Below are positions 1 through 64,000 of a DNA stretch of 64,000 nucleotides, piece after piece. Every line of letters begins with the position of its first letter. Positions within the stretch are counted from its first letter, which is position 1. The DNA lies in the IMG/VR virus record IMGVR_UViG_3300010340_001122, one strand, 5' to 3'. This stretch comes from a virus (lineage: Duplodnaviria > Caudoviricetes). Below the pieces are notes generated by a model that was not told the DNA's origin, did no database searches, and worked only from the letters and a program-made list of their open reading frames with translations. The position numbers were made by a program, and so were the translations under genes.

Positions 1-131
1 TTTAATTTAATAAAAAAAATAAAATCGTTTTAATTTGTTTAAACCAACTATATTTTCGATTTTTTAATTTGTTTATAACAATTTGAACGAGTGAACATAG
101 TATCCAAAATACTAACAGAGTAATAAAAATT

Positions 132-371
132 TTATATATCATTTAATACTTTTTTTAATTGAAAATGTCTCCAAGTTTGTATATCTACAAATTGTCTTAA
201 TTCTGCCACAATATGCCAACATCCATCACCATAAACATCAACAATAGTTTTATCATTCATCTCAAATATGTTGCCAACATAATAAGTTTTTCCAATAACA
301 AGTCCATATGTTGATTCGCCATATAAATTATCAACCGTGCAAATAAGCTTATCTCCAATATTAATTTTCAT
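132..371 (-). CDS. hypothetical phage protein (C-terminal tag variant)
   Basis: 79 aa ORF in a co-oriented run; ends WRHFQLKKVL. Confidence 0.7.
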   Translation of the reverse strand: MKINIGDKLICTVDNLYGESTYGLVIGKTYYVGNIFEMNDKTIVDVYGDGCWHIVAELRQFVDIQTWRHFQLKKVLNDI

Positions 372-754
372 AATATTTTTTTTAACTTCTCATTACGAAT
401 ATATGAATCATCATATATTTCAACAGTTAATTTTATTGAACAAGATTTGGCAGGATTATCTAAATTATATGTTGGTACATTTGAAACTGTTATACTCCTT
501 TCAGTGACTATTAATTCAACACCTTTTCCGAATATTTCAAATTGTTCTTTAGCATTTTTCAATCGATTATAATATCTTTCTTTTAAATATTTATCAAATT
601 CATTATCCGAATCAAAAGGTAGTATATAGTTTTCCTCTTTAACATCACCTGTTCTAAAATGAAATATATCACCAACTGATAATGGTAATGCCTCTTCAAT
701 ATAAAATATATTTTTATTATCTAAAAAAAAATTTGTATTCATATAGATTTCCAA
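368..754 (-). CDS. hypothetical phage protein with C-terminal RxxK tag
   Basis: ORF ends IRNEKLKKIL; overlaps neighbour by 4 nt. Confidence 0.75.
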   Translation of the reverse strand: MEIYMNTNFFLDNKNIFYIEEALPLSVGDIFHFRTGDVKEENYILPFDSDNEFDKYLKERYYNRLKNAKEQFEIFGKGVELIVTERSITVSNVPTYNLDNPAKSCSIKLTVEIYDDSYIRNEKLKKIL

Positions 755-880
755 TTTTCAATATAACAAAGTGGTATAATACAAGTTTTATATTCATAAG
801 TTTCATTAGGAATAAATCCATCGCCGGATTTGCAACTCTCCGTCGTGACATGGAGGCGCAAGCAACGCTGCAGCAAAAAG

Positions 881-1510
881 TCACACTTCGGCTGTTGTTC
901 CGCTACCTGAAAAGCAATCAAGTACGGTTTGTCCTTCGTTACTTGAAGCTAAAACCAAATCAGTAATAATTGAAATTGGTTTTTGGTCTCTATGTCCTAC
1001 TCTTTCTTTTGATAGGTGTCCAAGTAATGCAGGTCTTTCAATTACATCTCTCGGCAAAGCACCTTTTGAAGTATCATAAGCACTACATTTATCCATTCTT
1101 CCGCTTGAAGGTCTTATTCTACCATTCAGTTTCTTTGTACTTTCATTGTATTCTACTCTTACGGCATCTTCATTAAAAATTGAATTACCTCTGTATCCGT
1201 AAATAATTGGTTGCATACTCATTCGCCATCTACCTTTTGGTTTTGGTGAGTTTTTATAGTGCCAAATAAGTAATTCCTTTTTATCAATTTTCATTTGTGA
1301 AAACCAATGTTCAGCAATCATATTCTTATTCCCAAAAACATATATTGAACCATCTTTGCTCAAACATCTAAGCATTTCTGCAAAATATGGTTTCATATCC
1401 TCAATTTCGTATGGCGGGTCGGTTACAATCAAATCCACGCTACCTGTTGGTATCAGTTTCATTAACTCTAAACAGTCACCAAATAATAATTTTCTTTTTC
1501 CTTCGCTCAT
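881..1510 (-). pseudogene. beta-class N4/N6 DNA methyltransferase, N-terminal part (truncated after motif I)
   Basis: TDPPY catalytic motif, H..QKP, LDCFSGSGTT; stops at AEV. Confidence 0.85.
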
Positions 1511-1570
1511 TTTAATAAAAGTTTTGTTTTGTGTTTCAATTTAAGTTTCTGCTGAATTTACCGTGCCAGC

Positions 1571-1657
1571 GTATAACAGCACCTACACGACAATTGAAAA
1601 ATCCAACGCTTGAGCCAACGCAATTTTTCAACTGCGTGTAGCTGCAAAACGTTATAA
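1571..1657 (+). repeat. attC-like palindrome
   Basis: GTATAAC...GTTATAA ends; imperfect inner arms (CTACACG/CGTGTAG, TTGAAAAAT/ATTTTTCAA). Confidence 0.75.
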
Positions 1658-1675
1658 GCAATAAAATAAAATTGC

Positions 1676-1882
1676 CTACCCGCCTGTAATATCACCATGA
1701 CCTAAGCCACTTGGGTTATTGTTACCATTCAACAACGCGTTGAATGGATATATCAAATCACTCTCAGGGTGTTTAATCATAAATCGTTCTACATACTTTC
1801 TTGCTTTTTCTGCATCACCTTTTAAGGCTGCTTCTGTAATCTTTACAATTTCAGTGTAACCAGTTGTTTTTGGAATTGCCAT
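1676..1882 (-). CDS. cassette-borne hypothetical protein
   Basis: 68 aa ORF filling the space between two attC-like sites; cassette ends form a 23-bp near-perfect inverted repeat. Confidence 0.7.
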   Translation of the reverse strand: MAIPKTTGYTEIVKITEAALKGDAEKARKYVERFMIKHPESDLIYPFNALLNGNNNPSGLGHGDITGG

Positions 1883-1906
1883 CGCTCAAAAATTTTATTT
1901 TACAGC

Positions 1907-2004
1907 TTATAACAGCACCTAACAAAAATGGCTGCTACAAGCATTTGTTTTTAATTCAGAAGTTCTTACAAGCAGCCACTTCTGTTAGCTGCATCACGTT
2001 ATCG
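1907..2004 (+). repeat. attC-like palindrome
   Basis: TTATAAC...GTTATCG ends; arms CTAACA..TGGCTGCT / AGCAGCCA..TGTTAG. Confidence 0.75.
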
Positions 2005-2097
2005 GCAACCTAAAAAGACAGCATCCAATCGTTTTACTATCATTTCATAATTACCATTATTTAATTCAGAACCGATAAATATACGCTTATTCCGTAA
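1999..2097 (-). pseudogene. C-terminal tail of the DNA methyltransferase (LRNKRIFIGSELN...GCR*)
   Basis: Manual translation; RxFIGSE is the segment that follows motif I in beta-class MTases; no start codon of its own. Confidence 0.75.
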
Positions 2098-2404
2098 TTA
2101 CTATATTTAAACGAATGTTTCTCCAATAACTTTTAGATTCTCTTATATTCAATGTTATATATTTCAAATTATAGTTAGCTGATTTTATAACATTCATAAT
2201 TTGTTTTTGTTTTTCTTCACTATGATGAAAGATTGTAACTTCAGGATTTACAATTACATTCATAAACATAGAATTTAGATGTGATAGGGTTTCTAAGACA
2301 TCTACTTCAGATAGATGTGATACTTCTTTTAAGATATCTACTTTTTCTAAATCTCGAACTTTATAAAAAATTTCATTACCTAAATCTATATTCTCAAATT
2401 TCAT
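2087..2404 (-). CDS. hypothetical phage protein
   Basis: 105 aa ORF ending WRNIRLNIV; last codons supplied by insert 1. Confidence 0.7.
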   Translation of the reverse strand: MKFENIDLGNEIFYKVRDLEKVDILKEVSHLSEVDVLETLSHLNSMFMNVIVNPEVTIFHHSEEKQKQIMNVIKSANYNLKYITLNIRESKSYWRNIRLNIVITE

Positions 2405-2868
2405 AATTTAACAAAATGTTCATCGAAGTTAAATTTATGCTTTGGAAAAATACTTCTACGTTTTGGTGTTCCAATTCCGTTATCCACCAATATATAAACA
2501 AGAGGTTTAATTTTTGAAATATATTCTTTGATAAGTGGATTTTCTGCGGTTATATTACCTTCATAAATTTTAGCAACATCATCAATCATAACATAATATG
2601 ATCCACCCATTTCAAACTGTTCAAATGGATTAACACATTTATAGACTTCAAATTTTCCTTCTTGAATAGCTTTCTCACAGAAAGCATTTTCATCAATAAC
2701 CATTTGCTCACGAATATCTTTCAATTCATTTTTATATTGAGATAAGGTCTCCATAATATTTGGATCACTAACATCAAGATTATCTAAGGCTTTTATTAGT
2801 ACTTCTGATTTACCATCAGTAGTTGCTGATTCAAAGTCGATTTCAAATTGTTCAATAGTATATTGCAT
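2401..2868 (-). CDS. hypothetical phage protein
   Basis: 155 aa ORF downstream of a TATATTTG promoter element. Confidence 0.75.
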   Translation of the reverse strand: MQYTIEQFEIDFESATTDGKSEVLIKALDNLDVSDPNIMETLSQYKNELKDIREQMVIDENAFCEKAIQEGKFEVYKCVNPFEQFEMGGSYYVMIDDVAKIYEGNITAENPLIKEYISKIKPLVYILVDNGIGTPKRRSIFPKHKFNFDEHFVKL

Positions 2869-2899
2869 ATTTATAATTTATTTACAAATATATGAAATA

Positions 2900-3235
2900 T
2901 TAATTTATATTCAAAATTTTTAAAGATATTTCTCTCAATCTTTGATTTTTAGTTCTTACTAAAATAACATCATCTTTATGAACACGTTTGTAGGGTTTTT
3001 TTTCATATTCACCACTTGAATAACACCATTCTTTAACTTGTTCAGCATTACAATAACTACACCGACATTTTCGGTTAGTTCTAGTATCTATATAATTTAT
3101 ATATTGACCACCATATTGATTGGTTAATGAATGTATTATAAATAATTTATATGGATCTTTACATCGTTTCCAATTAGGAACATTTCTACGCCCCTTTATT
3201 TTAAATTCATCACCAATCTGTAATACATATTCCAT
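2900..3235 (-). CDS. hypothetical protein, Cys-rich
   Basis: CxCxxC; ends LREISLKIL. Confidence 0.7.
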   Translation of the reverse strand: MEYVLQIGDEFKIKGRRNVPNWKRCKDPYKLFIIHSLTNQYGGQYINYIDTRTNRKCRCSYCNAEQVKEWCYSSGEYEKKPYKRVHKDDVILVRTKNQRLREISLKILNIN

Positions 3236-3236
3236 A

Positions 3237-3428
3237 TTATTTATTTATATAGTCGAAAATTATTTGAGAAACCTTATCTGGAATAAAATGCCCTATTTTT
3301 TTATTATCATGATTATATTGTATGTTATGTTTAACTCCATCTTTTTTAATCACTATTCTATCTTCTATAAATGTGACTTCATGGTCTGGAAAAGCCTCGA
3401 TTATAAGTTGTTTTAAATCTTCATTCAT
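3237..3428 (-). CDS. hypothetical protein
   Basis: 63 aa ORF tightly packed in operon. Confidence 0.6.
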   Translation of the reverse strand: MNEDLKQLIIEAFPDHEVTFIEDRIVIKKDGVKHNIQYNHDNKKIGHFIPDKVSQIIFDYINK

Positions 3429-3431
3429 AAG

Positions 3432-3647
3432 TTATATATTTTTTGTTAATTCATTTATTTTATTATCCCTATTACACGACTTACAATATTCATCAAAGTC
3501 AAAATCTTTTACTCCACAATTTTTACAAGTTTTAATTCCTAAAAATGTCTTCGCGAGAAACACATTACTAAAATAAGGTTCACCATTTTCAGTTTTTATT
3601 GAATTAAATAAATCTAATATTTCTAATATTTCTTTTTTATTTTTCAT
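3432..3647 (-). CDS. small zinc-ribbon protein with C-terminal tag
   Basis: CKNC...CKSC; RDNKINEL. Confidence 0.7.
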   Translation of the reverse strand: MKNKKEILEILDLFNSIKTENGEPYFSNVFLAKTFLGIKTCKNCGVKDFDFDEYCKSCNRDNKINELTKNI

Positions 3648-4018
3648 AATAAATCATCTAAATTTTTTCTTCGTCTATATCTTTTCTTCGAATTCTCAAT
3701 ATCTTGTTCTACATCTGGAAACATATAATTATCATAATAAAGAATTGTCGCATCTTCTAAATTCTCTTTAATACAATCATCACAAATAGCAATTATGATT
3801 TTATCCCCATCATGTTTTGATCCATATCCAGCGTCTATTATTTGTATAATACCATTGTCAATCATTTCATTATCAATAGTTATTAAGCTACCATCAGGTC
3901 TTTTATTCTTTTTCCAAAGAATATCTTCCTCACTCTCCTTTTCTCCACTGATAGATTTTTTGGTATAATTTGTGTCTTCGGGAATTACATTATTTTTTTT
4001 ACAACAAATACAATACAT
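3644..4018 (-). CDS. hypothetical zinc-binding protein
   Basis: CICC...GYGSKHDGD...CDDC. Confidence 0.7.
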   Translation of the reverse strand: MYCICCKKNNVIPEDTNYTKKSISGEKESEEDILWKKNKRPDGSLITIDNEMIDNGIIQIIDAGYGSKHDGDKIIIAICDDCIKENLEDATILYYDNYMFPDVEQDIENSKKRYRRRKNLDDLL

Positions 4019-4019
4019 T

Positions 4020-4439
4020 TTAGTTTATTCCTAATTTTTCTAATTTTTCATTTCTAATTTCTTTTATAAACGCCTCAGGATAAAATTGAATTATAAATCT
4101 ATGTCCCTGATAAGTCATATACTGACACTTACTATTATTAAAGAAAATCTCACCATAATTTGTACCTGAATACGTCAATCTTCCTTTTCCAAATTTATTT
4201 GTAAATACTCTAATTAATTCAATATCCCAAGAATCGCGATTACCTGATGGTTTTTTATCATCACCACGGATTCCATCCATAAAATTAAAATTAACTTTCC
4301 AAGCTTCACTACTATCCTGATAGGATTTACTTTTCATTGGAAAGAAATCAACTGATTCAATCTTTCTACTAATGCTATTAACATTGATAGATTCAATTTC
4401 TTCTTTCCAAGAATTTATTAATTGATCAAATTTTGACAT
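4020..4439 (-). CDS. hypothetical protein with C-terminal tag
   Basis: Ends IRNEKLEKLGI. Confidence 0.75.
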   Translation of the reverse strand: MSKFDQLINSWKEEIESINVNSISRKIESVDFFPMKSKSYQDSSEAWKVNFNFMDGIRGDDKKPSGNRDSWDIELIRVFTNKFGKGRLTYSGTNYGEIFFNNSKCQYMTYQGHRFIIQFYPEAFIKEIRNEKLEKLGIN

Positions 4440-4441
4440 TC

Positions 4442-5557
4442 TTATACTTTAGGATTATTTATAGAATCAATCCATTCCGTTGTAATTGATTTTAAAATTT
4501 CAATATAAAGTTTAATACAATTCTCAACATCTTTTTTATGAACCATTTCTACTGTTGTATGCATATATTTTAGAGGTGATGCTAGAATGGCTGTTGGTGT
4601 ATTCTCAAGGAAAAATGATACAGTATCATTGCCATAAGAACCAACCGTTAGTTGAACAGGTATATCATTTGATTTCGCAACCTCACGAATCATAGTATTA
4701 ATTCCTCTGTGGTTTTGTGATGTGAATTCTAGACACGGACCATTACCACCTTTTATATCACCATCTTTAGACTTATTCATCTTTGGATGGTTAGTATTAT
4801 GACAAACATCATGCACTATTGCAATATCAGCTTGTAGTCTTTTAGCTATAAGACGAGCACCATAAAGTCCAACTTCTTCTTGTACCGAGTTAACAACATA
4901 TAAATCATAAGGAAGTTTCACTTTTTCCTCTGAAATCTGACGAAGAACCTCAGCGATTATATATCCACCAATTTTATTATCTAATGATCGACCAACATAA
5001 TAATCACCAACTTCTTGAAATTGATCATCAAATGTTGCAATACAACCAACCTCAATTCCTAATTCTTTTACTCGATCAAAAGAATCAACACCAACATCTA
5101 ACCAAAGTTCATGTTGTTCGGGACCAGTTTCAGTTTGTTTACTTCTAACATGTATTGCTGGACTTCCAAAAAAACCTTTGACTTTTTGACCATCGTGTGT
5201 ATGTATAATAACACTTTTAGATGCGGCAATCATATTATCAGATCCTCCAAGTCTTTTAACACGAATATAACCATCTGATTCAATATTAGTTATAATCCAA
5301 GCAATTTCATCACAATGTGCTTCAATAACTACTTTCTTTCGATCTGGAACCAGTGGAAATAATTTGGTATTTCTATAAATACCCCAGGCTGTTCCATAAG
5401 CATCCTTATTAACATTGCTTGAAAATTGTTTAATATAATCGATCCATATCTTTTGACCTTCAGTTTCTTGACCAACAGGTGAAAACGCATTTAGATAGTT
5501 ATATAAAAATGTTTGTGATTCAACATTTACCTCTTTCTCTTTATTTTTTTTACTCAT
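4442..5557 (-). CDS. M42 family metallo-aminopeptidase
   Basis: AHCDEI, SLDNKIG, QEEVGLYGA, YMHTTVE motifs. Confidence 0.9.
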   Translation of the reverse strand: MSKKNKEKEVNVESQTFLYNYLNAFSPVGQETEGQKIWIDYIKQFSSNVNKDAYGTAWGIYRNTKLFPLVPDRKKVVIEAHCDEIAWIITNIESDGYIRVKRLGGSDNMIAASKSVIIHTHDGQKVKGFFGSPAIHVRSKQTETGPEQHELWLDVGVDSFDRVKELGIEVGCIATFDDQFQEVGDYYVGRSLDNKIGGYIIAEVLRQISEEKVKLPYDLYVVNSVQEEVGLYGARLIAKRLQADIAIVHDVCHNTNHPKMNKSKDGDIKGGNGPCLEFTSQNHRGINTMIREVAKSNDIPVQLTVGSYGNDTVSFFLENTPTAILASPLKYMHTTVEMVHKKDVENCIKLYIEILKSITTEWIDSINNPKV

Positions 5558-5581
5558 ATTTTTATTTATTTATATTATCTT

Positions 5582-5854
5582 TTATAATCCTAAATCATTA
5601 AGTTTTTTATCTCTCTCAAATTCTAAATATCTATATAACCAACCATCACATTTACCACCCTTTTCATTATCAATTAAACTTCTACCAATTTCACAATCCA
5701 TAATAGAATAATCATATCCTGTTTCCGAATGATATTCACAGGTATAACAAGTTTTATTTTTTTTGTTAAAGGTGCAAGAATTTTCATGTTGTCCTATTTT
5801 ATAAGAATCAACATCACAATGAGAACAATGATCACACTTCCAAACTTGTATCAT
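5582..5854 (-). CDS. Cys/His-rich small protein with C-terminal tag
   Basis: CDHC, CYTC; ends RDKKLNDLGL. Confidence 0.75.
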   Translation of the reverse strand: MIQVWKCDHCSHCDVDSYKIGQHENSCTFNKKNKTCYTCEYHSETGYDYSIMDCEIGRSLIDNEKGGKCDGWLYRYLEFERDKKLNDLGL

Positions 5855-5890
5855 AACTATAAATATAATGAAAAATTTTATATATAACCT

Positions 5891-6658
5891 ATGAAGTATT
5901 TAAAATTATTTGAATCTACTAATCATGATTATTTTAAAGAATTAGAAGAAAAAACTGGAATTAGTCATATTAAACCAGAAATAGATGATTTATTTTTAGA
6001 CCTTGTTGATAATATACCAAATGCTAAAATTACTGACGATTTAACAATTAATCTAACTTACGTGCAGTTGCTGCCGAATAAAAGAAAAAATATTAGAAAA
6101 TATAAAATATCCTATACTTATTATTATAATGCTTTAAAAAGTGCTCATAAGTTATTTGCTAATGAAATCACATATTTAAAAGACTTTTTAGATAAATGTG
6201 AATTATCAATAAAACTGGATATGGAATATTGGAAACAGATTAGTGTTTCCATTGATAATATTGAAGATTTACAAACATTTAAACAAGATTTACAAGATAT
6301 AAAGAATAGAAGTCAATCACTAGGATATAATTTTTGGATTAATACAAGTAAAAATATAGATGATGAAGTTACGATAGATGTTCTATTTAATAGAGAAAGT
6401 TTTGAGAATGATTTTGAAGAAGGTAGTATTAGCAAATTTAATCGACCTTTATCTGTTAATCTATTTATATTATTTGAATGTGATTTAGATGAATCTAGGT
6501 TAAAAAGTAGTATTGACTTTAAATCTCAAATTCCTTCAAATATAATTAGTGATTTTGATAAATTTGTTGATAGGTTTAGAATTCCTTCTAAAGATAAACA
6601 AGAATTGATTAATATAATTAAAAGAGGAAATTGGAACGAAGAAAGTAATATTGAATGA
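5891..6658 (+). CDS. hypothetical protein with N-terminal MKYLKLFE tag (putative virion-internal)
   Basis: 255 aa; TATATA motif just upstream. Confidence 0.75.
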   Translation: MKYLKLFESTNHDYFKELEEKTGISHIKPEIDDLFLDLVDNIPNAKITDDLTINLTYVQLLPNKRKNIRKYKISYTYYYNALKSAHKLFANEITYLKDFLDKCELSIKLDMEYWKQISVSIDNIEDLQTFKQDLQDIKNRSQSLGYNFWINTSKNIDDEVTIDVLFNRESFENDFEEGSISKFNRPLSVNLFILFECDLDESRLKSSIDFKSQIPSNIISDFDKFVDRFRIPSKDKQELINIIKRGNWNEESNIE

Positions 6659-6679
6659 AAATTTTCATATATTTGTTAT

Positions 6680-6943
6680 ATGATTAACATAATGTACCTA
6701 ATCCTTCTACTGCCAATATTTCTCGTAGTATATAGATCTATAAAAGATTATATTGCACATCGAAAAATAAAGGAACAATATGATAAATATAGTGATTTTC
6801 AGTCATTTATTATAAATTTATCAAGTGAAATAACTGACAATACTGCAAAGTCTGAATATCATGAGTATATTTATAAAATGATATTTGAGGATATGACTGA
6901 TATATCAAATATTGATATTGTTAGTAGAGAAAAAGTTATGTAG
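6680..6943 (+). CDS. hypothetical membrane-anchored protein (possibly truncated)
   Basis: N-terminal TM; tag-like KREERILQII follows the stop in another frame. Confidence 0.55.
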   Translation: MINIMYLILLLPIFLVVYRSIKDYIAHRKIKEQYDKYSDFQSFIINLSSEITDNTAKSEYHEYIYKMIFEDMTDISNIDIVSREKVM

Positions 6944-6985
6944 CCAAAAAGAGGGAAGAGAGAATTCTTCAAATAATTACTAAAT

Positions 6986-7019
6986 AAAAAAGAGAGAACT
7001 TACATTCTCTCTTTTTTTA
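6986..7019. terminator. bidirectional intrinsic terminator
   Basis: A-run GAGAGAA-loop-TTCTCTC T-run between convergent genes. Confidence 0.8.
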
Positions 7020-7217
7020 TTATCCTGTATAAACTCCAATAATAATATTGTTTTTAACTCTTAAATTAACTCTATTAGATTTAACATCTGCAGTAACCAT
7101 TAGAGATACACCGTTTTCTTCGACGATTCTGTGTGTGTAACCTATACTTTTAGCTCTATCGATTGCTTCTCCTAATGTTATACCAACCCATAACGATTCA
7201 GTTATCATTTGTGACAT
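7020..7217 (-). CDS. peptidase inhibitor I78-like small protein
   Basis: MVTADVKSNRVNLRV...G pattern. Confidence 0.55.
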   Translation of the reverse strand: MSQMITESLWVGITLGEAIDRAKSIGYTHRIVEENGVSLMVTADVKSNRVNLRVKNNIIIGVYTG

Positions 7218-7262
7218 ATAATTGTTTTTTTTAATTATATGTTTTTTTAAAATGATTGTTGT

Positions 7263-7961
7263 TTAATCCTCTCGTTTTAAAACTTCATCAATTCTTCTAT
7301 CTCTCATTATTTCTGGAAAATATTCTGCGGGATCATAACCCCAAACTTCACAAGACTTTATACCATCAAATGTTATAAAGTCTGAAATCAAACCATTTAC
7401 CAAATTAAATTCCCCACAATTACTACCAATATCTTCATCAGCAAATTCAACATGTATATTTATTTCTGGAAACATTTCTGATAATTTAATTAAAATTGGT
7501 TCGGCTATAGACCAAGCAGTTTGAAAACTTAGTGTATTGTTATTTTTCAAAGTATCTGATGCGTTCCATTTTGTTCCCCAATTATCAACAGACCAAGAGT
7601 ACCAATCTTTATGACCATATAGTTTTATATTATTTAATGCTTTTTCACCAGACTCTATATCAGCAGTTCCTTTTTCAATACAAAAAAGTATAAGTTCATC
7701 AATAGTTTTAATACCAGCATTGATTACCCAAGGACGCATAAGTCTTTCTTTTAAATCTTTATCATTTCCAGTTTCTTTATATTTTAAAATATCGATTCCT
7801 AGATCTGTTGAAGATCCTGAAGTTATTCTAAGTGTATCAGGCATTGGTATTATTTTTTCAAAATCTATGATACGTTCATCAGATTTAATATTTTCAAATA
7901 GTTCATCTATTTGTTCTTGCTTACCAATAAACAAGATGTTTTGTTTTACCCAGTTTGGCAT
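7263..7961 (-). CDS. DUF1281/YubB-like ferredoxin-fold protein
   Basis: MPNW start, DFEKIIPMP, NWGTKWNA, FQTAWS; C-terminal tag RDRRIDEVL. Confidence 0.75.
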   Translation of the reverse strand: MPNWVKQNILFIGKQEQIDELFENIKSDERIIDFEKIIPMPDTLRITSGSSTDLGIDILKYKETGNDKDLKERLMRPWVINAGIKTIDELILFCIEKGTADIESGEKALNNIKLYGHKDWYSWSVDNWGTKWNASDTLKNNNTLSFQTAWSIAEPILIKLSEMFPEINIHVEFADEDIGSNCGEFNLVNGLISDFITFDGIKSCEVWGYDPAEYFPEIMRDRRIDEVLKRED

Positions 7962-7963
7962 AT

Positions 7964-8500
7964 TTAATATGAGTTTAAAGAATAATCAGGATTAAATTTT
8001 TTAAGAATATAAATAATATCATGTATATCTTTATGATCGTTTCTTTCTCTATGTGGATAGATTTCTAATTTTTTATCAATGATTTCAAATAGATCATGAA
8101 AAAAGAACCCATCTACCTCAATATATTTTTCATTAGATCCTTGAAAGAAATCTATGTTATATCCTCTATCATGGTAATATCCGATAACATTTAACTTACT
8201 ATCCATGCCGGGATATCTATCTTTAGATAGTTTTTTTTTGGGATTAAAAGTATTTCGATCAACAATAAGATCAATATCTTTTGGCATCCGATCCAAAAGT
8301 CCATAAGCATATAACGCACAAGAACCCGTAATTATTTTACCTTTGTGTTCTTTAATAAATTTCCAATAATCCTGATTAAAAAATCGATTATTACCTTTTC
8401 TTAGTCTTTTAAGATTTGGTTGTATTAATTCATTTCCATCTAATATGGTGGAAATTTTAACATCTCGAATATCACTCTTTAGTTGGTTAATTATTTCCAT
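7964..8500 (-). CDS. nucleotidyltransferase-like protein
   Basis: ITGS..L..YG..R..KDIDL motif. Confidence 0.6.
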   Translation of the reverse strand: MEIINQLKSDIRDVKISTILDGNELIQPNLKRLRKGNNRFFNQDYWKFIKEHKGKIITGSCALYAYGLLDRMPKDIDLIVDRNTFNPKKKLSKDRYPGMDSKLNVIGYYHDRGYNIDFFQGSNEKYIEVDGFFFHDLFEIIDKKLEIYPHRERNDHKDIHDIIYILKKFNPDYSLNSY

Positions 8501-8903
8501 TCTTTAGTATTAATTTTACAGTCTTCCAAACTTTACTTCTAAATATTTTCTCATTATTTCTAGCCTCAACCTCATATGGGTTTTTATCATAACCTAATTT
8601 CTTATTCAATTTATTGTAATTTTTCTTCAATCCTAATTGTTTAGAATGCGTCCACTCATGAATGAACGTCTCAAGATATTTGTTAATATCTGAAACTTCA
8701 TTTCTAAATATTTTTATAGTATTATCATCCGCTGTAAATGATCCCATTATTTTAGATGGTCTATTAGTCGTTCTAATACTAACAGATCTATTTTCACCAA
8801 TATGTATGGAACAAGATTGTCTAAGAGCTCTATTTAGAGCTAGCAAATCTTTACGATTAATTGAAGTAACTGTGGTTTTTAGCGTCATTTTACAAATATA
8901 CAA
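8487..8903 (-). CDS. putative zincin metallopeptidase
   Basis: HEWTH..Q and NPYEVEAR. Confidence 0.7.
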   Translation of the reverse strand: MYICKMTLKTTVTSINRKDLLALNRALRQSCSIHIGENRSVSIRTTNRPSKIMGSFTADDNTIKIFRNEVSDINKYLETFIHEWTHSKQLGLKKNYNKLNKKLGYDKNPYEVEARNNEKIFRSKVWKTVKLILKNGNN

Positions 8904-9452
8904 TTAATTTAGTATATTTCCAATTTTTTTATCACGAATATATTTTACTTTTAATTCAGTAGTTGATAATTCCCATCCATTTTTAATATCTTTAATCATA
9001 TTTCTATTATTCATAAGATCGCTGAAACTTCTATTTGTTGAATTATCAGAAAATATAAATATATCCTTAACATACATTTCATAGATATTATCAAACTCTA
9101 TTTTTGATGGTTTATAATCAACACTATTAGATTGTGGGGTTTGCATATAGATAGCTGGAATCTTAAGCTTATCAATGTATTCTTTTACTGGTAATAATAA
9201 CCAAGGTGTTGATGTGACTAATATAATATCAATATTATATAAATTTGACTTAATAGCTTCTTTATAATCAGCACCTGTAAATTGCACCTTATTACATCTT
9301 AAAAATTGAAACATTCGAGTATCTTCAATTTTAGAATCTGTAATGTATAATATATTTTTCCCATCAAGCTCAAAGAAGTCTATTACTTCAGAAACTACTT
9401 GTTCATAAGAATTTCCTTTAATAATGAGTGTATTAGATCCAATATCTATCAT
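8904..9452 (-). CDS. hypothetical protein with C-terminal tag
   Basis: Ends IRDKKIGNIL. Confidence 0.75.
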   Translation of the reverse strand: MIDIGSNTLIIKGNSYEQVVSEVIDFFELDGKNILYITDSKIEDTRMFQFLRCNKVQFTGADYKEAIKSNLYNIDIILVTSTPWLLLPVKEYIDKLKIPAIYMQTPQSNSVDYKPSKIEFDNIYEMYVKDIFIFSDNSTNRSFSDLMNNRNMIKDIKNGWELSTTELKVKYIRDKKIGNILN

Positions 9453-9463
9453 TAAACCAAGTT

Positions 9464-9841
9464 TTAAGATTCGTTTTTTAAAATGTCTTGAAGATGTTTG
9501 TCACGTAATTCATTATTAAATAAAAAACATTCTCTAAGTTGTTTTAACGTAATAATGAATGACATTTCACCATCAATGGATTTTAAAAGAATATGAAGAT
9601 CTGATGTATAATTAAGGGAATTGACTTGAATCAACATTTTAATGTAATCTCCATTTTTGAAAAATCCAATGTCTTTCTTGCATAAGAAAAGATACTCTTT
9701 AAACTCATCAGAATTGCCAGGTTGTCCAACATGTCCAGAGTAACCAGTTGCACCAATACCAACACCAACACTTGAAGAATAACTTGCACCAAGTCCCAGA
9801 ATATTAGTAATTGAGTTTAATTTTTCACTAAAATTTGACAT
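9464..9841 (-). CDS. hypothetical protein with C-terminal tag
   Basis: Ends LRDKHLQDIL. Confidence 0.7.
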   Translation of the reverse strand: MSNFSEKLNSITNILGLGASYSSSVGVGIGATGYSGHVGQPGNSDEFKEYLFLCKKDIGFFKNGDYIKMLIQVNSLNYTSDLHILLKSIDGEMSFIITLKQLRECFLFNNELRDKHLQDILKNES

Positions 9842-9855
9842 ATTAAAATTATAAG

Positions 9856-9924
9856 AGGTCAGAGATATATTCTATATACCGTAACACCCTTTGCAAGGAT
9901 GCGCCTAAACTCAGCCACCTGACC
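9856..9924 (-). tRNA. tRNA-Cys(GCA), atypical T-loop
   Basis: GGTCAGG/TCTGACC acceptor, CATCC-TTGCAAA-GGGTG anticodon arm, U73; T-loop reads ATAGAAT. Confidence 0.65.
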
Positions 9925-9940
9925 TTATTAAAGGATTATA

Positions 9941-10759
9941 TTAAATTACCGATTTAAGTTTATAATCTCGTTCAATTTTACAAACTGGAATAGGATTCAT
10001 TTTATGCTTATTCGCATTATGTCTTGATTTATAAATTTTTAAAACTTCACTTTGTCTATCAATATCTGGACAAGTTGCATAATCCAAAATTCCGGTTTCA
10101 ATATATTTCATAGCCCACTCAAGTTCATCATAGGTTGCACCAATTTGATCTTCATCAGTTCTGCCATCAGTCCATAGTCCATCAGTAGGTCTTACCTTTA
10201 AAATGCTTTCAGTTACTCCTAAATATCTACCAAGATCATAGACTTCACTTTTCATAAGGTCGGCAATTGGTGAAATATCAACACCACCATCACCATATTT
10301 AGTATAGAATCCAATACCAAAGTCTTCAACCTTATTACCAGTACCAACAACCAACATTGTATTACACTGAGCAATATTATATAAAGTGACCATTCTTAAA
10401 CGGGATCTAACATTTGCTAGAGCAAGATTATTAACCTCTTCATTTTCAGAAGTAACTATATCTTTTGATTCGATTGTATAGCAAAAAGCATCAAATGTTT
10501 TAGTTAAATCAACATTTACTGATTTAACATTTGGATATTTTTCACACAAATTTTTAATATGTTCTAATGACAAATTATGTCCGACCTTTTCTTTAATCGG
10601 AAGAGATACTACAATTGTAGGAAGTCCAGTATTTGCACATAGTGTAGAAACAACGGCAGAATCGATTCCACCACTAACACCAATTACAAATCCTTTTTGT
10701 TTGCTAGATGTGGCATAATCTTTAAGCCAAGATTGTATTTGTTCTGAAATGTTTTTCAT
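9941..10759 (-). CDS. nadE: NH3-dependent NAD+ synthetase
   Basis: SGGIDSAV, NVRSRLRMV, GFYTKYGDGG, DISPIADL, TDEDQIG. Confidence 0.92.
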   Translation of the reverse strand: MKNISEQIQSWLKDYATSSKQKGFVIGVSGGIDSAVVSTLCANTGLPTIVVSLPIKEKVGHNLSLEHIKNLCEKYPNVKSVNVDLTKTFDAFCYTIESKDIVTSENEEVNNLALANVRSRLRMVTLYNIAQCNTMLVVGTGNKVEDFGIGFYTKYGDGGVDISPIADLMKSEVYDLGRYLGVTESILKVRPTDGLWTDGRTDEDQIGATYDELEWAMKYIETGILDYATCPDIDRQSEVLKIYKSRHNANKHKMNPIPVCKIERDYKLKSVI

Positions 10760-10913
10760 AGAAGTTTTAATTTTAATCTCTCACGTTCAAGTTTTTGTTT
10801 ATATTTCTCATATTTTAAAGGTTCATTTTCTTTAAAATTTTTACTAGCAAGAGCTTTCTCAAGGAATTTTATATAATCCTCAATTTCTTTTTTGGTTGGT
10901 TTCTTATTAGCCA

Positions 10914-11285
10914 TCAATTTGTGGAAATAGACAATTGAATAAAACTCATGAACATCAATCCTAGAAGTATTAAAATTGGACCAAAACCAACCATCAACAT
11001 TATGAATTGGTCTCGAATAGATTTACTATCAATAACACAATCATTAATTGTAAATAATTTATATGGTACCATAAACCAACCTACAAATGGTATCATCCAA
11101 AACCATTCGGGATGTATGATTACTTTTCCTTTCATATCTTCGGATGTATCGTGAATCAACCTAACCTTATCTAAGGTGTTTCTGGTTCGTCCATATTCCG
11201 GAGATTCCATAACAATAGTGTTTGTATCATAATCAATACTGACTACTGTGTGATATGTTTTTGTTTCGAGGTCTAGTGCTTTCAT
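10914..11285 (-). CDS. hypothetical membrane protein
   Basis: Two hydrophobic segments; TATATTTG upstream. Confidence 0.7.
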   Translation of the reverse strand: MKALDLETKTYHTVVSIDYDTNTIVMESPEYGRTRNTLDKVRLIHDTSEDMKGKVIIHPEWFWMIPFVGWFMVPYKLFTINDCVIDSKSIRDQFIMLMVGFGPILILLGLMFMSFIQLSISTN

Positions 11286-11337
11286 AAAACAAATATACGA
11301 ATATTTTTTAATTGTCCTATTTTTTATATATACTTTT

Positions 11338-12495
11338 ATGAAATATATTAGATCATATAATGAATTAAATGAAGAGTTGTCTAGAAACCAAAGAATGTGG
11401 ATTCACTTACCAATAATATTAGGTGGGCTGTTATTAAATAAACTCACTGGAGTACAACCACTATTCAACTACAAATGGAATGAAATCAAAAAGAAAACTA
11501 CCAATTCTAAATTCGATCCAATTTTAGCAAGTTCTGGTGGAGAACTAAAAAAAATTAAAAGGGAATTTAAAAAAATAACACGTAAAGATATACCTGAGAA
11601 TAAATTAGGATTCTCAATGTTTTTGAGAAATTGGAACATATATCTAGTTACTAATGATACTCACTCTGATAATTCAAGTAATGACCCCAAATATCAAAGA
11701 CCTATTGTTTATATAACTAAAGATGAAGTAAAAACAGGAGATTATTGTATTGGTGAGAGAATATCCGATAATGTTGTTTATCCTGATTTTAAATATTCTA
11801 AAAAAACTGGAAATATAAAACCTGATAATTTAAATGAATATCCAATAATTGTTATGATTGCTAAAGGTGATAAAGCTGAAGAAACAATTAGTATGACACA
11901 ATATATTGATGATATATGCTTAGAACTAGAAGATGATTTGATGGTGAAAGTTGATCCATATTTTAATAAAAATGGTGATCAAATATCAATAAATATTAAA
12001 CCGATAGATTCTAAAATATATTTTACTGATGAATTAGATTCTAAATTAGATACTATACGTAAAAGCGTTGAATCATATCTACAAGGTGAAGGATATATAC
12101 TAAAAGGAACCATTACATATTATGTAGAAAATCTATGGTATTTTGGAGATAAAGGTAGATTTAAGGAAATGAAAGAAATGGGAGAATTATATGATAAACA
12201 GTATTTATCATATGAGGATGATCCTCGATTTGCTATGGTATCTGTTTCAGAATCTAAGAAATTATCACTGAATATTGAGAAATGTTGCAATAGTTCTTTA
12301 TTTTTAAATAAAAGATATTCTAAAAAATTTGGATATGATAAATATGATTTTAGAATTAATTCTAATGATTTACGACTTTTGATAAGTGATAAAGAAAATT
12401 GCTCCACAACACATTATGTTATAAACAAAAAACTAAGTAATAGTGATCCAAATTCAATTGAGTTGAAATCTATTAAAATCTATTTTTCAGTCTAA
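11338..12495 (+). CDS. hypothetical protein with N-terminal MKYIRSYNE tag
   Basis: 385 aa; TATATA upstream. Confidence 0.75.
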   Translation: MKYIRSYNELNEELSRNQRMWIHLPIILGGLLLNKLTGVQPLFNYKWNEIKKKTTNSKFDPILASSGGELKKIKREFKKITRKDIPENKLGFSMFLRNWNIYLVTNDTHSDNSSNDPKYQRPIVYITKDEVKTGDYCIGERISDNVVYPDFKYSKKTGNIKPDNLNEYPIIVMIAKGDKAEETISMTQYIDDICLELEDDLMVKVDPYFNKNGDQISINIKPIDSKIYFTDELDSKLDTIRKSVESYLQGEGYILKGTITYYVENLWYFGDKGRFKEMKEMGELYDKQYLSYEDDPRFAMVSVSESKKLSLNIEKCCNSSLFLNKRYSKKFGYDKYDFRINSNDLRLLISDKENCSTTHYVINKKLSNSDPNSIELKSIKIYFSV

Positions 12496-12816
12496 TAATT
12501 TTCCTAGGTTTATATCTCTATCAATAGATTTGATCAAATCTTGTATTCCCTGATGTTTTTCTAATTCTACAAAAACATATGCTGACCTTGATGATTCATG
12601 ATAATGTTTTCTAACGTGATCTGGAATACCTGGATATTCAATATCAATTAACTTATCGATTACTTCTTTCTTAGCATCTTCCCAGGATGATCCTTCTTCG
12701 ATTCTTTTAAAGAATTCTTTCATAGTATCTATTTGATCATCAAGTAACATACAATATACTTTAGATCCTTTAACATCAAATGAATGAATTCCAATTTTTA
12801 ATTCTCTTTTATACAT
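12487..12816 (-). CDS. hypothetical protein with C-terminal tag
   Basis: Ends DRDINLGKLL. Confidence 0.7.
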   Translation of the reverse strand: MYKRELKIGIHSFDVKGSKVYCMLLDDQIDTMKEFFKRIEEGSSWEDAKKEVIDKLIDIEYPGIPDHVRKHYHESSRSAYVFVELEKHQGIQDLIKSIDRDINLGKLLD

Positions 12817-12861
12817 ATAATTATATTTTTATTAATGAAATAGTTTTATTACATTTGTAAA

Positions 12862-13221
12862 ATGGACTCAGTGAAATATCTTATTATAAATAATAATGCC
12901 TTTCTAGTTTTAGAAGAATTGGAATCTGAATTATGTTCTTTCAAATGGGATCCACATGCTAATAGAAATTGTAGAATTGTAGAATATGATAAACAAATTG
13001 GAGTTCTTATTTGTGAGTATGGTGACAAATATTTAGCTTCTCTGATTAGCATTCAAAATGTGATTAGTAAAATCAAAAAAGAAACTAATAGAAATGAGAA
13101 CATTCAAAAAGAAAAAATTAAATATAATGAGTATTTAATTGAAAAGTTGACTACACATATAAGAAATAAAAAAATTAATGAAATAACATCACCTTACGAA
13201 ACACAAATTTTATATTGCTAA
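12862..13221 (+). CDS. hypothetical protein with tag near C-terminus
   Basis: IRNKKINEI; TACATTTG directly upstream. Confidence 0.7.
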   Translation: MDSVKYLIINNNAFLVLEELESELCSFKWDPHANRNCRIVEYDKQIGVLICEYGDKYLASLISIQNVISKIKKETNRNENIQKEKIKYNEYLIEKLTTHIRNKKINEITSPYETQILYC

Positions 13222-13583
13222 TGAAAATTAATCCACAGATAAAAAACAGATCTAAATCTAATTTTTGGATAAATTCTAATAGTGGTGATTGGATACACCA
13301 ATCGCCAGATGGTATTTATACACTACATCTATTATCTAGAGTTGATTCTGATGGTAATTATCTATCCGCAGTTAATATACAATTGACAAATATTCAGTTT
13401 ATGTCAATTAAAGGATTTATTGCCATTAAAGAAAAGAAACTATTCTCTAGAACAGCAGGTGTGGATAAGAGAAGTAAATGGGCACCAACTAAAGCTGATG
13501 GAACTAAAGGAATAGCAGAGAGAACAAAAGTTCCAAATATTTCAGAATCAAGAGATATTCGTTTAAAAGAATTAGGATTATGA
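13215..13583 (+). CDS. hypothetical protein with C-terminal tag
   Basis: Ends SRDIRLKELGL. Confidence 0.7.
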   Translation: MLMKINPQIKNRSKSNFWINSNSGDWIHQSPDGIYTLHLLSRVDSDGNYLSAVNIQLTNIQFMSIKGFIAIKEKKLFSRTAGVDKRSKWAPTKADGTKGIAERTKVPNISESRDIRLKELGL

Positions 13584-13852
13584 TAGTTTTCTTAAATACA
13601 TTTAAATGGAACGACCAAATCATCAAGGAACATGAACTGATAGTTGATGATGAATTTTTAGAATCCAATAATATAAGCGATACTATTGGTGCGGGTGGAT
13701 TAATACTAATATTTAAACATTATTATAATATTGATATTGGTGATTATGGGCTTAAAGAGGTTGTTATAGATAATAACTCATCAAAAATAACTTTACATCT
13801 AAAAGAAGAAGATTTTAGAGAGGTATATCTTAGTGATATTTTAAAAAAGTAA
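13580..13852 (+). CDS. hypothetical protein
   Basis: Ends FREVYLSDIL; ATGA overlap. Confidence 0.7.
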   Translation: MIVFLNTFKWNDQIIKEHELIVDDEFLESNNISDTIGAGGLILIFKHYYNIDIGDYGLKEVVIDNNSSKITLHLKEEDFREVYLSDILKK

Positions 13853-13900
13853 TTAAAAGTAATCTTTTCAATATATAAAGAATGAAAAGATTACTTTTAA
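13853..13900 (+). promoter_or_regulatory. 18-bp perfect hairpin with TATATA motif in loop, covering a start codon
   Basis: TTAAAAGTAATCTTTTCA / TGAAAAGATTACTTTTAA. Confidence 0.65.
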
Positions 13901-14058
13901 TAGTTTCTCCGTATTTTATATTTTGCTTACTTTTTAGCTTTTTGTTTCTATTTAGACCCACAAAAAATAATGAAAATTTAAAAAATACAAACGATAGTAA
14001 CAATAAACCAATTATAGTTGATTCTCTTTCTAATTTAGAATCTGATACAATTTTTTAG
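13882..14058 (+). CDS. 58-aa single-pass membrane protein (absent from ORF track)
   Basis: Manual translation MKRLLLIVSPYFIFCLLFSFLFLF... Confidence 0.55.
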   Translation: MKRLLLIVSPYFIFCLLFSFLFLFRPTKNNENLKNTNDSNNKPIIVDSLSNLESDTIF

Positions 14059-14645
14059 ATTTCATCAAACCTTTTCAATTTAAAAATCGATCTAATATTA
14101 TCTAATTTAGATTTAATTTCATTCACTAAGAGATTCTGAATTCTATTAAATTTTCTATTTGCCTCTAATTCATGAATAATCTTACTAGTTTCTTTAAAAT
14201 ATTTATTCCTGAAACTTTCAGATGCTGTGAAAGCGTCTGAAATATTTTGTAATCTATCTGCGAATTTAATAATAAGTGCATCATCAGTCATATTAAGCAT
14301 CTTATCTATAAGATAATCTGTTTTATTACCACTATAATCATAATCAAGTTCATCATCTAATGAGGTTAATTCCTTAACAAGATTAGCAACTCTTTCTCCG
14401 AAAATATTTTTTATTTCATGATAACCAACATCCTTATCTTCATAACAATCTTCTATTACATCATGTAATAATGCTGCTATTAATAGATCTTCATCACTTG
14501 TATATTGTTTGACAATCCCATTAACTTTCTGAACGTGAGCATCAAAGTATGGTTTGCCTATAAACTTTCTTACTTGGCCTTTATGAGCTTCTTTAGCAAA
14601 CTCCCAGGCTTGTCTTTCTCTTGGTGTTATTCCTTTGTTTGCCAT
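14055..14645 (-). CDS. HD-domain small alarmone hydrolase-like protein (RelA/SpoT HD, Mesh1-like)
   Basis: AH.GQ.RK..G.PY..H, AALLHDVIED, KFADRLQN. Confidence 0.85.
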   Translation of the reverse strand: MANKGITPRERQAWEFAKEAHKGQVRKFIGKPYFDAHVQKVNGIVKQYTSDEDLLIAALLHDVIEDCYEDKDVGYHEIKNIFGERVANLVKELTSLDDELDYDYSGNKTDYLIDKMLNMTDDALIIKFADRLQNISDAFTASESFRNKYFKETSKIIHELEANRKFNRIQNLLVNEIKSKLDNIRSIFKLKRFDEI

Positions 14646-14695
14646 GATTTATATATTAGATAGCAAATCTACAAAAATATTTTTATATTTGTATT

Positions 14696-14968
14696 ATGAC
14701 AAAGGATATACTAATTGAGATACTTACTGAATTAGGAATTGAAAAAAGTGGTGTTAGTGTTAAATTTACTACCGACTATAATCATCAATGGGTTGATTTT
14801 TATTTTGGACGATATAACTTATATGGTAGTTACAAGTTATGTGAAGTAACAGTCTCTAATGTTATAAATGAATTAGATAAATTTTTATCAACAAATGATA
14901 ATTATAAAATAAAAAGATCTGTTATTTTAAGAGAATACTTAATTGATGAAGTTCTTAAAATTAACTAA
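14696..14968 (+). CDS. hypothetical protein
   Basis: TATATTTG directly upstream; ends LREYLIDEVL. Confidence 0.7.
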   Translation: MTKDILIEILTELGIEKSGVSVKFTTDYNHQWVDFYFGRYNLYGSYKLCEVTVSNVINELDKFLSTNDNYKIKRSVILREYLIDEVLKIN

Positions 14969-16117
14969 ATTTTCAAATTGACCCATCTTTAATTTTTCTT
15001 GTTCATCAACACCACCAGTACACATTCTAATAAAATTGTCTAAAACTGGATAAGACATTTCTTTATCTTCTGGATGAAATAATAATCCATATCTTTGTCT
15101 TTGTTCATCAGATATACCAACCACTATATCTTTCAACATTGCAATTTGTTTAAACCCATTAGGATCTTTATCTATTATATCGTGAAATGAGAAACTAAAT
15201 TCTATATTACCTAAGTCCATATCTTTAAATAAAGAATGATTTGTATTAGCTTTTGTCAATTTTAAATGTTTGTGAGTAAAATTGCCAGAATCTTTTAGGG
15301 TACCTCCATAAAATTTAACCATGGATTGGAATCCATAACAGATACCTAAAATTGGTTTTTTTAAATTTTTATAGATTTCAAATGATAATCCATCACTATT
15401 TTCTGATCTTAAATCAGATCCTGTTGATATAGCACCAATTATATTTTTAAAATTTGGAATTTCTTCTATTTTAGATGTAATAATATGTTCAATCCCTCTC
15501 ATTCTTAGATAGTTAACAATATTATTTAAATACATATTATCTGTAGTTCCGCTATTATTTATTATCAATATTTTTTTATTATTAGGTAATGGTGTTAGTT
15601 TAATAGATTCATTTTGATAAGTGTCTGGATATTTATCAATAAATTTAAAATCATCACTACTTAATTTATATCCAAAATTAAAATTATTAAAAAAATTAAC
15701 TAAATCATTTATTGATTTATCTTCAAATCCAAATTGTGAATATTTATCAGCAACAGAACCTATTCCATTATAATGAGAGATGGTTATTTTATTTGGTGAT
15801 TCAATAGAAAATTCCGATTTTATTTGATCACCATAAATAATATCAACGAGTGTTTTAAATCCGTTTTCGTTTTTAACAAAATGTATATCTAAAGAAAGAG
15901 TATCTGGTTCTCCATCTTTAGTGACATTTCCATCATTTGCTGTATTTTGATAATAAAATGCCCTTATAATATCATTTTCTCGTGTTATATCGGATTTAAC
16001 GAGTTTATAATTACCATCTGATGTATATATTTCCAATTCATTTGGAAAAGATTTTTTTACTTTTTCATCATAAATTGTAATATTATTATTCTCATTAAAA
16101 TTTTTCAAGAATCTCAT
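14939..16117 (-). CDS. class I glutamine amidotransferase (GMP-synthase-like) fused to a phage-specific N-terminal domain
   Basis: PILGICYGFQ nucleophile elbow, FHPE; N-half resembles 53986..54489. Confidence 0.8.
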   Translation of the reverse strand: MRFLKNFNENNNITIYDEKVKKSFPNELEIYTSDGNYKLVKSDITRENDIIRAFYYQNTANDGNVTKDGEPDTLSLDIHFVKNENGFKTLVDIIYGDQIKSEFSIESPNKITISHYNGIGSVADKYSQFGFEDKSINDLVNFFNNFNFGYKLSSDDFKFIDKYPDTYQNESIKLTPLPNNKKILIINNSGTTDNMYLNNIVNYLRMRGIEHIITSKIEEIPNFKNIIGAISTGSDLRSENSDGLSFEIYKNLKKPILGICYGFQSMVKFYGGTLKDSGNFTHKHLKLTKANTNHSLFKDMDLGNIEFSFSFHDIIDKDPNGFKQIAMLKDIVVGISDEQRQRYGLLFHPEDKEMSYPVLDNFIRMCTGGVDEQEKLKMGQFENLVNFKNFIN

Positions 16118-16192
16118 GTAATTATATATTAAATAATTAAATTCAGATATTTTAGAAATAATATATACATTTAAAATTAAAATAATATAATT

Positions 16193-17716
16193 ATGCTTAA
16201 AAGATATAATGATTTCCTATTTGAATCGATGATTTTTGAATCGATTGTTGTTTATTCTGATAAATTTAGAAAAATATTAAATGATGTTGATTCACCAGTT
16301 GCTCAAGCTTTGAAAGATGTTGAGACCAAAGATTTAGATGTTTCTAATAATTATTTAGACATAAATGATAAAGATACTATTAGTTTTATAACTGATAGAA
16401 AGGCAAAAGAAATTTTGGAACAATCTGGGAAATTTGCAACATTTAATGGTGGTTCTGGATTTCTAAAACATTCACCCGCTAATAATACAATATTTGGATT
16501 ACTTGGATATGAGCCTGTTGGAGATCAAACCTACCACCCAAATAGTGGTGAAAAAGGTGAAGTTATTAGCAAAGCTAAATCTACTAGATCTGAAAATATT
16601 TATGTCAAAATAAAATTTCCTGGTGGAATGACCGTTGTGAACGAGAGTAATATTAGATATATTGATTCAAGTAAATTACCATTTGAGCAAAATAGACAAA
16701 CAATAAGAACCGGTAGAGGAGTTAAAGCTCTTTTAAGTAAATCTGATTTTAAATTTACTGATGCTGATATTGAACAATTTGTAAATAAATATAAATCAGC
16801 TTGGGATAAAATGAATGATATATTCAGAAAGTTCGAACTTGTTAATGGTGAAAAAATTTCATATTGGTATTCCTACCCTAATTATGAAACTCTAAGAGGT
16901 ACTCTTGGGTCTTCATGTATGAGAAATGTTAATAAAAGTTTTTTTGATATTTATGTTAAAAATCCAGAGAAGTGTTCATTATTAATTTTAAAAGCTGATG
17001 ATGAATCTAAAATAAAAGGAAGAGTTTTAATTTGGAAGTTAGATAATCCACAAGTTACTTTTATGGATAGAATTTATACTAATAACGATTCTGATATTGA
17101 ATTATTTAAACAATATGCATATAAAGAAGGGTGGTATCATAAACAACATCAAAGTAGTTCAAGTGATTCTAATTTAGTTGGTAAAGAAGGTAATAAAAGA
17201 GAAGGAGAATTGGTTGTTAATTTAACAAATGCCAATTGTGATAAATATCCATATTTAGATACTCTTAAATTTTTAAATAGAGATACTGGTAAATTAACAA
17301 CCGAATCGAGTTATGGTGATCGTGACTATATTACACTTGAAGACACGGCTGGTAGATGGGCAGAAGATGATGAATGTGAAACTTGCGGAGGTTCAGGTCG
17401 AGTAGAGTGTTCAAGATGTGAGGGTAGTGGTATGGAGGATTGTGATGAATGTTATTCAAGAAGAACTCGAAGAAGCTCTGGTCGTGTAGATTGTGGTGAT
17501 TGTGATGGTGTCGGTGATATCAATTGTAAAACTTGTGATGGTGCTGGTGAAAAAAATGGTGAGAGTTGTGCAGATTGCTCAGGATCTGGTAAAACTTCTT
17601 GTGAAACTTGTGATGGTGCTGGTGATGTAGAGTGTAGTAATTGTGAAGGAAATGGTGAAATGGAGTGTGGCCGTTGTGATGGTGTTGGTGAAGTAGATTG
17701 TCCAGATTGTTATTAA
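16193..17716 (+). CDS. large protein with C-terminal DnaJ-type CxxCxGxG repeats
   Basis: About 9 CxxCxGxG-type repeats; central SCM...GR.LIW...MDRIYT domain. Confidence 0.8.
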   Translation: MLKRYNDFLFESMIFESIVVYSDKFRKILNDVDSPVAQALKDVETKDLDVSNNYLDINDKDTISFITDRKAKEILEQSGKFATFNGGSGFLKHSPANNTIFGLLGYEPVGDQTYHPNSGEKGEVISKAKSTRSENIYVKIKFPGGMTVVNESNIRYIDSSKLPFEQNRQTIRTGRGVKALLSKSDFKFTDADIEQFVNKYKSAWDKMNDIFRKFELVNGEKISYWYSYPNYETLRGTLGSSCMRNVNKSFFDIYVKNPEKCSLLILKADDESKIKGRVLIWKLDNPQVTFMDRIYTNNDSDIELFKQYAYKEGWYHKQHQSSSSDSNLVGKEGNKREGELVVNLTNANCDKYPYLDTLKFLNRDTGKLTTESSYGDRDYITLEDTAGRWAEDDECETCGGSGRVECSRCEGSGMEDCDECYSRRTRRSSGRVDCGDCDGVGDINCKTCDGAGEKNGESCADCSGSGKTSCETCDGAGDVECSNCEGNGEMECGRCDGVGEVDCPDCY

Positions 17717-17732
17717 AAATAAATTTTACTAA

Positions 17733-18647
17733 ATGAATGAATCTATATATAGAAGTCCAAAATGGTTAAGAAATATTGTTGATTTTGAAGTCAATACTGG
17801 TAAAGATATTAAAGGCGAACCATCAAAGAAAACCATATTAAAGGCATGGGATGAAAGATGGAAAGAGTGTGGTGATAGGGATATATTTGGTAGTTTTTAT
17901 AAAGAGAACTATGATAGAACTGCTTATTATCTAACATCAACTGAACTTGAGAAAATAAGAAAATCTCTTAGAGGTGATATGTCAGTTTGGGATAAGTTTG
18001 ATAAATGGTTACCTGGTTACGAGCAACGTGAAAAAGAAAGGGCAGAAAGACTTAGAGATTATGAGAGAAAAGAAAGAGAAGCTAGTGAAAAGGAGAGACA
18101 AAGACAAAATGAGGAAAAAAGGAAAAAGGAACAAAAACAAAAAGAGATTAATGATGAATTAGATAGTTTATATTCATTGATGGGTAGAGATTTCTATTCT
18201 AATCCTTATATTGATAAAATACAAACACCAACTATAAATGGTATAACTGTTTTTCACTATACATTTGAGGATGGTAAAATTGTCAAAATCGAGGGAAATA
18301 AAATAATCTGGGGATCATCTATCTATACTGTTGGATTACTCTATAGAAATAGATTTACTCAACTTGGAAATGATATGATATCAAAAGCTAGAAGTCGTCC
18401 AAGAAATTCAGGATCTTATCAAAAATCAACTCAAAAAAAATCAACTGGTCATCCAAAAGAACCATTATATAATACGCTTAAAGCAACGATTAAACAAAGA
18501 GAAGATCAGTTAAAGAAAATGTCTAAGAATGATCCAGATAGAGCTTCATTAGAAAATGAATTAAAAACTGCTCAGACTAAATTAAAAGCCATGAAAGATA
18601 AATATCAGTTTGAAAATTTGAAATATTTTAAAGATTTTAAAATTTAA
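17733..18647 (+). CDS. hypothetical coiled-coil protein
   Basis: E/R/K-rich centre; ends ENLKYFKDF. Confidence 0.75.
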   Translation: MNESIYRSPKWLRNIVDFEVNTGKDIKGEPSKKTILKAWDERWKECGDRDIFGSFYKENYDRTAYYLTSTELEKIRKSLRGDMSVWDKFDKWLPGYEQREKERAERLRDYERKEREASEKERQRQNEEKRKKEQKQKEINDELDSLYSLMGRDFYSNPYIDKIQTPTINGITVFHYTFEDGKIVKIEGNKIIWGSSIYTVGLLYRNRFTQLGNDMISKARSRPRNSGSYQKSTQKKSTGHPKEPLYNTLKATIKQREDQLKKMSKNDPDRASLENELKTAQTKLKAMKDKYQFENLKYFKDFKI

Positions 18648-18820
18648 ATTTTTTTCATATATTTGTCTATGTGGAAGAAAATAAAATCTATTCTGATGTT
18701 TAAGACAGATAAAATTGAAGATGAAAATTCAAAAAAAATAACCTACCGATTTGAAATTGGTGATAATATCTATTGGATTCTTTGGTGGTTCGGTGCATTT
18801 TTTTTAATGTTCTTTGATAA

Positions 18821-19528
18821 ATGTTAAATTATCAAATAAAAATACCGATTGATGATGATTTCGGAACTGATCGAAATCAATTTACTGGTGCCCTAATTCC
18901 AGTATTAGGGATTACATCTATATGTGGGGATTATGCTATTGTAGATCCAAGTATTTTCAATAATAAAGATTTTTTTAAACCAATATTGACTTTATTAAAT
19001 CATAACAAAAGATTCAAAGATGTCAGTAATGATGAGTTATTTCAGATTATGTCTAAATTTGGCAATTATCAGTTTATAGATAGTAATTTTGGAAAATCTC
19101 AAAAGTTTAATCTTGATAATCCATTCGATCTTAGTAGAGTTGATAAAATTGATGATATAAGAATTGATTTTAGTTTTAAACATTGTCCTCTCAATAGTGT
19201 ATTACTAATCGATAATGGATCTTTTATTGAAATACATCTTTATCCATATACGAAAAACTACTGGACAATGAGTGAGACTGATTGGTGGAGATTTACAAAT
19301 TATTTAGAAGAGAATCTCGATCTATCTGAAGTGCGTGATAATAAAATCAATGAGATTTTGGGCGATACTAAACCTTATAAAAATCTATTAAGACAATTAG
19401 GATTCATAGTTTCAGAAGAAAGAAATAATAGTAATTATTTCTTTGATAGTGTTTGGATATATTATAAAAGTAAAGGATATATTAGTCAAAAGCAAGCAGA
19501 ATCTTTGATTAAAAGTATTTGGTCTTAA
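18821..19528 (+). CDS. hypothetical protein
   Basis: 235 aa; internal VRDNKINEILG tag. Confidence 0.75.
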   Translation: MLNYQIKIPIDDDFGTDRNQFTGALIPVLGITSICGDYAIVDPSIFNNKDFFKPILTLLNHNKRFKDVSNDELFQIMSKFGNYQFIDSNFGKSQKFNLDNPFDLSRVDKIDDIRIDFSFKHCPLNSVLLIDNGSFIEIHLYPYTKNYWTMSETDWWRFTNYLEENLDLSEVRDNKINEILGDTKPYKNLLRQLGFIVSEERNNSNYFFDSVWIYYKSKGYISQKQAESLIKSIWS

Positions 19529-20575
19529 ATTCTTCTAAAAAAATCTACAAATTTTTGAATTCTTGTTTTTGTATAAAATTTATAGGAATATCCACCACCA
19601 ATCGAACTTAATACATGACCTTCTCCCCTAGTATAAGCGTCACCATCATTATATAATATTCCATTATAAATATTTAATCTAGAAAATGTATCCATATATG
19701 GATAATGTTTATAAGTTCCTGATCTGACTTTAACAGTCATTTCAACATTATATACCTCTTTATTAAATGTTATTTTAGACTTATTAGTATAATTATTTTC
19801 AGTTTTATAAGCCCATCCATTATTCTCAGCATATTTTTGAATTTTTGGTATAAGATAGTCTTCTGTTGTATATGTTCTATCCAGATAATATTTAATATCC
19901 AACTTTTTATTTGTGCCTTCCTCAACAATAGTATTTAAAGTCCATAATAGAGCTCTTCCAACAATTTGTCCTTTTTCTTTTAAAACTAATAATTGACAAA
20001 CTTTTTCATTTATTGAATATAATTCTAAATAATTGGTTCTATCATTCATACATGAGCTTCCAATAGTACCTTTGCAAGTAAGGTAATTATCTGAATTATA
20101 TCCCCATTTTATATCTGATCCTTTTAATAGAACAAATTCTTTTTTACTATCATCAAATGATGATTTAAAAAGATTAACAAATTTCTCTATATCAGAATCC
20201 TTATAATTATTTCCGGATATTTTTTTAACTAATTTTCCGATTTTTATTTCATTTCTAGATGTTGTATAAACATTGGGACCTTTTCCTTGCATATTTCTGT
20301 TAAAAATATCATCATTATCTGATTTTAAAAATTCTGTATCAATATCTAAATCATCACCATCAAAAAAATCTTTAATTTTTTTGATGGTATTGTTCATAGT
20401 TGAGAACGATATTAAACCATCATCATCAATATCAATAAATGTAATATCTGGTAAAATATTTTCTCCTTCATGATTTAATATTTTCTTTGGATATTGGATG
20501 ATCTATTTTTTTCATTACCTCTCTAAATCTTGGAGAATAATATAATAATGATTCTAAAATTGATTCATACGTCAT
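19525..20575 (-). CDS. paralog of 16193..17716 lacking the Zn repeats; 5' end has two compensating homopolymer indels
   Basis: SSCM, GRALLW, LDRTYT, YPYMDT; N-terminus MTYESILESLLYYSPRF reconstructed by hand. Confidence 0.7.
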
Positions 20576-20590
20576 TTCTTATATATTAAT

Positions 20591-21031
20591 TTATAAATTA
20601 ATCCATTCCTTTTTAGCGAATGTTATTGATATTTCTGTGTAAGGTGTTTCTATTTCATTCTCATCGTGTGTTATGACCATACCATCTTTTAATTGCATAT
20701 AAGATGGAATATACCATCCTAATGATTTTACTTGTGGAATAAAATTATCTCGTAGTGTTTCAAAGATTTCTTCTTCATTAGAGAATAGTCTAATATCAAT
20801 AAAGGCGTTTCTAGCTTGTCCTATAATATATTGATTAATTTCACCAGTATCTGGATCATCATCAAATCTTGATGGTATTAAACTTGGTGTTTTAATTGTC
20901 ATATCTTTTATGTTATAAGTAATTGCAAAGTCTTGAAACATTTCATGTAATTCATCCATATCTTCTTGATTGAATTTACTTTTTGGAAATATAGCTCCTT
21001 GATATGCTTCAAATTTCTTTAAATGTTTCAT
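20591..21031 (-). CDS. hypothetical protein with N-terminal MKHLKKFE tag
   Basis: TATATA upstream. Confidence 0.75.
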   Translation of the reverse strand: MKHLKKFEAYQGAIFPKSKFNQEDMDELHEMFQDFAITYNIKDMTIKTPSLIPSRFDDDPDTGEINQYIIGQARNAFIDIRLFSNEEEIFETLRDNFIPQVKSLGWYIPSYMQLKDGMVITHDENEIETPYTEISITFAKKEWINL

Positions 21032-21070
21032 ATTATTTATATATAAAATTTAATATATAAGAAAACACTT

Positions 21071-21424
21071 TTGATACAAATGAAGAAATTTTCAAAAATA
21101 AATGAAGCTAAATATTTCACACCTGACCCATCTATACTAAAGAAATATGCCGCGTTTGTTATGCCACTTTATATAACTGGTAAAGTTAAGTGTGATGAGA
21201 CTCTATTAGATGAGTATCTAGAGCTTTATAAGAAAAGTGTTAAGATGAAAAGTATGAATATGATTTGTGATTTGGAAGTTATGGCAGTTAAGTTGGTTAT
21301 GCAAGAGAATCCTATGACTCCTGGTGGTTATGAACAATTTAAAAAAGAGCTTGAGAATAAATGTCCTAAACTTGAAAAGTTTTTAAAAACATATATAAAT
21401 GATCCAAAAACTTTTCTAATTTAA
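21071..21424 (+). CDS. hypothetical protein (MKKFSKINE tag)
   Basis: TAATATATA upstream; start may be the ATG at 21080. Confidence 0.7.
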   Translation: MIQMKKFSKINEAKYFTPDPSILKKYAAFVMPLYITGKVKCDETLLDEYLELYKKSVKMKSMNMICDLEVMAVKLVMQENPMTPGGYEQFKKELENKCPKLEKFLKTYINDPKTFLI

Positions 21425-21477
21425 TTTTCAATTTTTCCAGTTAGGAGTTAAGATTAAAAGAGTTAAAGATATTTAAC

Positions 21478-21813
21478 TCAAGACCTCAGACTCAAAACTT
21501 CTGAAACTGTTACTTTAACTAATTTTTTATTTAAAGTGTGTTTTTTTGATAATTTTATTATCTTTTTAATTTTCAAATACCTAAATATCCCAGTAATAAT
21601 TAGGAATAAAAATACAAATATCCAGACTATTGTATTTAACCAAATTGAATATATTGTGAATGAATTATCAGATAATAAATCAACTAAACCAATAATAGAA
21701 GAAATGACCACTATCCATTTATAGAAACCTAAACGATTTATTAATTTAGATATTCTATTATTTACCTTTAAAATAAAAGAATGTTTGATTTCCCGAAAAA
21801 GTTCAAGTGTCAT
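21478..21813 (-). CDS. hypothetical 2-TM membrane protein
   Basis: Two hydrophobic helices. Confidence 0.65.
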   Translation of the reverse strand: MTLELFREIKHSFILKVNNRISKLINRLGFYKWIVVISSIIGLVDLLSDNSFTIYSIWLNTIVWIFVFLFLIITGIFRYLKIKKIIKLSKKHTLNKKLVKVTVSEVLSLRS

Positions 21814-21893
21814 AATTTAAAATTTTTCTTTATATATTTAGAAATATACTCGGAATAGTCAAAAAATTTAAAATAATTTCATATATTTGTGTA

Positions 21894-22140
21894 ATGAAGT
21901 GTGTGTGTGTAAAAAAGATTTTAAAGTTGATTTAATTCAGATGCAAGCTATTTTCTTTAAAGAGAATATGAATATGGGATCACTCCTCATCAAGAAACTG
22001 GAATGCCTATCTATTATTTAGATGTTAGTGAAAGTAATGCAGGTTGGGATTGGTTTCCTTTTAATGAGAAAAAATTCAAACTTAATTTTAAGGATATACA
22101 AGAAGTAAGAGAAGAAAAAATTACTCAGATTCTTGGATAG
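21894..22140 (+). pseudogene. frameshifted small gene with C-terminal tag
   Basis: Starts MKCVC after TATATTTG; distal frame ends VREEKITQILG*. Confidence 0.5.
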
Positions 22141-22151
22141 ATTTAATCTTC

Positions 22152-22358
22152 TTAATCAAAACTGAATCCACGATTAACTAATTCACTCAAGACAAGATCC
22201 GTTGTTGTTTCATCAGCGCCACGGGATTTCATCATTTTCATAAATTCCTCATATGATATTGACTTATCCATAAGATCGTTTAATTCTTCTTCAACTGCAT
22301 CCGCAATTGTTTTTGCAAAATCTACATCATACATTTCATTAAATCTCTTAATTTTCAT
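22152..22358 (-). CDS. small protein with MKIKRFNE tag
   Basis: 68 aa ORF. Confidence 0.65.
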   Translation of the reverse strand: MKIKRFNEMYDVDFAKTIADAVEEELNDLMDKSISYEEFMKMMKSRGADETTTDLVLSELVNRGFSFD

Positions 22359-22460
22359 TTTGTTATAATTATGAATTATCTTCGATAAATTTCTTCATAA
22401 ATCCTTCAATCAGTTTAGACATATTGAAAATTTGTGTGTATCTTTGTGTAAATATAGAAA

Positions 22461-23381
22461 ATGAAAAACATAGGATATTGCTGTATAAATATTTCGATCA
22501 ATTCTAATCGAAGTAAGAAAGATCAAATTTCTGTTAATAGAGGAATGGTTAAAAAGACATTTGAATCTAAAGGTCTGAACTATGTCTCAGAATTAACAAT
22601 TAAAAATATTGACGATCTTAAAAAGATATTAGAGTGGAATCTTAAAAATAATATTTATGTATATAGAATGTCAAGTGACATGTTTCCTTGTTTAGGATTC
22701 TACAAAATCAAAGATTTACCAAACTATAATTTAATATGTAGAAAATTAAAAGAGTGTGGTGATTTTGCTAAGAAAAACACATTCAGACTATCTTTTCATC
22801 CTTCACACTTTTGTATAATAGCAAGTGAAAATCAAAGAGTCATTGATAGTGCAATTGATGAACTTAATAAACATGCTGAAATCATGGATATAATGGGTCT
22901 CGATCAAACCACCTTTTATCCGATTAACATACATATTGGTACTACAAAACCATCACTTACTGATGCTACCCGTAAGTTTTGTGAGAGTTTTCAACTACTT
23001 TCCGACTCTTGTAAGAAAAGACTAACCGTTGAAAATGATGATAGTCCTAATCAATATTCTGTAAAGTTTCTTTATGATAATGTCTATAAAGTAATTGGTA
23101 TTCCTATTGTATTTGACCAACACCATTTTAATTATGGTCCACAAGACCAAACTATGGAAGAAGCTTTAAAACTAGCACACTCAACTTGGAGTACAAGATG
23201 CCTAACACATATGAGTTCTTCTAGACTACTTGAAGATGTTAAAGGTGTTGCAACTGCTCACGCTGATTATATCTATGAAGAGATTCAAACCTTTGGTCTA
23301 GACTTTGATATTGAGATTGAAGCAAAAGCCAAAGATTTGGCAGTCTTCAAATATCGAAAAGATTTTCAACTTAAGTTATAA
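22461..23381 (+). CDS. uvsE: UV DNA damage endonuclease (UVDE/UvsE)
   Basis: GYCCIN, YRMSS, RLSFHP, INIHIG, RLTVENDD, FDQHH, AHADY, EAKAKD. Confidence 0.9.
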   Translation: MKNIGYCCINISINSNRSKKDQISVNRGMVKKTFESKGLNYVSELTIKNIDDLKKILEWNLKNNIYVYRMSSDMFPCLGFYKIKDLPNYNLICRKLKECGDFAKKNTFRLSFHPSHFCIIASENQRVIDSAIDELNKHAEIMDIMGLDQTTFYPINIHIGTTKPSLTDATRKFCESFQLLSDSCKKRLTVENDDSPNQYSVKFLYDNVYKVIGIPIVFDQHHFNYGPQDQTMEEALKLAHSTWSTRCLTHMSSSRLLEDVKGVATAHADYIYEEIQTFGLDFDIEIEAKAKDLAVFKYRKDFQLKL

Positions 23382-23411
23382 AAAAAAGAGAGTCATTTGA
23401 CTCTCTTTTTT
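23380..23411. terminator. bidirectional intrinsic terminator
   Basis: A-run GAGAGTCA-TT-TGACTCTC T-run. Confidence 0.8.
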
Positions 23412-23601
23412 ATTTTAGGTTACTTAGTACTTTTTTATAATCAGTTAGAATTTTATCATATAATGGCTCATCTAAAGTCTTAACAAGATTAATCATTTTA
23501 CCAATTCCGGAATCTTTAGGTAAAAGTTTTCCTACCTTTATAAGGTCCATTTTAGTCTTGATATCTTTTTCTAATTTAATTAAGTTTCTTTCCTTTGCCA
23601 T
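23410..23601 (-). CDS. hypothetical protein
   Basis: 63 aa ORF. Confidence 0.6.
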   Translation of the reverse strand: MAKERNLIKLEKDIKTKMDLIKVGKLLPKDSGIGKMINLVKTLDEPLYDKILTDYKKVLSNLK

Positions 23602-24256
23602 AGTCTAAGTAATTGATTTTATTTTTAGGAACTGAAAACTCATTTACATGGGTTTTAAAGTTCTTTTCTATTGTTATTGTTTCGGTAATTTCGTTTAATA
23701 ATTCAAATTTTTTATAAGGATAATTTGAGCTATCTACTTTAATATAATAAGATTTATCAGAAATTTTTATTGTCATTATATCATTACTATAATCTTTAAA
23801 ATTCTTTCGAAGGTATATATTTAACATATCCGAAAGTATTTTAGCTACTCTTCCATGCTGGTATGAGCAAAGTTTAGTCAAATCATGAAATTTTTGACCA
23901 AGTTCAGACGCATTTTTATTTGAAAGTAGAAATATTAATTTCTCATCCCGATCTTTGAAACTTAAAATATCATTAGAATAACTATATCCACCTAAGCGAG
24001 ATTTAGAAATTGTATAATAACAAGTGTTTTTACCAGTAGTATAAAATACTCTATATTCATCATCACCTCGATAATTTTTATCGATTGGTTTAACAATTTT
24101 AATTATCTCATCAATACAATCTATAACATCTTGTCTTTTTTTATCAGATCTAACTTTAGCACGAACCCACAAATCGTGGACCATTTCAATAGTCCATTCC
24201 TTTGGTTTTCGACCAAATTTAATTTCATAATATGAATTTTCTTGATTCAGACGCAT
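23576..24256 (-). CDS. hypothetical protein
   Basis: 226 aa; TATATTTG directly upstream. Confidence 0.75.
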   Translation of the reverse strand: MRLNQENSYYEIKFGRKPKEWTIEMVHDLWVRAKVRSDKKRQDVIDCIDEIIKIVKPIDKNYRGDDEYRVFYTTGKNTCYYTISKSRLGGYSYSNDILSFKDRDEKLIFLLSNKNASELGQKFHDLTKLCSYQHGRVAKILSDMLNIYLRKNFKDYSNDIMTIKISDKSYYIKVDSSNYPYKKFELLNEITETITIEKNFKTHVNEFSVPKNKINYLDYGKGKKLN

Positions 24257-24282
24257 ATTGCAAATATAATCAATATATTCTA

Positions 24283-24573
24283 TTAATCTATTTTCTTTTT
24301 AGAAATAATTTCATACGCACAAACATTAAGTATTTCTTTTTTACCTATTTGTAAAACTGGAACTGCTTCTCTATATGTTCTTATCATTTCTCTTTCGTCG
24401 CTAGTTGTGAAAACTAGTGTATCAGACTTTTCAGAATTGCAATAATTTACTTTAACAACATATTCGTTTTTTGTGAATGAATCTTTTATAAATAATGTCA
24501 TTATACTTAACATAGATAAAGCGACAATTATTGCAATTACTACTATTAATTTTCTTTGTGCAAACATATTCAT
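24283..24573 (-). CDS. hypothetical membrane-anchored protein
   Basis: N-terminal TM. Confidence 0.65.
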   Translation of the reverse strand: MNMFAQRKLIVVIAIIVALSMLSIMTLFIKDSFTKNEYVVKVNYCNSEKSDTLVFTTSDEREMIRTYREAVPVLQIGKKEILNVCAYEIISKKKID

Positions 24574-24596
24574 TATATGTTCAAAGTGTAAAATGT

Positions 24597-24953
24597 TTAT
24601 TTTTTACTTTCCATTTCTCTCTGTATTTCAGAACATTTTCTATATTCTTCCATCTCTTCATATTCTTGTAACATAGATTTCAATTGACTATAATTACTCA
24701 ATTTCAATTTCAACTTATACCTAACTTCATCTAAATCCTCTTTATTCTCACAACTAGAGTCTATTATTTTATTAACACTCCATCTATCAAATTTTCCAGA
24801 TGCTGTAAAATCAGTCCAATTTTTAATATTATTATCTTTTAGGAAATTAATAATATCTTCAACACATGAATCTATTTTATTTACTACTTTTAAATCTTTT
24901 TTCTTTTTTAAACCAAATATCTCATTAATTTGGTGAAACTTTTTTATTTTCAT
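24597..24953 (-). CDS. hypothetical protein (MKIKKFHQINE tag; UVR-like C-terminus)
   Basis: TAATATATA upstream; EEYRKCSEIQ. Confidence 0.7.
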   Translation of the reverse strand: MKIKKFHQINEIFGLKKKKDLKVVNKIDSCVEDIINFLKDNNIKNWTDFTASGKFDRWSVNKIIDSSCENKEDLDEVRYKLKLKLSNYSQLKSMLQEYEEMEEYRKCSEIQREMESKK

Positions 24954-24986
24954 ATTGTATATATTAAAATTTTATGTATATTTGTA

Positions 24987-25266
24987 GAGTCAAATGGGAG
25001 CTGCCAAAAGCCGACTAGCCAAATGATTTTAAAACTTCACAAACATATCTCAGATAACCTTCTGTCCCTATCAGAACAGAATAAACTGAGACATCCTTTT
25101 AGGGAAGGTTGGGGCCAAGTAAATCCTGTGGCACCGCAGGTGAGACAATTCATCCGACATTATGAATTAGTCGATTAACAAAATTATGTCAGAGAGGTAG
25201 ATGTGCGAGACTTAATCTCAATCCGATAGATAATCCATTCGCACTGGATTATCTATCGGATTTATT
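24987..25266 (+). ncRNA. candidate structured non-coding RNA
   Basis: GC-enriched ORF-poor interval after TATATTTG (24977-24984); several stems; ends in a 17-bp hairpin. Confidence 0.5.
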
Positions 25267-25268
25267 TT

Positions 25269-25979
25269 TTAACTGGTGTACCAACCAGTATATGCAATTC
25301 TATTAGATGTTACACCAGGACAAACATGAGAAACATAGTGCCATTTCCCCCTACCTTCAGGTATATGAAATAATGTTAATGTATTAAATGTGGGAGATTC
25401 ACTCTCTTCAATTATTTTTTGAGTATCATCAATAAAATGTAAAGTCCCGCCCCATTGTGGTTTCCAATTTTTTGTTAATTGTAAAACAAATCCAATTTGT
25501 CCAAGTGTATCATCATGATGTGGTGATAAGAAACATCCTTGTGAATATTTAGAGGCAAACATTGTATTAAAATTTTTAATTTTTATACCGGAGACTATAC
25601 TTAAAAATGTTATAATTTCATCTGATTTTAACCATTCTCTGAAATGACATTCGGTACAGTAACAACCTTCTACATGATCCCCAGCTGTTCGATAAAAGTG
25701 GTAAGCAAAATCCCCCTTATTAAATATGATATCTGAGAGTTCTTTCTCTTTTAGAATTTCTTCTTTATTTTCTTCAAAATCTCTAATATATTTAACATAT
25801 CCATTTAAACCTGGACTTGAAGTAGCATACCACCAGTTTTCGGGCATTCCTGAGTTAAAAAAATTATATAAATTATCAACATAATCTTGATTTAAGAAGT
25901 CTCTTATTATAACAGACCCATTGTTAATAAATTCATCTGATAATGATTGTGGATCTATTTTTGAGTTAATTAATGTCAT
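25269..25979 (-). CDS. 2OG-Fe(II) oxygenase (prolyl-hydroxylase-like)
   Basis: HDD, WKPQWGG.L, H.VS.V, R...TGW. Confidence 0.85.
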   Translation of the reverse strand: MTLINSKIDPQSLSDEFINNGSVIIRDFLNQDYVDNLYNFFNSGMPENWWYATSSPGLNGYVKYIRDFEENKEEILKEKELSDIIFNKGDFAYHFYRTAGDHVEGCYCTECHFREWLKSDEIITFLSIVSGIKIKNFNTMFASKYSQGCFLSPHHDDTLGQIGFVLQLTKNWKPQWGGTLHFIDDTQKIIEESESPTFNTLTLFHIPEGRGKWHYVSHVCPGVTSNRIAYTGWYTS

Positions 25980-26022
25980 AAATTCAATTCGAAATTTTCG
26001 ATTATATATTTAATCCTTATAT

Positions 26023-26502
26023 TTGTGTATGACTAAAATACAATTAGACAACCTTATAGAATTCTGCTTCCTTTTCCACCCATGTTCTGATTGTGATTGG
26101 AGAAGACAATCTCCTGACTATATCAAAGAAAAATGGGATAAGTATATTGGAATAGATGCAAAACACACTTATTATGATAAACTATATTTTACAAATGATA
26201 TTAGTGATTGGTTAAAAATTTGGAAAGTTTCAAATGAAGATTGGATAAAATTGAAAAAGATTATTCAATTTATAATGACACTATCTAAAAAACCTATTTT
26301 TATAAATCATTATTATCCTGAAACTTGGAAACTTTCAGAAATTATTGATATTTTTGAAAATCAAATTGGATCAGTAAATGATATAAATCAGAAACCATAT
26401 AATCATATTCATGCTTTACTTCAAAAAGAGATTGAAAAATGGTTATCCATAACTCAAAATAATAGGGAATATAATCTATCTCAGATTATATCATCTTATT
26501 AG
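26023..26502 (+). CDS. hypothetical protein
   Basis: Ends NREYNLSQII. Confidence 0.7.
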   Translation: MCMTKIQLDNLIEFCFLFHPCSDCDWRRQSPDYIKEKWDKYIGIDAKHTYYDKLYFTNDISDWLKIWKVSNEDWIKLKKIIQFIMTLSKKPIFINHYYPETWKLSEIIDIFENQIGSVNDINQKPYNHIHALLQKEIEKWLSITQNNREYNLSQIISSY

Positions 26503-27591
26503 TGTTATAATACCATTTTTAACATATTTCTTCATCTCTATATCTCTGTAACTTACAAAGTAATAATATACACCACTTTGTATTATTTCTGGACCATAAG
26601 TTCCATCCCAAAATGTATCTAGATCATAAGTTTGAAATATAGTTGTTCCCCATCTATTATAAATAGTTAAATGGTAATCATATATTCTTGATGATTTAAC
26701 AAAGAAATTATCATTAATACCGTCTCCATTAGGAGTAAATGAATTAGGTATATACAATACTGATAATGGGTTGATAGTTACACAATTTGTAATAGAATCT
26801 GAACATGTTGATATTCCAGTATTATATGTTGCTGTTGAAATGAGTTTAACACAATATTCACCAGGTAATACATAAGTATGTTCAGTATCTTGATCAGTTG
26901 ATGTTTGGGAATCTCCAAAACTCCAAAAATAAGTCATAGCATCTTTTGATAGATTAACAAAACTAAAATACGGAGTCAAAATATCAGTCACACTTTCATT
27001 TGATACAGAGAATTGAGCTGTGGGTGATAAATTAATTATAATATGATCATTTTTGTATATTGTATCTTTACAACCTAAATCCGAAGTTGCAATTACTCCA
27101 ACATCATATGTCCCATCAATAGAATAACAATATTTAAAACTAGATCCTGTACGATTAACACCCGTTCCCATTGTCCAATCATAAATATAATTTGGAATCG
27201 GATTTATTATCGAAAAATCAATACATTTTGGATTACACCCTGTTATATCATTTTGAGTGAAAGATGGATCTGGTAATGGATTAACACCGACATTAAAAAT
27301 ATGTGTTGAGACACAACCATTAAAATCTGTTAATGTTGCAGTATAAGTTATATTTGAAGGTGGTACGATCCAAACATCATTATTATTTGTTGTTAAATCC
27401 ACAGAGTTTGACCAAATAATATTATAAGGAGTAACTGCATTTATTTCACTAACGAATAAATGAACATCTTCACCAAAGCAAATAGTTTCTGAACTACTAC
27501 CAGTTAAGTCAATTCTCATAGGCTGCCCTAATTGATGTGTTAATGTTATGCTACAAAGATTATCATCAGTTACAACAACTTGATACCACAA
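26491..27591 (-). pseudogene. C-terminal part of SprB-like adhesin: PKD domains and T9SS type-B C-terminal domain
   Basis: W.FGD PKD motif; YIPNSFTPNGDGIND, IYNRWG, WDGT. Confidence 0.85.
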
Positions 27592-28460
27592 CCTGCAGAT
27601 AGATTACTTAATGATGGTGTTATTTGTGTATTATTCCAAAGGTATGTATATGGTGGAGTTCCACCAATAATAATTGAAGATATTGATCCGTTAGAATATG
27701 AAAAGCAAGTGGGTTCGACAGTAGATAAATTACCTTGTAATGGTTGCGGTGATGAGATTGTAATATTAGATACAATAATTTGGCATCCATTATCATCAGT
27801 AATATTTACTGAATAAGTACCATCACTTAAATTTATAAAACTACCTGTGTTATTTGATACACCATTTAATGTATATGTGTATGATGGTGTGCCATTATTA
27901 GCGGTAACAGATATTGATCCATTTATATTACCAAAACAATCAATATTTGTTACTACAGGGATTGTGTTGGTTAATTGTGTTGGTTCTGATATTATTACAT
28001 TATGAGTAGTATTACACCCATTTGCATCAGAAACATTTATAATATAATTTCCTGATACTAAATTAGTAAATATTCCTGTATTATTTGATACACCATTTAA
28101 TGTGTATGTATATGGTAATAATCCATTTGATGAATTTATTGTAAAACTTCCATTATTTTCACCAAAACAAATATTGTCTTGTAATTGTGTAGTATTATTA
28201 ATCACTGTTGTATTTTCACCAACATTTACATTTATTGGTAAACTATTACATCCATCAATATCTTGACAAGTAACAACATAAATACCGGCAAGTATGTTAT
28301 TAACAGGCATAGATGTTAAAATACCATTCACATAATATGTATATGGTAAATTCCCATTCGATCCAACAACATTAAAAGATCCATCAGAAAATCCACTACA
28401 AGTAGCATCAGTAACTGATAATAATGTTACAATAGGTGGAACAATACATCCTAATACAGT
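27570..28460 (-). pseudogene. middle part of SprB-like adhesin (SprB repeats)
   Basis: CFG..NGSI...GTP.YTY, D.NGC repeats; frame open up to the insert junction at 28460; frameshift near 27590. Confidence 0.8.
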
Positions 28461-28543
28461 CTTCGACCTCTGAACTATGCAAATATAATCAATTATCTCA
28501 CTCCAATTATTATCAGCATGGTTTTTTGTGTTAGTTAATGATG

Positions 28544-28582
28544 TTTTAGCGCAGGTTTTTAGCGGGTATAAACAAGTTATCG
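28544..28582 (+). other. attI-like site
   Basis: AAACAA-GTTATCG core with no palindrome; TTTTAGCG direct repeat at 28544 and 28557. Confidence 0.4.
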
Positions 28583-28583
28583 G

Positions 28584-29036
28584 TCAGCTTAAAGACAGCA
28601 TCACGCCAGTAAGACAGTAGTAGAAATTTTGCAATTCGTGGACAAACTCCATTTTGCTAAATCTATGACCCTCAAAATCGAAAGTATAGGTGTTGTTCCA
28701 TTCGCCTTTTGAAAATGGTTTTGATAACACAAAATCAAGTATCATTCCACCACTCTTAAAGTCCTTACCTATGTATCCATTTTTATAGTCTTTGTCGGAA
28801 AATCCAAACTTCAAAAGCCACTCTTCGGTTAATGGAATAGGCGAATGAACAAGATTAAATCCTTTCGGGTCTTCGGTAAGCCATTTAAGGTCTTGCCAGT
28901 CTATTACGGTAGGCAAAATTTCTCCTTCTGCTGTATCGTAATTTAAAATGTTTCCGCACTTCAAATCGTGGATTGAAAAAGCCGAACCGCTAACAGCAGT
29001 TTGGCAAGATGCGGTGTTTTGTACTTCGTTTGACAT
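28584..29036 (-). CDS. cassette-borne conserved phage-type hypothetical protein
   Basis: PIPLTEEWLLKFGF and VHELQN motifs; start codon lies inside attC. Confidence 0.8.
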   Translation of the reverse strand: MSNEVQNTASCQTAVSGSAFSIHDLKCGNILNYDTAEGEILPTVIDWQDLKWLTEDPKGFNLVHSPIPLTEEWLLKFGFSDKDYKNGYIGKDFKSGGMILDFVLSKPFSKGEWNNTYTFDFEGHRFSKMEFVHELQNFYYCLTGVMLSLS

Positions 29037-29120
29037 ATTGTGCTAAATTTTAAGTTAAGTAATTCTAATCGGCTTTAGTGCTGAAAGTCCCGCACCTCGC
29101 CAAGCTGCGGAACGTTACAG
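28988..29120 (+). repeat. attC-like palindrome
   Basis: CGCTAAC...GTTACAG; arms GCAGTTTGGCAAGATGCGG / CCGCACCTCGCCAAGCTGC. Confidence 0.8.
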
Positions 29121-29141
29121 GCAAGTGCTACGATACTGCTA

Positions 29142-29864
29142 CTATTGAACATTTGTGGGAGAAAATTTAAAAAGTTTTTCCACCTGTGCCAAAGTTTTAT
29201 TTGGTCTGATAGATACATTTACTTCTTTTTGCCACACACATTCAAAATCGTTAGGAGCATTATATTCACTTACAAATACTGTATTGTCTTTTGAAATATC
29301 TCTACACCATTGCCAAAATTTATCGTGATTAAACTTGTCTTTGGTATCATACTCTTTTGTTCCCTGATAAGGTATATCGCAATAAACAATACTTCCTTTT
29401 GGTATTTGTAGTTGGTCGTAATTGCAGTTGTAGAAATCAATATCTTTAATTGCTTCTAATTGCTTTAAGGTATTTCTAATTTGTTCTGCAACATAATCTC
29501 TGTTTTTATGCTTACCTGAATAACCACCTCCATAAAATCTGCCATTAAAAGAACCCATAAATCCAATCCACCCTATTGTAAAGTCGTCAAAGTTATGATT
29601 TTCTCTTTCATTGTATTGGTTTCGTGCCTTGTCGTAAAGTTCTTTTGGTATTTCCATAATCAATTCACTACCTTGTTGTAGTCCTTTCCATAAAGCAATT
29701 AGATATTTATTACTATCTGATGCAATTCGTTTACCCTTCACTTTATCAATAATATTACAACCACCTACAAATGGCTCTACATAGTATTGTTCTTCTGTTC
29801 GGTCTTTTAAGATAATTGGTAATAAATCTTTGGCAAACCGTGCCTTACTTCCCATATATTTCAT
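29142..29864 (-). CDS. DNA adenine methyltransferase (Dam/D12-like), cassette-borne
   Basis: YMGSK, YVEPFVGG, VYCDIPY, VSEY. Confidence 0.88.
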   Translation of the reverse strand: MKYMGSKARFAKDLLPIILKDRTEEQYYVEPFVGGCNIIDKVKGKRIASDSNKYLIALWKGLQQGSELIMEIPKELYDKARNQYNERENHNFDDFTIGWIGFMGSFNGRFYGGGYSGKHKNRDYVAEQIRNTLKQLEAIKDIDFYNCNYDQLQIPKGSIVYCDIPYQGTKEYDTKDKFNHDKFWQWCRDISKDNTVFVSEYNAPNDFECVWQKEVNVSIRPNKTLAQVEKLFKFSPTNVQ

Positions 29865-29995
29865 ACTCTAAAACTTTTTTAAATTTTCTTTTCGTTTTCA
29901 AATCAAAATCTGAAATTTTTCCGCTGATGTAAATTTTTAACGCCATGTATTTTATCGTTTTTAAATTAAAGTTTCTACTCATTAACCGCTACTGG

Positions 29996-30094
29996 TTATA
30001 ACAGCGGTTTTGTGCTATTTGCCCCATCAACATTTGTGGTAACTTGAAACTTTGTGCAAGGGGCAAACAGACACAAAGCCACAAACCGTTAGCA
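29996..30094 (+). repeat. attC-like palindrome
   Basis: TTATAAC...GTTAGCA; arms TTTGTG..TTTGCCCC / GGGGCAAA..CACAAA. Confidence 0.8.
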
Positions 30095-30334
30095 GCCATA
30101 CCAGTTGACACTATCACGCTTTTTAGACTTGTTCTTTGCTTTTCTACGCTGCTTCATAGAAAGTGAACATTTACGTCTATCATCAAACTTATGGCATCCG
30201 CTAACCTTGTTGTGCTTGTTGTAAAATTCACAGCTACTCTTTCCGCAACGCATTGAGACATTGGGGTCAAGTACGGCTGCTAACATGGTATTGCTTCCAT
30301 GTGGGCTAACGTGCTTAATTTCATCTTTGTGCAT
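30089..30334 (-). CDS. cassette-borne small Cys/Lys-rich protein
   Basis: Bounded by GTTAGCAGCC / GGCTGCTAAC; starts inside attC. Confidence 0.6.
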   Translation of the reverse strand: MHKDEIKHVSPHGSNTMLAAVLDPNVSMRCGKSSCEFYNKHNKVSGCHKFDDRRKCSLSMKQRRKAKNKSKKRDSVNWYGC

Positions 30335-30409
30335 ATATTTAACTTTTAGTTGTTATTTGGGCTGACGTGCAAGAAATCCCACACGGCAGCAATACCTTCA
30401 ACGTTGGCA
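30278..30409 (+). repeat. attC-like palindrome
   Basis: TGCTAAC...GTTGGCA; arms GGTATTGCT..TGTGGG / CCCACA..AGCAATACC. Confidence 0.8.
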
Positions 30410-30622
30410 GCAATACTAAGACAGTACATACCGCAACATTTGTTCTCCTTGATGACTTTCGACACCTTTAAAAACCAAAGTTTTGTTTTCAATCAATGGT
30501 TCTACTACTTCATACCTTGTGTATTGGTCTGCGAATAAAAATCGACCAGATGAAGGCTGAAACCATACCGAGTGCCAGAATGATGAAGGCTTATAAAATT
30601 CATTTTCCTTTTCTAATTCGTG

Positions 30623-31192
30623 ACTACCTGGAGATAGTTCATATTGATACTCACCATTACAACCTGGCGTTCCCCAACTACCAGCATATCCATCACTTAC
30701 CGGAGAAACTTGTAAAGATAGTGAAGATCCGGTAACCGAACCTACTGTAATATTAAAACAAAAAGTCCATGGACCCGTTGCAAAATCACCCCAATCATTA
30801 TTTGAAACCCCATCCCCATCTAAATCAAAAAAGAATCCTGGTCCAAAAGTATTACCCATGCCACCAGCGGATGATGGATTACCATTGAATGTACCCGGTA
30901 CCCATATCCATTGTCCACCACCACCATTTAAATTATTTGGCATAGTCACTGGTGTAATAGAATTAGCAACCCAACCTGGACCTATTGTAATATCAAACCC
31001 CTCACACCAATTAGTACCAATGCTCGTATTCCAATTATTATATGTAACACAATATTGAACAACAGTTCCTGGTGCATACCCACCACCAGTAGGTAGAGGA
31101 TTAACTATCGAACTTTGAGTTCCCATACAATCATTTTGTGAAAATACACTTATTGATAAAAGTGATAATAAGATTAAGATTATTTTTTTCAT
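30623..31192 (-). pseudogene. N-terminal part of SprB-like adhesin (signal peptide)
   Basis: Sec signal MKKIILILLSLLSISVFSQ; G/N/T-rich; reads into insert 2 and stops at 30416. Confidence 0.8.
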
Positions 31193-31197
31193 AATTT

Positions 31198-32130
31198 TTA
31201 TATATTGTTCATGTGCTTTTGTTTTTTTATCAAACCATCAGTCTCAGATTTTAAAAATTTTTTAACATAATCTGAATTATAGTATTTTACAATCTCAACA
31301 TAATTATCAGTAGCAAATTGTCTAAACCAACCTGAACAAAGTGTTGTGCATATTCTCATAATTGACCAATCGAATGCTTTTTTGGAAGAAATAAGTTCAC
31401 CACATCCATTTAACATCGGGATTATCTTTCTTTCGAGTGCGATAACATATGCTTCTTCTAGAACACATTTAGCTTTTTTTTCAAAAGAGAATTTATTCCA
31501 CATATCTTTTTCGCACCAAGCACTTGAAGAATCAACCTGCATATCTTCATATATTGGTCTATCGTAGTGTGACATCACCTGGTGTATATCGTCATGTATG
31601 TAGAAATATTTAACATATCCTTCAGACTGTCCGAAGAAATTCATTGTTGATTTTTTTAAAGATGGTGTTTTAAGTTCACCAACTCTTTTTTCAGTTTCTT
31701 TAAAATTTATCTTTGTAATTCGTTGTAATTTATCTTCTTTTAAGATATTTAAAAGAAAATTATAATCTTGAATATGTTTTTCAAATTTAATTGGGAAATG
31801 AATATGACTTTTCTTTAAAGAAAGTAAAATATATGGAGAAGCATATTTTACACCATTTTCTAATTTATAATCATTAAGTTTAATATACTCACTAAGTGCT
31901 TCGGAATTATCAGCATTAAGGATTTCAACATTTCTAGTGTTGAAAAATTCATTAGGGTTTTGTATATTAAAAAGTGTTGTAATATTCTCAGTATCTCTAA
32001 TACTTTCAGGATTAAGAGTATTTATAAGATATTTGATATCATCTTTTGTTCCGATGATATCAATATCTTTAACTTCTCTTTTTAAGTCTGGGAAATGATA
32101 ATTTAGTGCTTTAGATCCAACTACTAACAT
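31198..32130 (-). CDS. conserved phage protein with nucleotidyltransferase-like N-terminus
   Basis: VVGS.AL...DIDII; LKKSH, HDDIH, EEAYVIALER, GWFR. Confidence 0.7.
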   Translation of the reverse strand: MLVVGSKALNYHFPDLKREVKDIDIIGTKDDIKYLINTLNPESIRDTENITTLFNIQNPNEFFNTRNVEILNADNSEALSEYIKLNDYKLENGVKYASPYILLSLKKSHIHFPIKFEKHIQDYNFLLNILKEDKLQRITKINFKETEKRVGELKTPSLKKSTMNFFGQSEGYVKYFYIHDDIHQVMSHYDRPIYEDMQVDSSSAWCEKDMWNKFSFEKKAKCVLEEAYVIALERKIIPMLNGCGELISSKKAFDWSIMRICTTLCSGWFRQFATDNYVEIVKYYNSDYVKKFLKSETDGLIKKQKHMNNI

Positions 32131-32142
32131 AGTTTAAATTTT

Positions 32143-32376
32143 TTAGTAAGAGTATGAACTTTCATCATCATATGGATAGGAAACTAACCCGGTCTCATTA
32201 AATGATTCTCGATTTTCAGGCATAAGATTTGCATCAATTTTGATACCAAATTCATTTTTATTTAACTCTTCAATGATCTTATTAAACTCAGATCTACCAA
32301 TTGATTCGTTTGTAAAACTATCAATTGCATAATCAAGTCTATCATATAGTTCTTCTACTTTTTCAATTTTCATCAT
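32143..32376 (-). CDS. hypothetical acidic protein
   Basis: 77 aa ORF. Confidence 0.6.
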   Translation of the reverse strand: MMKIEKVEELYDRLDYAIDSFTNESIGRSEFNKIIEELNKNEFGIKIDANLMPENRESFNETGLVSYPYDDESSYSY

Positions 32377-32605
32377 TATTTAAAATTTTATTAAGTTTAC
32401 TATCTCTGATTTCTTTTGTTGATATAAATCTCGCCACGTTAAATGAGTATCCTGGATGTTCTGTCACGTAAATAACAGTCTCACCATATTCATTTCGGCA
32501 TTTATCTACTGTGTATTCTTTCCCCCTTTCAAGGTAGCTGTTACTAGCGATTATACAGGTTATTTTATCACCTGATTCATAAGTTTTATTTGATGTAATT
32601 TCCAT
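32363..32605 (-). CDS. small protein with C-terminal tag
   Basis: Similar to 132..371; IRDSKLNKIL. Confidence 0.7.
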   Translation of the reverse strand: MEITSNKTYESGDKITCIIASNSYLERGKEYTVDKCRNEYGETVIYVTEHPGYSFNVARFISTKEIRDSKLNKILNNDEN

Positions 32606-32630
32606 CTTGCAAATGTATTAATTTTTTTTT

Positions 32631-32843
32631 CTATTCAAAAATTTTTTTTATTTTGATATGTCTTTTTATTTTCATATAAAAGTTTTTATGAATTGATATT
32701 GTTGCCATGTTAAATCCTTTAGGTTTTATAAAAATAGTTTCACCGATCAATTCTTCTTTATCAATATCAATTCTTTCAAAAAATAATATATTGACCGTAT
32801 AATCTATACCACTAATTGAAATAGGTATTTTATCTTCATCCAT
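32631..32843 (-). CDS. hypothetical protein
   Basis: Ends KRHIKIKKIF. Confidence 0.6.
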   Translation of the reverse strand: MDEDKIPISISGIDYTVNILFFERIDIDKEELIGETIFIKPKGFNMATISIHKNFYMKIKRHIKIKKIFE

Positions 32844-32910
32844 ATTTTTTTAATACTTGAATGACTAAAAGTTTTCAAAAATTGAAAATGAGTTCAAAAA
32901 TATAATATAT

Positions 32911-34599
32911 ATGTTAGAAATATTACTAAACGATATGAAATGGATTAAATCTAGAAAAAAATTTATTACAGAAGAAGCCAAGATAAGAGATGTTATTACG
33001 GCTAAACAAAGAGAAGTAGTTAAATCTAAATGGGCTGAAAGATATTTGGACTATGAAGAGATTGAAGCTACTGAAAATATTAAACAAGGAAAATGGAAGT
33101 TATCAGAAGAAGATAAGAGATTAGCTTTGGGTACATTTTTTACCGCTAATATGGATAGTGTTTTTGCTGTATTTGAAAATCTTCCTGCTAAATTTATAGA
33201 GTCTCTAAATAATTCAGTCGATTTAGATCTATTAAAAGGTGATGATAAGTGGGCAAAAATACTTAATAATTTTGATATTAGTAAACCTACTATTAATCAA
33301 ATATCTGTTTTAACTGATGCTATTTTTAGAAAAATATCAGTTGGTGAAACTCAAGCATCAGAAGTTATCCTAAGAGATGATAATGGTCGTCCTATTATGG
33401 GAGAAGACAATAGACCACAAAAAGTTAGAAAAGAACCAGGTGAGATTGTTTATTCTAAGAATTTAACTAATATAAATGCTTTTGTGGAAGATTTTAATAG
33501 ATGTTTTCCAGATTCATCTGTAAATGCTGAATCATTTACAAGTGGTGATATATCAAGAGTTGTAAGTAAATCAAGAGAGGATTTTAGTGGTGAGAGATAT
33601 CAAGTAGAAGTTGATGTTTATGGTAGAGATATGTATCTTTCTATACAACACAAAGCTAAAGATATTTTAAATATGTCTATATCAAGATTTTATTCTTCTT
33701 GTCAAAATCTTTATACAGGTGGATATAGAGAAAAGGTATTAGGTAATGTTTTTGATCCTAATTCAATTCCAGCATTTTTACTTTTTGATTCTAGCATTCA
33801 CAATGAAAGAGGCGAGCTTATATCAGATACTCTTCCGTTATCACGTATGATGATTAGAAATATTGAATCATTTAGTGGAAATGATTCTCAGATTTTCTTT
33901 GACAGAGCTTATCCAGATAGAATGAAAGATGTATTTAGTAAATTAGTTGAAAAATATTCTGATAATAAAGAAAATTATAAAGATGGTAGATATCTATTTA
34001 CACCAGATTTACCAGATGAAGAAGTTGGTAATTTATCAACACCATATATGGATAGATTAGGACTAGAGATTGGTAAATATATTGGTGTTAATGCGAATAA
34101 GATTTATTTAAGTGGATCCTTTGATTGGAGTAAAACTAAAATATCACCGAAAGCTAGAATTAAAGAAGTTGTGATAGAAACAACAAGTGTTCCTAAAAAC
34201 TTTTTTGAATTGCCATTTACTCCTGAGTGGGTTAAATTTAAATTTATAACTATATTATCAGCTACTCCATTTAAAAACTTTAAAACAACATCATTAGCTT
34301 TTGATAAATGTAGATTTAATAATTCAGTTCTTTTAGAATTTAAAAATATCATACCAGATCTTAAAAAGATTCAAATTAATGCTTGTGATATCAAAGACTT
34401 AACATTATCTAAATTAGAGGGTATAGATGAATTACATTTGATATACACTTTAGACCCTTCAGATTTAGAGGTTGCTCTACAAGGAGTTAGTGTTAAAAAA
34501 CTAGTATTATCAGGAGATTTAGTTTCTGAAAATAAAGAATATATCAAATCATTAAAATCACAAGGTGTGAAGATAGAAATAGTTGGACCAGTAATATGA
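32911..34599 (+). CDS. large hypothetical protein (SSC...DRAYP domain; LRR-like C-terminus)
   Basis: 562 aa; probable start at MKWIKSRKKFITE. Confidence 0.8.
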   Translation: MLEILLNDMKWIKSRKKFITEEAKIRDVITAKQREVVKSKWAERYLDYEEIEATENIKQGKWKLSEEDKRLALGTFFTANMDSVFAVFENLPAKFIESLNNSVDLDLLKGDDKWAKILNNFDISKPTINQISVLTDAIFRKISVGETQASEVILRDDNGRPIMGEDNRPQKVRKEPGEIVYSKNLTNINAFVEDFNRCFPDSSVNAESFTSGDISRVVSKSREDFSGERYQVEVDVYGRDMYLSIQHKAKDILNMSISRFYSSCQNLYTGGYREKVLGNVFDPNSIPAFLLFDSSIHNERGELISDTLPLSRMMIRNIESFSGNDSQIFFDRAYPDRMKDVFSKLVEKYSDNKENYKDGRYLFTPDLPDEEVGNLSTPYMDRLGLEIGKYIGVNANKIYLSGSFDWSKTKISPKARIKEVVIETTSVPKNFFELPFTPEWVKFKFITILSATPFKNFKTTSLAFDKCRFNNSVLLEFKNIIPDLKKIQINACDIKDLTLSKLEGIDELHLIYTLDPSDLEVALQGVSVKKLVLSGDLVSENKEYIKSLKSQGVKIEIVGPVI

Positions 34600-36260
34600 G
34601 TAATTTAAAATATATTAAGCTTTTTGAAGCGTTTGAGTCAATTAAATTGACCAAAACATTAGGATTTATTGATAAAAGTGCTAAAGATAATTTTATATCA
34701 CAATTAAAGTCAATAGCCAACAAAATGGATTTTCCACTTTCAAAATACACTGATGATTATTTTCAATATCTACCTTTTAAAAAGGCACTTGACTTGAATC
34801 AAACTATTGAGGATCAACCGTGTGATGCTACATCAAGAGCGGAGTTTCCACAATATGCTATAGAAGGTGAGACTTGTCAAGGAGGTAGACTAAAAAGATT
34901 ATGGGGAGCTAGACCTAGAAGTGTTGTCTGTCCAGCTTGTGATGGTACTGGTATAAAGAAAAAAACGAAATTTGATATTAAATGGATAAAATTCTGGTTT
35001 AATAGAGATGGTAAATATGTTGCAATAACTGGTACAGATGGTAGAGTAAGAGATCAAATTTTGGATAGATCAGGATTTAATTTACCTGATGTATCTGGTA
35101 TAAGAGAAACATCACAGGATATTAATGATTATAAGACTGTTACTGAGGTAAGAAGTCCATCAGAGATATCAAAATTTCCAAGTGGTACTTTTATAAAAAT
35201 AAATATTGAGCGTACCGAACTAATTGGTAGAATTTGGAATGACAGAAGTGGTTCTTATGTTATTCAGAATACTAATGATGGTGGAGATTCGAATGAAACC
35301 AATGATTGGCGAATGTATGGTAGATACTCGTGGAGTGTAGGCGGAGGTGATTATAGAGGAACTCCAGTTATTCTTATTCCAAAAGGTGTAGAGTTTTCAA
35401 AAGATGATGAGCAAGTTGACCCATATACTTGGAACGCAACAATTGATCTTAGAAGATTTGTTCTTGATAGTGATCGAAACATGAAGATAAAATTATCTGA
35501 TGCTCATTTTGCAATAGTATTGGATTATCTTGAATTGAAGAAGTCAGGATTTAAAACTAAACAACAAATATCTACTGAAAGAGGTGAGCAAAAATCAGGA
35601 GCAACTGCTTTCATCAGTGATGAAGAAGTAAGAAAAGCTAATATTAGCAGATATATTGAAACTATTACGAAAAATATTTCATTATCTTCAGATTTTTCCA
35701 ATATGAGTAGTATGGTATTTAGATTTTTCGGATTTGGTAATTTTGGATATTATGTACTAAGAGGAAGACATTTTAGTGATTTCAATTCACTATTGACCTA
35801 TATATATAGATTCTTAAAAGAGACTGATGAGTCAGATAAAAAGGACTATTATGATTCAATAGTTAGTTATATAAAAAGAAAATCTGAAGTAAATACAGAA
35901 TTTAATATAAATGTTGATAAAGTGATTAAAGATTTTTATAGTAAATCATCACCAAGTGATAAAAAATTAGAGATGATGAAAAAGATTGAAGAATTAAATC
36001 GAATTATTTATAATAAATTTAAGTCTTCTAAAATTGAATGTCTTGAAGATTTAGAAGTTTTTTATCAAAAAATTGAGAGTATAAGAAATATTTGGAAAAA
36101 TTCTGATAGATTTGATAAATCTAAAAAAATCTACTATGCAATTGAACAACTAAGTGATGATTATAGATTCAGTAGATATATGAATGATGTAAATGATAGA
36201 GATGTTGATTCTATATTAGAGGAATTGGATAGGTTTATTAAAGTTATTGAACGAATATAA
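34596..36260 (+). CDS. large hypothetical protein with LKYIKLFEAFE tag
   Basis: 554 aa; one CPACDGTG motif. Confidence 0.8.
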   Translation: MSNLKYIKLFEAFESIKLTKTLGFIDKSAKDNFISQLKSIANKMDFPLSKYTDDYFQYLPFKKALDLNQTIEDQPCDATSRAEFPQYAIEGETCQGGRLKRLWGARPRSVVCPACDGTGIKKKTKFDIKWIKFWFNRDGKYVAITGTDGRVRDQILDRSGFNLPDVSGIRETSQDINDYKTVTEVRSPSEISKFPSGTFIKINIERTELIGRIWNDRSGSYVIQNTNDGGDSNETNDWRMYGRYSWSVGGGDYRGTPVILIPKGVEFSKDDEQVDPYTWNATIDLRRFVLDSDRNMKIKLSDAHFAIVLDYLELKKSGFKTKQQISTERGEQKSGATAFISDEEVRKANISRYIETITKNISLSSDFSNMSSMVFRFFGFGNFGYYVLRGRHFSDFNSLLTYIYRFLKETDESDKKDYYDSIVSYIKRKSEVNTEFNINVDKVIKDFYSKSSPSDKKLEMMKKIEELNRIIYNKFKSSKIECLEDLEVFYQKIESIRNIWKNSDRFDKSKKIYYAIEQLSDDYRFSRYMNDVNDRDVDSILEELDRFIKVIERI

Positions 36261-36335
36261 TAAATGATTACTAAAACAACATGGTATTTTACCATATAAT
36301 TTGTATAGTTAAATTATTTACATTATATTAGTAAT

Positions 36336-36851
36336 ATGATAGATCCGAAACAATTTGGAAATTCTGAAAAAGATCCAGTTTATGGATATTTGGAAAATCC
36401 TCGTGAACTTATTTTTATTGACATGGATGGAGTCTTAGCAGACGCTGAAGCTAAGATGGAATACTGGAGTCAAAAACTTGGAATGACAACAACTGAACTC
36501 TTTAAAAAGAAGTTGTATCATATGCCTGGTTTCTATGCTGACCTACCACCAATGCCAGGTGCCCCAGAAGCTTTTGAGAAACTTTGTGAAAAATATGAAG
36601 TTTATATTTTAACCGCACCAAGTTGGGAAAATCCATCTTGTTATACTGATAAACGATTATGGGTAGAAAAATATCTTGGTCAATCTGCTTATAAAAGATT
36701 GATTATATCAAATGATAAGTCACTTTTCTCAGGAAAAGCTCTAATAGATGATAGAACAAAGTATGGTGTTACTAAATTTGGTGGTGAACATATACATTTT
36801 GGAAGTGAATCTTTTCCAAATTGGGAATCAGTATTGAAATATCTAATCTAA
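36336..36851 (+). CDS. 5'(3')-deoxyribonucleotidase (NT5C, HAD family)
   Basis: IDMDGVLAD, ILTAPSW, K..WV, LIDD. Confidence 0.88.
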   Translation: MIDPKQFGNSEKDPVYGYLENPRELIFIDMDGVLADAEAKMEYWSQKLGMTTTELFKKKLYHMPGFYADLPPMPGAPEAFEKLCEKYEVYILTAPSWENPSCYTDKRLWVEKYLGQSAYKRLIISNDKSLFSGKALIDDRTKYGVTKFGGEHIHFGSESFPNWESVLKYLI

Positions 36852-36952
36852 TGAATAAACTAATAAAGTTTTTCGAAATTAAGTTTGGTTGGTTTTTCAT
36901 CAACGGTAATAAACAAGATGCCTGGGAAAGGTACTTGAAAAATAAATATAAA

Positions 36953-37159
36953 CTACCTTAATATTTTTGGTGTTCCGATCAACGAACTATCTGATAAAGG
37001 ATACCACCTAAAGTGTGTAGTGTCTACATACATTAGACGTTCTCTTCTCTCCACCCTTTCATTTCTTCTAATATTTCTCTGCATCTTTCTATATTCTTTT
37101 GGTATATGTGGTTTACTACAAGAAAAAAATATTAAAATAAAAATTGAAAGATATCTCAT
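36953..37159 (-). CDS. small putative lipoprotein
   Basis: MRYLSIFILIFFSC lipobox-like. Confidence 0.5.
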   Translation of the reverse strand: MRYLSIFILIFFSCSKPHIPKEYRKMQRNIRRNERVERRERLMYVDTTHFRWYPLSDSSLIGTPKILR

Positions 37160-37178
37160 AATGTTATATATTTGTTTT

Positions 37179-37682
37179 ATGAAAAACATTTTTATCCTTC
37201 TTTGTCTGATTGTTTCAATCTCTTCTTGTAAAACTCGTGAAATCATGAGTAAAGGACTTATCAGTGAATATAATCTAACTGACGAAATACTTCTAAATAC
37301 TGAGGTCTATGTGACTGATCCTATTCGATTAGTGTTTGATACTACTATTCAGACTCCAGACAATAGAAAGGGGTTTATATCAGTTGAACAAAATCAAATT
37401 GTTGAGAAAGTTAATGTTAGAGTACAATCTAAAGGAATAATTACAAGTATTGATTATTTTGGTAAAAACTTAGTAGTTGGAGTTCTTTTTGAAAGAAAGG
37501 CAGAACCTATTTATTTTTCTATGAGTAAAAGAGGAGTTCTTGAATTAGTTGTTATTAAAAATAAAGTTAGATATAATGATCACAACTATGATTTAGTTTC
37601 TAATGAAATTCCTTACCTAGAAGTTATTGTTAAAAAGAATAAAAGACTAAATAAGTCTAAAGTTGTTATGACTGGTTATTGA
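37179..37682 (+). CDS. putative lipoprotein
   Basis: MKNIFILLCLIVSISSC; TATATTTG directly upstream. Confidence 0.7.
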   Translation: MKNIFILLCLIVSISSCKTREIMSKGLISEYNLTDEILLNTEVYVTDPIRLVFDTTIQTPDNRKGFISVEQNQIVEKVNVRVQSKGIITSIDYFGKNLVVGVLFERKAEPIYFSMSKRGVLELVVIKNKVRYNDHNYDLVSNEIPYLEVIVKKNKRLNKSKVVMTGY

Positions 37683-38490
37683 TATAATCAATCATTTTTT
37701 CAATTAGTATATCTGCCTTATTAAAGAATTCAGAATTTCTGTCCATATCTAGATTAGCTTGGTAATAATCGATTCCTTCATTTATATAGAAGGATTCAAC
37801 TAAATCATCTGGTGCATTTATTCCAGAGTATCTACATTGATAGACAAGCGGCATAACCGCATTTCTAACATCCCAATTAGTATCACCAGTATCTGGTTGA
37901 TTACCATCATAATCATTAGCACCATTATCACCGTGTGCGTAAAATCCTACCCATTTACCTTCAAGATGGTTTTTAAGCATATCTTTATATTGACCACTTA
38001 GTTCGGCCTCTCCAGTCAAATCAGAGTTTTTGATATTTTTTTTCCCAAAAATTTGAACAGCTTGTTCTTTAGTGATTGTTTGATTAGCACAAACTAATCT
38101 ATCAAACATTGCCTTTACCTGTGTTGAAACCGAATACCAATGTATTGGAGTTATGATTATAAAACCATCACAAGATTCCAACTTATCATAGATATCAGCA
38201 TCATACATTAAATCGGGTAGTTTCTGTGAGTTCTTTGAATAACACGAACATTTCCAATGACAATGCATTCCGTTCGCGGTTGAGATACAACCTTTACAAG
38301 GTTGTATATTTACTTGACCGACACTTAAATCTATTATTTCTAGATTTGCAAAAGGTATCCATCTATCTATAAGATATTCAGCAACTTTTTGACTTTTGGG
38401 TATTTGATTGGCACAACTATTTTCTTTTCTTGGAGATCCCTGAAATATTAAAATATTTGGTTTACTATCTGAAATTTTTCTGATTATCAT
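37666..38490 (-). CDS. flavodoxin-fold iron-sulfur flavoprotein / FMN reductase-like
   Basis: GSPR, PCKGC...CHWKCSC, TPIHWY, KAMFDRL. Confidence 0.8.
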   Translation of the reverse strand: MIIRKISDSKPNILIFQGSPRKENSCANQIPKSQKVAEYLIDRWIPFANLEIIDLSVGQVNIQPCKGCISTANGMHCHWKCSCYSKNSQKLPDLMYDADIYDKLESCDGFIIITPIHWYSVSTQVKAMFDRLVCANQTITKEQAVQIFGKKNIKNSDLTGEAELSGQYKDMLKNHLEGKWVGFYAHGDNGANDYDGNQPDTGDTNWDVRNAVMPLVYQCRYSGINAPDDLVESFYINEGIDYYQANLDMDRNSEFFNKADILIEKMIDYINNQS

Positions 38491-38506
38491 ATATTATATA
38501 TTAAAA

Positions 38507-39496
38507 TCATTCTGTATATATTGGACCTGTACTAATATTATTAGTTAAGTTTAATTGAATTGTATCTTTAATTAATATTCCACAATTTTCTACTACTGCT
38601 ATATATTGTGTTGTTGTTTGATCACAAACATTTATAATTGGTGAGCTACTAATAAAATTACCATTAATATCAGTCCATCTGAAAGAACTTGATATTGAAC
38701 CACTTGGTGAAAATCTCCAAGCCTCTGGTGTGTTTAATATAGTCCAATTTCCGGTATTTCTACCAGGAGGAGCATATCCTATTGTTCCTAAATCATTTTG
38801 TATACCAAGACAAGCTCTACCACCGTTCCAAGATCCACATGTTTGTTTTCTTTCTACATGTATCTCAATTATATTTGTTAATTCATATAATATAATCTGA
38901 AATTTAGATCGATTCAAGATACAATTATAATGTGGTATATTATTATACGATATTACAAATTTTCTACAAGGATAAGTTCCAGATAAACCATATCGAACTT
39001 CACCACAATTTGGTTGACAAGGTTCAGTAGGATCTGATGCTGCTGATGGATCTATATCATGATATAATCCAATCATAGGTCTTGGAAATCCCGGAGCTGG
39101 AGTTGCCCAATTTGTAGGTATTGGGTTAGTAAATGGCCATGGACAATATAAACCACTATAAGATAAATTGAAAGATATAACACCATTTGTTCCCAAAACA
39201 AACTGATTATATTGTTGTCCAAAAAAACAAAAGGTAAAGGGTAAATTTATAATACCGGACCATCTATCATCAATTGGTATAGTATATAGAATTCCTGATG
39301 TATATGAGAGTGGATTATATGGGATTGATGTTATATTATAAGAAGTAGTCTCATTGAATATAGAATAGTTTGCTATTAAATTTCTACATGTATCTGTACA
39401 TGATAAGTTTTGATCAGATCCAGCATTTAGAAAAGCACATTGTGTATAACTTATTTTAACTGAAAATAACAATATAACTAAAAATAAATACTTCAT
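38507..39496 (-). CDS. secreted protein resembling the N-terminal region of Bacteroidota T9SS cargo
   Basis: Signal peptide; DDRWS..INLPF.FCFFG, FQIILYE. Confidence 0.7.
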   Translation of the reverse strand: MKYLFLVILLFSVKISYTQCAFLNAGSDQNLSCTDTCRNLIANYSIFNETTSYNITSIPYNPLSYTSGILYTIPIDDRWSGIINLPFTFCFFGQQYNQFVLGTNGVISFNLSYSGLYCPWPFTNPIPTNWATPAPGFPRPMIGLYHDIDPSAASDPTEPCQPNCGEVRYGLSGTYPCRKFVISYNNIPHYNCILNRSKFQIILYELTNIIEIHVERKQTCGSWNGGRACLGIQNDLGTIGYAPPGRNTGNWTILNTPEAWRFSPSGSISSSFRWTDINGNFISSSPIINVCDQTTTQYIAVVENCGILIKDTIQLNLTNNISTGPIYTE

Positions 39497-39573
39497 TTTA
39501 ATTATATCAACATATATTTTTAAGTTTTCAACTTTATATTATAATTTTTCTATAAAATAAAAAATAATATAAT

Positions 39574-40275
39574 ATGCCAAAAGCTTTAGTAGTAAACAAA
39601 GAGAATATAGTTCCAAAGGAAACTTATTATCTACTTATAGTAGATGCATCATCATCTATGAATCCTTTAACAAAATCTACAATTAGTGGAGTAAATGAAC
39701 AAATAGATTCTATTAAACAACTTGAAAAAGAATTCCCAGATCAAAAATATAATATGTCATTTATGCATTTTAATAATACAGTAACTATTGAATATACAGA
39801 TCGTCAATCGAGTGCGTTAGAACATATCTCAGAAACCAATTATAAGTGTTCTGGAATGACTGCTCTATTAGATGCTATTGGAGTAGGAGTTCGTGATTTA
39901 AATGAGAAAATAGGTGATAAGATTGCGTCTGGTGAGGCAGCAGCAGTTGTTGTTATAGTAACAGATGGTGAAGAAAATGCATCAAGAGAATTTGATGGAT
40001 CAAAAGTGAAATCAATGATTGAAGAATTACAAGCAACAAATCGATGGACATTCACATTTGTTGGTGCTAATATTGACTCAATATCAACTGCATCAAGATA
40101 TGGAATTAATGTTAAAAATGTCATGCAATTCTCTGGTGATGAACTTTCAAATAAAAAAGTATATGCGTCAATGGCAAAATCATTTAAGTCAAGAGCAGTA
40201 TCGATGGATTCGGGTGTATCATATCAATCTGATACATTCTTAGCTGATGAAGATAAAGATGTAACAAGTAAATAA
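39574..40275 (+). CDS. von Willebrand factor A domain protein
   Basis: DASSSM MIDAS, TALLDAIG, TDGEENAS, FVGAN. Confidence 0.88.
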   Translation: MPKALVVNKENIVPKETYYLLIVDASSSMNPLTKSTISGVNEQIDSIKQLEKEFPDQKYNMSFMHFNNTVTIEYTDRQSSALEHISETNYKCSGMTALLDAIGVGVRDLNEKIGDKIASGEAAAVVVIVTDGEENASREFDGSKVKSMIEELQATNRWTFTFVGANIDSISTASRYGINVKNVMQFSGDELSNKKVYASMAKSFKSRAVSMDSGVSYQSDTFLADEDKDVTSK

Positions 40276-40279
40276 TTAT

Positions 40280-40306
40280 AAAACCCACTCAAATGAGTGG
40301 GTTTTA
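40280..40306. terminator. bidirectional terminator
   Basis: AAAACCCACTCA-AA-TGAGTGGGTTTT. Confidence 0.75.
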
Positions 40307-40600
40307 TTTTTTAAATACTGTTGGTAAAATATCAATATTATATTTTTTAGCAACTGTAATCACAAGTGGGAGTAATAAAGATGATCCAGGTATAACTGTA
40401 AATGGAATTCCTATTCCTAAAATTTTAATGAAATCTATCATTTGATATCTAAATTTTTCTTTATCTTCTTTAGATATTTTTTCACCCATAGCATATCTTT
40501 TTAAGATAATTGCTGCCTCAGATTTTTCATAACCTTGTAGTTTTATCCTTTTAAGAAAGTCAACTATTGCTAGGTTTAATTTAGTAAGTTCTTTTTTCAT
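40304..40600 (-). CDS. hypothetical membrane protein (LETM1-like pattern)
   Basis: IPG..LLLP...LPT.F. Confidence 0.55.
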   Translation of the reverse strand: MKKELTKLNLAIVDFLKRIKLQGYEKSEAAIILKRYAMGEKISKEDKEKFRYQMIDFIKILGIGIPFTVIPGSSLLLPLVITVAKKYNIDILPTVFKK

Positions 40601-41382
40601 CAGATAGATGCTAAAAACATTTTACTTTCCTTTTCTCTTCTTAGTGCTAATCCTGGAAATTTCTTACTAATTTTAAATTTTTTAATACTATTACCAGTTG
40701 CTGAATAGTCACCTTTTTTAAGATGCTTAACAACTTCTGATCTTCTTAATCCACCAACACCTGCGTTAAATGCGATTGAAACCAAAGCATCAAACATACT
40801 TTGTGTTATTGGAACAACAACATCATCATCTTTTTCCCAGTCTTTAAACATTCTTCTAACACCGTCTGCTGCCTCTTTTAAATCTTCTTTAAGAAAAGCA
40901 TCAGCTTGTTCTGGTGTTATTTTTTGACCTACTCTAATTTCTGATCTAGCAATTTTTTCAGCGTGTCCATATCCAACAGTAATCATGCCATCACCGATTT
41001 TATAAGCTTTTAATTTACACTTTTCTTCTTTCTTAATATGATTCCAACCATCTTTAGATAACTTCCATTCATATCCTTTTTTATATTTTTCTTGTTTATC
41101 TTCGCATAATTCTGTTGCTATTTGCTTGGTTTCATTATCAGCTGAAGATGAGTTAATAATTTGAACAACATTAGTAACAGTATTAAATAATAAAAGAGAT
41201 CCAATTGCGTATTTTATTATTTTTCTTTTAGCTTCTTTAGATAAACCTTTTATTTTTCTAAGTGTATTATCCCAAATTGACTTTATATCCGCTGATTCAT
41301 TAATAGAATAGTCAATATACTCGATTATTTGATTAACTATTAGTTCTTCATTATAACTCTTAAAAGACGAAATGTGTTTCAT
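40600..41382 (-). CDS. GH24-family lysozyme with N-terminal extension
   Basis: E..KLKAY...TVGYGH, FDALVSIAFNAG, GL..RR.KE. Confidence 0.85.
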   Translation of the reverse strand: MKHISSFKSYNEELIVNQIIEYIDYSINESADIKSIWDNTLRKIKGLSKEAKRKIIKYAIGSLLLFNTVTNVVQIINSSSADNETKQIATELCEDKQEKYKKGYEWKLSKDGWNHIKKEEKCKLKAYKIGDGMITVGYGHAEKIARSEIRVGQKITPEQADAFLKEDLKEAADGVRRMFKDWEKDDDVVVPITQSMFDALVSIAFNAGVGGLRRSEVVKHLKKGDYSATGNSIKKFKISKKFPGLALRREKESKMFLASI

Positions 41383-41427
41383 ATTTGTATATATAAAATA
41401 AAAGATTTTATTTTTAATATATAACTT

Positions 41428-41619
41428 ATGAAAAATATCAAAACATATTTAGAATTTAAAGAACCTACTGTTGAGTGGGAACAATTAGCAAAAGATTTTC
41501 GTGAAGATAAAACTTATGATGAAAAAACATCTTTAGCTGCTAATCCATTTGATGCAAAAGATATTAAAGAAATTCAACCAGCCAATATGGTTATTAAAGA
41601 TAAGAAGAAAGAAGATTAA
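41428..41619 (+). CDS. small protein with MKNIKTYLEFKE tag
   Basis: TAATATATA upstream. Confidence 0.65.
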   Translation: MKNIKTYLEFKEPTVEWEQLAKDFREDKTYDEKTSLAANPFDAKDIKEIQPANMVIKDKKKED

Positions 41620-41876
41620 TTTTTAAAAATCAAATCTATTTTTAGATCTCTACTTTCATCTATTGACATGAAATATCCGGCGTAATAAAACTGATTATTT
41701 TCAAAATCATCAATTATAATATATCCTGGATTTCCATGATAAAATCCAGCTGGATTAGTAGAAGATAAATCATCAATAACTTCATATACCTTTAAATATG
41801 TAAGTGTTGATATATCGTTTACTTTACAAACAACTTTCATTTTCAATTGATCCGATACAAACATTATTTTTATCAA
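41616..41876 (-). CDS. small protein with C-terminal tag
   Basis: SRDLKIDLIF; probable start at MKVVC. Confidence 0.65.
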   Translation of the reverse strand: MIKIMFVSDQLKMKVVCKVNDISTLTYLKVYEVIDDLSSTNPAGFYHGNPGYIIIDDFENNQFYYAGYFMSIDESRDLKIDLIFKN

Positions 41877-42036
41877 TTTTGTTATTTATTCCCCAGGTAT
41901 CATTTATAATCATATGACAAGCATGAACTCCACTCTGAATATATCCCTTTTCTGTCATTTTAGAAACATACCCAGGCCACTTTTCACTATGCACTGATTT
42001 AGTGTTCCATGGACATTCTTTACAAGATTTTCTCAT
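41824..42036 (-). CDS. small Cys-rich protein
   Basis: CKECPW...HACH...CIG. Confidence 0.65.
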   Translation of the reverse strand: MRKSCKECPWNTKSVHSEKWPGYVSKMTEKGYIQSGVHACHMIINDTWGINNKIDKNNVCIGSIENESCL

Positions 42037-42311
42037 TTCAATATAAGTTTAATTCTTTCATCACGTTCATCTTCTTTGGTGACTATTCTGTAAATAGAAT
42101 TTAAAGTTCTAAATTCTTTATCACCAATTAATTCAGTAATTGGTGTTGTTCTCAATTCTGGAAATCCTAAATCATTAAACAAATAAAAAGACATACCAAC
42201 TTCTGGCCAATTTTCGAATTGACCAGAAAAAATATCACCGGTTTTAATTTGCATATATATTTCATCTTTGTTTGAAATATTCTTTATTTTAAAGACTTTT
42301 GCTTTTATCAT
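42033..42311 (-). CDS. hypothetical protein with C-terminal tag
   Basis: RTT.I...FRTLNSIY; ERDERIKLIL. Confidence 0.7.
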   Translation of the reverse strand: MIKAKVFKIKNISNKDEIYMQIKTGDIFSGQFENWPEVGMSFYLFNDLGFPELRTTPITELIGDKEFRTLNSIYRIVTKEDERDERIKLILK

Positions 42312-42334
42312 ATTAAAAATTAAATATATAATGT

Positions 42335-42631
42335 ATGAAGAAAGGTAATGGTAACAAGGATGATAGTTTTATTGATGAAATTGTTTTAACATTTTCAAAT
42401 AAAAAGTCTTTGCTAAGTTCTAAAAAAATTGAAAGATTTGTTATATTTAACGTTTTTTTAGTTTTAACTATATTTTATATTTGGAAAAATATTGATACTA
42501 TGGATACAAGAGATTTTATTGAAATAACTCTTGTTTGGTTAGGTTATGGCGGTTATAATTCTTTTATGAGTTTTAAAGATAAAAAATTAGATTCTCAAGA
42601 ATCGGGTCCTGATGATCCTAATCTTGTTTGA
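42335..42631 (+). CDS. 2-TM membrane protein (holin-like candidate)
   Basis: Two TMs, charged termini, near lysozyme. Confidence 0.5.
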   Translation: MKKGNGNKDDSFIDEIVLTFSNKKSLLSSKKIERFVIFNVFLVLTIFYIWKNIDTMDTRDFIEITLVWLGYGGYNSFMSFKDKKLDSQESGPDDPNLV

Positions 42632-43025
42632 TAAAATATAACCATACAAAATCAGTATATTCAATCATTAGAAATGTTATTAGTTGATTAGTTGATCCAA
42701 TGCTACAATGAAATATAGATTCCTTATCAGATATTAAAAATGTCCTAAATCTATTAGTTATCTTTGGATCATCTGGTGAAACACCAATGTAATCAATTTC
42801 ACAATTAATAATATCATATTCTTTTATTTCTGAAGAGTATATTTTTATTTTATTATCATTTATATCTACTAATATATCACAATAAATTGAAGATTCTCTA
42901 ATCCATGTTACTGAATCTTTATTGTTTTTAATACCTCTAACAAATTTATATGATTTTAAAGAATCTTGAGAAAAAATTGTTGTTGATAAAATCAGTGATG
43001 TTAATAACGTTATTATTTTAATCAT
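42618..43025 (-). CDS. hypothetical secreted protein
   Basis: Signal peptide ending FSQ. Confidence 0.65.
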   Translation of the reverse strand: MIKIITLLTSLILSTTIFSQDSLKSYKFVRGIKNNKDSVTWIRESSIYCDILVDINDNKIKIYSSEIKEYDIINCEIDYIGVSPDDPKITNRFRTFLISDKESIFHCSIGSTNQLITFLMIEYTDFVWLYFIKQD

Positions 43026-43122
43026 TAAAAATTAATTTTTACAAATATAGTATTATATTTTTAAATTTGAAAATTGTTCTTATTATTCTTATTTAATATA
43101 TAAGATAAATCAATAAATTAAC

Positions 43123-45024
43123 TTGGCTTATATTCAACAAGAAAATCCGATGCCATTTGTGGGTGGATATATAACCTTTGAGGTTGATAATAATGATTGG
43201 GCTACTTTTGGTCAAACTGTTTTAGTTTCCACACCAAATCCTGGATCTATTATTATAGGATATTTCACTATTTATAATATTATCTTTTCACCAAGACTGT
43301 TATTGGTATGCATTAACGATCCTTTATATACATCATATAATTTGCCACCAACAACCCCTATACCACAAGGATGCTATATAGGACCTGGAGCGCCACCACT
43401 TGGTCCAGCTGGATCCAGTGGTGTGCAAGGACCTACTGGACCAAGTGGTGGTCCACAAGGACCTCAAGGAAATACTGGAGTTCAGGGACCACAAGGACCA
43501 TCTGGATCTCAAGGATCACAAGGACTCCAAGGAAATACTGGGTCTCAAGGAAATACTGGAGTTCAAGGACCACAAGGACCATCTGGATCTCAAGGACCAC
43601 AAGGACTCCAAGGAAATACTGGAGTTCAAGGACCACAAGGACCATCTGGATCTCAAGGACCACAAGGACTCCAAGGAAATACTGGAGTTCAAGGACCACA
43701 AGGACCATCTGGATCTCAAGGACCACAAGGACTCCAAGGAAATACTGGAGTTCAAGGAAATACTGGAGTTCAAGGACCACAAGGACCATCTGGATCTCAA
43801 GGAACACAAGGACTCCAAGGAAATACTGGGTCTCAAGGAAATACTGGAGTTCAAGGACCACAAGGACCCGGAATAGAAGTCACAAATTTTTCTGATGATA
43901 GAGTTTTAACATCTGATGGGACACAATATGGAGCAAATGCTGAAGATAATTTAACATTTGATGGATATTTATTAACAGTTATTGGTAGTGCGACTATATC
44001 TGGTACACTAAGTGTTTCTGGATATAGTTTTCCAAATTTTGATGGGTTAGATGGCCAATTTATATACACAAATGGAGATGGGATTTTAGGATGGACTTAT
44101 TCGATTGGTGGTAGTGGATCAGTTGGACCTCAAGGAGATCCAGGACCACAAGGAGATGCAGGATCACCAGGACCACAAGGAGATCCAGGACCACAAGGAG
44201 ATGCTGGATCACCGGGACCTCAAGGAGATCCAGGACCACAAGGAGATGCTGGATCACCAGGACCACAAGGAGATCCGGGACCACAAGGAGATGCTGGATC
44301 ACCGGGACCACAAGGAGATCCGGGACCACAAGGAGATGCTGGATCACCGGGACCTCAAGGAGATCCAGGACCTCAAGGAGATCCAGGACCTCAAGGAAAT
44401 ACAGGACCACAAGGAAATACAGGACCACAAGGAAATACAGGACCACAAGGAAATACAGGACCTCAAGGAAATACAGGACCACAAGGAAATACAGGACCAC
44501 AAGGATCTGGTGGTGGAGATACAGGGCCACAAGGAAATACAGGACCACAAGGATCTGGAACAATTGGAAATACAGGACCTCAAGGAAATACAGGACCACA
44601 AGGATCTGGTGGTGGAAATACAGGACCTCAAGGAAATACAGGACCACAAGGATCTGGTGGTGGAAATACAGGACCTCAAGGAAATACAGGACCATCCGGT
44701 GAAAGCACTGTAGTTTCACTGACAGATGTCTCATCAATATCAACAGATGCTTCTTTGGGTAATGTCTTTTATGTTACATTAGGTGGAAATAGAACTCTTT
44801 CAAATCCAACCAATCCTACAAGTGGTAAAAGAATTATTTGGAGAATTAAACAAGATGCTACTGGGGGTAGATCTATTTCTTTGGATACGAAATTTAGACT
44901 TGGCACAGATATAACGTCTGTTGTACTTTCAACATCCCCTGATGTGACTGATTATATAGGTGCTATATATAATGCTCAAGATGATAAATGGGATATTATA
45001 GCATTTGTTAAAGGGTTCTCTTAA
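43123..45024 (+). CDS. collagen-like (Gly-X-Y) fibre protein
   Basis: Two long GPQG/GNTG/GDPG tracts; C-terminal [11 protein letters not shown]...QDATGGR domain. Confidence 0.88.
43400..44700 (+). repeat. tandem repeats encoding collagen triplets (about 43400-43870 and 44125-44700)
   Basis: Repeated ggaccacaagga units. Confidence 0.9.
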
Positions 45025-45224
45025 AAATAATAAATAGTATTATGTGGACATATGAATATATTAATAAATCTATTTCATCAGATTCGTACATTCGAACACT
45101 AGTTGTTTATATTGATACCATCGAATATGCTCGAGAATATGTTAAAATGTTTGAAGATGATGAAACAAAATGGGATGATTTTGCAAATTCACATATATTA
45201 TATTTAAAATCGATGTTATAAAAA

Positions 45225-47762
45225 ATGGCGTATCTGTTAAGTAAACAAAGTGGAAATTGGTCTTCGTCATCAACATGGGAGGTCGCAGGATTTACCTCTA
45301 TAGTAGTTGCAGCTGCGTTGAGTGTAACTACAGCTTATGTTGCTAGTTCATCATCTACACCAGGAGCAATAACAATGACAGGAGTTTGGTTATATTTATA
45401 TAGTAGAGCGACCACACCATCTGGTACAGTAGATATTCAACTTTGGAACAGCACATCATCTGTTCAAGTAGCAATAGTTACAGTGAATATCAGTGATTTA
45501 CCAAAAACTCCGGTTTTGGGAGCAGGTAGAGGTATTTTTTTTAGATTTTCATCACCAGTAATACTTCTAGCAGCAACATCATATCAGATTAGGATAAAAG
45601 CTACTTCTGCTAATAAAGTTGCATTTTGGAGAACTGCAACAAGTTCGACAGATTGGGCAAGAATATTTGTAACCTCAACTAACGCTACTCCAAGTGTTTC
45701 AGATATTATGTTTATACAAGGTAGTTATGACGGAGTTGGATCTTCGACAGATATAACAGTAACTATGGATAATAATAATTCCACTTTATACGGAGCTGTA
45801 ATGACAGGACTCAAGGGAACTTTAGATTGGGTAACGAACGCATCAACTGAACTTAGATTAAATGGTGAAGTTTGGTCAGCTTCTTCTGTTTCATTATTAG
45901 TATCAGCGGGTACTTTTAAAATGGGTTCAACATCATCAAGAATCGAATCTGGATTTACGGCTAGTTTAATAATAGATGCTGGTGTATTAAGTGCAAAAAG
46001 AATTCAAGTTCAATATGGTGAATTCATAGCGGCTGGGTCAACTATGTCTTATACTTGGACAACGCTTGACTCAGATGTATCAATTGGTAGTACATCAGCA
46101 ACCACATCCGTTGCAACTGGATGGGGTATTGGGAGTGATATAGTCATTTCACCAACGATTAGACATACTAGTACATCAACGACGATACAATATGATCGTA
46201 GAACTCTAACATCAGTATCTGGTACGAGTTTAGGCTTTTCATCATTAACATATCCACACTCCGGAACAGGTGATATATCAGCAGATGTGATAAATTTAAG
46301 TAGAAATTGTAAAATAAAATCATTGGTTCCAACTTTAAGAACTTATATGTTGGGATCTAGTTTAGATTCTAATATAAACCTAAATGATGTTGAATTTATA
46401 AATTTTGGATCAGGTCAATCATCAACAGGTGCTATAACTTTTAATGGTGGAGGTGCTTCCGGATCACTATATGTTAAAAACTGTTCATTTAATGATTGTT
46501 CTAGTGGAGTTGTTTTTACAACAACGACCAATTTTTATAATTGTATCGTCGATAATTGTGTATATAGTACAAGAGCTGCAACTACTGGTGCTCTTGTATA
46601 TCATGGATCATTAGTAACTACTCAACCAATATCTATAAATTCATATATATCAAATAATTGTATGATTTTTGGTGGAACATCATCTCAAGCAGGTGGGATA
46701 ATATTATACAATAACGCAATAGATGTTGAAAATAATAGTATATCAGGAATTCAAATAGCTTCTAGTTTTCAATATGGACAAGCAATAACTTATATTATAA
46801 GTGGTAAATTTAATAATAATATTGGAAGATTTTGTGGAAATGGACTTTTACTATATTTTGCTGATTCTTTAATAACTGGTTATCATCCAACTGGTAATAA
46901 ATCAATATTTAATTTAGGATATGGATTTTATTTACCAGGAATAACAAATACTAGAATTAATGATTTAGTTGCAATTGGTAATTCTACCAATCTATTAGGT
47001 GCATATTCTGTCAGCGCAACCACCAAAAATGTTATAATCAATAATGCTAATATACAGAGCGATTCAACATACACAAGTGCTGTTGGACTTTTATTATCTT
47101 TAAGTACTTATCCATCTAGATCCGCGTCAGTAGAATTAACTTTTAATAATTGCAATATTGGAAACTCGGAGTCACATACAACAGCTGATATCAGATTTTC
47201 AGCTGATTCAGATCAAGATTGTAATTTATTATTTAACAATTGTGGTTTAGGATCATCAATAGAAGTTTCACAACCACAATATATGTCCATAAACTCTAAA
47301 GTGGCTTTTCAACGAGTTGATCAAGTTAATGGTGCTCATAGAACATACTATAAGAACGGATTAGTTATTTTAGATACAACTATTTATAGGTCATCCGGGA
47401 AAAGTGTTAGATTGACACCATCAACAACATCACTTCAAAATTTTGGACTAAAAAAAATCCCAGTTAGAGAAGGAACAACCCCATCTATATCTGTGTGGGT
47501 TAGAAAATCAGAAACATCTGATGGTTCAGATTATAACGGAACACAACCTAGATTATGGTTAAAAAACAACCAAGCTATTGCAAACTTCGGAACATATGAT
47601 GATATCATATTAGCCACCGCGTCAGGTACTAATGGGGTTTGGGAGCAACTAAGTGCTACCTTACCTGTTATCTCATATGAAGACACAGCATTTGAGGTAT
47701 ATTTAGATTGTAGTGGAACATCAGGATGGGTTAATGTGGATGATTGGAGGGTCTCACTATAA
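45225..47762 (+). CDS. large S/T/G-rich beta-strand protein (putative tail/fibre-associated)
   Basis: 845 aa; SGNWSSSSTW start; beta-helix-like N-rich region. Confidence 0.75.
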   Translation: MAYLLSKQSGNWSSSSTWEVAGFTSIVVAAALSVTTAYVASSSSTPGAITMTGVWLYLYSRATTPSGTVDIQLWNSTSSVQVAIVTVNISDLPKTPVLGAGRGIFFRFSSPVILLAATSYQIRIKATSANKVAFWRTATSSTDWARIFVTSTNATPSVSDIMFIQGSYDGVGSSTDITVTMDNNNSTLYGAVMTGLKGTLDWVTNASTELRLNGEVWSASSVSLLVSAGTFKMGSTSSRIESGFTASLIIDAGVLSAKRIQVQYGEFIAAGSTMSYTWTTLDSDVSIGSTSATTSVATGWGIGSDIVISPTIRHTSTSTTIQYDRRTLTSVSGTSLGFSSLTYPHSGTGDISADVINLSRNCKIKSLVPTLRTYMLGSSLDSNINLNDVEFINFGSGQSSTGAITFNGGGASGSLYVKNCSFNDCSSGVVFTTTTNFYNCIVDNCVYSTRAATTGALVYHGSLVTTQPISINSYISNNCMIFGGTSSQAGGIILYNNAIDVENNSISGIQIASSFQYGQAITYIISGKFNNNIGRFCGNGLLLYFADSLITGYHPTGNKSIFNLGYGFYLPGITNTRINDLVAIGNSTNLLGAYSVSATTKNVIINNANIQSDSTYTSAVGLLLSLSTYPSRSASVELTFNNCNIGNSESHTTADIRFSADSDQDCNLLFNNCGLGSSIEVSQPQYMSINSKVAFQRVDQVNGAHRTYYKNGLVILDTTIYRSSGKSVRLTPSTTSLQNFGLKKIPVREGTTPSISVWVRKSETSDGSDYNGTQPRLWLKNNQAIANFGTYDDIILATASGTNGVWEQLSATLPVISYEDTAFEVYLDCSGTSGWVNVDDWRVSL

Positions 47763-47932
47763 TGAATAATAGTTCAGACAACGGCCAAGAATCTATCTGG
47801 ATAGATGGTATACCTTATACATCATATAATACCGGACTTCCAGTTAAAGAGGAGTGTTTCTGGGTAGATGGTGAGAGTTTTATATTTTTAATGTCTGATC
47901 CAACTGATGGATCATTTTTAGAATTTTTCTAA
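47744..47932 (+). CDS. small acidic protein
   Basis: WIDG/WVDG repeat; probable start at 47762. Confidence 0.5.
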   Translation: MEGLTIMNNSSDNGQESIWIDGIPYTSYNTGLPVKEECFWVDGESFIFLMSDPTDGSFLEFF

Positions 47933-48444
47933 TCTGATTTTCTTTTTCCAAATAAGAAAGATATGCTTGCTCCAAATTGTGGTTTAATATTAATCAAATC
48001 ACTTTGTGATGATACTCTTAAATCTAAAGAGATTCTATCAATATCAGCACCAATACCTACAATTGGTGCAATATAGTTTGGATTTGATTTATATGTTAAT
48101 GTATTTAAACCTCTTTTGGTGGATCCGATAAATGATAGATCAGATCTTAATTCACCACCTATATTAAATCTTATAGTTCTAAGTGCTCTAATTCCAAATA
48201 AAATAGGAATTCTCATTTCAGAAAATTGTGATTTTTTGGAATCCCAAGTTAAATTTACTTCGGGTTGAATATATTTCCAATTTTTTATTCTTCGAACAGT
48301 GAATCCAAATTGCAAAGTGTTGTATTCAAATTTTTCCGAATTACTTACTAATCCAATATTGGGTCCATAATTTGTTATGGGCTTATTTTGTCCAAACGAT
48401 AATGAAAATATAAAGACTAAAATAACTGTTAGTAGATTTTTCAT
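47929..48444 (-). CDS. putative outer-membrane beta-barrel protein
   Basis: Signal peptide, alternating strands, ISFLF near C-terminus. Confidence 0.6.
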   Translation of the reverse strand: MKNLLTVILVFIFSLSFGQNKPITNYGPNIGLVSNSEKFEYNTLQFGFTVRRIKNWKYIQPEVNLTWDSKKSQFSEMRIPILFGIRALRTIRFNIGGELRSDLSFIGSTKRGLNTLTYKSNPNYIAPIVGIGADIDRISLDLRVSSQSDLINIKPQFGASISFLFGKRKSD

Positions 48445-48504
48445 TCAATAAATATAATGAAATTTTTAAAACTTGCCAACTTTTTTACTATAAAATAATA
48501 ATAT

Positions 48505-48852
48505 ATGGTTCTAATATTTAACATAATAATTCAAATTTTTTGGGTAATCTTCATTTTGTTTATCTGGTTCAAAACAGATGCTTTTATTCAATATGTTAAA
48601 CTCTTTAAACTTAGTAGAATAACTAAGGTAAATTTATGGGAATCTTATCGATTATCAAATCCTAAAATTACTTATTTAGAATATATATCTATAAAATATC
48701 GTAATTTTTTCACTAAACTTATAACTTGTAAGCCTTGTCTAACTTTTTGGATAGTTTTAATTTTAGTTTTAATTTTTAATTCAGTGTATCTATTTCCAAT
48801 AATATATATGTTATCTTATATAATATATAAAATACTAGAAAAATATGTCTAA
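48505..48852 (+). CDS. membrane protein with CxxC
   Basis: LITCKPCLTFW. Confidence 0.65.
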   Translation: MVLIFNIIIQIFWVIFILFIWFKTDAFIQYVKLFKLSRITKVNLWESYRLSNPKITYLEYISIKYRNFFTKLITCKPCLTFWIVLILVLIFNSVYLFPIIYMLSYIIYKILEKYV

Positions 48853-49126
48853 TTTTGAAGTAACAAGAAGTTTAGTTATAAATTCTCCTCAAGAGTTTTA
48901 TAAAATAGTTAAAGACTCTGGTATAGATATTAAAAATTTAATACCATTTATGGATAGAATTGAATTATTTCTATATGGTTGTCCTTGTGAGGCAGAAACA
49001 CATTGGGATCAAACAATTTTAGAATATCGTAAAATATCTAAATTAAATTTAGATGAATTGAAAGATAAAATTGGATGTATTTCAATTCAATTTCATCTTG
49101 ATGGCACTATATTATTTAATATTTAA
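48845..49126 (+). CDS. hypothetical protein
   Basis: GCPC motif. Confidence 0.65.
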   Translation: MSNFEVTRSLVINSPQEFYKIVKDSGIDIKNLIPFMDRIELFLYGCPCEAETHWDQTILEYRKISKLNLDELKDKIGCISIQFHLDGTILFNI

Positions 49127-50031
49127 TATTTTTTAATTTTACTAAGTAGATTTGTAAAATCTACTTTCCAATCTTTAAAATAAGTATCTAGAGACCCGAT
49201 AGCAGTATCGATAATAACCCGTCTAATATTTGGATCATCATACATTTTTTTTAACCCCCATACATGTTTAATGTTCCAAGACATATATTGATTAGTGATA
49301 TCAAATCCGATCCTGGGAATCCATTCACTTCCTATATTATCAGATTTTATATGTGGTTGGTATATGTTAGGTATAAGTGTTCCAACATTCATTCCTAATG
49401 TATGTGCTATTGTTGGTAACAAACGTTGCTCAATAAAAATAGTATCAACTGACATTTCTTTTTTAATACTATCTTTATTATTTTGTATTACTTTCAAACT
49501 CCATTTATACCATTCATTTATTAAATTTTTTGAATTTAAGTATAAAAATGCACAATTTATTGGAACAATAGACCAATTAAAGAGTTTCAAATCTTTATTA
49601 TTCATGAAATTATTAGGATCGATATAAGGATTATCCGGATGATTTAAACTTTGCTCCGGATGGTAACCTATAAATTGAAAGTCCGAATCTATATTTATAG
49701 GCTCTTGTATCCAAAGATCAGTATCTATAATAACAAAATCTTTATCTTTTTTTGATATATCAAATGCCGCTTCTATTTTACAGAAACTCCAATATTTGTT
49801 AAGATATTCTTTATACGGTATTTTATCTAAACACTCTGTGTTTATTTCATCATAGAGATTATCTATTCCCCATTTTTTTATGAAGTTTAAATACTCAGAG
49901 TTACAATAAAGACTCATTTTGCCTTCATTTTTTTTCCAAAATAAAATTGAAGCAATCTGAACAAGATAATTTATCTCTTCAAAATCACTATCAATATTTT
50001 TGGATTGATAAAAAACATGATATCCATTCAT
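49123..50031 (-). CDS. putative GT-A-fold glycosyltransferase-like protein
   Basis: W..CK, IIDTDLW DxD, NCA, EQRLL, HVWG. Confidence 0.65.
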   Translation of the reverse strand: MNGYHVFYQSKNIDSDFEEINYLVQIASILFWKKNEGKMSLYCNSEYLNFIKKWGIDNLYDEINTECLDKIPYKEYLNKYWSFCKIEAAFDISKKDKDFVIIDTDLWIQEPINIDSDFQFIGYHPEQSLNHPDNPYIDPNNFMNNKDLKLFNWSIVPINCAFLYLNSKNLINEWYKWSLKVIQNNKDSIKKEMSVDTIFIEQRLLPTIAHTLGMNVGTLIPNIYQPHIKSDNIGSEWIPRIGFDITNQYMSWNIKHVWGLKKMYDDPNIRRVIIDTAIGSLDTYFKDWKVDFTNLLSKIKKY

Positions 50032-50247
50032 AAAACTTATATAATTTTTTTTAATATCAGTTTTATGTATAACGAACTAAAATCTACAATAAAAGAAATA
50101 AAAAAATCTAAGTCTAAAAATTCTCAAACAAATAAACATATACAATATTCACAATATGTTGCAGAACATATTGATAAAACAATAAAATATACAGATTATT
50201 TGGCTGAACAGTGTTATATATCAACAAGTTACCATGAATATAAATGA
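50005..50247 (+). CDS. hypothetical protein
   Basis: YSQYVAE/YTDYLAE repeat; probable start at MYNELK. Confidence 0.5.
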   Translation: MIKNMISIHKTYIIFFNISFMYNELKSTIKEIKKSKSKNSQTNKHIQYSQYVAEHIDKTIKYTDYLAEQCYISTSYHEYK

Positions 50248-50941
50248 TTATTTTGATAAAATTTATCTTTTAAATTTACACAAAAGGAAAGATAGGCTAA
50301 ATAAGTCAACTGCTAAATTAGATAGTTTAAATATAAAATATGATGTATTTAATGGTACTGATGGTTCTGTTATTCAGAAATTATGGAATAAATTAGATAA
50401 TCCAAATTTCACAAATCCTAATTATGTTGGATGTGCTATTTCACATCTATCAATTTATCAAGATGCTTTACACAATGAATATGAAAAGATTCTTATTATA
50501 GAAGATGATAATTTAATTCATAATGAAGTTGTGAATATATTTGATAGTTTAATTATACCAGACTGGTCAGATTTATTTTATCTTGGATATATACCATTGA
50601 ATGATGATTGTAGTATGTGGGATTATTCATTTGGTATTCAAGGACATAATTTTATATGTGATAAGATATTTAAACCCACAAATCTTTGGGGATTATTTGC
50701 TTATGGTATAAAGTCTGATCTTATGAGAGAAATGGTAAACTTATATAATCAAGAATTTCCAATGGAAATTGATAGGTACTTTGTTAATAATATACAAAAA
50801 AGGGGAAATTCGATTGCGATTTCCCCTCAATTATTTTGTTGCGATGATAATATTTATTCTGATAATTTAGGATTCACACCACCAAATATGACTCAAAAAT
50901 CTATAGATACTCGATTTGCAAATATATCAGATTATATCTAA
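50234..50941 (+). CDS. glycosyltransferase family 25
   Basis: LNL..RKDR, GCAISH, LIIEDD, YLG. Confidence 0.85.
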   Translation: MNINDYFDKIYLLNLHKRKDRLNKSTAKLDSLNIKYDVFNGTDGSVIQKLWNKLDNPNFTNPNYVGCAISHLSIYQDALHNEYEKILIIEDDNLIHNEVVNIFDSLIIPDWSDLFYLGYIPLNDDCSMWDYSFGIQGHNFICDKIFKPTNLWGLFAYGIKSDLMREMVNLYNQEFPMEIDRYFVNNIQKRGNSIAISPQLFCCDDNIYSDNLGFTPPNMTQKSIDTRFANISDYI

Positions 50942-51501
50942 TCTAAAATACTTAAGAGTGTTTCATCTCTTCTAAGTGTTCTTAATTCTTTATCTATCGA
51001 CTCTTTAATTATTTGGTAATGTGAAAACTGTTCATCATATTTATCTTGATTTTTATCACAAACAATTTTCCATAGATATTGTTTTATCAAAATCGAGATA
51101 TCTTTATTAGATTCAGTTTCATCATATGAAATAACACCTTCTTTACTTCTAACATGAAATCCAGCCACTACTAGAGTATTTATATCTCTTGATCTTAACC
51201 TTGTATTTATTTTTATTGATTTCTGTGGGTTACTAAAATGGAATTCATAAAGATCATAGGAATAATTGTAGAAGTCTAATGTCCAGTTTTCAATAGTCAT
51301 TGAATTTAGAACATCTCTTAATGTTTTATTATCTGGATCTACATCATTATAATTTGGCAATGCTTTCAATTTCGGAAGAACCACATAATTATCTTTAATT
51401 ATCTTTTCAAGTTTTTCTAATTTGATAGATTCTAACTTAAAAAGAATAATAACACAAAATGCTATTGAAAGCATTGCAAGAAAAATTGAAAAAAATATCA
51501 T
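50938..51501 (-). CDS. membrane-anchored hypothetical protein with C-terminal tag
   Basis: N-terminal TM; RRDETLLSIL. Confidence 0.7.
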   Translation of the reverse strand: MIFFSIFLAMLSIAFCVIILFKLESIKLEKLEKIIKDNYVVLPKLKALPNYNDVDPDNKTLRDVLNSMTIENWTLDFYNYSYDLYEFHFSNPQKSIKINTRLRSRDINTLVVAGFHVRSKEGVISYDETESNKDISILIKQYLWKIVCDKNQDKYDEQFSHYQIIKESIDKELRTLRRDETLLSILD

Positions 51502-51920
51502 ATATTATATACCAATTTACCATTTACATATCCATATGCATCAACCATTTTATCTAAACGACCTTCGACACGGTACATATAGTTAGATAATAACTGACGA
51601 ATATTTTTATTACCACCAGTATTATCAGAATGAACAAACCAATCAGGTAATTTCTTACCATGATCCATACAATAATTGATTAAGAATTCAGCAGCATCTT
51701 TACCAGTCAATTCTTTTTCGTTTATATCATAGGAGCTAATATCATGGTCAAATGATATAAAATTGATATAGTCAAAATTATTTTTTAATATATCTATAAA
51801 TTGATGATAGTCACGAGCAATAACCCAGTTATTAGCTTTACCAACACCATTACCAAGACCTCGATAATTGTTATGAACAATTGTTGGATCTTTTCTTTTA
51901 TCATCGAGGAATAACCACAT
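51498..51920 (-). CDS. cyclic-phosphate processing receiver-like domain protein
   Basis: LFLDD.R, ISFDHD, TG.D, VHS.N..G. Confidence 0.7.
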   Translation of the reverse strand: MWLFLDDKRKDPTIVHNNYRGLGNGVGKANNWVIARDYHQFIDILKNNFDYINFISFDHDISSYDINEKELTGKDAAEFLINYCMDHGKKLPDWFVHSDNTGGNKNIRQLLSNYMYRVEGRLDKMVDAYGYVNGKLVYNI

Positions 51921-51945
51921 AATTTTTACATTTTAACGAATATAA

Positions 51946-52281
51946 TTAAATAAACTCAATATACCTAATTGTTAGATTAAGTTTTTCAGCAAGCTCAATC
52001 TCTCCTTTTACACCAGTAGATTGATCCCAACCATCTATCATATAAACCCATAGTTCATCAGATTTATATAAAAAAGATTCGCAGAAATTTTTCCAAAATT
52101 TCCAATCACCTGGCATATCTCTAAATTTTAAAAGGTTATGTCCATAGAAAATAGGAGAAATGACAACATTACCCTCAGAAATAAGTTCGGCACACTTGTT
52201 AGCAGTTTGTGCATACCTTTTTTCTATAACATCTTTATCTTTATGTGTATATGGTGTTGCTAAATAGATTACTTTACTCAT
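51946..52281 (-). CDS. DUF1937 / nucleoside deoxyribosyltransferase-like protein
   Basis: IYLATPYT, SPI...H, GWDQSTGV..EI. Confidence 0.75.
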   Translation of the reverse strand: MSKVIYLATPYTHKDKDVIEKRYAQTANKCAELISEGNVVISPIFYGHNLLKFRDMPGDWKFWKNFCESFLYKSDELWVYMIDGWDQSTGVKGEIELAEKLNLTIRYIEFI

Positions 52282-52282
52282 A

Positions 52283-52483
52283 TTAATTACAATTACATTT
52301 AGATTTTACAAAGTTAATAAAATTAAATATTTCACCTTGTTTTGTTTTTATACAAATATCTCCTCTATATTCGACAAAAGAATAATCACTATTCAACATA
52401 AGTTGACTAGCGATTATCTTTTGTTTAGAATTAAATTTATTTAAAATAGGCTTTAATTTTATAAGTATATCAGTATTTTTCAC
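52283..52483 (-). CDS. hypothetical protein
   Basis: 66 aa ORF. Confidence 0.5.
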   Translation of the reverse strand: MKNTDILIKLKPILNKFNSKQKIIASQLMLNSDYSFVEYRGDICIKTKQGEIFNFINFVKSKCNCN

Positions 52484-52493
52484 ATATTATATA

Positions 52494-52925
52494 TTACAAT
52501 GGTAATCCCTTAACAGGATTAGATTGCATAACAAACATTAGAAATAGTGGAAGAGGACCATCAGAATTCATAATGATATTATTTTGGTACTCATATCTAC
52601 CAGAGTAGAGATTTTTACCATTAAACAACATAATAATATCATTATCTGAGTTTCCATAACTTCGATAAATCATGTTATTTTTGATAGTATATAATACTTT
52701 ACTCCAAATTTCATATTGACCATCATAGATGTATTTCCCATCAAATGTTAGGATAACGCTTCCAATATTAGGATATTCTCCTTTATAAAGGCGTTTACCA
52801 TCCCAAGTATATTTAATATCACTTCTTCGAGCATATCTTCCTTCATAGATATGACGACCATCAAAAGTGAAAACTTGATCATTTTGATTTCTATATTGAC
52901 CTCGGAAAATATTAATATTTGACAT
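52494..52925 (-). CDS. protein of about 19-aa (F/W)DG..IY.G.Y repeats
   Basis: 5-6 internal repeats. Confidence 0.75.
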   Translation of the reverse strand: MSNINIFRGQYRNQNDQVFTFDGRHIYEGRYARRSDIKYTWDGKRLYKGEYPNIGSVILTFDGKYIYDGQYEIWSKVLYTIKNNMIYRSYGNSDNDIIMLFNGKNLYSGRYEYQNNIIMNSDGPLPLFLMFVMQSNPVKGLPL

Positions 52926-52993
52926 TTTTCAGTGTTTGTATTACAAATATACAAAAAAATATAAACAAAAAAAATCTTTTAAGTATAATTTAC

Positions 52994-53353
52994 ATGTTTA
53001 CTTCTACGAAAATTATAGTTAAAGACTCACCAGTTCATGGTAAGGGAGTTTTCGCAACCGATACGATATTATCGGGAGAAGTTATTGAGGAATGTCATTT
53101 TATTCATTTAAATGAACCAGATTTTTCAAAATTAGATAGTTCACTAAAAGAATACACTTTTTCTTGGCCGTTATTCCATAATAATTCACATGCTGTTGTT
53201 TTAGGATTTGGTAGTATTTATAATCATCGAGATAATAATAATGCTACTTGGAAAACAAACTTAGAAAAAAATTGTTATACTTTTATCGCTATTAAAGATA
53301 TAAATCCAGGTGAGGAGATATTTACAAATTATATGAGATCCACATCCTTTTAA
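52994..53353 (+). CDS. SET-domain protein
   Basis: HGKGVFA, YNH...NA, DI.PGEEI..NY. Confidence 0.85.
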   Translation: MFTSTKIIVKDSPVHGKGVFATDTILSGEVIEECHFIHLNEPDFSKLDSSLKEYTFSWPLFHNNSHAVVLGFGSIYNHRDNNNATWKTNLEKNCYTFIAIKDINPGEEIFTNYMRSTSF

Positions 53354-53354
53354 T

Positions 53355-53588
53355 ATGAAAGAGGCAAAACAATCTATTAGTTTAATAAATGTATTAGTTA
53401 TAGTTTTTGCAACATTAAAACTAACTAATAACATAAATTGGTCTTGGTGGTGGGTATTTTCACCATATTGGATTCCAGTTATAATTATTATTTCTATAAC
53501 AATTATCTCTTTCTTTATTTCCCTTATTTATTTAGCAAATACTGGAAAAAGCATAGATGAATTTATTAAAAAATATACAAAAAATTAG
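53355..53588 (+). CDS. small membrane protein
   Basis: LKL...INWSWWWVFSP.W motif common in phages. Confidence 0.7.
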   Translation: MKEAKQSISLINVLVIVFATLKLTNNINWSWWWVFSPYWIPVIIIISITIISFFISLIYLANTGKSIDEFIKKYTKN

Positions 53589-53664
53589 TAAACTTTTAAA
53601 ACCTTGATTGATTCTATGTATATAAATATCAATGAAGAAATTCATAGAAAAAACAATAAACAAA

Positions 53665-53940
53665 ATGAATAAAGCAGATTTAGTTACCGAAATTTCTAGC
53701 AAAACCGGTTTAACAAAAACTAAAGTTGGTGAAGTGGTTGATACCATTGTTGAATCTATTCAAGGTGCTCTTGCAAACGGTGATAAAGTAACTCTAGTTG
53801 GTTTCGGAACTTTTGACACCATCACACGTAAGGCTCGTAAAGGTCGTAATCCAAAAACTGGTGCTGAACTTAACATCCCTTCTAAAAGAGCAGCTCGTTT
53901 TAAGGCAGGCGCAGGTCTTTCAAATGTTGTTAATTCTTAA
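53665..53940 (+). CDS. hup: HU family DNA-binding protein
   Basis: MNKADLV, VTLVGFGTF, RKGRNPKTG, FKAG. Confidence 0.92.
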   Translation: MNKADLVTEISSKTGLTKTKVGEVVDTIVESIQGALANGDKVTLVGFGTFDTITRKARKGRNPKTGAELNIPSKRAARFKAGAGLSNVVNS

Positions 53941-53957
53941 TAAGAATTTTTAACGAT

Positions 53958-53985
53958 AAAAAAACCCCTCAAATTGAGGGGTTTT
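53958..53985. terminator. bidirectional terminator
   Basis: AAAACCCCTCAA-A-TTGAGGGGTTTT. Confidence 0.8.
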
Positions 53986-54489
53986 CTATTTTATAGGACA
54001 TCTACCATCTTTATGTAAAAACATAATATCTTCTTTAGATATATTTATTCCATCAAATTTATTGAAAAAAATAACAAGTTCATCTAAACTAGAATCATCA
54101 AATGCAAAAACTGTGTTTGATGGGTCAAATTTTGAATCTTTCGTTGTACATTGAATAACAGATACTCTATTAGGAGATTGAATACTAAATTCTGATTCCA
54201 TATAATTACCCCAAGTAATATCAACTGATATTTTGAAATTTTTAGATGTAACTGGTTTTGTAAAGTAGATATCAAATTCTAGACAATCAGATTCTCCCCA
54301 TATTTCACCTTGTTTAAGTGTATATGTGATTTGAATCATATCAAAATGTTTCATGATATTTGTTTCTTTATCACAAACAAATTCATATGATTTATCATCA
54401 TATATCATGATAAGTTCTTTTGGAACAATTTTGTGCCAATCTATATTATAAATATTTACTGATTCGTTAAATTTTCTAAGGTGTTTCAT
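53986..54489 (-). CDS. hypothetical protein with MKHLRKFNE tag; paralog of the N-domain of 14939..16117
   Basis: Shared D.L..DI.F, DI..G....SEFSI.SPN, F.F.D.S...LV.FFN.F. Confidence 0.75.
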   Translation of the reverse strand: MKHLRKFNESVNIYNIDWHKIVPKELIMIYDDKSYEFVCDKETNIMKHFDMIQITYTLKQGEIWGESDCLEFDIYFTKPVTSKNFKISVDITWGNYMESEFSIQSPNRVSVIQCTTKDSKFDPSNTVFAFDDSSLDELVIFFNKFDGINISKEDIMFLHKDGRCPIK

Positions 54490-54499
54490 ACCTTATATA

Positions 54500-54655
54500 T
54501 TATTTGCGAATTTCACGAACTATACGTTCGCAAAAGTGACAAACAATAACAGGCCCCTTTGGTGACATTACAACTTCTCTTTCACAATTAGACTCACAAT
54601 CTTTTGTTCCTTGTGGTGCATATTCTCTTACTGGCTTACTTGGTCTTTTTTCCAT
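54500..54655 (-). CDS. 51-aa zinc-binding small protein (absent from ORF track)
   Basis: Manual translation: CESNC...CHFC; abuts upstream gene. Confidence 0.55.
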   Translation of the reverse strand: MEKRPSKPVREYAPQGTKDCESNCEREVVMSPKGPVIVCHFCERIVREIRK

Positions 54656-54942
54656 TATTGTAATATTTTTTTTATTTTTATATCTCTAGAAAGAGTCTTC
54701 ATCTCACTCTGAGAAAGTTTTTTTATTAAACTAGCATGTTTATAAGTACCATCTTCTAAAAGATAAAAAGCTTGTCTTCTTTTATATTGAATTGATTCTA
54801 CCGTATAAATTTTACCTTCAAATGTTATTACATAGGGTAGTCCCAACTTTTCAAGTTCTAAAAGATATGAATTATCAAATTTTGTTTCTGCGATTTTAAA
54901 AATTTTAAAGGTTACAAATACAAATATATAAAAATAAAACAA
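54655..54942 (-). CDS. hypothetical protein with C-terminal tag
   Basis: SRDIKIKKIL. Confidence 0.6.
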   Translation of the reverse strand: MFYFYIFVFVTFKIFKIAETKFDNSYLLELEKLGLPYVITFEGKIYTVESIQYKRRQAFYLLEDGTYKHASLIKKLSQSEMKTLSRDIKIKKILQ

Positions 54943-54945
54943 ACC

Positions 54946-55779
54946 ATGAAGAATTTATTAATATTTCTAATATCCGTTTTTCTAACTTCTTGTTCTACTT
55001 ATAGTTCATATCAAGTTAATCCTAATTCATATACCGCAGTTGTTGTTGAAGATCCAATAACATATAGTATATATGATAATAATTTAGTATATTGGAACTC
55101 ACCTTATTACTCACCATACAACACGGTTCTAATTTTTAGTAACTACCAATATCAATATTATAATTGGAGTTGGAACACTTACTATTGGTCATCTAATTGG
55201 TATGCTTGGAATAACTGGAACCCTTATCAAAATTGGAATGGTTGGAACTATTCTAATAACTGGAATGGTTGGAACTATTCTAATAACTGGAACGGTTGGA
55301 ACTATTCTAATAACTGGAACAACTGGGGATGTCAAAATAATAACATCTATATAAATAATAATTATTTCGGTGGTAAAAAATCATATAATTATGGATTGGG
55401 TGGTAAATATACAAACACGGAAAAATTTAAATTAAAGCCTTACACACAAACTAGTTCGGAAAAGTCACTCAGACCAGAAAATGTACATATTAATAAGGTA
55501 GAAGAAACTCTAAAATTTAGACCGATTCAACAATCTAGACCAGAAACTAGACCTGTTCAACAATATAACTCACAATCTAGACCGATTCAATCTAGACCAG
55601 AAACTAGACCGATTCAATCTAGACCAGAAACTAGACCGGTTCAACAATCTAGACCAGAAACTAGACCGGTTCAACAATCTAGACCAGAAACTAGACCTGT
55701 TCAACAATCTAGACCAGAAACTAGACCTGTTCAACAATACAAAACACAATCTAGACCGATTCAACAAAATAGAAAATAA
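54946..55779 (+). CDS. lipoprotein with N/W/Y-rich and SRPETRPVQQ repeats
   Basis: LTSC lipobox; 27-nt and 30-nt tandem repeats. Confidence 0.75.
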   Translation: MKNLLIFLISVFLTSCSTYSSYQVNPNSYTAVVVEDPITYSIYDNNLVYWNSPYYSPYNTVLIFSNYQYQYYNWSWNTYYWSSNWYAWNNWNPYQNWNGWNYSNNWNGWNYSNNWNGWNYSNNWNNWGCQNNNIYINNNYFGGKKSYNYGLGGKYTNTEKFKLKPYTQTSSEKSLRPENVHINKVEETLKFRPIQQSRPETRPVQQYNSQSRPIQSRPETRPIQSRPETRPVQQSRPETRPVQQSRPETRPVQQSRPETRPVQQYKTQSRPIQQNRK

Positions 55780-55798
55780 ATTTGGTGGTTTAAAAAAG

Positions 55799-55990
55799 TT
55801 GATATATATTTGTAATATGAAAAATGAGCACAAAAATATTGATTTGGGTTTGGGACCAGGTGGTATTAATTGTCCTTGTTGTACAGATAATCCTCATAAA
55901 CGTGTTTCAGAAAAAACCTTTTATAATAGGAAAGCAAGAAAGAAGTTAAAATTTAAACTCTTAAATGAGTTAAAAACACTAGAAAAGTAA
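55799..55990 (+). CDS. small basic protein
   Basis: GPGGINCPCC; probable start at MKNEH after TATATTTG. Confidence 0.55.
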   Translation: MIYICNMKNEHKNIDLGLGPGGINCPCCTDNPHKRVSEKTFYNRKARKKLKFKLLNELKTLEK

Positions 55991-56007
55991 AAATAAATAA
56001 AAAATAA

Positions 56008-56038
56008 TTTGACATTATAGAAAACTTTTGTATATTTG
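56008..56038 (+). promoter_or_regulatory. Bacteroidota sigma-A-type promoter of tRNA operon 1
   Basis: TTTG (56008)-N19-TATATTTG (56031); second TAATATATA motif at 56071. Confidence 0.75.
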
Positions 56039-56086
56039 TAATGTAAAAGAAACAAGAGAGAAACAATTTTTAATATATAAGAAATC

Positions 56087-56194
56087 ATGACAACAGTTCG
56101 TACACATAAATCTTTTAGTAAATCGTTTAAATGGCATTTTAAAAGCCATCGATTCGGTACTAAGAACGAACTGCCAAAAAATGAGATAGTGTAA
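56087..56194 (+). CDS. attenuator leader peptide 1 (MTTVRTHKSFSKSFKWHFKSHRFGTKNELPKNEIV)
   Basis: 35-aa ORF between promoter and terminator; H/K/F/W cluster. Confidence 0.75.
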   Translation: MTTVRTHKSFSKSFKWHFKSHRFGTKNELPKNEIV

Positions 56195-56221
56195 TCTCGT
56201 AATTTTTGATAGTGAAATTCC

Positions 56222-56259
56222 AAAAACCCGAATACAAAAGATTCGGGTTTTTTGTTTTT
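56222..56259 (+). terminator. attenuator terminator 1
   Basis: AAAAACCCGAAT-loop-ATTCGGGTTTTTT directly upstream of first tRNA. Confidence 0.85.
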
Positions 56260-56263
56260 ATAT

Positions 56264-56356
56264 GGTGTCAGTAGCCGGTAATTGGTAACCGACCAGATTG
56301 TGGCTCTGGAATGACTTCAAAAAAGTCTTTTGCGGGTTCGAGTCCCGTCTGACACC
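56264..56356 (+). tRNA. tRNA-His(GTG), long variable arm
   Basis: G-1:C73, CCAGA-TTGTGGC-TCTGG, GACTT/AAGTC extra arm. Confidence 0.85.
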
Positions 56357-56361
56357 CAAAT

Positions 56362-56434
56362 GGAGCCTAAGCTAACTTGGTAGAAGCACTGGTCTGAAAA
56401 ACCAGAGGACCCGGATCGTAACCGGGAGGTTCCA
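56362..56434 (+). tRNA. tRNA-Phe(GAA)
   Basis: CTGGT-CTGAAAA-ACCAG; T-loop ATCGTAA. Confidence 0.85.
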
Positions 56435-56441
56435 CAAAAAT

Positions 56442-56515
56442 GGTGATTGTAGCTCAATCGGTAGAGCGCAGGTTTGTGGCACCTGAGGCAGCGGGATCGA
56501 AACCCGTCATTCACC
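56442..56515 (+). tRNA. tRNA-His(GTG)
   Basis: G-1:C73, CAGGT-TTGTGGC-ACCTG. Confidence 0.9.
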
Positions 56516-56524
56516 CAAAAAAAT

Positions 56525-56614
56525 GTACTCGCTCATAGGCGTGACCAGGCGGCTCCAACCCGCTCTCCGAAAGGGGTCTAACGATTGGTGAGGGTTCGAA
56601 TCCCTACGGGTATG
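56525..56614 (+). tRNA. tRNA-Trp(CCA), atypical (reduced D arm, long variable region)
   Basis: GGCGG-CTCCAAC-CCGCT; GGGTTCGAATCCC; G73. Confidence 0.65.
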
Positions 56615-56619
56615 CAAAA

Positions 56620-56692
56620 GGTTTCATAGCTCAGTTGGTAGAGCGTCGCCCTGAAGAGGCGAGCGTCGGCGGTTCAAGTCCGTCTGAAACCA
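56620..56692 (+). tRNA. tRNA-Phe(GAA)
   Basis: Canonical cloverleaf, TCGCC-CTGAAGA-GGCGA. Confidence 0.92.
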
Positions 56693-56698
56693 CAAACT

Positions 56699-56769
56699 AC
56701 GGGTGACAGGCTTGGTGTCGGTGGGATCTCCAAAATCTTCACGAGCTACTTCGATTGTAGCCACCCGTG
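56699..56769 (+). tRNA. tRNA-Trp(CCA), atypical D arm
   Basis: ACGGGTG/CACCCGT acceptor, GGGAT-CTCCAAA-ATCTT. Confidence 0.7.
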
Positions 56770-56776
56770 CTAAGTA

Positions 56777-56884
56777 CATAAAAATGGAATAAACAATGAT
56801 AATAGAATAGATAATTTAGAATTTTTATGTCCAAATTGTCATTCACAAACTGAAAATTACGCAGGTAAAAATAAATTAAATTAA
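56777..56884 (+). pseudogene. HNH endonuclease C-terminal remnant
   Basis: HKNGINNDNRIDNLEFLCPNCHSQT; no start codon. Confidence 0.8.
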
Positions 56885-56971
56885 AAAATGAGAACTATTA
56901 CAATAAAACGAAAATGTAAACGATAGGCAAATGTTCCACATATACGGACCATTTGCCAATAAAAAACAAAT

Positions 56972-57046
56972 GATTCCGTAGCAAAATGTGGCTTTGCTCC
57001 TGGCTTTTAACCAGGCTAAAAGTGAGTTCGACTCTCACCGGGATCA
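56972..57046 (+). tRNA. tRNA-Lys(TTT)
   Basis: CCTGG-CTTTTAA-CCAGG. Confidence 0.85.
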
Positions 57047-57091
57047 CAAAAATGTGTTCGTCGAGATTTAAATTCTCCAGACACATAATAT

Positions 57092-57175
57092 CCGTCCGTG
57101 AGTGAGCGACCGAAACTATCAGACTTTTAATCTGACTCCTAAAGGACAACACTGGTTTGAATCCAGTCGGACGGA
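57092..57175 (+). tRNA. tRNA-Lys(TTT), long variable arm
   Basis: TCAGA-CTTTTAA-TCTGA; TCC-TAAA-GGA arm. Confidence 0.8.
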
Positions 57176-57181
57176 CAAAAT

Positions 57182-57267
57182 AACTCAGTTCCCGTAGCTG
57201 GCCGAACGGCTCCGACTCTTAATCGGATTGCGAAAGCACAACGAGGGTTCAAATCCCTCCTGAGTTA
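57182..57267 (+). tRNA. tRNA-Lys(CTT), long variable arm
   Basis: TCCGA-CTCTTAA-TCGGA; TGC-GAAA-GCA arm. Confidence 0.82.
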
Positions 57268-57328
57268 CAAAAATCCGAACTCACGTTTAACTTCTTAAAG
57301 GAAGATACTTATTTTTTATATATAATAT

Positions 57329-58222
57329 ATGAAAATAAATGATATAAACTGGGAAGAGGTTCAACTATTCTACAATAATGATAAAAACTGGAGTGATGTA
57401 TGTAAATATTTTAATATCAGTCAAAATTTAATTATAAGTGCAAAAAAACTAGGACTATTTATTAGTAGAAGTAAATCAGAATCGATTTCTATTTCACTTA
57501 GAAAAACTCCGAGGAAGCATTCAGAAGAAACAAAGAAAAAAATAAGTGAGATAAGAAAAAAGTATTTACAAGAGAATCCAGATAAAGTTCCATATAAATT
57601 GAATCATAGTAGTAAAGAATCATATCCTGAGAAATACTTTACTGAAGTATTTGGAAATGAAGGAATAGAAGTTGTTAAATCTTTTAATATCGGAATTTAT
57701 GAACTAGATTTTTGCATATTAGATAAAAAAATTGATATAGAAATCGATGGTAGTCAACATTATTATGATGAAAAAATAGTTGAGAGTGATAAACGTAGAA
57801 ATAAATTTCTTGAAGATAATGGATGGGATATCATAAGAATAAACTGGTCTGATTATCAAAAACTTGGTTTTGAATATAAAAAAGAATACATTTCAAATTT
57901 AAAAAGTTATATAAATGATTTAATAGACACTAAACCATTTTTTGAGGTTCCTATTAAAGAAAAAAAAATTAAAGAAAAAAAACAAAGAGTTGAGAATAAA
58001 AATAAAAAAATAAAAAAAGAATATTTATGTAAATATTGTGAAAGTAAATGTACTTGGTCTAAAGATAGGTGTGAACCTTGCTACAGAAAACAAAGTAGAA
58101 AAGTAGAAAGACCATCTTTAGAGCAATTGAAAATAGACATAGAAAATTTAGGATATTTAGGAACTGGTAGAAAATATGGAGTAAGTGATAATAGTATAAG
58201 AAAATGGATAAAATCCATTTAA
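57329..58222 (+). CDS. DUF559/Vsr-like putative homing endonuclease
   Basis: HSEETKKKIS (NUMOD3-like), DF...IEIDGSQH, D..R...L...GW...RI.W, C-terminal YGVSDNSIRKW HTH. Confidence 0.82.
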   Translation: MKINDINWEEVQLFYNNDKNWSDVCKYFNISQNLIISAKKLGLFISRSKSESISISLRKTPRKHSEETKKKISEIRKKYLQENPDKVPYKLNHSSKESYPEKYFTEVFGNEGIEVVKSFNIGIYELDFCILDKKIDIEIDGSQHYYDEKIVESDKRRNKFLEDNGWDIIRINWSDYQKLGFEYKKEYISNLKSYINDLIDTKPFFEVPIKEKKIKEKKQRVENKNKKIKKEYLCKYCESKCTWSKDRCEPCYRKQSRKVERPSLEQLKIDIENLGYLGTGRKYGVSDNSIRKWIKSI

Positions 58223-58231
58223 AATAAATTT

Positions 58232-58363
58232 GGGGAGGTAGCTCAGTGGTAGAGTATAGCTACACTCTTTTGAAACTTTACCTCTGAAAAGAGTGTTGAT
58301 CGAAAGAGTTACTTCGTATATTTTGAACATATAAGGTCGTTGGTTCGAATCCAACCCTCCCCA
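58232..58363 (+). ncRNA. tRNA-framed RNA with about 60-nt insertion between D arm and anticodon arm
   Basis: GGGGAGG/CCTCCCC, canonical D and T arms, TATAT-TTTGAAC-ATATA arm. Confidence 0.7.
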
Positions 58364-58385
58364 CAAACTTTAAAAATAAAAAATT

Positions 58386-58682
58386 ATGGACTCATTTTCA
58401 ATTACATTGAATAGATTGAGAGATATGATTAACTCTAGATTACGACCTGGTATTGATAAAGTATGGGTACAAGGAGTAAGTGCATCAAATGCTAGATTAG
58501 TCTTCACTATTTTTTTTAGCGATCCTACCCAAACTCCACTCAATTGTGGTTATGTGATGAGATTCACAAATGTTAAAAACTTTAGACATTATCGATCTGA
58601 TGGGGATCCAGATAATGAGTTTAGATTACTCGAAGTATATATGGACCAGTTTATGAAAATATTAGGCGATATAATTGAATAA
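58386..58682 (+). CDS. hypothetical protein
   Basis: 98 aa ORF. Confidence 0.65.
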   Translation: MDSFSITLNRLRDMINSRLRPGIDKVWVQGVSASNARLVFTIFFSDPTQTPLNCGYVMRFTNVKNFRHYRSDGDPDNEFRLLEVYMDQFMKILGDIIE

Positions 58683-58714
58683 AAAATCAACTAAAAGTAT
58701 TTTTTGTTATATAT

Positions 58715-59278
58715 TTGCATATGTGGTTTAGAAAAAATAAAATAAAAGAAGAAAAATCATCTGTGGTAAAAGATACAGATGATTTTTTAGAAAAGTATAA
58801 ACAGAGTAGAAAAGAGATTGTACATATGCAATCTCAATATCAAGATTATATTTTAAGATCGTTAGAGTTAGATTTTATCGATTATAAAGAAAATCTTGAA
58901 AAAAATTGGCCCAATTTTGAATCGAACACATGTGAATTTTGGAATTTATCAAAATCATCAATCACATCAAGAAGTTCAGAACTCAAATTGATTAAATCAA
59001 ATAATGGTGATAGTATAAAAATTGAAGTTGAATTTAACTTTGATGAATCAAAACTAACTTTTAATATTACTAAACTAGTAAGTATAATGGGGTATGAATA
59101 TACAAATTTAAAAAAAGAAATATTTGAAAATATTATCTTTAAATATTATATGTGTTACCTATACAAAAAAACTAACCTAGTAAGAGATGAGACCAAGGTT
59201 AATTTTCAAAGGATGCTAGATATTATTGGTAAATCAACTAAAAGAGATGCAATGATTAATAAAATTTTAAATGGATAA
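58715..59278 (+). CDS. hypothetical protein with C-terminal tag
   Basis: KRDAMINKIL; probable start at MWFRK after TATATTTG. Confidence 0.7.
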   Translation: MHMWFRKNKIKEEKSSVVKDTDDFLEKYKQSRKEIVHMQSQYQDYILRSLELDFIDYKENLEKNWPNFESNTCEFWNLSKSSITSRSSELKLIKSNNGDSIKIEVEFNFDESKLTFNITKLVSIMGYEYTNLKKEIFENIIFKYYMCYLYKKTNLVRDETKVNFQRMLDIIGKSTKRDAMINKILNG

Positions 59279-59587
59279 AAAAATATTAGTAAAGAAAACT
59301 GGTGATATTTTAACCACTTCAAATAATGAACTTCAAATTAAGATTATGAATTTTGAATTTGATTTAGAATATAACATCAAAGATAAGATTGAAAATAAGA
59401 TCACGTTCACACATCCAGGCGATTCTAAAACAAATCGAGAAGGTAAATATTATCTGATGCGGATTTTAAGACTCATTTTCAGTCAGTTAAAAAATAGTTG
59501 AAAATAAATTTGGTTTGTATTGTTTTTGTATGTACATTTGCATTACAATAATTAAGTAATCAATCACTTTCGATGCAGCCAGCCGGA

Positions 59588-59704
59588 ATTGCCGAAGGTG
59601 GGGATTACTTGCACAACAGCCCATCAGAAGCACAAAAGTTCAATGTAGTGCAATTGCTTATTAGTGGAACGTCAGCCCCCACTTTTGGCAATACCTTGTT
59701 AGCG
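59588..59704 (-). repeat. attC-like palindrome (one end truncated)
   Basis: ATTGCCGAAGGTGGGG / CCCCACTTTTGGCAAT; GTTAGCG end. Confidence 0.65.
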
Positions 59705-59743
59705 GTATGTGCTTATTGTCAAACGTAAATTAAAATTAATAAA

Positions 59744-60028
59744 ATGAAACAAGCAATTTGGAAATTTGAAACACCATTTGAAGATAAGTTTTCACTTCAA
59801 ATGCCAAAAGGTTCTGAAATACTTTCAGTTCAGCAAGACCAAAAAACTATGATACCTTGTATATGGGCTTTGGTTTATCCAGAAAATGAAAAAGAGGAAA
59901 GGTTTTTTGAACTTTTCGGAACTGGACATCCTATTCACAATGATATGGGAATTGAAAGAAAGTATGTCGGAACTTATCAATATCAACGTGGTGAATTTGT
60001 CGGACACATTTTTGAACGGGTGTCGTAG
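59744..60028 (+). CDS. cassette-borne conserved phage-type hypothetical protein
   Basis: IWKF...MPKG.EILSVQ...IWALV...GTGH...YVGT. Confidence 0.8.
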   Translation: MKQAIWKFETPFEDKFSLQMPKGSEILSVQQDQKTMIPCIWALVYPENEKEERFFELFGTGHPIHNDMGIERKYVGTYQYQRGEFVGHIFERVS

Positions 60029-60034
60029 CATTAC

Positions 60035-60166
60035 CGCTAACGTTAAAGCATTGGCGAATAAGGGGCATTTGAAAGACAAATGTTCAGCCTTTGCAGAATG
60101 TTTCATAGTAGCACAAAAGTTGAATTAACATCGTCAAGCCCCTTTTTTGCCAATGCAATGTTAGTG
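60035..60166 (-). repeat. attC-like palindrome
   Basis: CGCTAAC..GCATTGGC..AAGGGGC / GCCCCTT..GCCAATGC..GTTAGTG. Confidence 0.8.
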
Positions 60167-60250
60167 GATAGGTGAAAATGGTAATATTTATCATGAATCT
60201 GAGGTAATTGTTGGACTGGATGAAATTAGAGAATATAAAATTGAAAATAA

Positions 60251-60282
60251 TTTGGAAATTTAAAAACAAAGAAGTATATTTG
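60251..60282 (+). promoter_or_regulatory. Bacteroidota sigma-A-type promoter of tRNA operon 2
   Basis: TTTG-N20-TATATTTG, followed directly by TAATATATA. Confidence 0.75.
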
Positions 60283-60297
60283 TAATATATAATAAAT

Positions 60298-60366
60298 ATG
60301 AAAGTCATGAACACTACATCATCATCGTCGTCAAGTCGTAGTTCGAAGATGGTAATGTATTGCTAA
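60298..60366 (+). CDS. attenuator leader peptide 2 (MKVMNTTSSSSSSRSSKMVMYC)
   Basis: 22 aa with 8 Ser and 1 Arg, between promoter and terminator. Confidence 0.8.
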   Translation: MKVMNTTSSSSSSRSSKMVMYC

Positions 60367-60381
60367 AAATAAAAATACACG

Positions 60382-60421
60382 AAATCCTCGAATTTGAAAA
60401 AGTTCGAGGATTTTTTATTTT
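60382..60421 (+). terminator. attenuator terminator 2
   Basis: AAATCCTCGAATTT-GAAA-AAGTTCGAGGATTTTTT directly upstream of tRNA. Confidence 0.85.
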
Positions 60422-60423
60422 AT

Positions 60424-60495
60424 AACCGTATAGTTTAATGGATAGAATTACCGGTTTCGACCCGGTAGGTGAGGGTTCGAGTCCTTCTATGGTTA
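60424..60495 (+). tRNA. tRNA-Arg(TCG)
   Basis: ACCGG-TTTCGAC-CCGGT; A20 identity element. Confidence 0.85.
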
Positions 60496-60552
60496 CTAAC
60501 CTCTGTAAATAGGAGTTCGGTTTTTTAATATATAAACTAAAAATCGAATTTT

Positions 60553-61401
60553 ATGACAGATGTAAATAAAAGAAGGTCTGAGAAAATGAAACAAAATTTC
60601 AAAGATGGTAAAATTAAAGGATGGGTAATAAATAATAGTAAAGATAGAAGAAGCTATCCAGAAAGTTTTTTCATAAAAGTTTTTAAAAATAATAATTTGT
60701 ATGAAAAATACAATATAGAGGAAAAATTTTCTTATGGTAAATACTTTATAGATTTTCTTTTTGTTGAATTAAAACTAGTTTTAGAGATCGATGGTGAACA
60801 ACACTTTGCAACAGAAGAAGCTATTAAACATGATATGGAAAGAGATAACTTTTTCTTAAAAGAGGGATTTAAAATATACAGAGTAAGATGGAAAGATGTT
60901 TGTAATAATGCTAAAAAAGAAATTGATGAACTTTTAAATTTTCTAAATAATATAGAGTCTAATTTAATTAGAAAATATATCTTAGATGATTCAGTTTATC
61001 AGAAAAAGAAAAAGAAATACATCCAAAGAAAAAAAAAGAAAAAATGCTCAGATTGTGATAAATTTATTTTAATGAAAAGTAATAAATGTAGAAGTTGTTA
61101 TCTAAATAGTTTAGAAAAAAAATTGACCAAACGAATAGGTAAAAATAAATGTGTGATGTGTGATGAAACTATACATGGTGAAAAATTTTGTAAAAAATGT
61201 TATGATATAAATCAGAGAAAAATTGAAAGACCGGATATTAATGAGTTAATTGAAAAAGTAAAAATTCTTGGATATTCTAAGGTTGGTAAAGAATATGGTG
61301 TTAGTGACAATACGATAAGAAAATGGATAAAAAATCGGCAGATGTGGGTTCGAATCCCACCGCGTGAGATAGCTACACGTAGTATCATAATAGGAGAATG
61401 A
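60553..61401 (+). CDS. DUF559/Vsr-like putative homing endonuclease (paralog of 57329..58222)
   Basis: SYPE..F, IDF...LEIDGEQH, YGVSDNTIRKW; C-terminus runs into a tRNA remnant. Confidence 0.82.
   Translation: MTDVNKRRSEKMKQNFKDGKIKGWVINNSKDRRSYPESFFIKVFKNNNLYEKYNIEEKFSYGKYFIDFLFVELKLVLEIDGEQHFATEEAIKHDMERDNFFLKEGFKIYRVRWKDVCNNAKKEIDELLNFLNNIESNLIRKYILDDSVYQKKKKKYIQRKKKKKCSDCDKFILMKSNKCRSCYLNSLEKKLTKRIGKNKCVMCDETIHGEKFCKKCYDINQRKIERPDINELIEKVKILGYSKVGKEYGVSDNTIRKWIKNRQMWVRIPPREIATRSIIIGE
61335..61366 (+). pseudogene. 3' half tRNA remnant
   Basis: TCGGC-AGAT-GTGGG-TTCGAAT-CCCAC without a 5' half. Confidence 0.55.
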
Positions 61402-61413
61402 CACCGAAAATAT

Positions 61414-61500
61414 GGAGAGTTGGTAGAGTCTGGCTTATTGCACCGGTCTTGAAAACCGGAGGTCCTTCGGGATCCCAGGGTTCGAATCCCTGACTCTCCT
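61414..61500 (+). tRNA. tRNA-Ser(TGA)
   Basis: CCGGT-CTTGAAA-ACCGG, long variable arm. Confidence 0.92.
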
Positions 61501-61505
61501 CAAAT

Positions 61506-61586
61506 GGAAGTACCCAGTGGACTGAGGTTAGGCGTCTTGAAAACGTTGAAGTGTCGCGAGGCATGTGCGAGTTCACTGCTCTCCGC
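61506..61586 (+). tRNA. tRNA-Ser(TGA)-like, degenerate T arm (possible pseudogene)
   Basis: GGCGT-CTTGAAA-ACGTT, variable arm; no TTCGA loop. Confidence 0.5.
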
Positions 61587-61591
61587 AAAAT

Positions 61592-61824
61592 ATTCAGATA
61601 GTTTAAATCGGAAAAACAATCCTAAAACGAAGGGATTCTCTTTTGAGGGATTTTAACTTGCTACTGGAGGCTGTCAAAGATATGGTTGTGTATTCAACTG
61701 ACATAAGACCAAAGGGTGTGAGGTTCTGACCACACGGTTGCGGATGCACTGAGATACACTCAGGAAGCGAGTTCTCCAAGGTCAATTTATGAAATCTATG
61801 TGGGTTCGATCCCCATTCTGAATG
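61592..61824 (+). ncRNA. 233-nt tRNA-framed RNA with large structured insertion
   Basis: ATTCAGA/TCTGAAT acceptor, D arm, T arm GTGGG-TTCGATC-CCCAT, several internal stems. Confidence 0.7.
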
Positions 61825-61829
61825 CAAAT

Positions 61830-61902
61830 GGTTCCATCGTCCAATTGGATAGGACGTATCTTTGCGAAAGATATAATGTGAGTTCGAATCTCACTGGGAC
61901 TA
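61830..61902 (+). tRNA. tRNA-Arg(GCG)
   Basis: TATCT-TTGCGAA-AGATA; A20. Confidence 0.87.
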
Positions 61903-61909
61903 CAATCTT

Positions 61910-61999
61910 AGAGGAGTCATCCGAAATTGGTATCGGTCCGGCCTGGAAAGTCGGTCATCGGGATAACCTGATGTGTGGGTTCGAGTCCCATTTCCTCTG
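61910..61999 (+). tRNA. tRNA-Ser(GGA)
   Basis: CCGGC-CTGGAAA-GTCGG, long variable arm, G73. Confidence 0.87.
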
Positions 62000-62311
62000 C
62001 TAAATATCTATATTATAGAGTTTATTATACGCATTTTCTAATTTATCAATTTCCTTCTCTATTTTTTCCAATAATTCATTTTTAGTCATAGTCATTTTAA
62101 CTATTTCTGTATGATACCAATCACCTGATGGTCTTGAAGAATATTTAAAAATTAAATTATCATAAATAAAATAATCATCATAAATATAATATTCAGAAGC
62201 TTCATCAAAAAAATCATCACCTACAGATACACTTCCTGATTCTATCGCTCTTTTAAAAATTTTACCTATTTCATCATTTAATTTACTTTCAAATTTTGAT
62301 AAATATTTCAT
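62000..62311 (-). CDS. hypothetical protein with MKYLSKFE tag
   Basis: Start reassigned to the tag ATG; TATATA upstream. Confidence 0.65.
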   Translation of the reverse strand: MKYLSKFESKLNDEIGKIFKRAIESGSVSVGDDFFDEASEYYIYDDYFIYDNLIFKYSSRPSGDWYHTEIVKMTMTKNELLEKIEKEIDKLENAYNKLYNIDI

Positions 62312-62371
62312 GTTTTTAATAATTTTATTTAATATATATATAAATTTAGTTGTTAAAAAATATAAAAGACT

Positions 62372-62788
62372 ATGAACCATAAGCAAGTAAACCACAAAAT
62401 CCAGAAGTTGTCCAAGGACATGAAAAAACAAGGACATGTTTCTTCTAAAAAGCCAAGCAATACTAAATTATCAAGTGAAGATCACTTAGCTGAGAAGCCA
62501 AAAAAAGGTGGAACTCATAGAGAGCCAAATTCTAAAAAGGTAGATGCTGAGAAGTTTTTAGCTAAAGATCACAAACTTACACATATAAAAGAATTTAATT
62601 CTTTTAATGAAAGTCAAAGTCTTCTTACGGATGAGGAGAAAAAATGGTTAGAATCTATCATTTCATATGCCGATAATTATCAGGGGTTTGAACCTAATGA
62701 TATCAAAATGAGAGATTCTATTTTTCACAAACTGGGAATAGGAACTAAAAATAATAATGATAACTGGGAAGCCGGTTCAGGATATTAA
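62372..62788 (+). CDS. basic/acidic hypothetical protein with internal HIKEFNSFNE tag
   Basis: 138 aa; TAATATATA upstream. Confidence 0.7.
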   Translation: MNHKQVNHKIQKLSKDMKKQGHVSSKKPSNTKLSSEDHLAEKPKKGGTHREPNSKKVDAEKFLAKDHKLTHIKEFNSFNESQSLLTDEEKKWLESIISYADNYQGFEPNDIKMRDSIFHKLGIGTKNNNDNWEAGSGY

Positions 62789-62806
62789 AAAATTATAAAT
62801 AATAAT

Positions 62807-62932
62807 ATGAAACATATTAAAAAATATAATGAATCAGTAGAGTGGAATGATAAATACAAATCTGATTTATGGAAATCATTAAAATCATCTATTAAAAATC
62901 TTTTAGAGTCTGGTGAAATAAAAAGGAAATAG
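62807..62932 (+). CDS. 41-aa protein with MKHIKKYNE tag
   Basis: Manual translation. Confidence 0.5.
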   Translation: MKHIKKYNESVEWNDKYKSDLWKSLKSSIKNLLESGEIKRK

Positions 62933-63002
62933 AAATATATTTAAATGCTTTATTCAATTTTAATGGCTTAGAAGACGAAACCCTTTAAAAAATAAATTAA
63001 TT

Positions 63003-63033
63003 TTTGGAAGTTTTAAAACTTTTTGTATATTTG
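63003..63033 (+). promoter_or_regulatory. Bacteroidota sigma-A-type promoter of attenuated unit 3
   Basis: TTTG-N19-TATATTTG. Confidence 0.75.
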
Positions 63034-63067
63034 TAATATAAATAAATAATAAATAAAGACACATAAA

Positions 63068-63103
63068 ATGAAAACAATGTACTACATATTCAGAAATGAT
63101 TGA
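63068..63103 (+). CDS. attenuator leader peptide 3 (MKTMYYIFRND)
   Basis: 11-aa ORF between promoter and tandem terminators. Confidence 0.6.
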   Translation: MKTMYYIFRND

Positions 63104-63132
63104 TCAAGGTCAGTAGTGCTATAACTATATCT

Positions 63133-63194
63133 ACCCAGTCAATCAAAAATTGACTGGGTTTTTTTTACCCAGTTATTCCGAACTGGGTTTTTTT
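63133..63194 (+). terminator. tandem attenuator terminators
   Basis: ACCCAGTCAAT/ATTGACTGGGT + T-run, then ACCCAGTT/AACTGGGT + T-run. Confidence 0.85.
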
Positions 63195-63219
63195 ATGCCC
63201 AATAAAAAATTAAACAGAT

Positions 63220-63564
63220 ATGAAAATAAAACAACAGATACGAGATAAATTCAGAAAAGATGTCTTTGAAAGAGACAACTATAAGTGTGTAATATGTGGT
63301 AAATCAGATCTTAAATTAGATGCTCATCACATAACTAATCGAAAAAAGATGCCGAATGGTGGATATGTTAAGGAGAATGGTATCACACTTTGTGATTGTT
63401 ATGATGGGTGTCATTTTAAAGCTGAACAATTCAATTGTGGTTATACTGAGTGGTATGTTATTCAGACTAAAGGACAATACTTGGAAGAATTTACAGCTGA
63501 AAATCTATACAAAAAAATTAACTCAAGCTATGAACTAGCTTATAAAAAATCAGAAAGACTATGA
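63220..63564 (+). CDS. HNH endonuclease
   Basis: RDNYKCVICG, LDAHHI, NGITLC...CH. Confidence 0.85.
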   Translation: MKIKQQIRDKFRKDVFERDNYKCVICGKSDLKLDAHHITNRKKMPNGGYVKENGITLCDCYDGCHFKAEQFNCGYTEWYVIQTKGQYLEEFTAENLYKKINSSYELAYKKSERL

Positions 63565-63779
63565 ACACAGATGTCAATGAGGATTTTGAAAACATATATG
63601 AAGAAAAAGTCCAAGATATAAAGAAAAGAAAACGAGCTCTTCGTTTCATTCAAGATCCAAATATGGTTAAGAAAATCAAAAAAGATCTTGAACGTGAGAA
63701 GCGTGGAGTAAAACGCTCTGAAAAGCACCAGCTTAAAGAGTGGATAAAAAAAGAATTAAATAAAGATCCTTTATTATAG
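63561..63779 (+). CDS. small basic coiled-coil protein
   Basis: 72 aa; ATGA overlap. Confidence 0.6.
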   Translation: MNTDVNEDFENIYEEKVQDIKKRKRALRFIQDPNMVKKIKKDLEREKRGVKRSEKHQLKEWIKKELNKDPLL

Positions 63780-63830
63780 TAATTGTATAGTTTTTCATTT
63801 TAATATATAAAATAAAAAAAATTAATAAAA

Positions 63831-64000
63831 ATGAAATGGACAAAAGAAGAATGTATGAGAGTTTCTTTATATTTTAAAAAAAGAAGTGATTTTGAAAGAA
63901 ATTATAGAGGTGCATATATGGCTGCTTTAAAAAATAATTGGATAGATGAAGTATGTTCACATATGGACACAGTGAAGGTATGGAGTGAAGACGAGTGTTA
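63831..64000 (+). CDS. partial ORF with KWT.E.C repeats (typical of phage homing endonucleases)
   Basis: MKWTKEEC...AY.AA.KNNW.DEVCSHM; runs off the window. Confidence 0.6.
   Translation, partial: MKWTKEECMRVSLYFKKRSDFERNYRGAYMAALKNNWIDEVCSHMDTVKVWSEDEC

Follow-up and report, generated by a model that had tools for sequence, protein, structure and literature searches.

Codon-matched leader ORFs and terminators ahead of phage tRNA blocks point to translation-coupled attenuation of tRNA supply

In the enterobacterial attenuators thrL, ilvL (ilvGMEDA), trpL, hisL, pheL and leuL, a promoter is followed by a short ORF with control codons and by an antiterminator and an intrinsic terminator that exclude each other. 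A translation-supply gene is under such control in the pheM-pheST attenuator of E. coli, where stalling at cognate codons governs a host synthetase. One leader can sense several amino acids, as in thrL and ilvL (mechanism: PMC1183508; PMC3082878). In T-box riboswitches, too, tRNA status governs an intrinsic terminator, but one uncharged tRNA is bound directly and no ribosome is needed. It has long been asked why phages carry tRNAs, but hardly how these are regulated. The Pnk/Rnl1 repair system of T4 counters PrrC. According to the available part of the study, T5 tRNAs counter PARIS AriB, and demand-driven, codon-specific induction is not described there (PMC12409363). In the trn operon and TrcR regulon of Anabaena, translational stress induces a tRNA array together with the RNA ligase RtcB, in this case through a repressor acting at initiation on one block and without codon specificity (PMC10272220).

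The units described here lie in a 64,000-nt stretch of DNA from a giant phage of the Caudoviricetes (IMG/VR record IMGVR_UViG_3300010340_001122), hereafter the window. They share the anatomy of the enterobacterial attenuators and, with thrL and ilvL, leaders addressing several amino acids. They differ in being phage-borne, in having tRNA genes as output, such that the sensed molecule would be the product itself, in splitting the whole tRNA set among up to seven parallel units, and in that a 1:2 protector hairpin is predicted in a minority of them. Unlike leaders of the trpL/hisL/thrL type, those in the window stand before tRNAs and an RNA ligase operon instead of biosynthesis or synthetase genes; units of related phages do precede synthetases and are direct analogues of pheM-pheST, although pheST concerns one host synthetase whereas the phage device serves tRNA blocks, an RNA ligase operon and several synthetase-like genes alike. 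The combination of tRNA array and RNA ligase under a theme of translation stress recalls Anabaena, and phage tRNAs and RNA ligases are possible counter-measures as in T5 and T4, the ligases of the present phage being of the PF09414 type, unlike the T4 system. Rfam leader families remained below their thresholds (His_leader 31.9 of 49 bits, Thr_leader 21.3 of 55) and no Rfam match to a T-box (stem I specifier loop, T-box antiterminator motif) was obtained. In line with the novelty proposed in the first-pass annotation, searches of openly accessible literature yielded no description of leader-peptide attenuation of tRNA genes, and the string 'attenuat' occurs nowhere in the text of a huge-phage survey (PMC7162821).

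Three leader-terminator units in the window

Promoter, short leader ORF, intrinsic terminator and genes follow one another at all three sites (Table 1), so that the threefold layout seen at first pass was recovered with every element located. The promoter-like sites read TTTG-N19/20-TATATTTG, with -7 boxes at 56031, 60275 and 63026; TTTG at -33 with TATATTTG at -7 is the housekeeping promoter type of Bacteroidota. The region contains 16 terminator-like sites as against 4.2 +/- 2.2 in shuffles. An AT-rich motif, 24 of whose 31 copies in the window stand upstream of an ORF, is probably a phage (late) promoter.

Table 1. Features of the three units and adjacent genes (window positions unless L001 is given)
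Feature	Coordinates	Strand	Remarks
Promoter 1, Bacteroidota housekeeping type (-33 TTTG, -7 TATATTTG)	56008..56038	+	motif match to consensus
AT-rich motif upstream of leader 1, probable phage (late) promoter	56069..56079	+	motif copies; putative role
Leader ORF 1, 35 codons	56087..56194	+	control run codons 7-19 (56105-56143), rich in His, Lys, Phe, Trp
Antiterminator segment (region 2), unit 1	56152..56157	+	pairs with 5' arm of terminator 1; 5/7 pairs compensatory in 17 homologues
Intrinsic terminator 1 with U tract	56222..56258	+	hairpin 56222-56252
tRNA block 1: His(GTG) x2, Phe(GAA) x2, Trp(CCA) x2 (one atypical), Lys(TTT) x2, Lys(CTT)	56265..57268	+	
DUF559/HNH-like endonuclease gene behind block 1	57329..58222	+	own AT-rich promoter-like motif at 57314
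tRNA-like element, enlarged anticodon and variable regions	58232..58364	+	conserved at block 1 end in relatives
Promoter 2, Bacteroidota housekeeping type	60251..60282	+	motif match
Leader ORF 2, 22 codons	60298..60366	+	Ser/Arg run codons 8-16 (60319-60345)
Antiterminator segment, unit 2	60340..60350	+	10/11 identical to terminator 3' arm
Intrinsic terminator 2 with U tract	60381..60420	+	hairpin 60381-60414
tRNA-Arg(TCG), first gene of block 2	60424..60496	+	
Inserted DUF559 endonuclease gene (60553-61401) with internal promoter-like motif at 60524	60524..61401	+	absent at same place in L085
Remainder of block 2: Ser(TGA), degenerate Ser(TGA)-like copy, large tRNA-like element (61590-61828), Arg(GCG), Ser(GGA)	61414..62000	+	
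Promoter 3, Bacteroidota housekeeping type	63003..63033	+	motif match
Leader ORF 3, 11 codons, without codon run	63068..63103	+	stop codon inside antiterminator segment (63096-63103)
Tandem terminators 3a (63133-63159) and 3b (63167-63188)	63133..63194	+	freed 3' arm of 3a can pair with 5' arm of 3b
Operon start behind leader 3: HNH-like gene, 72-aa ORF, GIY-YIG gene	63220..64000	+	
Two PF09414 RNA ligases, same operon, beyond window end	L001 8064-8720, 8880-9569		

Over codons 5-22 leader 1 matches its block at 11 of 18 positions (background 0.16, p 2e-5) and leader 2 at 9 of 18 (background 0.12, p 7e-5). Units 1 and 2 and those of relatives have clusters of control codons that correspond to the function they regulate, and the earlier proposal that tRNA identities follow the leader codons holds for these two leaders; leader 3 lacks such a run and no tRNA stands behind it. 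In block 1, the Trp(CCA) gene at 56699 was detected only at a relaxed threshold, while the second Trp-like gene at 56524, recognised only by folding, is 99% conserved in L085. Leader 2, with a single Arg codon, precedes Arg(TCG), Ser(TGA), Arg(GCG) and Ser(GGA); a Ser(GCT) tRNA for its two AGT codons is not recognisable in the window, and relatives carry one. Promoters downstream of the terminators, which by the reckoning of the first-pass annotation would speak against gating if the tRNAs were made from them, are indicated in part: the probable phage promoter motif at 60524, past terminator 2, may bypass attenuator 2 and drive most of block 2 in the window genome.

Folded with a ribosome footprint, unit 1 was on only when codons 7-19 occupied the A site, a contrast between control codons (on) and stop (off) that is partly inherent in the footprint model. 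A protector hairpin upstream of the antiterminator, at first ascribed to every leader, is predicted for leader 1; for leaders 2 and 3 the prediction is antitermination on the growing transcript with no ribosome present. Just 16 of 71 units are predicted to be off without a ribosome, and no pair is compensatory in the consensus hairpin that spans the control codons. The antiterminators of the window taken singly are short and borderline against shuffles (p 0.07, 0.05 and 0.2), and their significance derives from the family.

Codon match and covariation in relatives

Relatives were gathered with the second RNA ligase as query, the 57-aa upstream ORF having retrieved none. In six huge-phage genomes the true assignment of leaders to blocks outranks every other permutation (1/5040 in three genomes, 1/720 in two, 1/120 in one), with the reservation that the leaders of G003 were chosen by eye among several ORFs and that two of these show a poor match within the fixed codon window. 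The match is frame-specific (56% as against 17% and 13% in the other frames), and 138 of 145 block identities are found in the block's own leader, compared with 51% in foreign leaders, although these units are related by descent and their counts therefore overstate independence. Arginine codons follow the isoacceptor of the block: 12 of 13 are CGN before CGN readers and six of seven AGR before AGR readers, against a background of 84% AGR. Where tRNA blocks have been reshuffled (G001, G003), or where a Glu/Tyr/Gly/Ile/Ala block has been merged (G002, G005), the leaders are rewritten to correspond. Biosynthetic family and known nuclease target set were both considered as the principle behind the grouping of tRNAs and rejected, as groupings differ between phages. 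In a blind scan with a codon-only motif, all ten short ATG ORFs with flanking sequence were followed by a terminator and His/Phe/Trp/Lys tRNAs, and tRNAs occurred at none of the 29 other matches.

The leader ORFs are conserved, their start being kept in homologues, and pS exceeds pN (0.36 vs 0.16), whereas the peptide tails and even the reading frames vary freely past the control codons. Among 17 homologues of unit 1 the 2:3 antiterminator helix is 92% paired with compensatory changes at five of seven pairs (0/500 shuffles). The 3:4 terminator is 100% paired, with six of seven pairs compensatory. The antiterminator, whose pairing excludes the terminator, comes directly behind the control codons. 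Own antiterminator duplexes surpass foreign ones (p 5e-5), and the distance from leader stop to terminator stem is 18-37 nt in 71 units. The core of the first-pass reading, that codon-matched, ribosome-coupled attenuators control phage tRNA operons, was thus upheld in every comparative test run.

Taken together, the relatives' units account for tRNAs of about 19 amino acids. Synthetase-like genes, too, stand behind matching leaders, namely those for Asp, Asn, Leu, Val, His and His/Phe. In LR745206.1, 55 of 61 Rfam tRNA matches lie inside seven units.

A proposed feedback switch and its trigger

The units very probably represent translation-coupled transcription attenuation of the trp/his type, reused as feedback on tRNA supply. 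Each leader ahead of a tRNA block is written in codons that the tRNAs of that block read, so the block is probably made only under slow decoding of those codons. Host RNA polymerase would initiate at the promoter, with a ribosome trailing on the leader. A ribosome that passes the control codons would cover region 2, upon which the terminator folds and transcription ends before the tRNAs; one stalled at a matched codon would leave region 2 to pair with the 5' arm of the terminator and the block would be transcribed. The unit would hence respond to a lack of usable (charged, intact) tRNA at particular codons by switching on the phage's own supply, and the new tRNAs would relieve the stall, so that the product itself would close a negative feedback loop. 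In relatives, phage synthetases would be gated by this device as well. Leader 3, without a codon run, probably reports general translation failure and would so induce the RNA ligase operon. Because the antiterminators are weaker than the terminators, the switch would rely on folding kinetics and on the coupling of transcription to translation. Anatomy, codon-anticodon match, conservation, covariation and predicted switch geometry were read directly from the genomes; from them we infer leader translation, stalling, read-through, feedback and a physiological trigger. Phages would accordingly monitor how fast individual codons are decoded and produce tRNA blocks when needed. Classical attenuation would in this way reach tRNA genes, in the form of product feedback, and the units would be small natural sensors of tRNA shortage.

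It is improbable that the hairpins are merely constitutive terminators or RNA-processing signals behind leaders that are untranslated or fix a constant read-through. The terminator is indeed the most stable fold at equilibrium, single antiterminators are short and internal promoter-like motifs are present, but such a reading cannot explain a frame-specific match that tracks reshuffled blocks, compensatory changes in the 2:3 helix or recurrence in unrelated phages. Action in trans, by peptide products or by T-box-like direct binding of tRNA to the leader, is more improbable still: trans roles of some attenuator peptides are reported (PMC7968998), yet here peptide tails and frames are free to vary, Rfam detects no T-box and each leader carries many different codons read in frame.

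Within the attenuation model the trigger is a separate matter. The units may serve mainly as inducible counter-defence, detecting host tRNA cleavage by anticodon nucleases and supplying replacements and repair ligases; we regard this as possible, at somewhat less than an even chance. Extra tRNA is most useful when the tRNA molecule itself is lost, and Arg matching extends to the isoacceptor. The RNA ligases behind leader 3, for which no relative of solved structure was found by sequence, fit a role in tRNA damage, their action on tRNA being putative, and AAA_33 kinase-like genes occur in four of five relatives (RtcB in one). Several single Met(CAT) tRNAs, probably initiators, stand outside the units and ungated, which tells against counter-defence; initiator tRNA is a target of some VapC toxins. 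AriB toxicity is rescued by the T5 tRNAs Lys, Thr and Asn (PMC12409363), and one block of G001 joins the same three. Against such a trigger stand the coverage of about 19 amino acids instead of known nuclease targets, block groupings that vary between phages and match no target set, and synthetases under the same control. The first-pass annotation is well supported as to codon-matched attenuators, and its anticodon-nuclease step is a possible extension. A bolder version has about the same chance as that trigger: in phages of several unrelated families, codon-specific sensor arrays would detect the particular host tRNAs destroyed by defence nucleases and induce precisely the corresponding replacement tRNAs, synthetases and repair ligases, a target-specific counter-defence with leaders that would also list the tRNAs under attack.

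Breadth of coverage together with gated synthetases makes the system look like a general supply controller. A homeostat without special link to defence, answering decoding bottlenecks that arise when phage proteins are made in bulk, codon usage is mismatched, host RNA is degraded or amino acids are limiting, has close to an even chance of being the correct description. It is favoured by the near-complete coverage in LR745206.1, by synthetase genes gated as in E. coli pheST and by the selective charging of isoacceptors, which renders such leaders supply-sensitive (PMC1183508). On the other hand, supply alone leaves the RNA ligase operon unexplained, and true amino-acid starvation is not cured by extra tRNA. 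Codon demand, host RNA decay and anticodon nucleases can be reduced to one direct measurement, namely which condition opens which terminator.

Distribution of the units

The device is not universal: the tRNA array of Streptomyces phage FlowerPower lacks an immediately preceding leader or terminator, and in LR756511.1 and G004 most tRNAs are dispersed and belong to no such unit. The His/Phe/Trp/Lys leader motif had no match in bacterial genomes; the Ser/Arg motif was saturated there by chance matches, with a Ser/Arg block at none of the 80 matches listed. Six further matching units were found in unrelated cultured phages, Cellulophaga phi10:1 and phi4:1 and Tenacibaculum Gundel_1, with the phi10:1 unit located in KC821618.1 at 2700-2860 of locus L308, so that the idea is testable, and practically so, in these hosts' phages.

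Leader codons and the tRNAs behind them

The window consists of phage DNA rich in AT and carries genes for tail fibres and homing endonucleases. Its nearest public genomes are those of the uncultured phages LR745206.1 and LR756502.1 (635 and 642 kb). Its promoters match TTTG / TAnnTTTG, the promoter consensus of Bacteroidota, and we therefore infer that the host is a member of this group. The layout of promoter, short leader ORF and terminator put forward in the first-pass annotation was found at all three sites (units 1-3). His, Phe, Trp and Lys tRNA genes lie behind unit 1 and Arg and Ser tRNA genes behind unit 2, and the claimed agreement of tRNA identities with leader codons holds for both: in codons 5-22, 11 of 18 match the unit's own tRNA block in leader 1 (p 2e-5) and 9 of 18 in leader 2 (p 7e-5). 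It does not extend to unit 3, behind which no tRNA gene is present.

The covariation of leader codons with downstream tRNAs that the annotation had proposed to compare with shuffled controls is borne out in six genomes, where the actual pairing of leaders and blocks beats all permutations. The match is confined to the reading frame (56% against 17% and 13% in the other frames), and 138 of 145 block identities are present in their own leader, compared with 51% in foreign leaders. A blind scan with a codon-only motif, ignoring tRNAs, gave 40 matches, 11 of them in short ATG ORFs; all ten such ORFs with enough flanking sequence are followed by a terminator and His/Phe/Trp/Lys tRNAs, and none of the remaining 29 matches has tRNAs behind it. 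Arg codons in the leaders follow the Arg isoacceptor of their own block, which by descent amounts to just one or two events.

Features of the window and of loci in related phages
Feature	Position	Remark
SET-domain-like ORF (judged by eye)	52919-53353	upstream of tRNA region
HU-like DNA-binding protein (PF00216)	53632-53940	upstream of tRNA region
Lipoprotein-like ORF	54946-55779	two internal peptide repeat tracts; directly upstream of unit 1
Leader ORF 1; terminator	56087-56194; 56222	unit 1
His, Trp, Lys tRNAs	56265-56357, 56524-56616, 57092-57268	long variable regions, atypical for class
HNH endonuclease gene remnant	56777-56881	within block 1
AT-rich motif	57314	within block 1
tRNA-like element	58232-58364	large insert
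Leader ORF 2; terminator	60298-60366; 60381	unit 2
AT-rich motif	60524	within block 2
Conserved tRNA-like element	61333-61410; L085 5791-5866	also L093, L103
Ser and Arg tRNAs	61414-62000	block 2
tRNA-like element	61590-61828	large insert
Leader ORF 3; terminator	63068-63103; 63133	unit 3
Shortened LeuRS-, ValRS-, HisRS-like proteins and PheS-related SrmL gene	L011 832-2100, L136 10696-12225, L103 11219-11860, L137 12862-13962	each with matching leader

Alternative RNA structures and possible bypass

In a set of 71 units, 18-37 nt separate the stop codon from the terminator stem that follows, and an antiterminator duplex is found at p 0.05 or better in 32. Comparison of 17 unit 1 homologues shows full pairing of the terminator helix, in which six of seven pairs are compensatory; for the alternative helix, formed by the leader and the terminator 5' arm, pairing reaches 92% and five of seven pairs are compensatory (0 of 500 shuffles). 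Furthermore, a unit's own terminator arm pairs with the leader better than foreign arms do (p 5e-5). Folding of the growing transcript with a ribosome footprint gave, for unit 1, an antiterminator value of 0.13 in the absence of a ribosome. The value was 0.66-0.84 when the A site lay within codons 7-19, which form the His/Lys/Phe/Trp run, and 0.09 when it had reached the stop codon. Unit 2 was predicted to be on through codon 12, and unit 3 through codon 8 and also when untranslated. From these results the hairpin protecting the antiterminator appears clear in some units only; its sequestration upstream, as originally claimed, fits unit 1 and is not predicted for units 2 and 3.

The window has 11 further strong terminators, of which that of unit 3 alone has both a promoter and a short ORF at the right distance. 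A second terminator follows; once the 3' arm of the first is free, it can pair with the 5' arm of the second (-11.1 against -10.7 kcal/mol), and antitermination could thus carry through both.

Of the 31 copies of an AT-rich motif in the window, 24 stand ahead of phage genes; the motif mostly lies 15-16 nt upstream of the start codon and is probably a phage late promoter. Copies lie upstream of leaders 1 and 2 and also within both blocks, ahead of inserted endonuclease genes. tRNA promoters downstream of the terminators had been named as evidence against attenuation; the copies inside the blocks are putative candidates, and the one in block 2 could allow transcription of the Ser and Arg tRNAs without control by attenuator 2. 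This copy lies in a hairpin preceding the endonuclease gene, an arrangement also known from T4 homing endonuclease genes.

Unit sets of other phages and putatively gated synthetase genes

LR745206.1 and LR756502.1 carry seven units each (His/Phe/Trp/Lys; Ser/Arg; Glu/Tyr; Ile/Gly/Ala; Asn/Leu/Thr/Val/Ile/Met/Arg; Pro/Asp; Gln). In LR745206.1, 55 of 61 Rfam tRNA matches fall inside them; among the six others are three Met(CAT), one Arg and one Cys. Its Gln unit follows the Pro/Asp unit with no promoter motif in between, and Gln codons are also present in the Pro/Asp leader, as expected for nested control. The tRNAs of a 482-kb phage, G001, are grouped differently, as Leu/Ser, Asp/Cys/Glu/Ala, Asn/Gln/Tyr, Pro/Phe/Val, Trp/His, Ile/Arg and Thr/Lys/Gly/Met, and all its leaders are rewritten accordingly. 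In G002 and G005 the Glu/Tyr and Gly/Ala(/Ile) blocks are fused behind a single fused leader. Matching units also occur in two distant phages with sigma-70-like promoters (G003, LR756511.1). Amber-reading tRNAs (CTA anticodon) lie outside attenuated blocks in related phages (L130, L131, L134, L139, L143, L018).

Cultured phages contain such units as well. In the single unit of Cellulophaga phage phi10:1, codons 5-14 are exclusively Trp, Ser, Tyr, Cys or Phe, precisely the identities of its block. Three units are present in Cellulophaga phage phi4:1, with 10/14, 14/14 and 11/14 codons matched, and two in Tenacibaculum phage Gundel_1; in all of these the stop-to-stem distance is 23-32 nt and the antiterminator lies near codons 15-19.

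Phage synthetase genes sit behind the same layout with matching leader codons: an Asp leader precedes a non-discriminating AspRS in three genomes, an Asn leader AsnRS, Leu and Val leaders shortened LeuRS- and ValRS-like genes, a His leader a HisRS-like gene, and an alternating His/Phe leader HisRS-like and PheS-related genes.

Mode of action, trigger and unusual tRNA-like elements

The units very probably represent classical ribosome-coupled attenuation serving as feedback on tRNA supply. The leader would be translated, the ribosome would stall at control codons cognate to the block, and transcription would read through the terminator. This is the mode of working of thrL/ilvL and pheM-pheST; the units differ from the thrL/ilvL-type family in target class and fall short on Rfam score. 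In line with the first-pass annotation, no description of tRNA genes controlled by leader-peptide attenuation was found in the literature covered, which takes in few subscription papers, and attenuation is not mentioned in the huge-phage survey PMC7162821. Anabaena trn, the closest regulated tRNA array found, is under repressor control (PMC10272220) instead of leader attenuation.

Cleavage of host tRNAs by nucleases, answered by phage-made replacements, fits as a possible trigger: added tRNA helps where the tRNA itself is lost, and T5 provides a precedent (PMC12409363). The two PF09414 RNA ligases behind unit 3 also fit; contigs extending the window place them in an operon with an HNH-like gene, a 72-aa ORF and a GIY-YIG gene. 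A general controller of supply fits at least as well, given the wide tRNA coverage and the gating of synthetases. The two readings are compatible with each other.

A His codon is present in the leader 3 homologues of five phages whose ligase operon includes a HisRS-like gene, and both are absent in five others, the window among them; L099 has the codon and lacks the gene. This link is only suggestive because the sequences are related.

The conserved element near the ligase operon, which overlaps the end of an endonuclease ORF in the window, starts with a T arm, followed by a closed acceptor-like stem and a D-like arm, and both its ends lie at the anticodon stem; it looks like a circularly permuted tRNA or one opened at the anticodon. 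The two tRNA-like elements with large inserts have normal acceptor, D and T arms, match no Rfam family except tRNA, and are kept in relatives (L085, L170, L093, L179; L095, L097). Copies of the long Lys tRNA are also found in LR745206.1 and LR756502.1.

Follow-up and report, generated by a model that had tools for sequence, protein, structure and literature searches.

A phage tRNA operon preceded by a probable ribosome-mediated transcription attenuator

The leader-peptide attenuators of Escherichia coli and Salmonella, such as trpL, hisL, leuL, and pheL, combine a short ORF containing regulatory codons with mutually exclusive 1:2, 2:3, and 3:4 RNA folds and an intrinsic terminator, and they control biosynthetic enzymes (PMC1183508). 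Some leaders respond to several amino acids; that of ilvGMEDA is 32 aa long with 15 branched-chain residues (PMC6123439). The thrL leader likewise integrates Thr and Ile. Among genes for the translation machinery, pheST synthetase is controlled by the pheM attenuator, and T-boxes control synthetase genes and, in clostridia, a few tRNA genes. The reason for the presence of tRNA genes in phages has been an open question for about 50 years; one account describes phage tRNAs as replacing host tRNAs cut by anticodon nucleases, and the passages searched mention no sensing or regulatory element for them (PMC10264068). No description of an attenuator on tRNA genes was found in the literature searched, whose coverage mostly excluded subscription journals.

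The locus described here lies in a 64,000-nucleotide stretch of phage DNA (the window). It very probably contains a ribosome-mediated transcription attenuator, through which expression of a phage tRNA operon would depend on the supply of the very tRNAs that it encodes. This reading is based on position-dependent folding, calibration with E. coli attenuators, covariation, conservation of the start and frame, and matching of leaders to arrays. In silico, the element has the testable features of a leader-peptide attenuator: a short ORF, cognate codons, a terminator, a covarying 2:3 helix, and the corresponding placement of codons. It shares with trpL, hisL, leuL, and pheL the short ORF, the regulatory codons, the mutually exclusive 2:3 and 3:4 folds (with a putative 1:2 fold), and the intrinsic terminator, and its computed ribosome-position profile is similar to theirs; it differs from them in being encoded by a phage, in having tRNA genes as its cargo, in lacking a Shine-Dalgarno sequence, and in having its stop codon 13 codons beyond segment 2. 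Like the ilvGMEDA and thrL leaders it would integrate several amino acids, but its inputs (His, Lys, Phe, and Trp) have no common pathway; the tRNA block determines them, and they are regrouped along with it from phage to phage. As with pheM and the T-box, tRNA status would govern genes of the translation machinery; pheM, however, controls a synthetase, and a T-box, which binds uncharged tRNA directly, would not be turned on by destruction of the tRNA, whereas a stalled ribosome would respond. No Rfam leader family (His, Trp, Phe, Thr, or Leu) was found at 56087–56259, and the T-box covariance model had no match in the leader. On the sister Ser/Arg leader described below, the Rfam His_leader model gave a match of 31.9 bits, below its threshold of 49 bits. 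Because multi-input leaders such as that of ilvGMEDA are known, the novelty is the tRNA-gene cargo in a virus, and not the four-way OR logic. The original prediction had regarded input from several amino acids as unusual; thrL and ilvL are known precedents, and sibling leaders in this study match 7–9 amino acids.

The window is AT-rich phage DNA carrying tail-fiber and homing-endonuclease genes. At the nucleotide level it matches LR745206.1 (635 kb) and LR756502.1 (642 kb) best and LR756501.1 (735 kb) more weakly. Five genomes larger than 634 kb are part of the Mahaphage clade, for which Bacteroidetes are the predicted hosts (PMC7162821). The three matching sequences are presumably among those five, and the window would then come from a Mahaphage-like huge phage with Bacteroidota-type hosts. 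Elsewhere in the window, the ORF at 54946–55779 contains two tandem peptide repeats at 55230–55780 (units of 21 nt and about 30 nt) and has no PHROG match, and two intergenic elements (59560–59740 and 60020–60160) have higher G+C and complementary termini and no at-threshold Rfam match. The elements preceding the tRNA genes are as follows:

56008–56038, plus strand: putative Bacteroidota-type promoter, with TTTG at 56008, a 19-nt spacer, and a TAnnTTTG box at 56031
56070–56079, plus strand: conserved AT-rich motif 5' of the start codon, present in nearly all orthologues
56087–56194, plus strand: leader ORF of 35 codons, with A at −3 and no Shine-Dalgarno sequence
56094–56173, plus strand: 1:2 (anti-antiterminator) hairpin hiding the antiterminator core, from the minimum free energy (MFE) fold
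56105–56143, plus strand: sensor region, codons 7–19 (10 H/K/F/W and 3 Ser codons), from the antiterminator-probability profile
56151–56158, plus strand: segment 2, a copy of the terminator 3' arm, pairing with 56228–56233
56175–56208, plus strand: inner hairpin across the stop codon, bringing segments 2 and 3 near each other, from folding
56222–56259, plus strand: intrinsic terminator (3:4) with U-tract, from a terminator call

The TTTG/TAnnTTTG promoter consensus is one that we take to be of the Bacteroidota type; the TAnnTTTG box also occurs upstream of Flavobacterium tRNA genes. The same promoter box was located 49–67 nt 5' of most orthologous leaders, and no host-type promoter box was found in the stretch from the terminator to the final Lys gene of the array. 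The AT-rich motif is a possible phage promoter or initiation element; 14 of the 19 copies of this type of motif in the window stand before an ORF.

Translation of the leader ORF reproduced the 35-aa peptide predicted originally, and the presence of H, K, F, or W at 11 of its 15 core codons was confirmed, compared with a background of 16.3% in the long ORFs of the window (binomial P = 1.6e-6, for a core picked post hoc). At least 11 such codons were found in only 10 of 51,255 stop-free 15-codon segments in the six frames, at four places. In the folding model, the region in which ribosome position controls the switch runs from H7 to K19; H21 and F23 fall outside it, and S9, S11, and S13 fall inside. 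The proposed four-input sensor was supported in that 10 H/K/F/W codons lie within codons 7–19, but Ser adds a fifth possible input, and the folding model allows the leader at least five possible amino-acid inputs. The conservation of the Ser codons, including the rare TCG, would be explained by their place in the strand that hides segment 2 in the inner helices of the 1:2 hairpin.

The nine tRNA genes downstream are of exactly the four types predicted (two His, two Phe, two Trp, and three Lys). They are arranged in the order His, Phe, His, Trp, Phe, Trp, Lys(TTT), Lys(TTT), Lys(CTT), with the first beginning 6 nt past the terminator U-tract:

56265–56357, plus strand: tRNA-His(GTG) with a long variable arm (ARAGORN, Rfam)
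56362–56435, plus strand: tRNA-Phe(GAA) (ARAGORN, Rfam)
56443–56516, plus strand: tRNA-His(GTG) (ARAGORN, Rfam)
56525–56617, plus strand: tRNA-Trp(CCA)-like gene, non-canonical, with a long variable region (ARAGORN at relaxed score only)
56620–56693, plus strand: tRNA-Phe(GAA) (ARAGORN, Rfam)
56699–56770, plus strand: tRNA-Trp(CCA) (ARAGORN -ps95)
56773–56883, plus strand: HNH endonuclease gene remnant within the array (blastn matches to annotated HNH genes)
56972–57047, plus strand: tRNA-Lys(TTT) (ARAGORN, Rfam)
57092–57176, plus strand: tRNA-Lys(TTT) with a long variable arm (ARAGORN, Rfam)
57182–57268, plus strand: tRNA-Lys(CTT) with a long variable arm (ARAGORN, Rfam)
58232–58363, plus strand: tRNA body with an insert of ~55 nt; no terminator called upstream of it

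Seven of the nine were called by ARAGORN at default settings and by Rfam, and the two Trp(CCA) genes were called solely at relaxed thresholds. The Trp-like gene at 56525–56617 was unscored by Rfam; it has an 88-nt counterpart in L071. Long variable arms are present in one His, one Trp, and two Lys genes, the Lys form being common in orthologues and the His form rare. The body at 58232–58363 is probably the last element of the nine-tRNA transcript. Its insert, possibly an intron, a mobile insert, or a functional domain, terminates with a 10-nt hairpin motif that is conserved. This ~55-nt insert is also found in the tRNA bodies ending the Lys run in L061, L064, L068, L071, L080, L083, and L088, and L026 and L031 have the hairpin motif in Leu genes.

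The 1:2 hairpin was the MFE fold of the leader (z = −5.1 relative to shuffles). Its outer and inner helices were as originally drawn, but the middle register differed: positions 56122–56125 pair with 56155–56158, the antiterminator core directly, and this register is kept in orthologues. Within the hidden segment, predicted to mimic one terminator arm and pair with the other, positions 56152–56157 were found to pair with 56228–56233. This antiterminator duplex has 6 bp and −6.9 kcal/mol, which places it among the weakest of the orthologues, and the window's own antiterminator was not better than that of a shuffled leader (p = 0.14). The register of the inner hairpin across the stop codon is poorly conserved in orthologues.

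Nascent RNA was folded with a ribosome placed at each codon, and the probability (P) of the antiterminator helix was read out. The computed profile supports the proposal that a stalled ribosome frees segment 2. P was 0.85–0.92 only with the A site on codons 7–19; it was below 0.3 with the A site before codon 7, 0.00 at codons 20–25, and 0.08–0.09 without a ribosome. The choice of footprint (+10 to +15 nt) moved the gating region by one codon, and an equally clean gate was kept by just 16 of 200 synonymous recodings of the leader. In five orthologues (L024, L072, L081, L084, and L085) the antiterminator persists in the model when the ribosome has reached the stop codon.

The identical calculation was performed for thrL, trpL, hisL, leuL, pheL, and ilvL of E. 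coli K-12. In all six, the antiterminator was present in the nascent RNA until the regulatory codons ended and was mostly lost beyond them. One objection raised with the original prediction was that a 2:3 helix of 6–8 bp might not compete with the terminator. Once the terminator 3' arm of the phage element has fully emerged, the terminator does beat the 2:3 helix, by 5.4–6.6 kcal/mol; however, five of the six textbook E. coli attenuators also lose the antiterminator at equilibrium, and this calibration led us to drop equilibrium competition as a criterion for refutation. Because the antiterminator in the window loses at equilibrium, the switch must be kinetic.

In the mechanism that we propose, RNA polymerase would start at the host-type promoter and the leader would be translated by a ribosome. 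If the H/K/F/W codons were read fast, the ribosome would cross segment 2 and the 1:2 hairpin would re-form behind it; the 3:4 terminator would then form, and the tRNA genes would be off. Slow reading at any of codons 7–19 would hold segment 1 open and leave segment 2 free to capture the emerging terminator 5' arm, and the polymerase would enter the nine tRNA genes. A shortage affecting any of the four codon classes, or Ser, would open all nine, and the new tRNAs would relieve the stall, a negative feedback. Of these events, we infer leader translation, polymerase pausing and coupling, read-through, and the trigger.

Pattern scans recovered 29 further distinct leader-terminator copies. The search pattern fixes the core codons, so that only other features count as evidence, and the good conservation of the core peptide among the orthologues collected is a result that the pattern enforces. 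An in-frame ATG was present at equal distance in 31 of 32 orthologues (L085 has no ATG). Frame-disrupting changes, which the original prediction had named as evidence against itself if common, were rare, with a single case among 32: L087, a close relative, has a one-base deletion after W16-H17, where the sensor run ends, with the sensor and segment 2 intact. Past segment 2 the leader sequence is variable, and the ORF ends at 28–35 codons. Every copy with enough DNA had a terminator followed by tRNAs, for totals of 60 Lys, 42 Phe, 39 Trp, 38 His, and 17 others, most of the 17 belonging to the neighboring Ser/Arg unit, which was not removed by the cut-off. Most orthologues, like the unit in the window, have tRNAs and mobile nucleases as their sole cargo.

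The covariation sought in relatives was found in the antiterminator, which was 97.1% paired in 34 aligned leaders with both-side changes at five of seven pairs; this covariation was reached in none of 500 shuffles, and slid registers were at most 61% paired. The terminator was 97.7% paired in the aligned orthologues, with both-side changes at seven of nine pairs. In L073 and L024, segment 2 and both terminator arms are altered together, and with one leader per arm type, pairing with a leader's own arm was stronger than with swapped arms (−10.3 vs. −6.8 kcal/mol, p = 5e-5). The inner helices of the 1:2 hairpin were 95–96% paired in 34 orthologues and the outer helix 70%, with little covariation. 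This hairpin was the MFE fold in most orthologues, and its covariation was not above that of shuffles on most measures. The RNAalifold consensus consisted of two short local hairpins and not the long 1:2 fold; we preferred the per-sequence folds. A scan of bacterial genomes gave eight Flavobacteriaceae matches, none of the readable ones 5' of a tRNA array, and in these the terminator sits after a tRNA or protein gene; the scan used one narrow terminator pattern, which cannot establish absence in bacteria.

For the comparison of leaders with arrays, tRNA regions from a further ten phage sequences were added, giving 11 phage sequences and 41 arrays. Leaders were chosen by a rule blind to tRNA identity; this rule mis-picked some starts, which were retained in the 41-array test as conservative. 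For the counts of codon spacing and of individual amino acids, one leader start was corrected and three leaders were dropped. Leader composition matched each leader's own array with a mean z of 3.84, compared with 0.00 ± 0.28 for permuted assignments (p < 1e-5), and in each of the ten sequences that have two or more arrays no other permutation scored as well as the true assignment, which twice was the best of 5040; related phages are not independent samples, and these p-values overstate the certainty. The groupings vary by phage (His with Pro/Gln, Trp with Ala/Asp/Glu/Leu/Val, Lys with Tyr), and the leader codons change accordingly. When the cognate tRNA was present or absent, respectively, the codon was in the sensor in 9/10 vs. 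0/29 cases for W, 9/9 vs. 1/30 for F, 8/9 vs. 2/30 for H, and 8/8 vs. 4/31 for K; for all amino acids in 24 distinct sets the counts were 103/111 vs. 51/369. The original caveat that K and F codons could arise from AT-richness is thus answered by codons that follow their tRNAs through re-assortment in other phages. The share of cognate codons was 0.80–0.90 at −7 to −4 codons from the antiterminator segment and 0.28–0.38 at −2 to +1; a peak 4–7 codons upstream is the spacing expected from the ribosome footprint. Sibling leaders had no common peptide motif, only a composition matched to cargo, and many of them form the antiterminator without a ribosome.

Further units of this kind lie downstream in the window:

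60275–62000, plus strand: sister unit with a promoter, a Ser/Arg leader (60298), a terminator, and Arg and Ser tRNAs
63026–63194: third unit with a promoter, an 11-codon leader, and a terminator, then an HNH gene

The Ser/Arg unit has orthologous units in L022 and L023. Within its array, positions 61504–61826 hold a degenerate Ser-like gene and a structured region of 230 nt bounded by tRNAs. Units of the third type in L022 (from 14758) and L023 (from 16742) are followed by a conserved ORF of ~65 aa, a HisRS-like gene, and RNA ligase genes, and may be stall-induced tRNA repair operons. A TrpRS-like gene (PF00579, E = 4e-38; L023:13396–14112) is located directly 3' of the His/Phe/Trp/Lys array of LR756502.1. 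On the minus strand of L037 (5270–7150), LR756501.1 has a Cys/Asp/His/Ile/Asn/Tyr block that holds all four queuosine-type tRNAs; no leader for it was found in the stretch examined.

Judging from sequence, the design is shared by three unrelated cultured phages. Cellulophaga phage phi10:1 has a leader at L113:2731 with a Trp/Ser/Tyr/Cys/Phe core before Tyr, Trp, Phe, Ser, and Cys tRNAs, and with a start chosen by hand its in-silico gating was on codons 3–14. This leader and three of the tRNAs (Trp, Ser, and Cys) are unannotated (L113:2710–3270), and all five tRNAs read U-initial codons. The tRNA genes of Cellulophaga phage phi4:1 (L114:9146–13020) and Tenacibaculum phage Gundel_1 (L115:5360–7168) are split into leader-gated blocks, in three and two units, respectively.

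With regard to what the attenuator senses, we lean toward a modular tRNA-pool sensor, in which each phage tRNA block is gated by a leader that those tRNAs decode, giving on-demand, block-specific resupply (and repair via the ligase unit) when particular tRNAs are lost to host immunity or to infection stress. The likeliest trigger is a shortage of functional tRNA, through host cleavage or degradation or through the demand of infection, because more tRNA cannot cure a lack of amino acid and because host tRNA cleavage in infection is documented (PMC10264068). Counter-defense against anticodon nucleases would give a purpose both for the tRNA cargo and for the ligases of the third unit. It is possible, but rather doubtful, that the same attenuator was selected to respond to uncharged tRNA, that is, to amino-acid or synthetase limitation, with synthetases or special tRNA bodies among the useful cargo. 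Classical attenuators do sense charged tRNA (PMC1183508), and the TrpRS-like gene and the HisRS-like genes behind third-type leaders would fit such a signal; however, the unit in the window and most orthologues carry no synthetase, only tRNAs and mobile nucleases, extra tRNA would not supply a missing amino acid, and the RNA ligases of the third unit fit tRNA repair.

The remaining explanations dispense with the codons as sensors. A general switch for translation failure or timing, set simply by the presence or absence of leader translation, with codon identity minor, is improbable: it would accommodate the sibling leaders that fold the antiterminator without a ribosome and the Ser codons inside the sensor region, but the unit in the window hides segment 2 when no ribosome is present, and such a switch has no need for codons that track the cargo through re-assortment. 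Slightly less credible still is action by the peptide itself, as an arrest peptide or small protein, or binding of the leader RNA by a protein or uncharged tRNA in the manner of TRAP or a T-box. Apart from the pattern-enforced core, the peptide shows variable sequence and length past segment 2, and its siblings share no motif; RNA binding has against it that no T-box or other leader family scored above threshold. Least probable is a constitutive or leaky terminator after a chance or vestigial ORF, with the tRNAs expressed through leakage or from a phage promoter. The ease with which AT-rich DNA yields Lys and Phe codons, the frameshifted relative, and the relative without an ATG are what such a terminator would explain; the permutation, per-amino-acid, footprint, and covariation results and the independent occurrence in cultured phages largely refute it.

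If the attenuator reading is true, phage tRNA genes provide tRNA conditionally and under feedback control, and the switch directly reports which tRNAs fail during infection. Under codon compensation, induction is expected in every infection, and under counter-defense only in hosts that cut tRNAs; the cultured Cellulophaga and Tenacibaculum phages with the same design make the trigger measurable. Should the sensor model hold as well, the groupings of tRNAs into blocks would record which tRNAs are lost together. On the attenuator reading, leader-peptide attenuation, established for amino-acid operons of bacteria, would extend to viruses and to tRNA genes.

Follow-up and report, generated by a model that had tools for sequence, protein, structure and literature searches.

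A candidate ribosome-mediated attenuator preceding a Ser/Arg tRNA block in an uncultured Bacteroidota-type megaphage

Introduction

The E. coli pheM-pheST attenuator governs a synthetase encoded on the chromosome, responds to a single amino acid and is controlled via the level of charged tRNA. The T-box riboswitches of the Firmicutes also switch between a terminator and an antiterminator; they bind uncharged tRNA directly and need no leader ORF. To our knowledge, no classical Ser leader has been described. The mechanism of pheL is the textbook attenuation scheme that the phage unit described here would follow (PMC3082878), and leader attenuators have been predicted 5' of amino-acid operons in Flavobacterium (PMC9723704). 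In E. coli, the chromosomal TopAI-YjhQ toxin-antitoxin transcript is under the control of a uORF that senses ribosome-targeting antibiotics (PMC12121999).

The presence of tRNA genes in phages has been a puzzle for 50 years (PMC10264068). It is established that host defences cut tRNAs and that phage tRNAs counter them (PMC11464382, PMC13096335, PMC10264068): the tRNA-Lys of T5 acts against PARIS (PMC11464382), the tRNA-Tyr of T6 is amplified by SegB and acts against Septu (PMC13096335), and some phage tRNAs have nuclease-resistant anticodon loops (PMC10264068). A literature search that covered few subscription journals returned no published attenuator for tRNA genes. Here, we describe a short, Ser-rich leader in front of a block of Ser and Arg tRNA genes in a megaphage. 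The present analysis contributes a contrast between two alleles, a positional test, and divergent orthologues from complete genomes in GenBank.

Results

The window (the whole stretch of DNA analysed, 64,000 nt) has a GC content of 29% and phage-like gene content, and is DNA of an uncultured, Bacteroidota-type megaphage. A motif scan found TA[TC]ATTTG closely 5' of many gene starts; this motif (also TAnnTTTG) is the -7 box of Bacteroidota sigma-A, which in Flavobacterium is located at -12 to -5 (PMC9723704). The best matches of the HU protein of the window were in LR745206.1 and LR756502.1 (635-kb and 642-kb records). Genomes in the 635-642 kb class have been placed in the Mahaphage clade, with hosts among the Bacteroidetes, by a study whose main text mentions neither leaders nor attenuation (PMC7162821), and from which the two records appear to stem. 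Several metagenome assemblies contain DNA that is identical, or nearly so, to the window. A DUF7352-gene cassette is present at nt 59500-60170 and absent from the close relative L038.

The features of the locus are collected in Table 1. All of those described in the earlier note are present where it had placed them, including the mixed leader codons (8-16) TCA TCA TCG TCG TCA AGT CGT AGT TCG, a mixture that counts against a microsatellite origin. The promoter, the DUF559 nuclease gene, the 240-nt element and the deletion in this copy had gone unmentioned there. The proposed 1:2 stem is paired at 14 of 16 positions, and segment 2 is identical to the 3' terminator arm at 10 of 11 positions, as had been reported, and pairs with the 5' arm. 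As in a classical attenuator, the short leader ORF lies directly after the promoter and is enriched in specific codons, and the 1:2, 2:3 and 3:4 helices are mutually exclusive and end in an intrinsic terminator. The antiterminator (2:3) has a folding energy of about -13 kcal/mol, including an inner stem (nt 60356-60361 with 60374-60379), and the leader region folds more stably than shuffled sequences (z = -5.2). Transcription would start near nt 60287. The leader is the sole short ORF with 8 Ser in 9 codons in the 64-kb window, and such an ORF arose in 0 of 100 Markov simulations. Among the matches listed in a chance control on viral contigs, 36 short ORFs with a Ser run lay 3' of the TATATTTG motif; a terminator accompanied one of the 36, and tRNAs were absent from all of them.

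Table 1. Features of the Ser/Arg leader unit, its tRNA block and a further leader unit in the window.
Feature	Position (nt)	Strand	Details
Sigma-A-type promoter, Bacteroidota	60251-60282	+	TTTG (-33) 60251-60254; TAnnTTTG (-7) 60275-60282; motif scan
Leader ORF, 22 codons	60298-60366	+	ATG 60298; TAA 60366; Ser6-Arg-Ser2 run 60319-60345
Segment 1	60315-60330	+	1:2 helix (pause/protector) with 60344-60359, about -12.4 kcal/mol
Segment 2	60340-60359	+	2:3 pairing of 60340-60350 with 60384-60394 (5' arm of the terminator); contains the junction of the 11-nt deletion
Intrinsic terminator 3:4 and U tract	60381-60423	+	Arms 60384-60394 and 60401-60411; hairpin 60381-60414, -18.4 kcal/mol
tRNA-Arg(TCG)	60424-60496	+	ARAGORN, Rfam
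DUF559/REase-fold nuclease, zinc-ribbon tail	60553-61401	+	Pfam PF04480, E 9.5e-12
Permuted tRNA-like remnant	61331-61412	+	5' strand placed after the T arm and the 3' acceptor strand
tRNA-Ser(TGA)	61414-61501	+	ARAGORN, Rfam; reads UCA/UCG by wobble rules
Broken Ser gene	61506-61585	+	5' part of Ser(TGA) joined to 3' end of Ser(GCT); 6-nt microhomology 61568-61573
240-nt element	61589-61828	+	tRNA-like acceptor, D and T arms with a long insert; inside the block
tRNA-Arg(GCG)	61830-61903	+	ARAGORN, Rfam
tRNA-Ser(GGA)	61913-62000	+	ARAGORN, Rfam
Third leader unit	63026-63190		11-codon leader (at 63069), two terminators; also L039 6394-9569, L590 21808, L594 5031

The response of the leader to a stalled ribosome was modelled by equilibrium folding, with the ribosome set at each codon and assumed to cover 10, 13 or 16 nt. 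With 13 nt covered, the predicted probability of the 2:3 helix was 0.83-0.86 for a stall on TCA TCA TCG TCG; it fell to 0.49 for Ser codon five, to 0.19 for the first AGT, to 0.03 for CGT and to 0 further on. In this model, the codons placed so that a stall frees segment 2, i.e. the sensing zone of the window allele, are TCA TCA TCG, with the fourth and fifth (TCG, TCA) borderline; AGT and CGT fall outside it because a ribosome stalled there already covers segment 2. The window allele is thus modelled as probably a sensor of Ser(UCA/UCG) and not of Arg. The earlier note had paired Ser(TGA) with the TCA/TCG run, which agrees with the codons in the sensing zone and with wobble rules; it had also paired Arg(GCG) with CGT, which fits the longer allele of relatives and not the window, where CGT is masked. 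Likewise, the sensing zone of the window allele offers no cognate codon for Arg(TCG), Arg(GCG), Ser(GGA) or the 240-nt element. Where Arg codons do fall in a sensing zone, they are CGT/CGC, whereas AGA makes up 76% of the Arg codons of the phage. When no ribosome is placed on the leader, 2:3 is preferred over 1:2 at equilibrium (P 0.78), so the role of 1:2 as a protector depends on the order of folding.

The leader is shared by nine related loci (L009, L038, L041, L042, L089, L128, L146, L159 and L163), in which the tRNAs called downstream are solely Ser and Arg, and it is also present in L059, which stops before a full tRNA. The promoter motif is kept in all relatives, and the gene upstream varies while the leader unit is constant. 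A version of the leader that is 11 nt longer occurs in ten loci (eight of them aligned with the window, alignment A1). According to the model, it has AGT and CGT/CGC within the sensing zone, and most of the complete blocks behind it include Ser(GCT), which L089 lacks. The window and the identical L039 and L040 lack these 11 nt, which are flanked by 6-nt direct repeats, and also lack Ser(GCT). By sequence comparison, the window copy is a derived deletion allele that has also lost Ser(GCT), and the description of it in the earlier note as the cleanest of three cases does not hold. Sensor and payload may have been narrowed together in this lineage, or this single case may reflect drift. Among the close relatives, one antiterminator pair is G-C in four rows and A-U in three, and all 78 of 78 cells are paired; this covariation may be one inherited event.

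It is rather unlikely, in our estimate, that the window allele is a damaged drift variant of the same attenuator, in which the deletion weakens or scrambles regulation and the coincident loss of Ser(GCT) has no meaning. The deletion lies between slippage-prone direct repeats and is confined to one lineage, and Arg(GCG) is retained despite the masked CGT. Against this, the three helices are intact, the ORF still has 22 codons, and the 3-5 TCN codons in the sensing zone match an intact Ser(TGA); an assembly error is ruled out by the same sequence in at least two other assemblies.

The exact leader pattern had 0 matches in viral contigs, and the leader was absent from the isolated phages of the GenBank set. 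A pattern search of metagenomes returned mostly GC-rich chance matches, from which five true relatives were kept, and a forward scan for Ser runs behind the promoter motif, used as a background control, gave no new family among the matches listed. Divergent Ser/Arg leaders were found in LR756502.1 and LR745206.1 (80-82 identities, 35 mismatches and about 20 gaps). Both keep all of the helices, with a Ser/Arg tRNA block 3' of the leader that contains Arg(ACG), two Ser(TGA), Ser(GCT) and Ser(GGA), and in LR756502.1 also Arg(TCG). The sensing zone of each holds seven Ser/Arg codons, which differ from those of the window. Across five sequences, two antiterminator pairs vary between A-U, G-C and G-U, and terminator pairs change as well.

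Phage loci with a promoter, short ORF, terminator and tRNA block were gathered by tRNA and terminator patterns, and 15 deduplicated families with complete blocks and 2-8 amino-acid types were used in a residue test. The fraction of leader residues matching the downstream tRNAs was 0.473, compared with 0.239 +/- 0.036 after permutation (maximum 0.393 in 20000 permutations), in a set whose families are partly dependent (two Asp/Glu/Val/Leu/Ala/Trp families are related) and in which the automatic leader rule probably chose the wrong ORF in a few retained families (e.g. L358, L261), lowering the statistic. An antiterminator segment was found at p <= 0.05 in 19 of 27 families, and the share of matched residues was 60% within the sensing zone as against 34% beyond it. 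In the two GenBank genomes, which are kin and out-of-sample for the pairing test, the true pairing of leaders and blocks ranked first of 720 and of 5040 permutations (6 and 7 units), with one large LR756502.1 block omitted for which the automatic rule found no leader. A scan of bacterial genomes for terminator plus tRNA, using one narrow pattern and hence a weak negative, gave 108 matches and no convincing leader-matched module.

Other leader units were observed. At nt 56031-57268 of the window, a promoter, a leader of 35 codons in which His, Phe, Lys and Trp abound, and a terminator are followed by His, Phe, Trp and Lys tRNAs; this unit has orthologues in LR756502.1 and LR745206.1. The simplest of such units are in the two GenBank megaphages, where poly-Gln leaders (L592 28054, L595 22758) lie directly 5' of three or four tRNA-Gln genes. 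In L015, L026, L027, L028, L266 and others there is one large all-purpose tRNA array, and the leader holds most amino acids once or twice; judged by their composition, such leaders look like a general checklist of translation.

These data bear on a rival reading, in which a constitutive, leaky terminator sets a low, fixed level of tRNA and the Ser run is a by-product of RNA structure and not a sensor. The helices do generate TCG/CGA repeats by themselves, and Ser codons are common in those. We nevertheless regard this as very unlikely, as the match of codons to tRNAs extends across unrelated residues (Gln; Glu/Tyr; His/Phe/Trp/Lys; Asn/Val/Cys/Thr), matched codons are concentrated 5' of segment 2, and the divergent orthologues retain Ser/Arg with other codons. 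Still less probable is that the hairpin terminates an upstream transcript while the tRNAs have their own promoter and the leader arose by coincidence or as a microsatellite: promoter-like sites are numerous in AT-rich DNA, but the hairpin's terminator stops 9 nt 5' of tRNA-Arg(TCG), the motif scan found no further TAnnTTTG between nt 60283 and 61857, the unit stays constant while the upstream gene changes, the codons are mixed, and the chance controls were negative. The least credible reading, a captured His-operon leader in the +1 frame (His-His-His-Arg-Arg) that senses His or is now inactive, has in its favour one of two weak, sub-threshold Rfam matches (His_leader RF00514, nt 60316-60419, E 0.0085, 31.9 bits; the other being Phe_leader RF01859) and is largely refuted by a score below the gathering cut-off of 49 bits, by a stop at nt 60308 and no start codon 5' of the His codons in that frame, by the absence of tRNA-His or his genes downstream, and by orthologues in LR756502.1 and LR745206.1 that have no His run and keep the Ser/Arg frame.

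The four tRNA genes Arg(TCG), Ser(TGA), Arg(GCG) and Ser(GGA) were found 3' of the leader by ARAGORN and Rfam, in agreement with the earlier note. The degenerate Ser(TGA) that it had listed also exists, but has no tRNA fold left: it is a fusion of a second Ser(TGA) with Ser(GCT), through which Ser(GCT) was lost from the window block. ARAGORN detects the parent genes in a comparison with L038/L146, and not the fused gene. An 849-nt DUF559 nuclease gene, probably a mobile endonuclease, is inserted between Arg(TCG) and the Ser tRNAs and is missing in L009, L146 and L159. The Ser tRNAs of the window allele lie about 1 kb 3' of the leader and are separated from it by the nuclease gene and, near nt 60497-60526, by a weak hairpin with a U run. 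DUF559 genes inside tRNA blocks (nt 57329-58222 and 60553-61401; L038 11262-12074) vary between strains and recall SegB beside the T-even tRNA arrays.

The block includes two further tRNA-like elements. At least five distinct relatives share the permuted remnant at 92-100% conservation; to judge from its sequence, it is either left over from tandem copies or a tRNA mimic that lacks an anticodon. The 240-nt element matches no Rfam family; its copy in L162 (nt 1169-1407) is 97% identical and was called by ARAGORN as Leu(CAA) with an intron, so the element is possibly an intron-containing tRNA. A group I intron was considered, but there is no Rfam match, and L162 has U-A in place of the putative U-G splice pair. 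Elsewhere in the window (nt 58232-58363), a tRNA that carries about 55 nt of inserted sequence close to its anticodon arm, conserved in eight loci, has an unstable anticodon call (Phe/Ser). L009, L059, L146 and L159 carry, right 3' of the terminator, a tRNA-like gene that ARAGORN misses; its anticodon is UCG, its D arm is reduced and its variable arm is long. In the window, no more than the first bases of this gene are left, near nt 60498.

Discussion

The reading put forward in the earlier note, a ribosome-mediated transcription attenuator gating the phage Ser/Arg tRNA block, draws support from the anatomy, from its conservation in divergent orthologues, from compensatory pairs and from the class-level statistics, and we give it a probability of about 0.88 on sequence and modelling grounds. 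We infer that the leader is translated, that the helices switch and that the whole block is co-transcribed, and we likewise infer the trigger. A host-type RNA polymerase would start near the predicted site and a ribosome would translate the leader. Fast reading of the Ser codons would bring the ribosome over segment 2 to the stop codon, allowing the 3:4 terminator to form and ending transcription 5' of the first tRNA. If Ser-tRNA(UGA) were scarce (cleaved, depleted or uncharged), the ribosome would stall on TCA/TCG with segment 1 covered and segment 2 free, the 2:3 antiterminator would form, and the polymerase would proceed into the tRNA genes. These would restore decoding, giving a negative-feedback loop on tRNA supply. 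The downstream genes would relieve the sensed shortage as cognate tRNAs and not as enzymes, a relation also seen in the class statistics. The longer allele would sense AGT and CGT/CGC too, in front of a block with Ser(GCT), while the window allele would be narrowed to UCA/UCG.

Such an attenuator is unable to distinguish an uncharged tRNA from a missing one. Loss or damage of tRNA in infection is the trigger that we moderately favour, because more tRNA would remedy tRNA loss. Support for it comes from a sister leader before RNA ligases: the third leader unit (Table 1) lies in this phage group 5' of HNH, GIY-YIG and two PF09414 RNA ligase genes, and its counterpart in LR756502.1 and LR745206.1 precedes two ligases and a HisRS-like ORF. 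General demand or matching of the host pool is an unlikely trigger, and amino-acid starvation an even less likely one; serine starvation is probably not the natural signal because extra tRNA cannot make up for missing serine. In mycobacteriophages, Ser(TGA) and Ser(GGA) are avoided as nuclease targets (PMC10264068), and the presence of both in the window phage counts against a simple resistance story. Supply by dosage, or general demand, may be at work instead.

More broadly, and at somewhat less than even odds, Bacteroidota megaphages may keep translation under codon-by-codon surveillance, with codon-matched attenuators before each tRNA block and before the RNA-ligase (tRNA repair) operon, fired by tRNA destruction through host defences or infection, and with sensor and payload retuned together. 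If so, the window allele would be an example, having lost Ser(GCT) and the AGU position of the sensing zone together. As to why phages carry tRNA genes, a codon-matched switch suggests that the tRNAs are probably made on demand, when their own codons are decoded slowly, and the leader would name those that the phage expects to run short of. The two natural alleles offer a contrast between Ser(UCN) only and Ser(UCN, AGU) plus Arg(CGY).

The counter-defence phage arrays noted above resemble the present one, which would likewise replace host tRNAs lost in infection and which also has endonuclease genes within it; what is described for them is resistance or gene dosage, and no sensor is reported in the relevant passages of those papers. 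The uORF of TopAI-YjhQ is likewise a short ORF sensing ribosome stalling, while here tRNA genes would be controlled. Like a T-box, the phage unit would use a terminator/antiterminator switch to answer the state of a specific tRNA, but it has a leader ORF, and a T-box (stem I, specifier loop, T-box bulge) gave no Rfam match at the locus at gathering or E <= 5. If the tRNA is destroyed, a leader peptide should fire and a T-box should not. As in pheM-pheST, a component of the translation machinery lies behind the attenuator, here phage tRNA genes. With trpL, hisL, pheL, thrL, leuL and ilvL the unit shares a leader ORF with regulatory codons in segment 1, the 1:2/2:3/3:4 helices and an intrinsic terminator; it differs from these classical leaders in using Ser/Arg, in its location in a phage, in being one of several parallel units that span much of the code, and in its output, since tRNA genes and the DUF559 nuclease are found downstream instead of biosynthesis or synthetase genes. 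Read as an attenuator, the phage unit works like trpL, hisL and pheL, lies outside every Rfam leader family and has tRNA genes as its targets, which would extend attenuation from enzymes to tRNA genes and provide compact sensors for tRNA-specific damage.

Follow-up and report, generated by a model that had tools for sequence, protein, structure and literature searches.

Enterobacterial amino-acid operons are regulated by leader-peptide attenuators such as trpL, hisL, pheL, thrL and ilvL. The locus described here lies close to the end of a stretch of phage DNA of 64,000 nt (IMG/VR record IMGVR_UViG_3300010340_001122), referred to in its full length as the window, and shares several properties with attenuators of the trpL type: a short promoter-proximal ORF, mutually exclusive 2:3 (antiterminator) and 3:4 (terminator) pairings with a predicted 1:2 pairing (pause, anti-antiterminator), a stop codon placed such that segment 2 can be masked, and potential regulatory codons about 14 nt upstream of segment 2. 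It differs from them in that it belongs to a phage of Bacteroidota-type bacteria and has no Shine-Dalgarno sequence, in that RNA ligases and nucleases are found where the enterobacterial operons encode biosynthetic enzymes, in the presence of two candidate sensor codons without clear enrichment, in an antiterminator that is favoured without a ribosome, and in the duplication of the terminator. We consider it very probable that a phage RNA-ligase operon is preceded here by a conserved terminator/antiterminator leader that regulates it in cis. With moderate confidence we further propose that this leader acts as a promoter-proximal, ribosome-mediated transcription attenuator, gating an operon that encodes two nucleases (HNH and GIY-YIG), the small protein p72 and two PF09414 ligases.

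Leader-peptide attenuation can also control a gene of the translation apparatus. In Escherichia coli, pheST is under attenuation by the Phe-rich leader pheM, and the cargo is the matching synthetase. The locus of the present study would likewise attenuate a function of the translation apparatus rather than of amino-acid synthesis, but its cargo consists of RNA ligases and does not show a clear match between codon and cargo; only those relatives that combine a His codon with a HisRS-like gene resemble pheST. A second comparison is offered by phage T4, in which Pnkp and Rnl1 repair the tRNA-Lys that is cut by the anticodon nuclease PrrC. The T4 repair genes are not known to be under a leader-peptide attenuator. 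The two phages are alike in that a phage-encoded RNA ligase adjoins the tRNA region of the phage and in that counter-defence by tRNA repair is its plausible role, and they differ in that a kinase-phosphatase was not found in the present cassette and the substrate of its ligases is putative. At lambda pR'-tR' (6S RNA), finally, Q antitermination acts at the promoter and needs neither alternative helices nor an ORF. There too a terminator within about 100-200 nt of the promoter must be overcome, whereas the present locus has a covarying antiterminator helix in cis.

RtcR is a CARF-domain activator that binds tRNA fragments and switches on rtcBA (Hughes et al. 2020, PMC7790460), and rtcBA under RtcR is the nearest functional analogue in the literature. 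As proposed for the locus of this study, an RNA-ligase operon responds to a signal of damage to the tRNA pool. The presumed sensor is different, namely a ribosome on the leader ORF, the ligases belong to PF09414 instead of RtcB, and the operon is phage-borne. Full-text searches of the literature returned no description of attenuation by a leader peptide ahead of RNA-ligase or tRNA genes in phages.

Setting and elements of the leader unit

The window has a G+C content of 27% and a phage-like content that includes a collagen-repeat tail-fibre gene, PHROG families and homing-type nucleases. It also encodes a CHU_C type-IX secretion sorting domain; this domain, together with the promoter motif TTTG-N19-TAnnTTTG in the window, points to a host among the Bacteroidota. 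The leader unit (63003-63195) adjoins the 3' side of a tRNA region, and in a search of the window with Rfam 15 tRNAs were the sole families that passed the gathering score. The following features are referred to in the text.

56265-62000: tRNA region, 11-12 tRNA genes with DUF559 nucleases in between
62372-62932: upstream operon
63003-63033, + strand: Bacteroidota-type promoter, with the -33 element TTTG at 63003-63006, a 19-nt spacer and the -7 element TATATTTG at 63026-63033
63038-63067, + strand: putative 5' UTR of 30 nt, A-rich and unpaired in the folds
63068-63103, + strand: leader ORF, 11 codons and TGA (63101-63103), peptide MKTMYYIFRND
63079-63085, + strand: segment 1, GUACUAC, the Tyr5-Tyr6 codons and 5' strand of hairpin H1 in the MFE folds
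63097-63112, + strand: segment 2, UGAUUGAU, the antiterminator strand, which copies part of the T1 3' arm and extends over the stop codon
63101-63104 with 63109-63112: small local hairpin of segment 2
63113-63119, + strand: segment 2b, GUAGUGC, the 3' strand of H1; its GUAG alternatively pairs with CUAC at 63131-63134
63131-63166, + strand: terminator T1, with the antiterminator partner at 63131-63145, a stem of 11 bp at 63133-63159 and a U-run at 63160-63166; -16.2 kcal/mol
63167-63195, + strand: terminator T2, a stem of 8 bp at 63167-63188 and a U-run, with the same 7-nt arms as T1; -11.2 kcal/mol
63220-63564, + strand: HNH nuclease of 114 aa, the first cargo gene (Pfam and PHROGs)
63561-63779, + strand: p72, a small, highly basic, two-helix protein
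63831-64000 (start), + strand: GIY-YIG nuclease of 293 aa (PF01541), which runs off the window

The ORF, the complementary pairs GTACTAC/GTAGTGC and TGATTGAT/GTCAATCA and the two terminators had been described in an initial annotation of the DNA, and all of them are present where it had placed them. The promoter was not mentioned there. A pattern search of the window found 8 promoter sites compared with 2.8 expected, and a matching extended box also precedes the units at 55781, 56008 and 60251; two other leader units of the window (units 1 and 2) are present and are kept in relatives. The promoter consensus of Bacteroidota includes a near-invariant G at -5 (PMC6847099), and from the position of this G we infer a transcription start near 63038. 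The leader ATG has an A at -3 and is not preceded by a Shine-Dalgarno sequence; an A at -3 is a positive determinant of initiation in Flavobacterium (PMC6847099). The promoter box is kept in all leader-bearing relatives.

Only 25 nt separate T2 from the ATG of the first cargo gene (63220), and the cargo genes do not have a separate promoter. Transcription of the cargo should therefore require read-through of both T1 and T2. No further terminator was detected in 62932-63133, so that T1 and T2 probably end the upstream operon, too.

Homologues of the HNH nuclease are found at the same position in the relatives L019, L034, L035, L038 and L042 and are missing in L020/L023, L027, L029 and L031; L018 has a different HNH gene at the corresponding site. 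A function of the leader as a brake specific for the HNH gene was ruled out because the leader persists where this gene is missing. The best PHROG match of the HNH protein is to the N-terminal part of a profile of 342 positions that is annotated as RNA ligase, and in LR745206, a further huge phage, the 114-aa HNH again has RNA ligases as neighbours. Both the profile and this neighbourhood suggest that the HNH protein may be a ligase partner rather than a homing enzyme. The next gene product, p72, is kept in every leader-bearing relative whose contig reaches far enough. Its AF2 model is a helical hairpin (pLDDT 81), and searches for a family or fold match gave none, with Foldseek returning generic helical hairpins only (E > 1).

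The locus was extended past the edge of the window by means of identical metagenome contigs (e.g. L001). The extension contains RNA ligase 1 (218 aa), a 57-aa membrane protein and RNA ligase 2 (229 aa), followed by a terminator and convergent genes. Both ligases match PF09414 (E = 4e-9 and 4e-26; 37.2 and 92.7 bits against a cut-off of 27) and have the nucleotidyl-transferase motif KxDG in the forms KLDG and KIDG; neither an NCBIfam match nor a PDB match by sequence or profile was obtained. We regard them as candidate RNA/tRNA-repair ligases with predicted activity. From the Tyr codons of the leader the initial annotation had predicted a gene for tRNA-Tyr or perhaps another tRNA downstream of the window, or alternatively a gene for translation or tRNA repair. 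The first version did not hold when the suggested ARAGORN run was carried out, as no tRNA was detected downstream of the unit in L001 (over 10 kb), L002 and L003. The second version agrees with the two PF09414 ligases past the window, whose substrate is putative.

Alternative pairings and their conservation in relatives

Hairpin H1 is formed by GTACTAC at 63079-63085 and GTAGTGC at 63113-63119, a helix of 7 bp that is part of the MFE fold. The core of the competing antiterminator consists of TGATTGAT at 63097-63104, which is complementary to GTCAATCA at 63138-63145 over 8 bp with one G-U pair. The antiterminator extends beyond the version initially described, by pairing of GG 63108-63109 with CC 63135-63136 and of GUAG 63113-63116 with CUAC 63131-63134. 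Since GUAG is common to the 1:2 helix and to the antiterminator, the topology is of the classic, exclusive kind. The proposal of a leader with mutually exclusive 1:2, 2:3 and 3:4 pairings ahead of promoterless genes is supported, with the 1:2 helix as a predicted element, and the leader is conserved in relatives.

When the region 63040-63200 was folded, as had been suggested with the initial annotation, it proved to be structured (z = -4.8), a value driven by the terminators, and the fold contained H1. H1 of the window taken alone was no better than shuffled sequences (z = -0.26 and -0.29), and the window's H1 and antiterminator rank among the weakest of the leader set; over the leaders the combined z of the H1 domain is -4.2. 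The complementarity of the leader to the T1 5' arm exceeds chance, with -12.0 kcal/mol against a shuffle mean of -5.6 kcal/mol (p = 0.005; p = 0.02 with a narrower arm). In eight diverged leaders the antiterminator duplex reached z values of -1.7 to -7.1 and was located at nt 30-44 from the ATG in every case. H1 and T1 together are the fold of every family (MFE), the 5' strand of H1 lying in codons 4-8 with a sequence that differs by family. A search of 62950-63260 against Rfam 15 with E values up to 10 gave no family at the gathering score (best match 27.3 vs 49.5 bits), and the sub-threshold matches were small RNAs, caused by the terminator hairpins.

Relatives were gathered in two ways, via the upstream 138-aa gene and via RNA ligase 1. 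The loci of form A (L007, L008, L010-L016) have the promoter box with A in place of G at -5, abutting a T1-homologous hairpin and followed by the 57-aa gene; they have neither leader nor ligase. Those of form B (the window and L018-L026) have the leader, T1 and the cassette of p72 and RNA ligase 1 (Rnl1). Within the set collected via the upstream gene, every locus that has the p72-Rnl1 cassette also has the leader and every locus that lacks the cassette lacks the leader, although the two are separated by the retained hairpin. The HNH and GIY-YIG genes are optional among the relatives. L032 and L048, which were found via the ligase, have p72 and Rnl1 without a recognisable leader. Genes with a bearing on translation also occur in the cargo of relatives, namely the core of a class-II synthetase resembling HisRS (PF13393, E = 1e-24 to 1e-27) in several of them and an HD_4 hydrolase in L031.

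Between the fourth codon and the end of T1 the window and its form B relatives differ at 4 of 83 nt, and one of these changes replaces the U-G pair at 63104 by C-G; at the third codon positions of p72 and Rnl1 the divergence is 0.23-0.35. The leader of L030 is almost identical to that of the window, yet its Rnl1 is only 64% identical, and the near-identity of close leaders may for this reason result in part from recent module exchange. RNAalifold found no compensated pair among the close relatives, the sequences of which are too alike for covariation. Six contigs with an identical HNH gene have a leader that is 100% identical and hence uninformative. Exact-pattern scans of IMG/VR for T1 and the leader gave no match, and the same was true for a scan for RNA ligase 2.

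More distant cassettes, with Rnl1 57-83% identical, have diverged leaders behind the same type of promoter. The leader peptides include MNVTYYIYKNIIDL, MMMTHYTNLSIDLLGR, the M[KR]xLHTYKI family, MTTLSHISTK..., MKVTKYTTNYDLIDFMSQ and MKVTKTTLRIIMIDLTSQ. In approximately 15 diverged relatives a short ORF extends across a copy of the T1 3' arm, and a hairpin links codons 4-8 to the stretch immediately before T1. For the analysis of covariation we used an alignment of 15 sequences (A7) that was anchored on segment 2 through T1, as the MAFFT alignment A4 had misplaced segments 1 and 2 between families. T1 was paired in 98% of the cells across the 15 relatives, and 4 pairs were changed on both sides, a result matched by none of 500 shuffles. 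In the 8-bp core of the antiterminator 94% of the cells were paired and 3 pairs were changed on both sides. With 4 compensated pairs, the whole named antiterminator structure exceeded the 0.6 pairs of shuffled sequences (1 of 500); in slid controls, pairing reached only 8-39%. In L033, segments 2, 3 and 4 are altered in concert.

All seven diverged leader types keep an ATG-initiated ORF across segment 2, for which the null frequency is 0.04-0.36 in each type. The distance from the ATG to segment 2 is constant at 29-36 nt (29-33 nt in 13 tabulated leaders; 36 nt, read by eye, in L038 and L040), whereas the distance from segment 2 to T1 drifts between 34 and 68 nt. The frame in which segment 2 is read differs between L027 and L029, and yet a stop codon follows it immediately in both. 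Among codons 4-9 of the LHTYKI family, five of the seven variable columns are synonymous third-position changes (TTA/TTG, CAT/CAC, TAC/TAT, AAA/AAG, ATT/ATA/ATC) and the other two are replacements in L033. The C-termini of the leader peptides are not conserved.

In contrast to T1, T2 is confined to the window and to L018, L020, L023, L025, L026 and L030; it is missing in L019 and in all other families. T2 is a recent, lineage-specific duplicate of T1. The 3' arm of T1 can form an alternative hairpin with the 5' arm of T2 (63153-63173, -10.3 kcal/mol). The two-terminator relay, in which a single stall had been suggested to disable both terminators, is thus physically possible as far as the pairing is concerned. 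As a core feature of the system we reject it, because T2 is absent from L019 and the more distant families.

Mechanistic models and the nature of the signal

In the window the leader stop codon (63101-63103) sits within segment 2, a position suited for masking by a finishing ribosome. In folds with a ribosome mask the antiterminator helix was available when the A site was placed at Tyr5 or Tyr6, but no longer from Ile7 on. In equilibrium folds T1 (-16.2 kcal/mol; the antiterminator of the window has -5 to -13 kcal/mol) wins under all ribosome masks, from which it follows that the switch must be kinetic. In each of the ten leaders examined, the antiterminator is the MFE fold even without a ribosome as long as the 3' arm of T1 has not been made. 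Read-through, and with it induction of the operon, may therefore occur on a leader that is not translated, unlike the situation in trp. The conservation of the ORF, the spacing, the synonymous variation and the mask folds favour a ribosome-mediated switch, with translation of the ORF itself being putative and indirectly supported by the synonymous variation in the LHTYKI family and by the A at -3.

We assume that host RNA polymerase initiates near 63038 and that H1 (63079-63085 with 63113-63119) would be the first structure to form, enclosing segment 2. A ribosome that translates the 11 codons up to the UGA would cover segment 2; T1 would then form, with T2 as a back-up, and transcription would stop approximately 100-130 nt from its start. 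A stall that holds the A site at Tyr5/Tyr6 or earlier, or poor loading of the ribosome, would open H1 and leave segment 2 free to pair with the T1 5' arm (63131-63145). The freed T1 3' arm could take the 5' arm of T2, and the polymerase would enter the cargo. The operon would consequently be on when decoding is impaired, for example by shortage or cleavage of tRNA, which would fit a cargo of RNA ligases. On the physiological signal we can offer only a tentative suggestion: the phage may use the leader ORF as a probe of decoding, such that stalls caused by an anticodon nuclease or by tRNA depletion turn on an RNA-ligase repair module and, in relatives, a HisRS-like enzyme in combination with a His codon.

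In this tentative view, the leader would be a ribosome-based counterpart of the tRNA-fragment sensor RtcR and a damage-inducible switch for counter-defence. If the ribosome-mediated mechanism is correct, huge phages would have recruited classical attenuation to time the expression of RNA ligases, and attenuation would operate in a phylum in which initiation is not led by Shine-Dalgarno sequences. It would also give a testable handle on the role of phage RNA ligases other than those of T4 and on the sensing, by phages, of an attack on the tRNA pool. The approximately 15 diverged leaders with covarying helices are a sufficient basis for the design of reporters in Flavobacterium.

A different explanation of the same helices is a switch that does not depend on translation and that is set by a factor in trans, either a protein of phage or host (for example p72 in a feedback loop) or an RNA, with the ORF being incidental. 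The protein p72 is highly basic and accompanies the leader in every relative that reaches far enough, nucleotide conservation covers the whole leader beyond the ORF, and the peptide C-termini are free to vary, all of which would agree with such a factor. The explanation nevertheless leaves unaccounted for that the ORF across segment 2 is kept in all seven leader types, that the spacing from the ATG to segment 2 is fixed while other distances drift, and that the LHTYKI family varies at synonymous sites. Moreover, no riboswitch or leader family of Rfam scored above threshold, and L032 and L048 have p72 without a leader. We therefore regard a trans-acting factor as rather unlikely.

Within the ribosome-mediated attenuator, a special case would be a sensor specific for Tyr, in which the TAC codons report charged or intact tRNA-Tyr and the gate is opened only by Tyr starvation or cleavage of tRNA-Tyr. 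According to the mask folds, a stall would leave segment 2 free no later than at Tyr5 and Tyr6. Codons 5-7 include Tyr or His in most families, and the corresponding part of the L031 leader, YYIY, contains three Tyr codons. Of the two Tyr codons, TAC is the rarer one and accounts for just 14% of the Tyr codons in the phage, but its use is also consistent with a pairing constraint, since TAC TAC doubles as the strand that pairs with GUAG. The window's own family shows no synonymous change between TAC and TAT. Two Tyr codons among 11 are no enrichment, and the cargo lacks a tRNA-Tyr, a TyrRS or any other Tyr-related gene. The leader of L040, MKVTKTTLRIIMIDLTSQ, does without Tyr or His and has the homologous UUAC motif out of frame. 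That the identity of the codon can matter is suggested by the HisRS-like gene, which is present with 6 of the 8 leaders that have a His codon and with 0 of the 8 that have none (Fisher p of about 0.004 by our own estimate, a value inflated by shared ancestry). Taken together, a strict specificity for Tyr, as initially proposed, seems doubtful to us.

The ribosome-mediated attenuator was also compared with models that assign no switching function to the leader. One possibility is that T1 and T2 merely end the upstream operon (62372-62932), that the cargo is transcribed by leakage and that the ORF and the pairings have no role. It would leave a promoter upstream of its own terminators unexplained, and likewise the conserved and covarying copy of the 3' arm, the conserved ORF and the co-occurrence of leader and cassette among the relatives gathered via the upstream gene. 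We consider it improbable, even though no other terminator stands between 62932 and 63133 and although the leaderless loci L007, L008 and L010-L016 keep a homologous hairpin behind the box that can act as a terminator only. Marginally less probable still is an independent small RNA gene with a transcript of about 125 nt, from 63038 to T1, that acts in trans. A promoter, a structured body, a strong terminator and conservation at the nucleotide level are what such a gene would have, and weak, sub-threshold Rfam matches to small RNAs with terminator hairpins were indeed obtained. These matches are far under the gathering score (27 vs 49.5 bits), the cargo lacks its own promoter, complementarity in three ways is characteristic of a switch in cis, and the ORF is conserved.

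Sensing of the UGA stop codon, and thereby of RF2 availability, can be dismissed as the function of the switch: the UGA lies within segment 2 in the window's family, where it is fixed by the GAUUGA pairing motif, and the stop codon varies between families, others having UAA or UAG just past segment 2.

As a minor observation on the composition of the leader peptides, a hand count showed that Tyr, His, Asn and Asp (the Q-family) make up approximately 25% of the leaders compared with a background of 20.5%.

Leader block and possible RNA-ligase partner gene

On sequence comparison, the block composed of promoter, leader, terminators T1 and T2 and the gene for the small basic protein p72 appears to be swapped between phages as a module, because in one relative (L030, 2470-2910) it is nearly identical to the blocks of the related contigs L025 and L026, yet the Rnl1 ligase behind it has only 64% identity to the window Rnl1 and the gene upstream is different. 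The cargo includes a short HNH protein with homologues in an unrelated 635-kb phage:

63220-63564 (window): 114-aa HNH protein
3349-4306 (L009): homologues

In that phage the homologues directly adjoin RNA-ligase genes. Among PHROGs the HNH protein best matches a 342-position profile with the annotation RNA ligase, the match falling in the N-terminal part of that profile. Adjacency and profile match together suggest that the HNH protein is a functional partner of the RNA ligase rather than a homing enzyme.

Relatives without a leader

The promoter-like box of the leader-bearing form, with a T1-homologous hairpin, is present without the leader in L007, L008 and L010-L016, for example:

2748-2815 (L007): box and hairpin
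2606-2675 (L008): box and hairpin

In all of these contigs the hairpin abuts the box, position -5 of the box is A, not the near-invariant G, and a gene for a 57-aa membrane protein follows directly 3' of the hairpin. The stem carries compensated changes (ACCCGGA/TCCGGGT versus ACCCAGT/ACTGGGT).

The tRNA array and its leader units

Both neighbouring leader units of the window are retained in relatives:

56008-56259 and 60251-60420 (window): first and second unit
707-890 (L008), ~400-545 (L039), ~420-570 (L044), ~1141-1400 (L022): units in relatives

One unit has a His/Phe/Lys-rich leader followed by His/Phe/Lys tRNAs, the other a Ser-rich leader followed by Ser/Arg tRNAs. In L022 the leader and the terminator arms of the first unit have changed in concert.

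Features of the array in the window are:

56265-56357, +: tRNA-His, 93 nt
57092-57176 and 57182-57268, +: two tRNA-Lys, 85 and 87 nt
57329-58222 and 60553-61401, +: two DUF559/MTES_1575 nucleases, between tRNA genes
58232-58363, +: candidate tRNA with insertion, Rfam score 50 bits

Both nucleases end in zinc-ribbon and HNH-like C-terminal tails and are probably homing-type insertions. According to Rfam, 73 nt are inserted within the anticodon-arm region of the candidate tRNA at 58232-58363, for which ARAGORN gave no call; it may be an intron-bearing tRNA. The lengths of tRNA-His and of both tRNA-Lys are unusually great for such isoacceptors.

Further cargo and a tail-fibre gene

Other genes in or near the cassettes of relatives are:

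1730-2380 (L027), 5644-6303 (L033), 4629-5264 (L034); also L039, L042, L044: truncated HisRS-like class-II synthetase core, PF13393
2170-3096 and 4720-5058 (L031): HD_4 (RelA/SpoT-type) hydrolase and tRNA_bind (PF01588) protein

The HisRS-like core (211-219 aa; E = 1e-24 to 1e-27) lies among RNA ligases and co-occurs with leaders in which codon 5 or 6 is His (six of eight His leaders versus none of eight others). In one relative, L031, the hydrolase follows the cassette with the tRNA_bind gene nearby, a further hint of a translation theme in the cargo.

43123-45024 (window), +: collagen-repeat protein, 633 aa (PF01391, E = 8e-43)

The PHROG matches of this protein are phage tail fibres; several overlapping open reading frames in other frames are artefacts of the collagen repeats.
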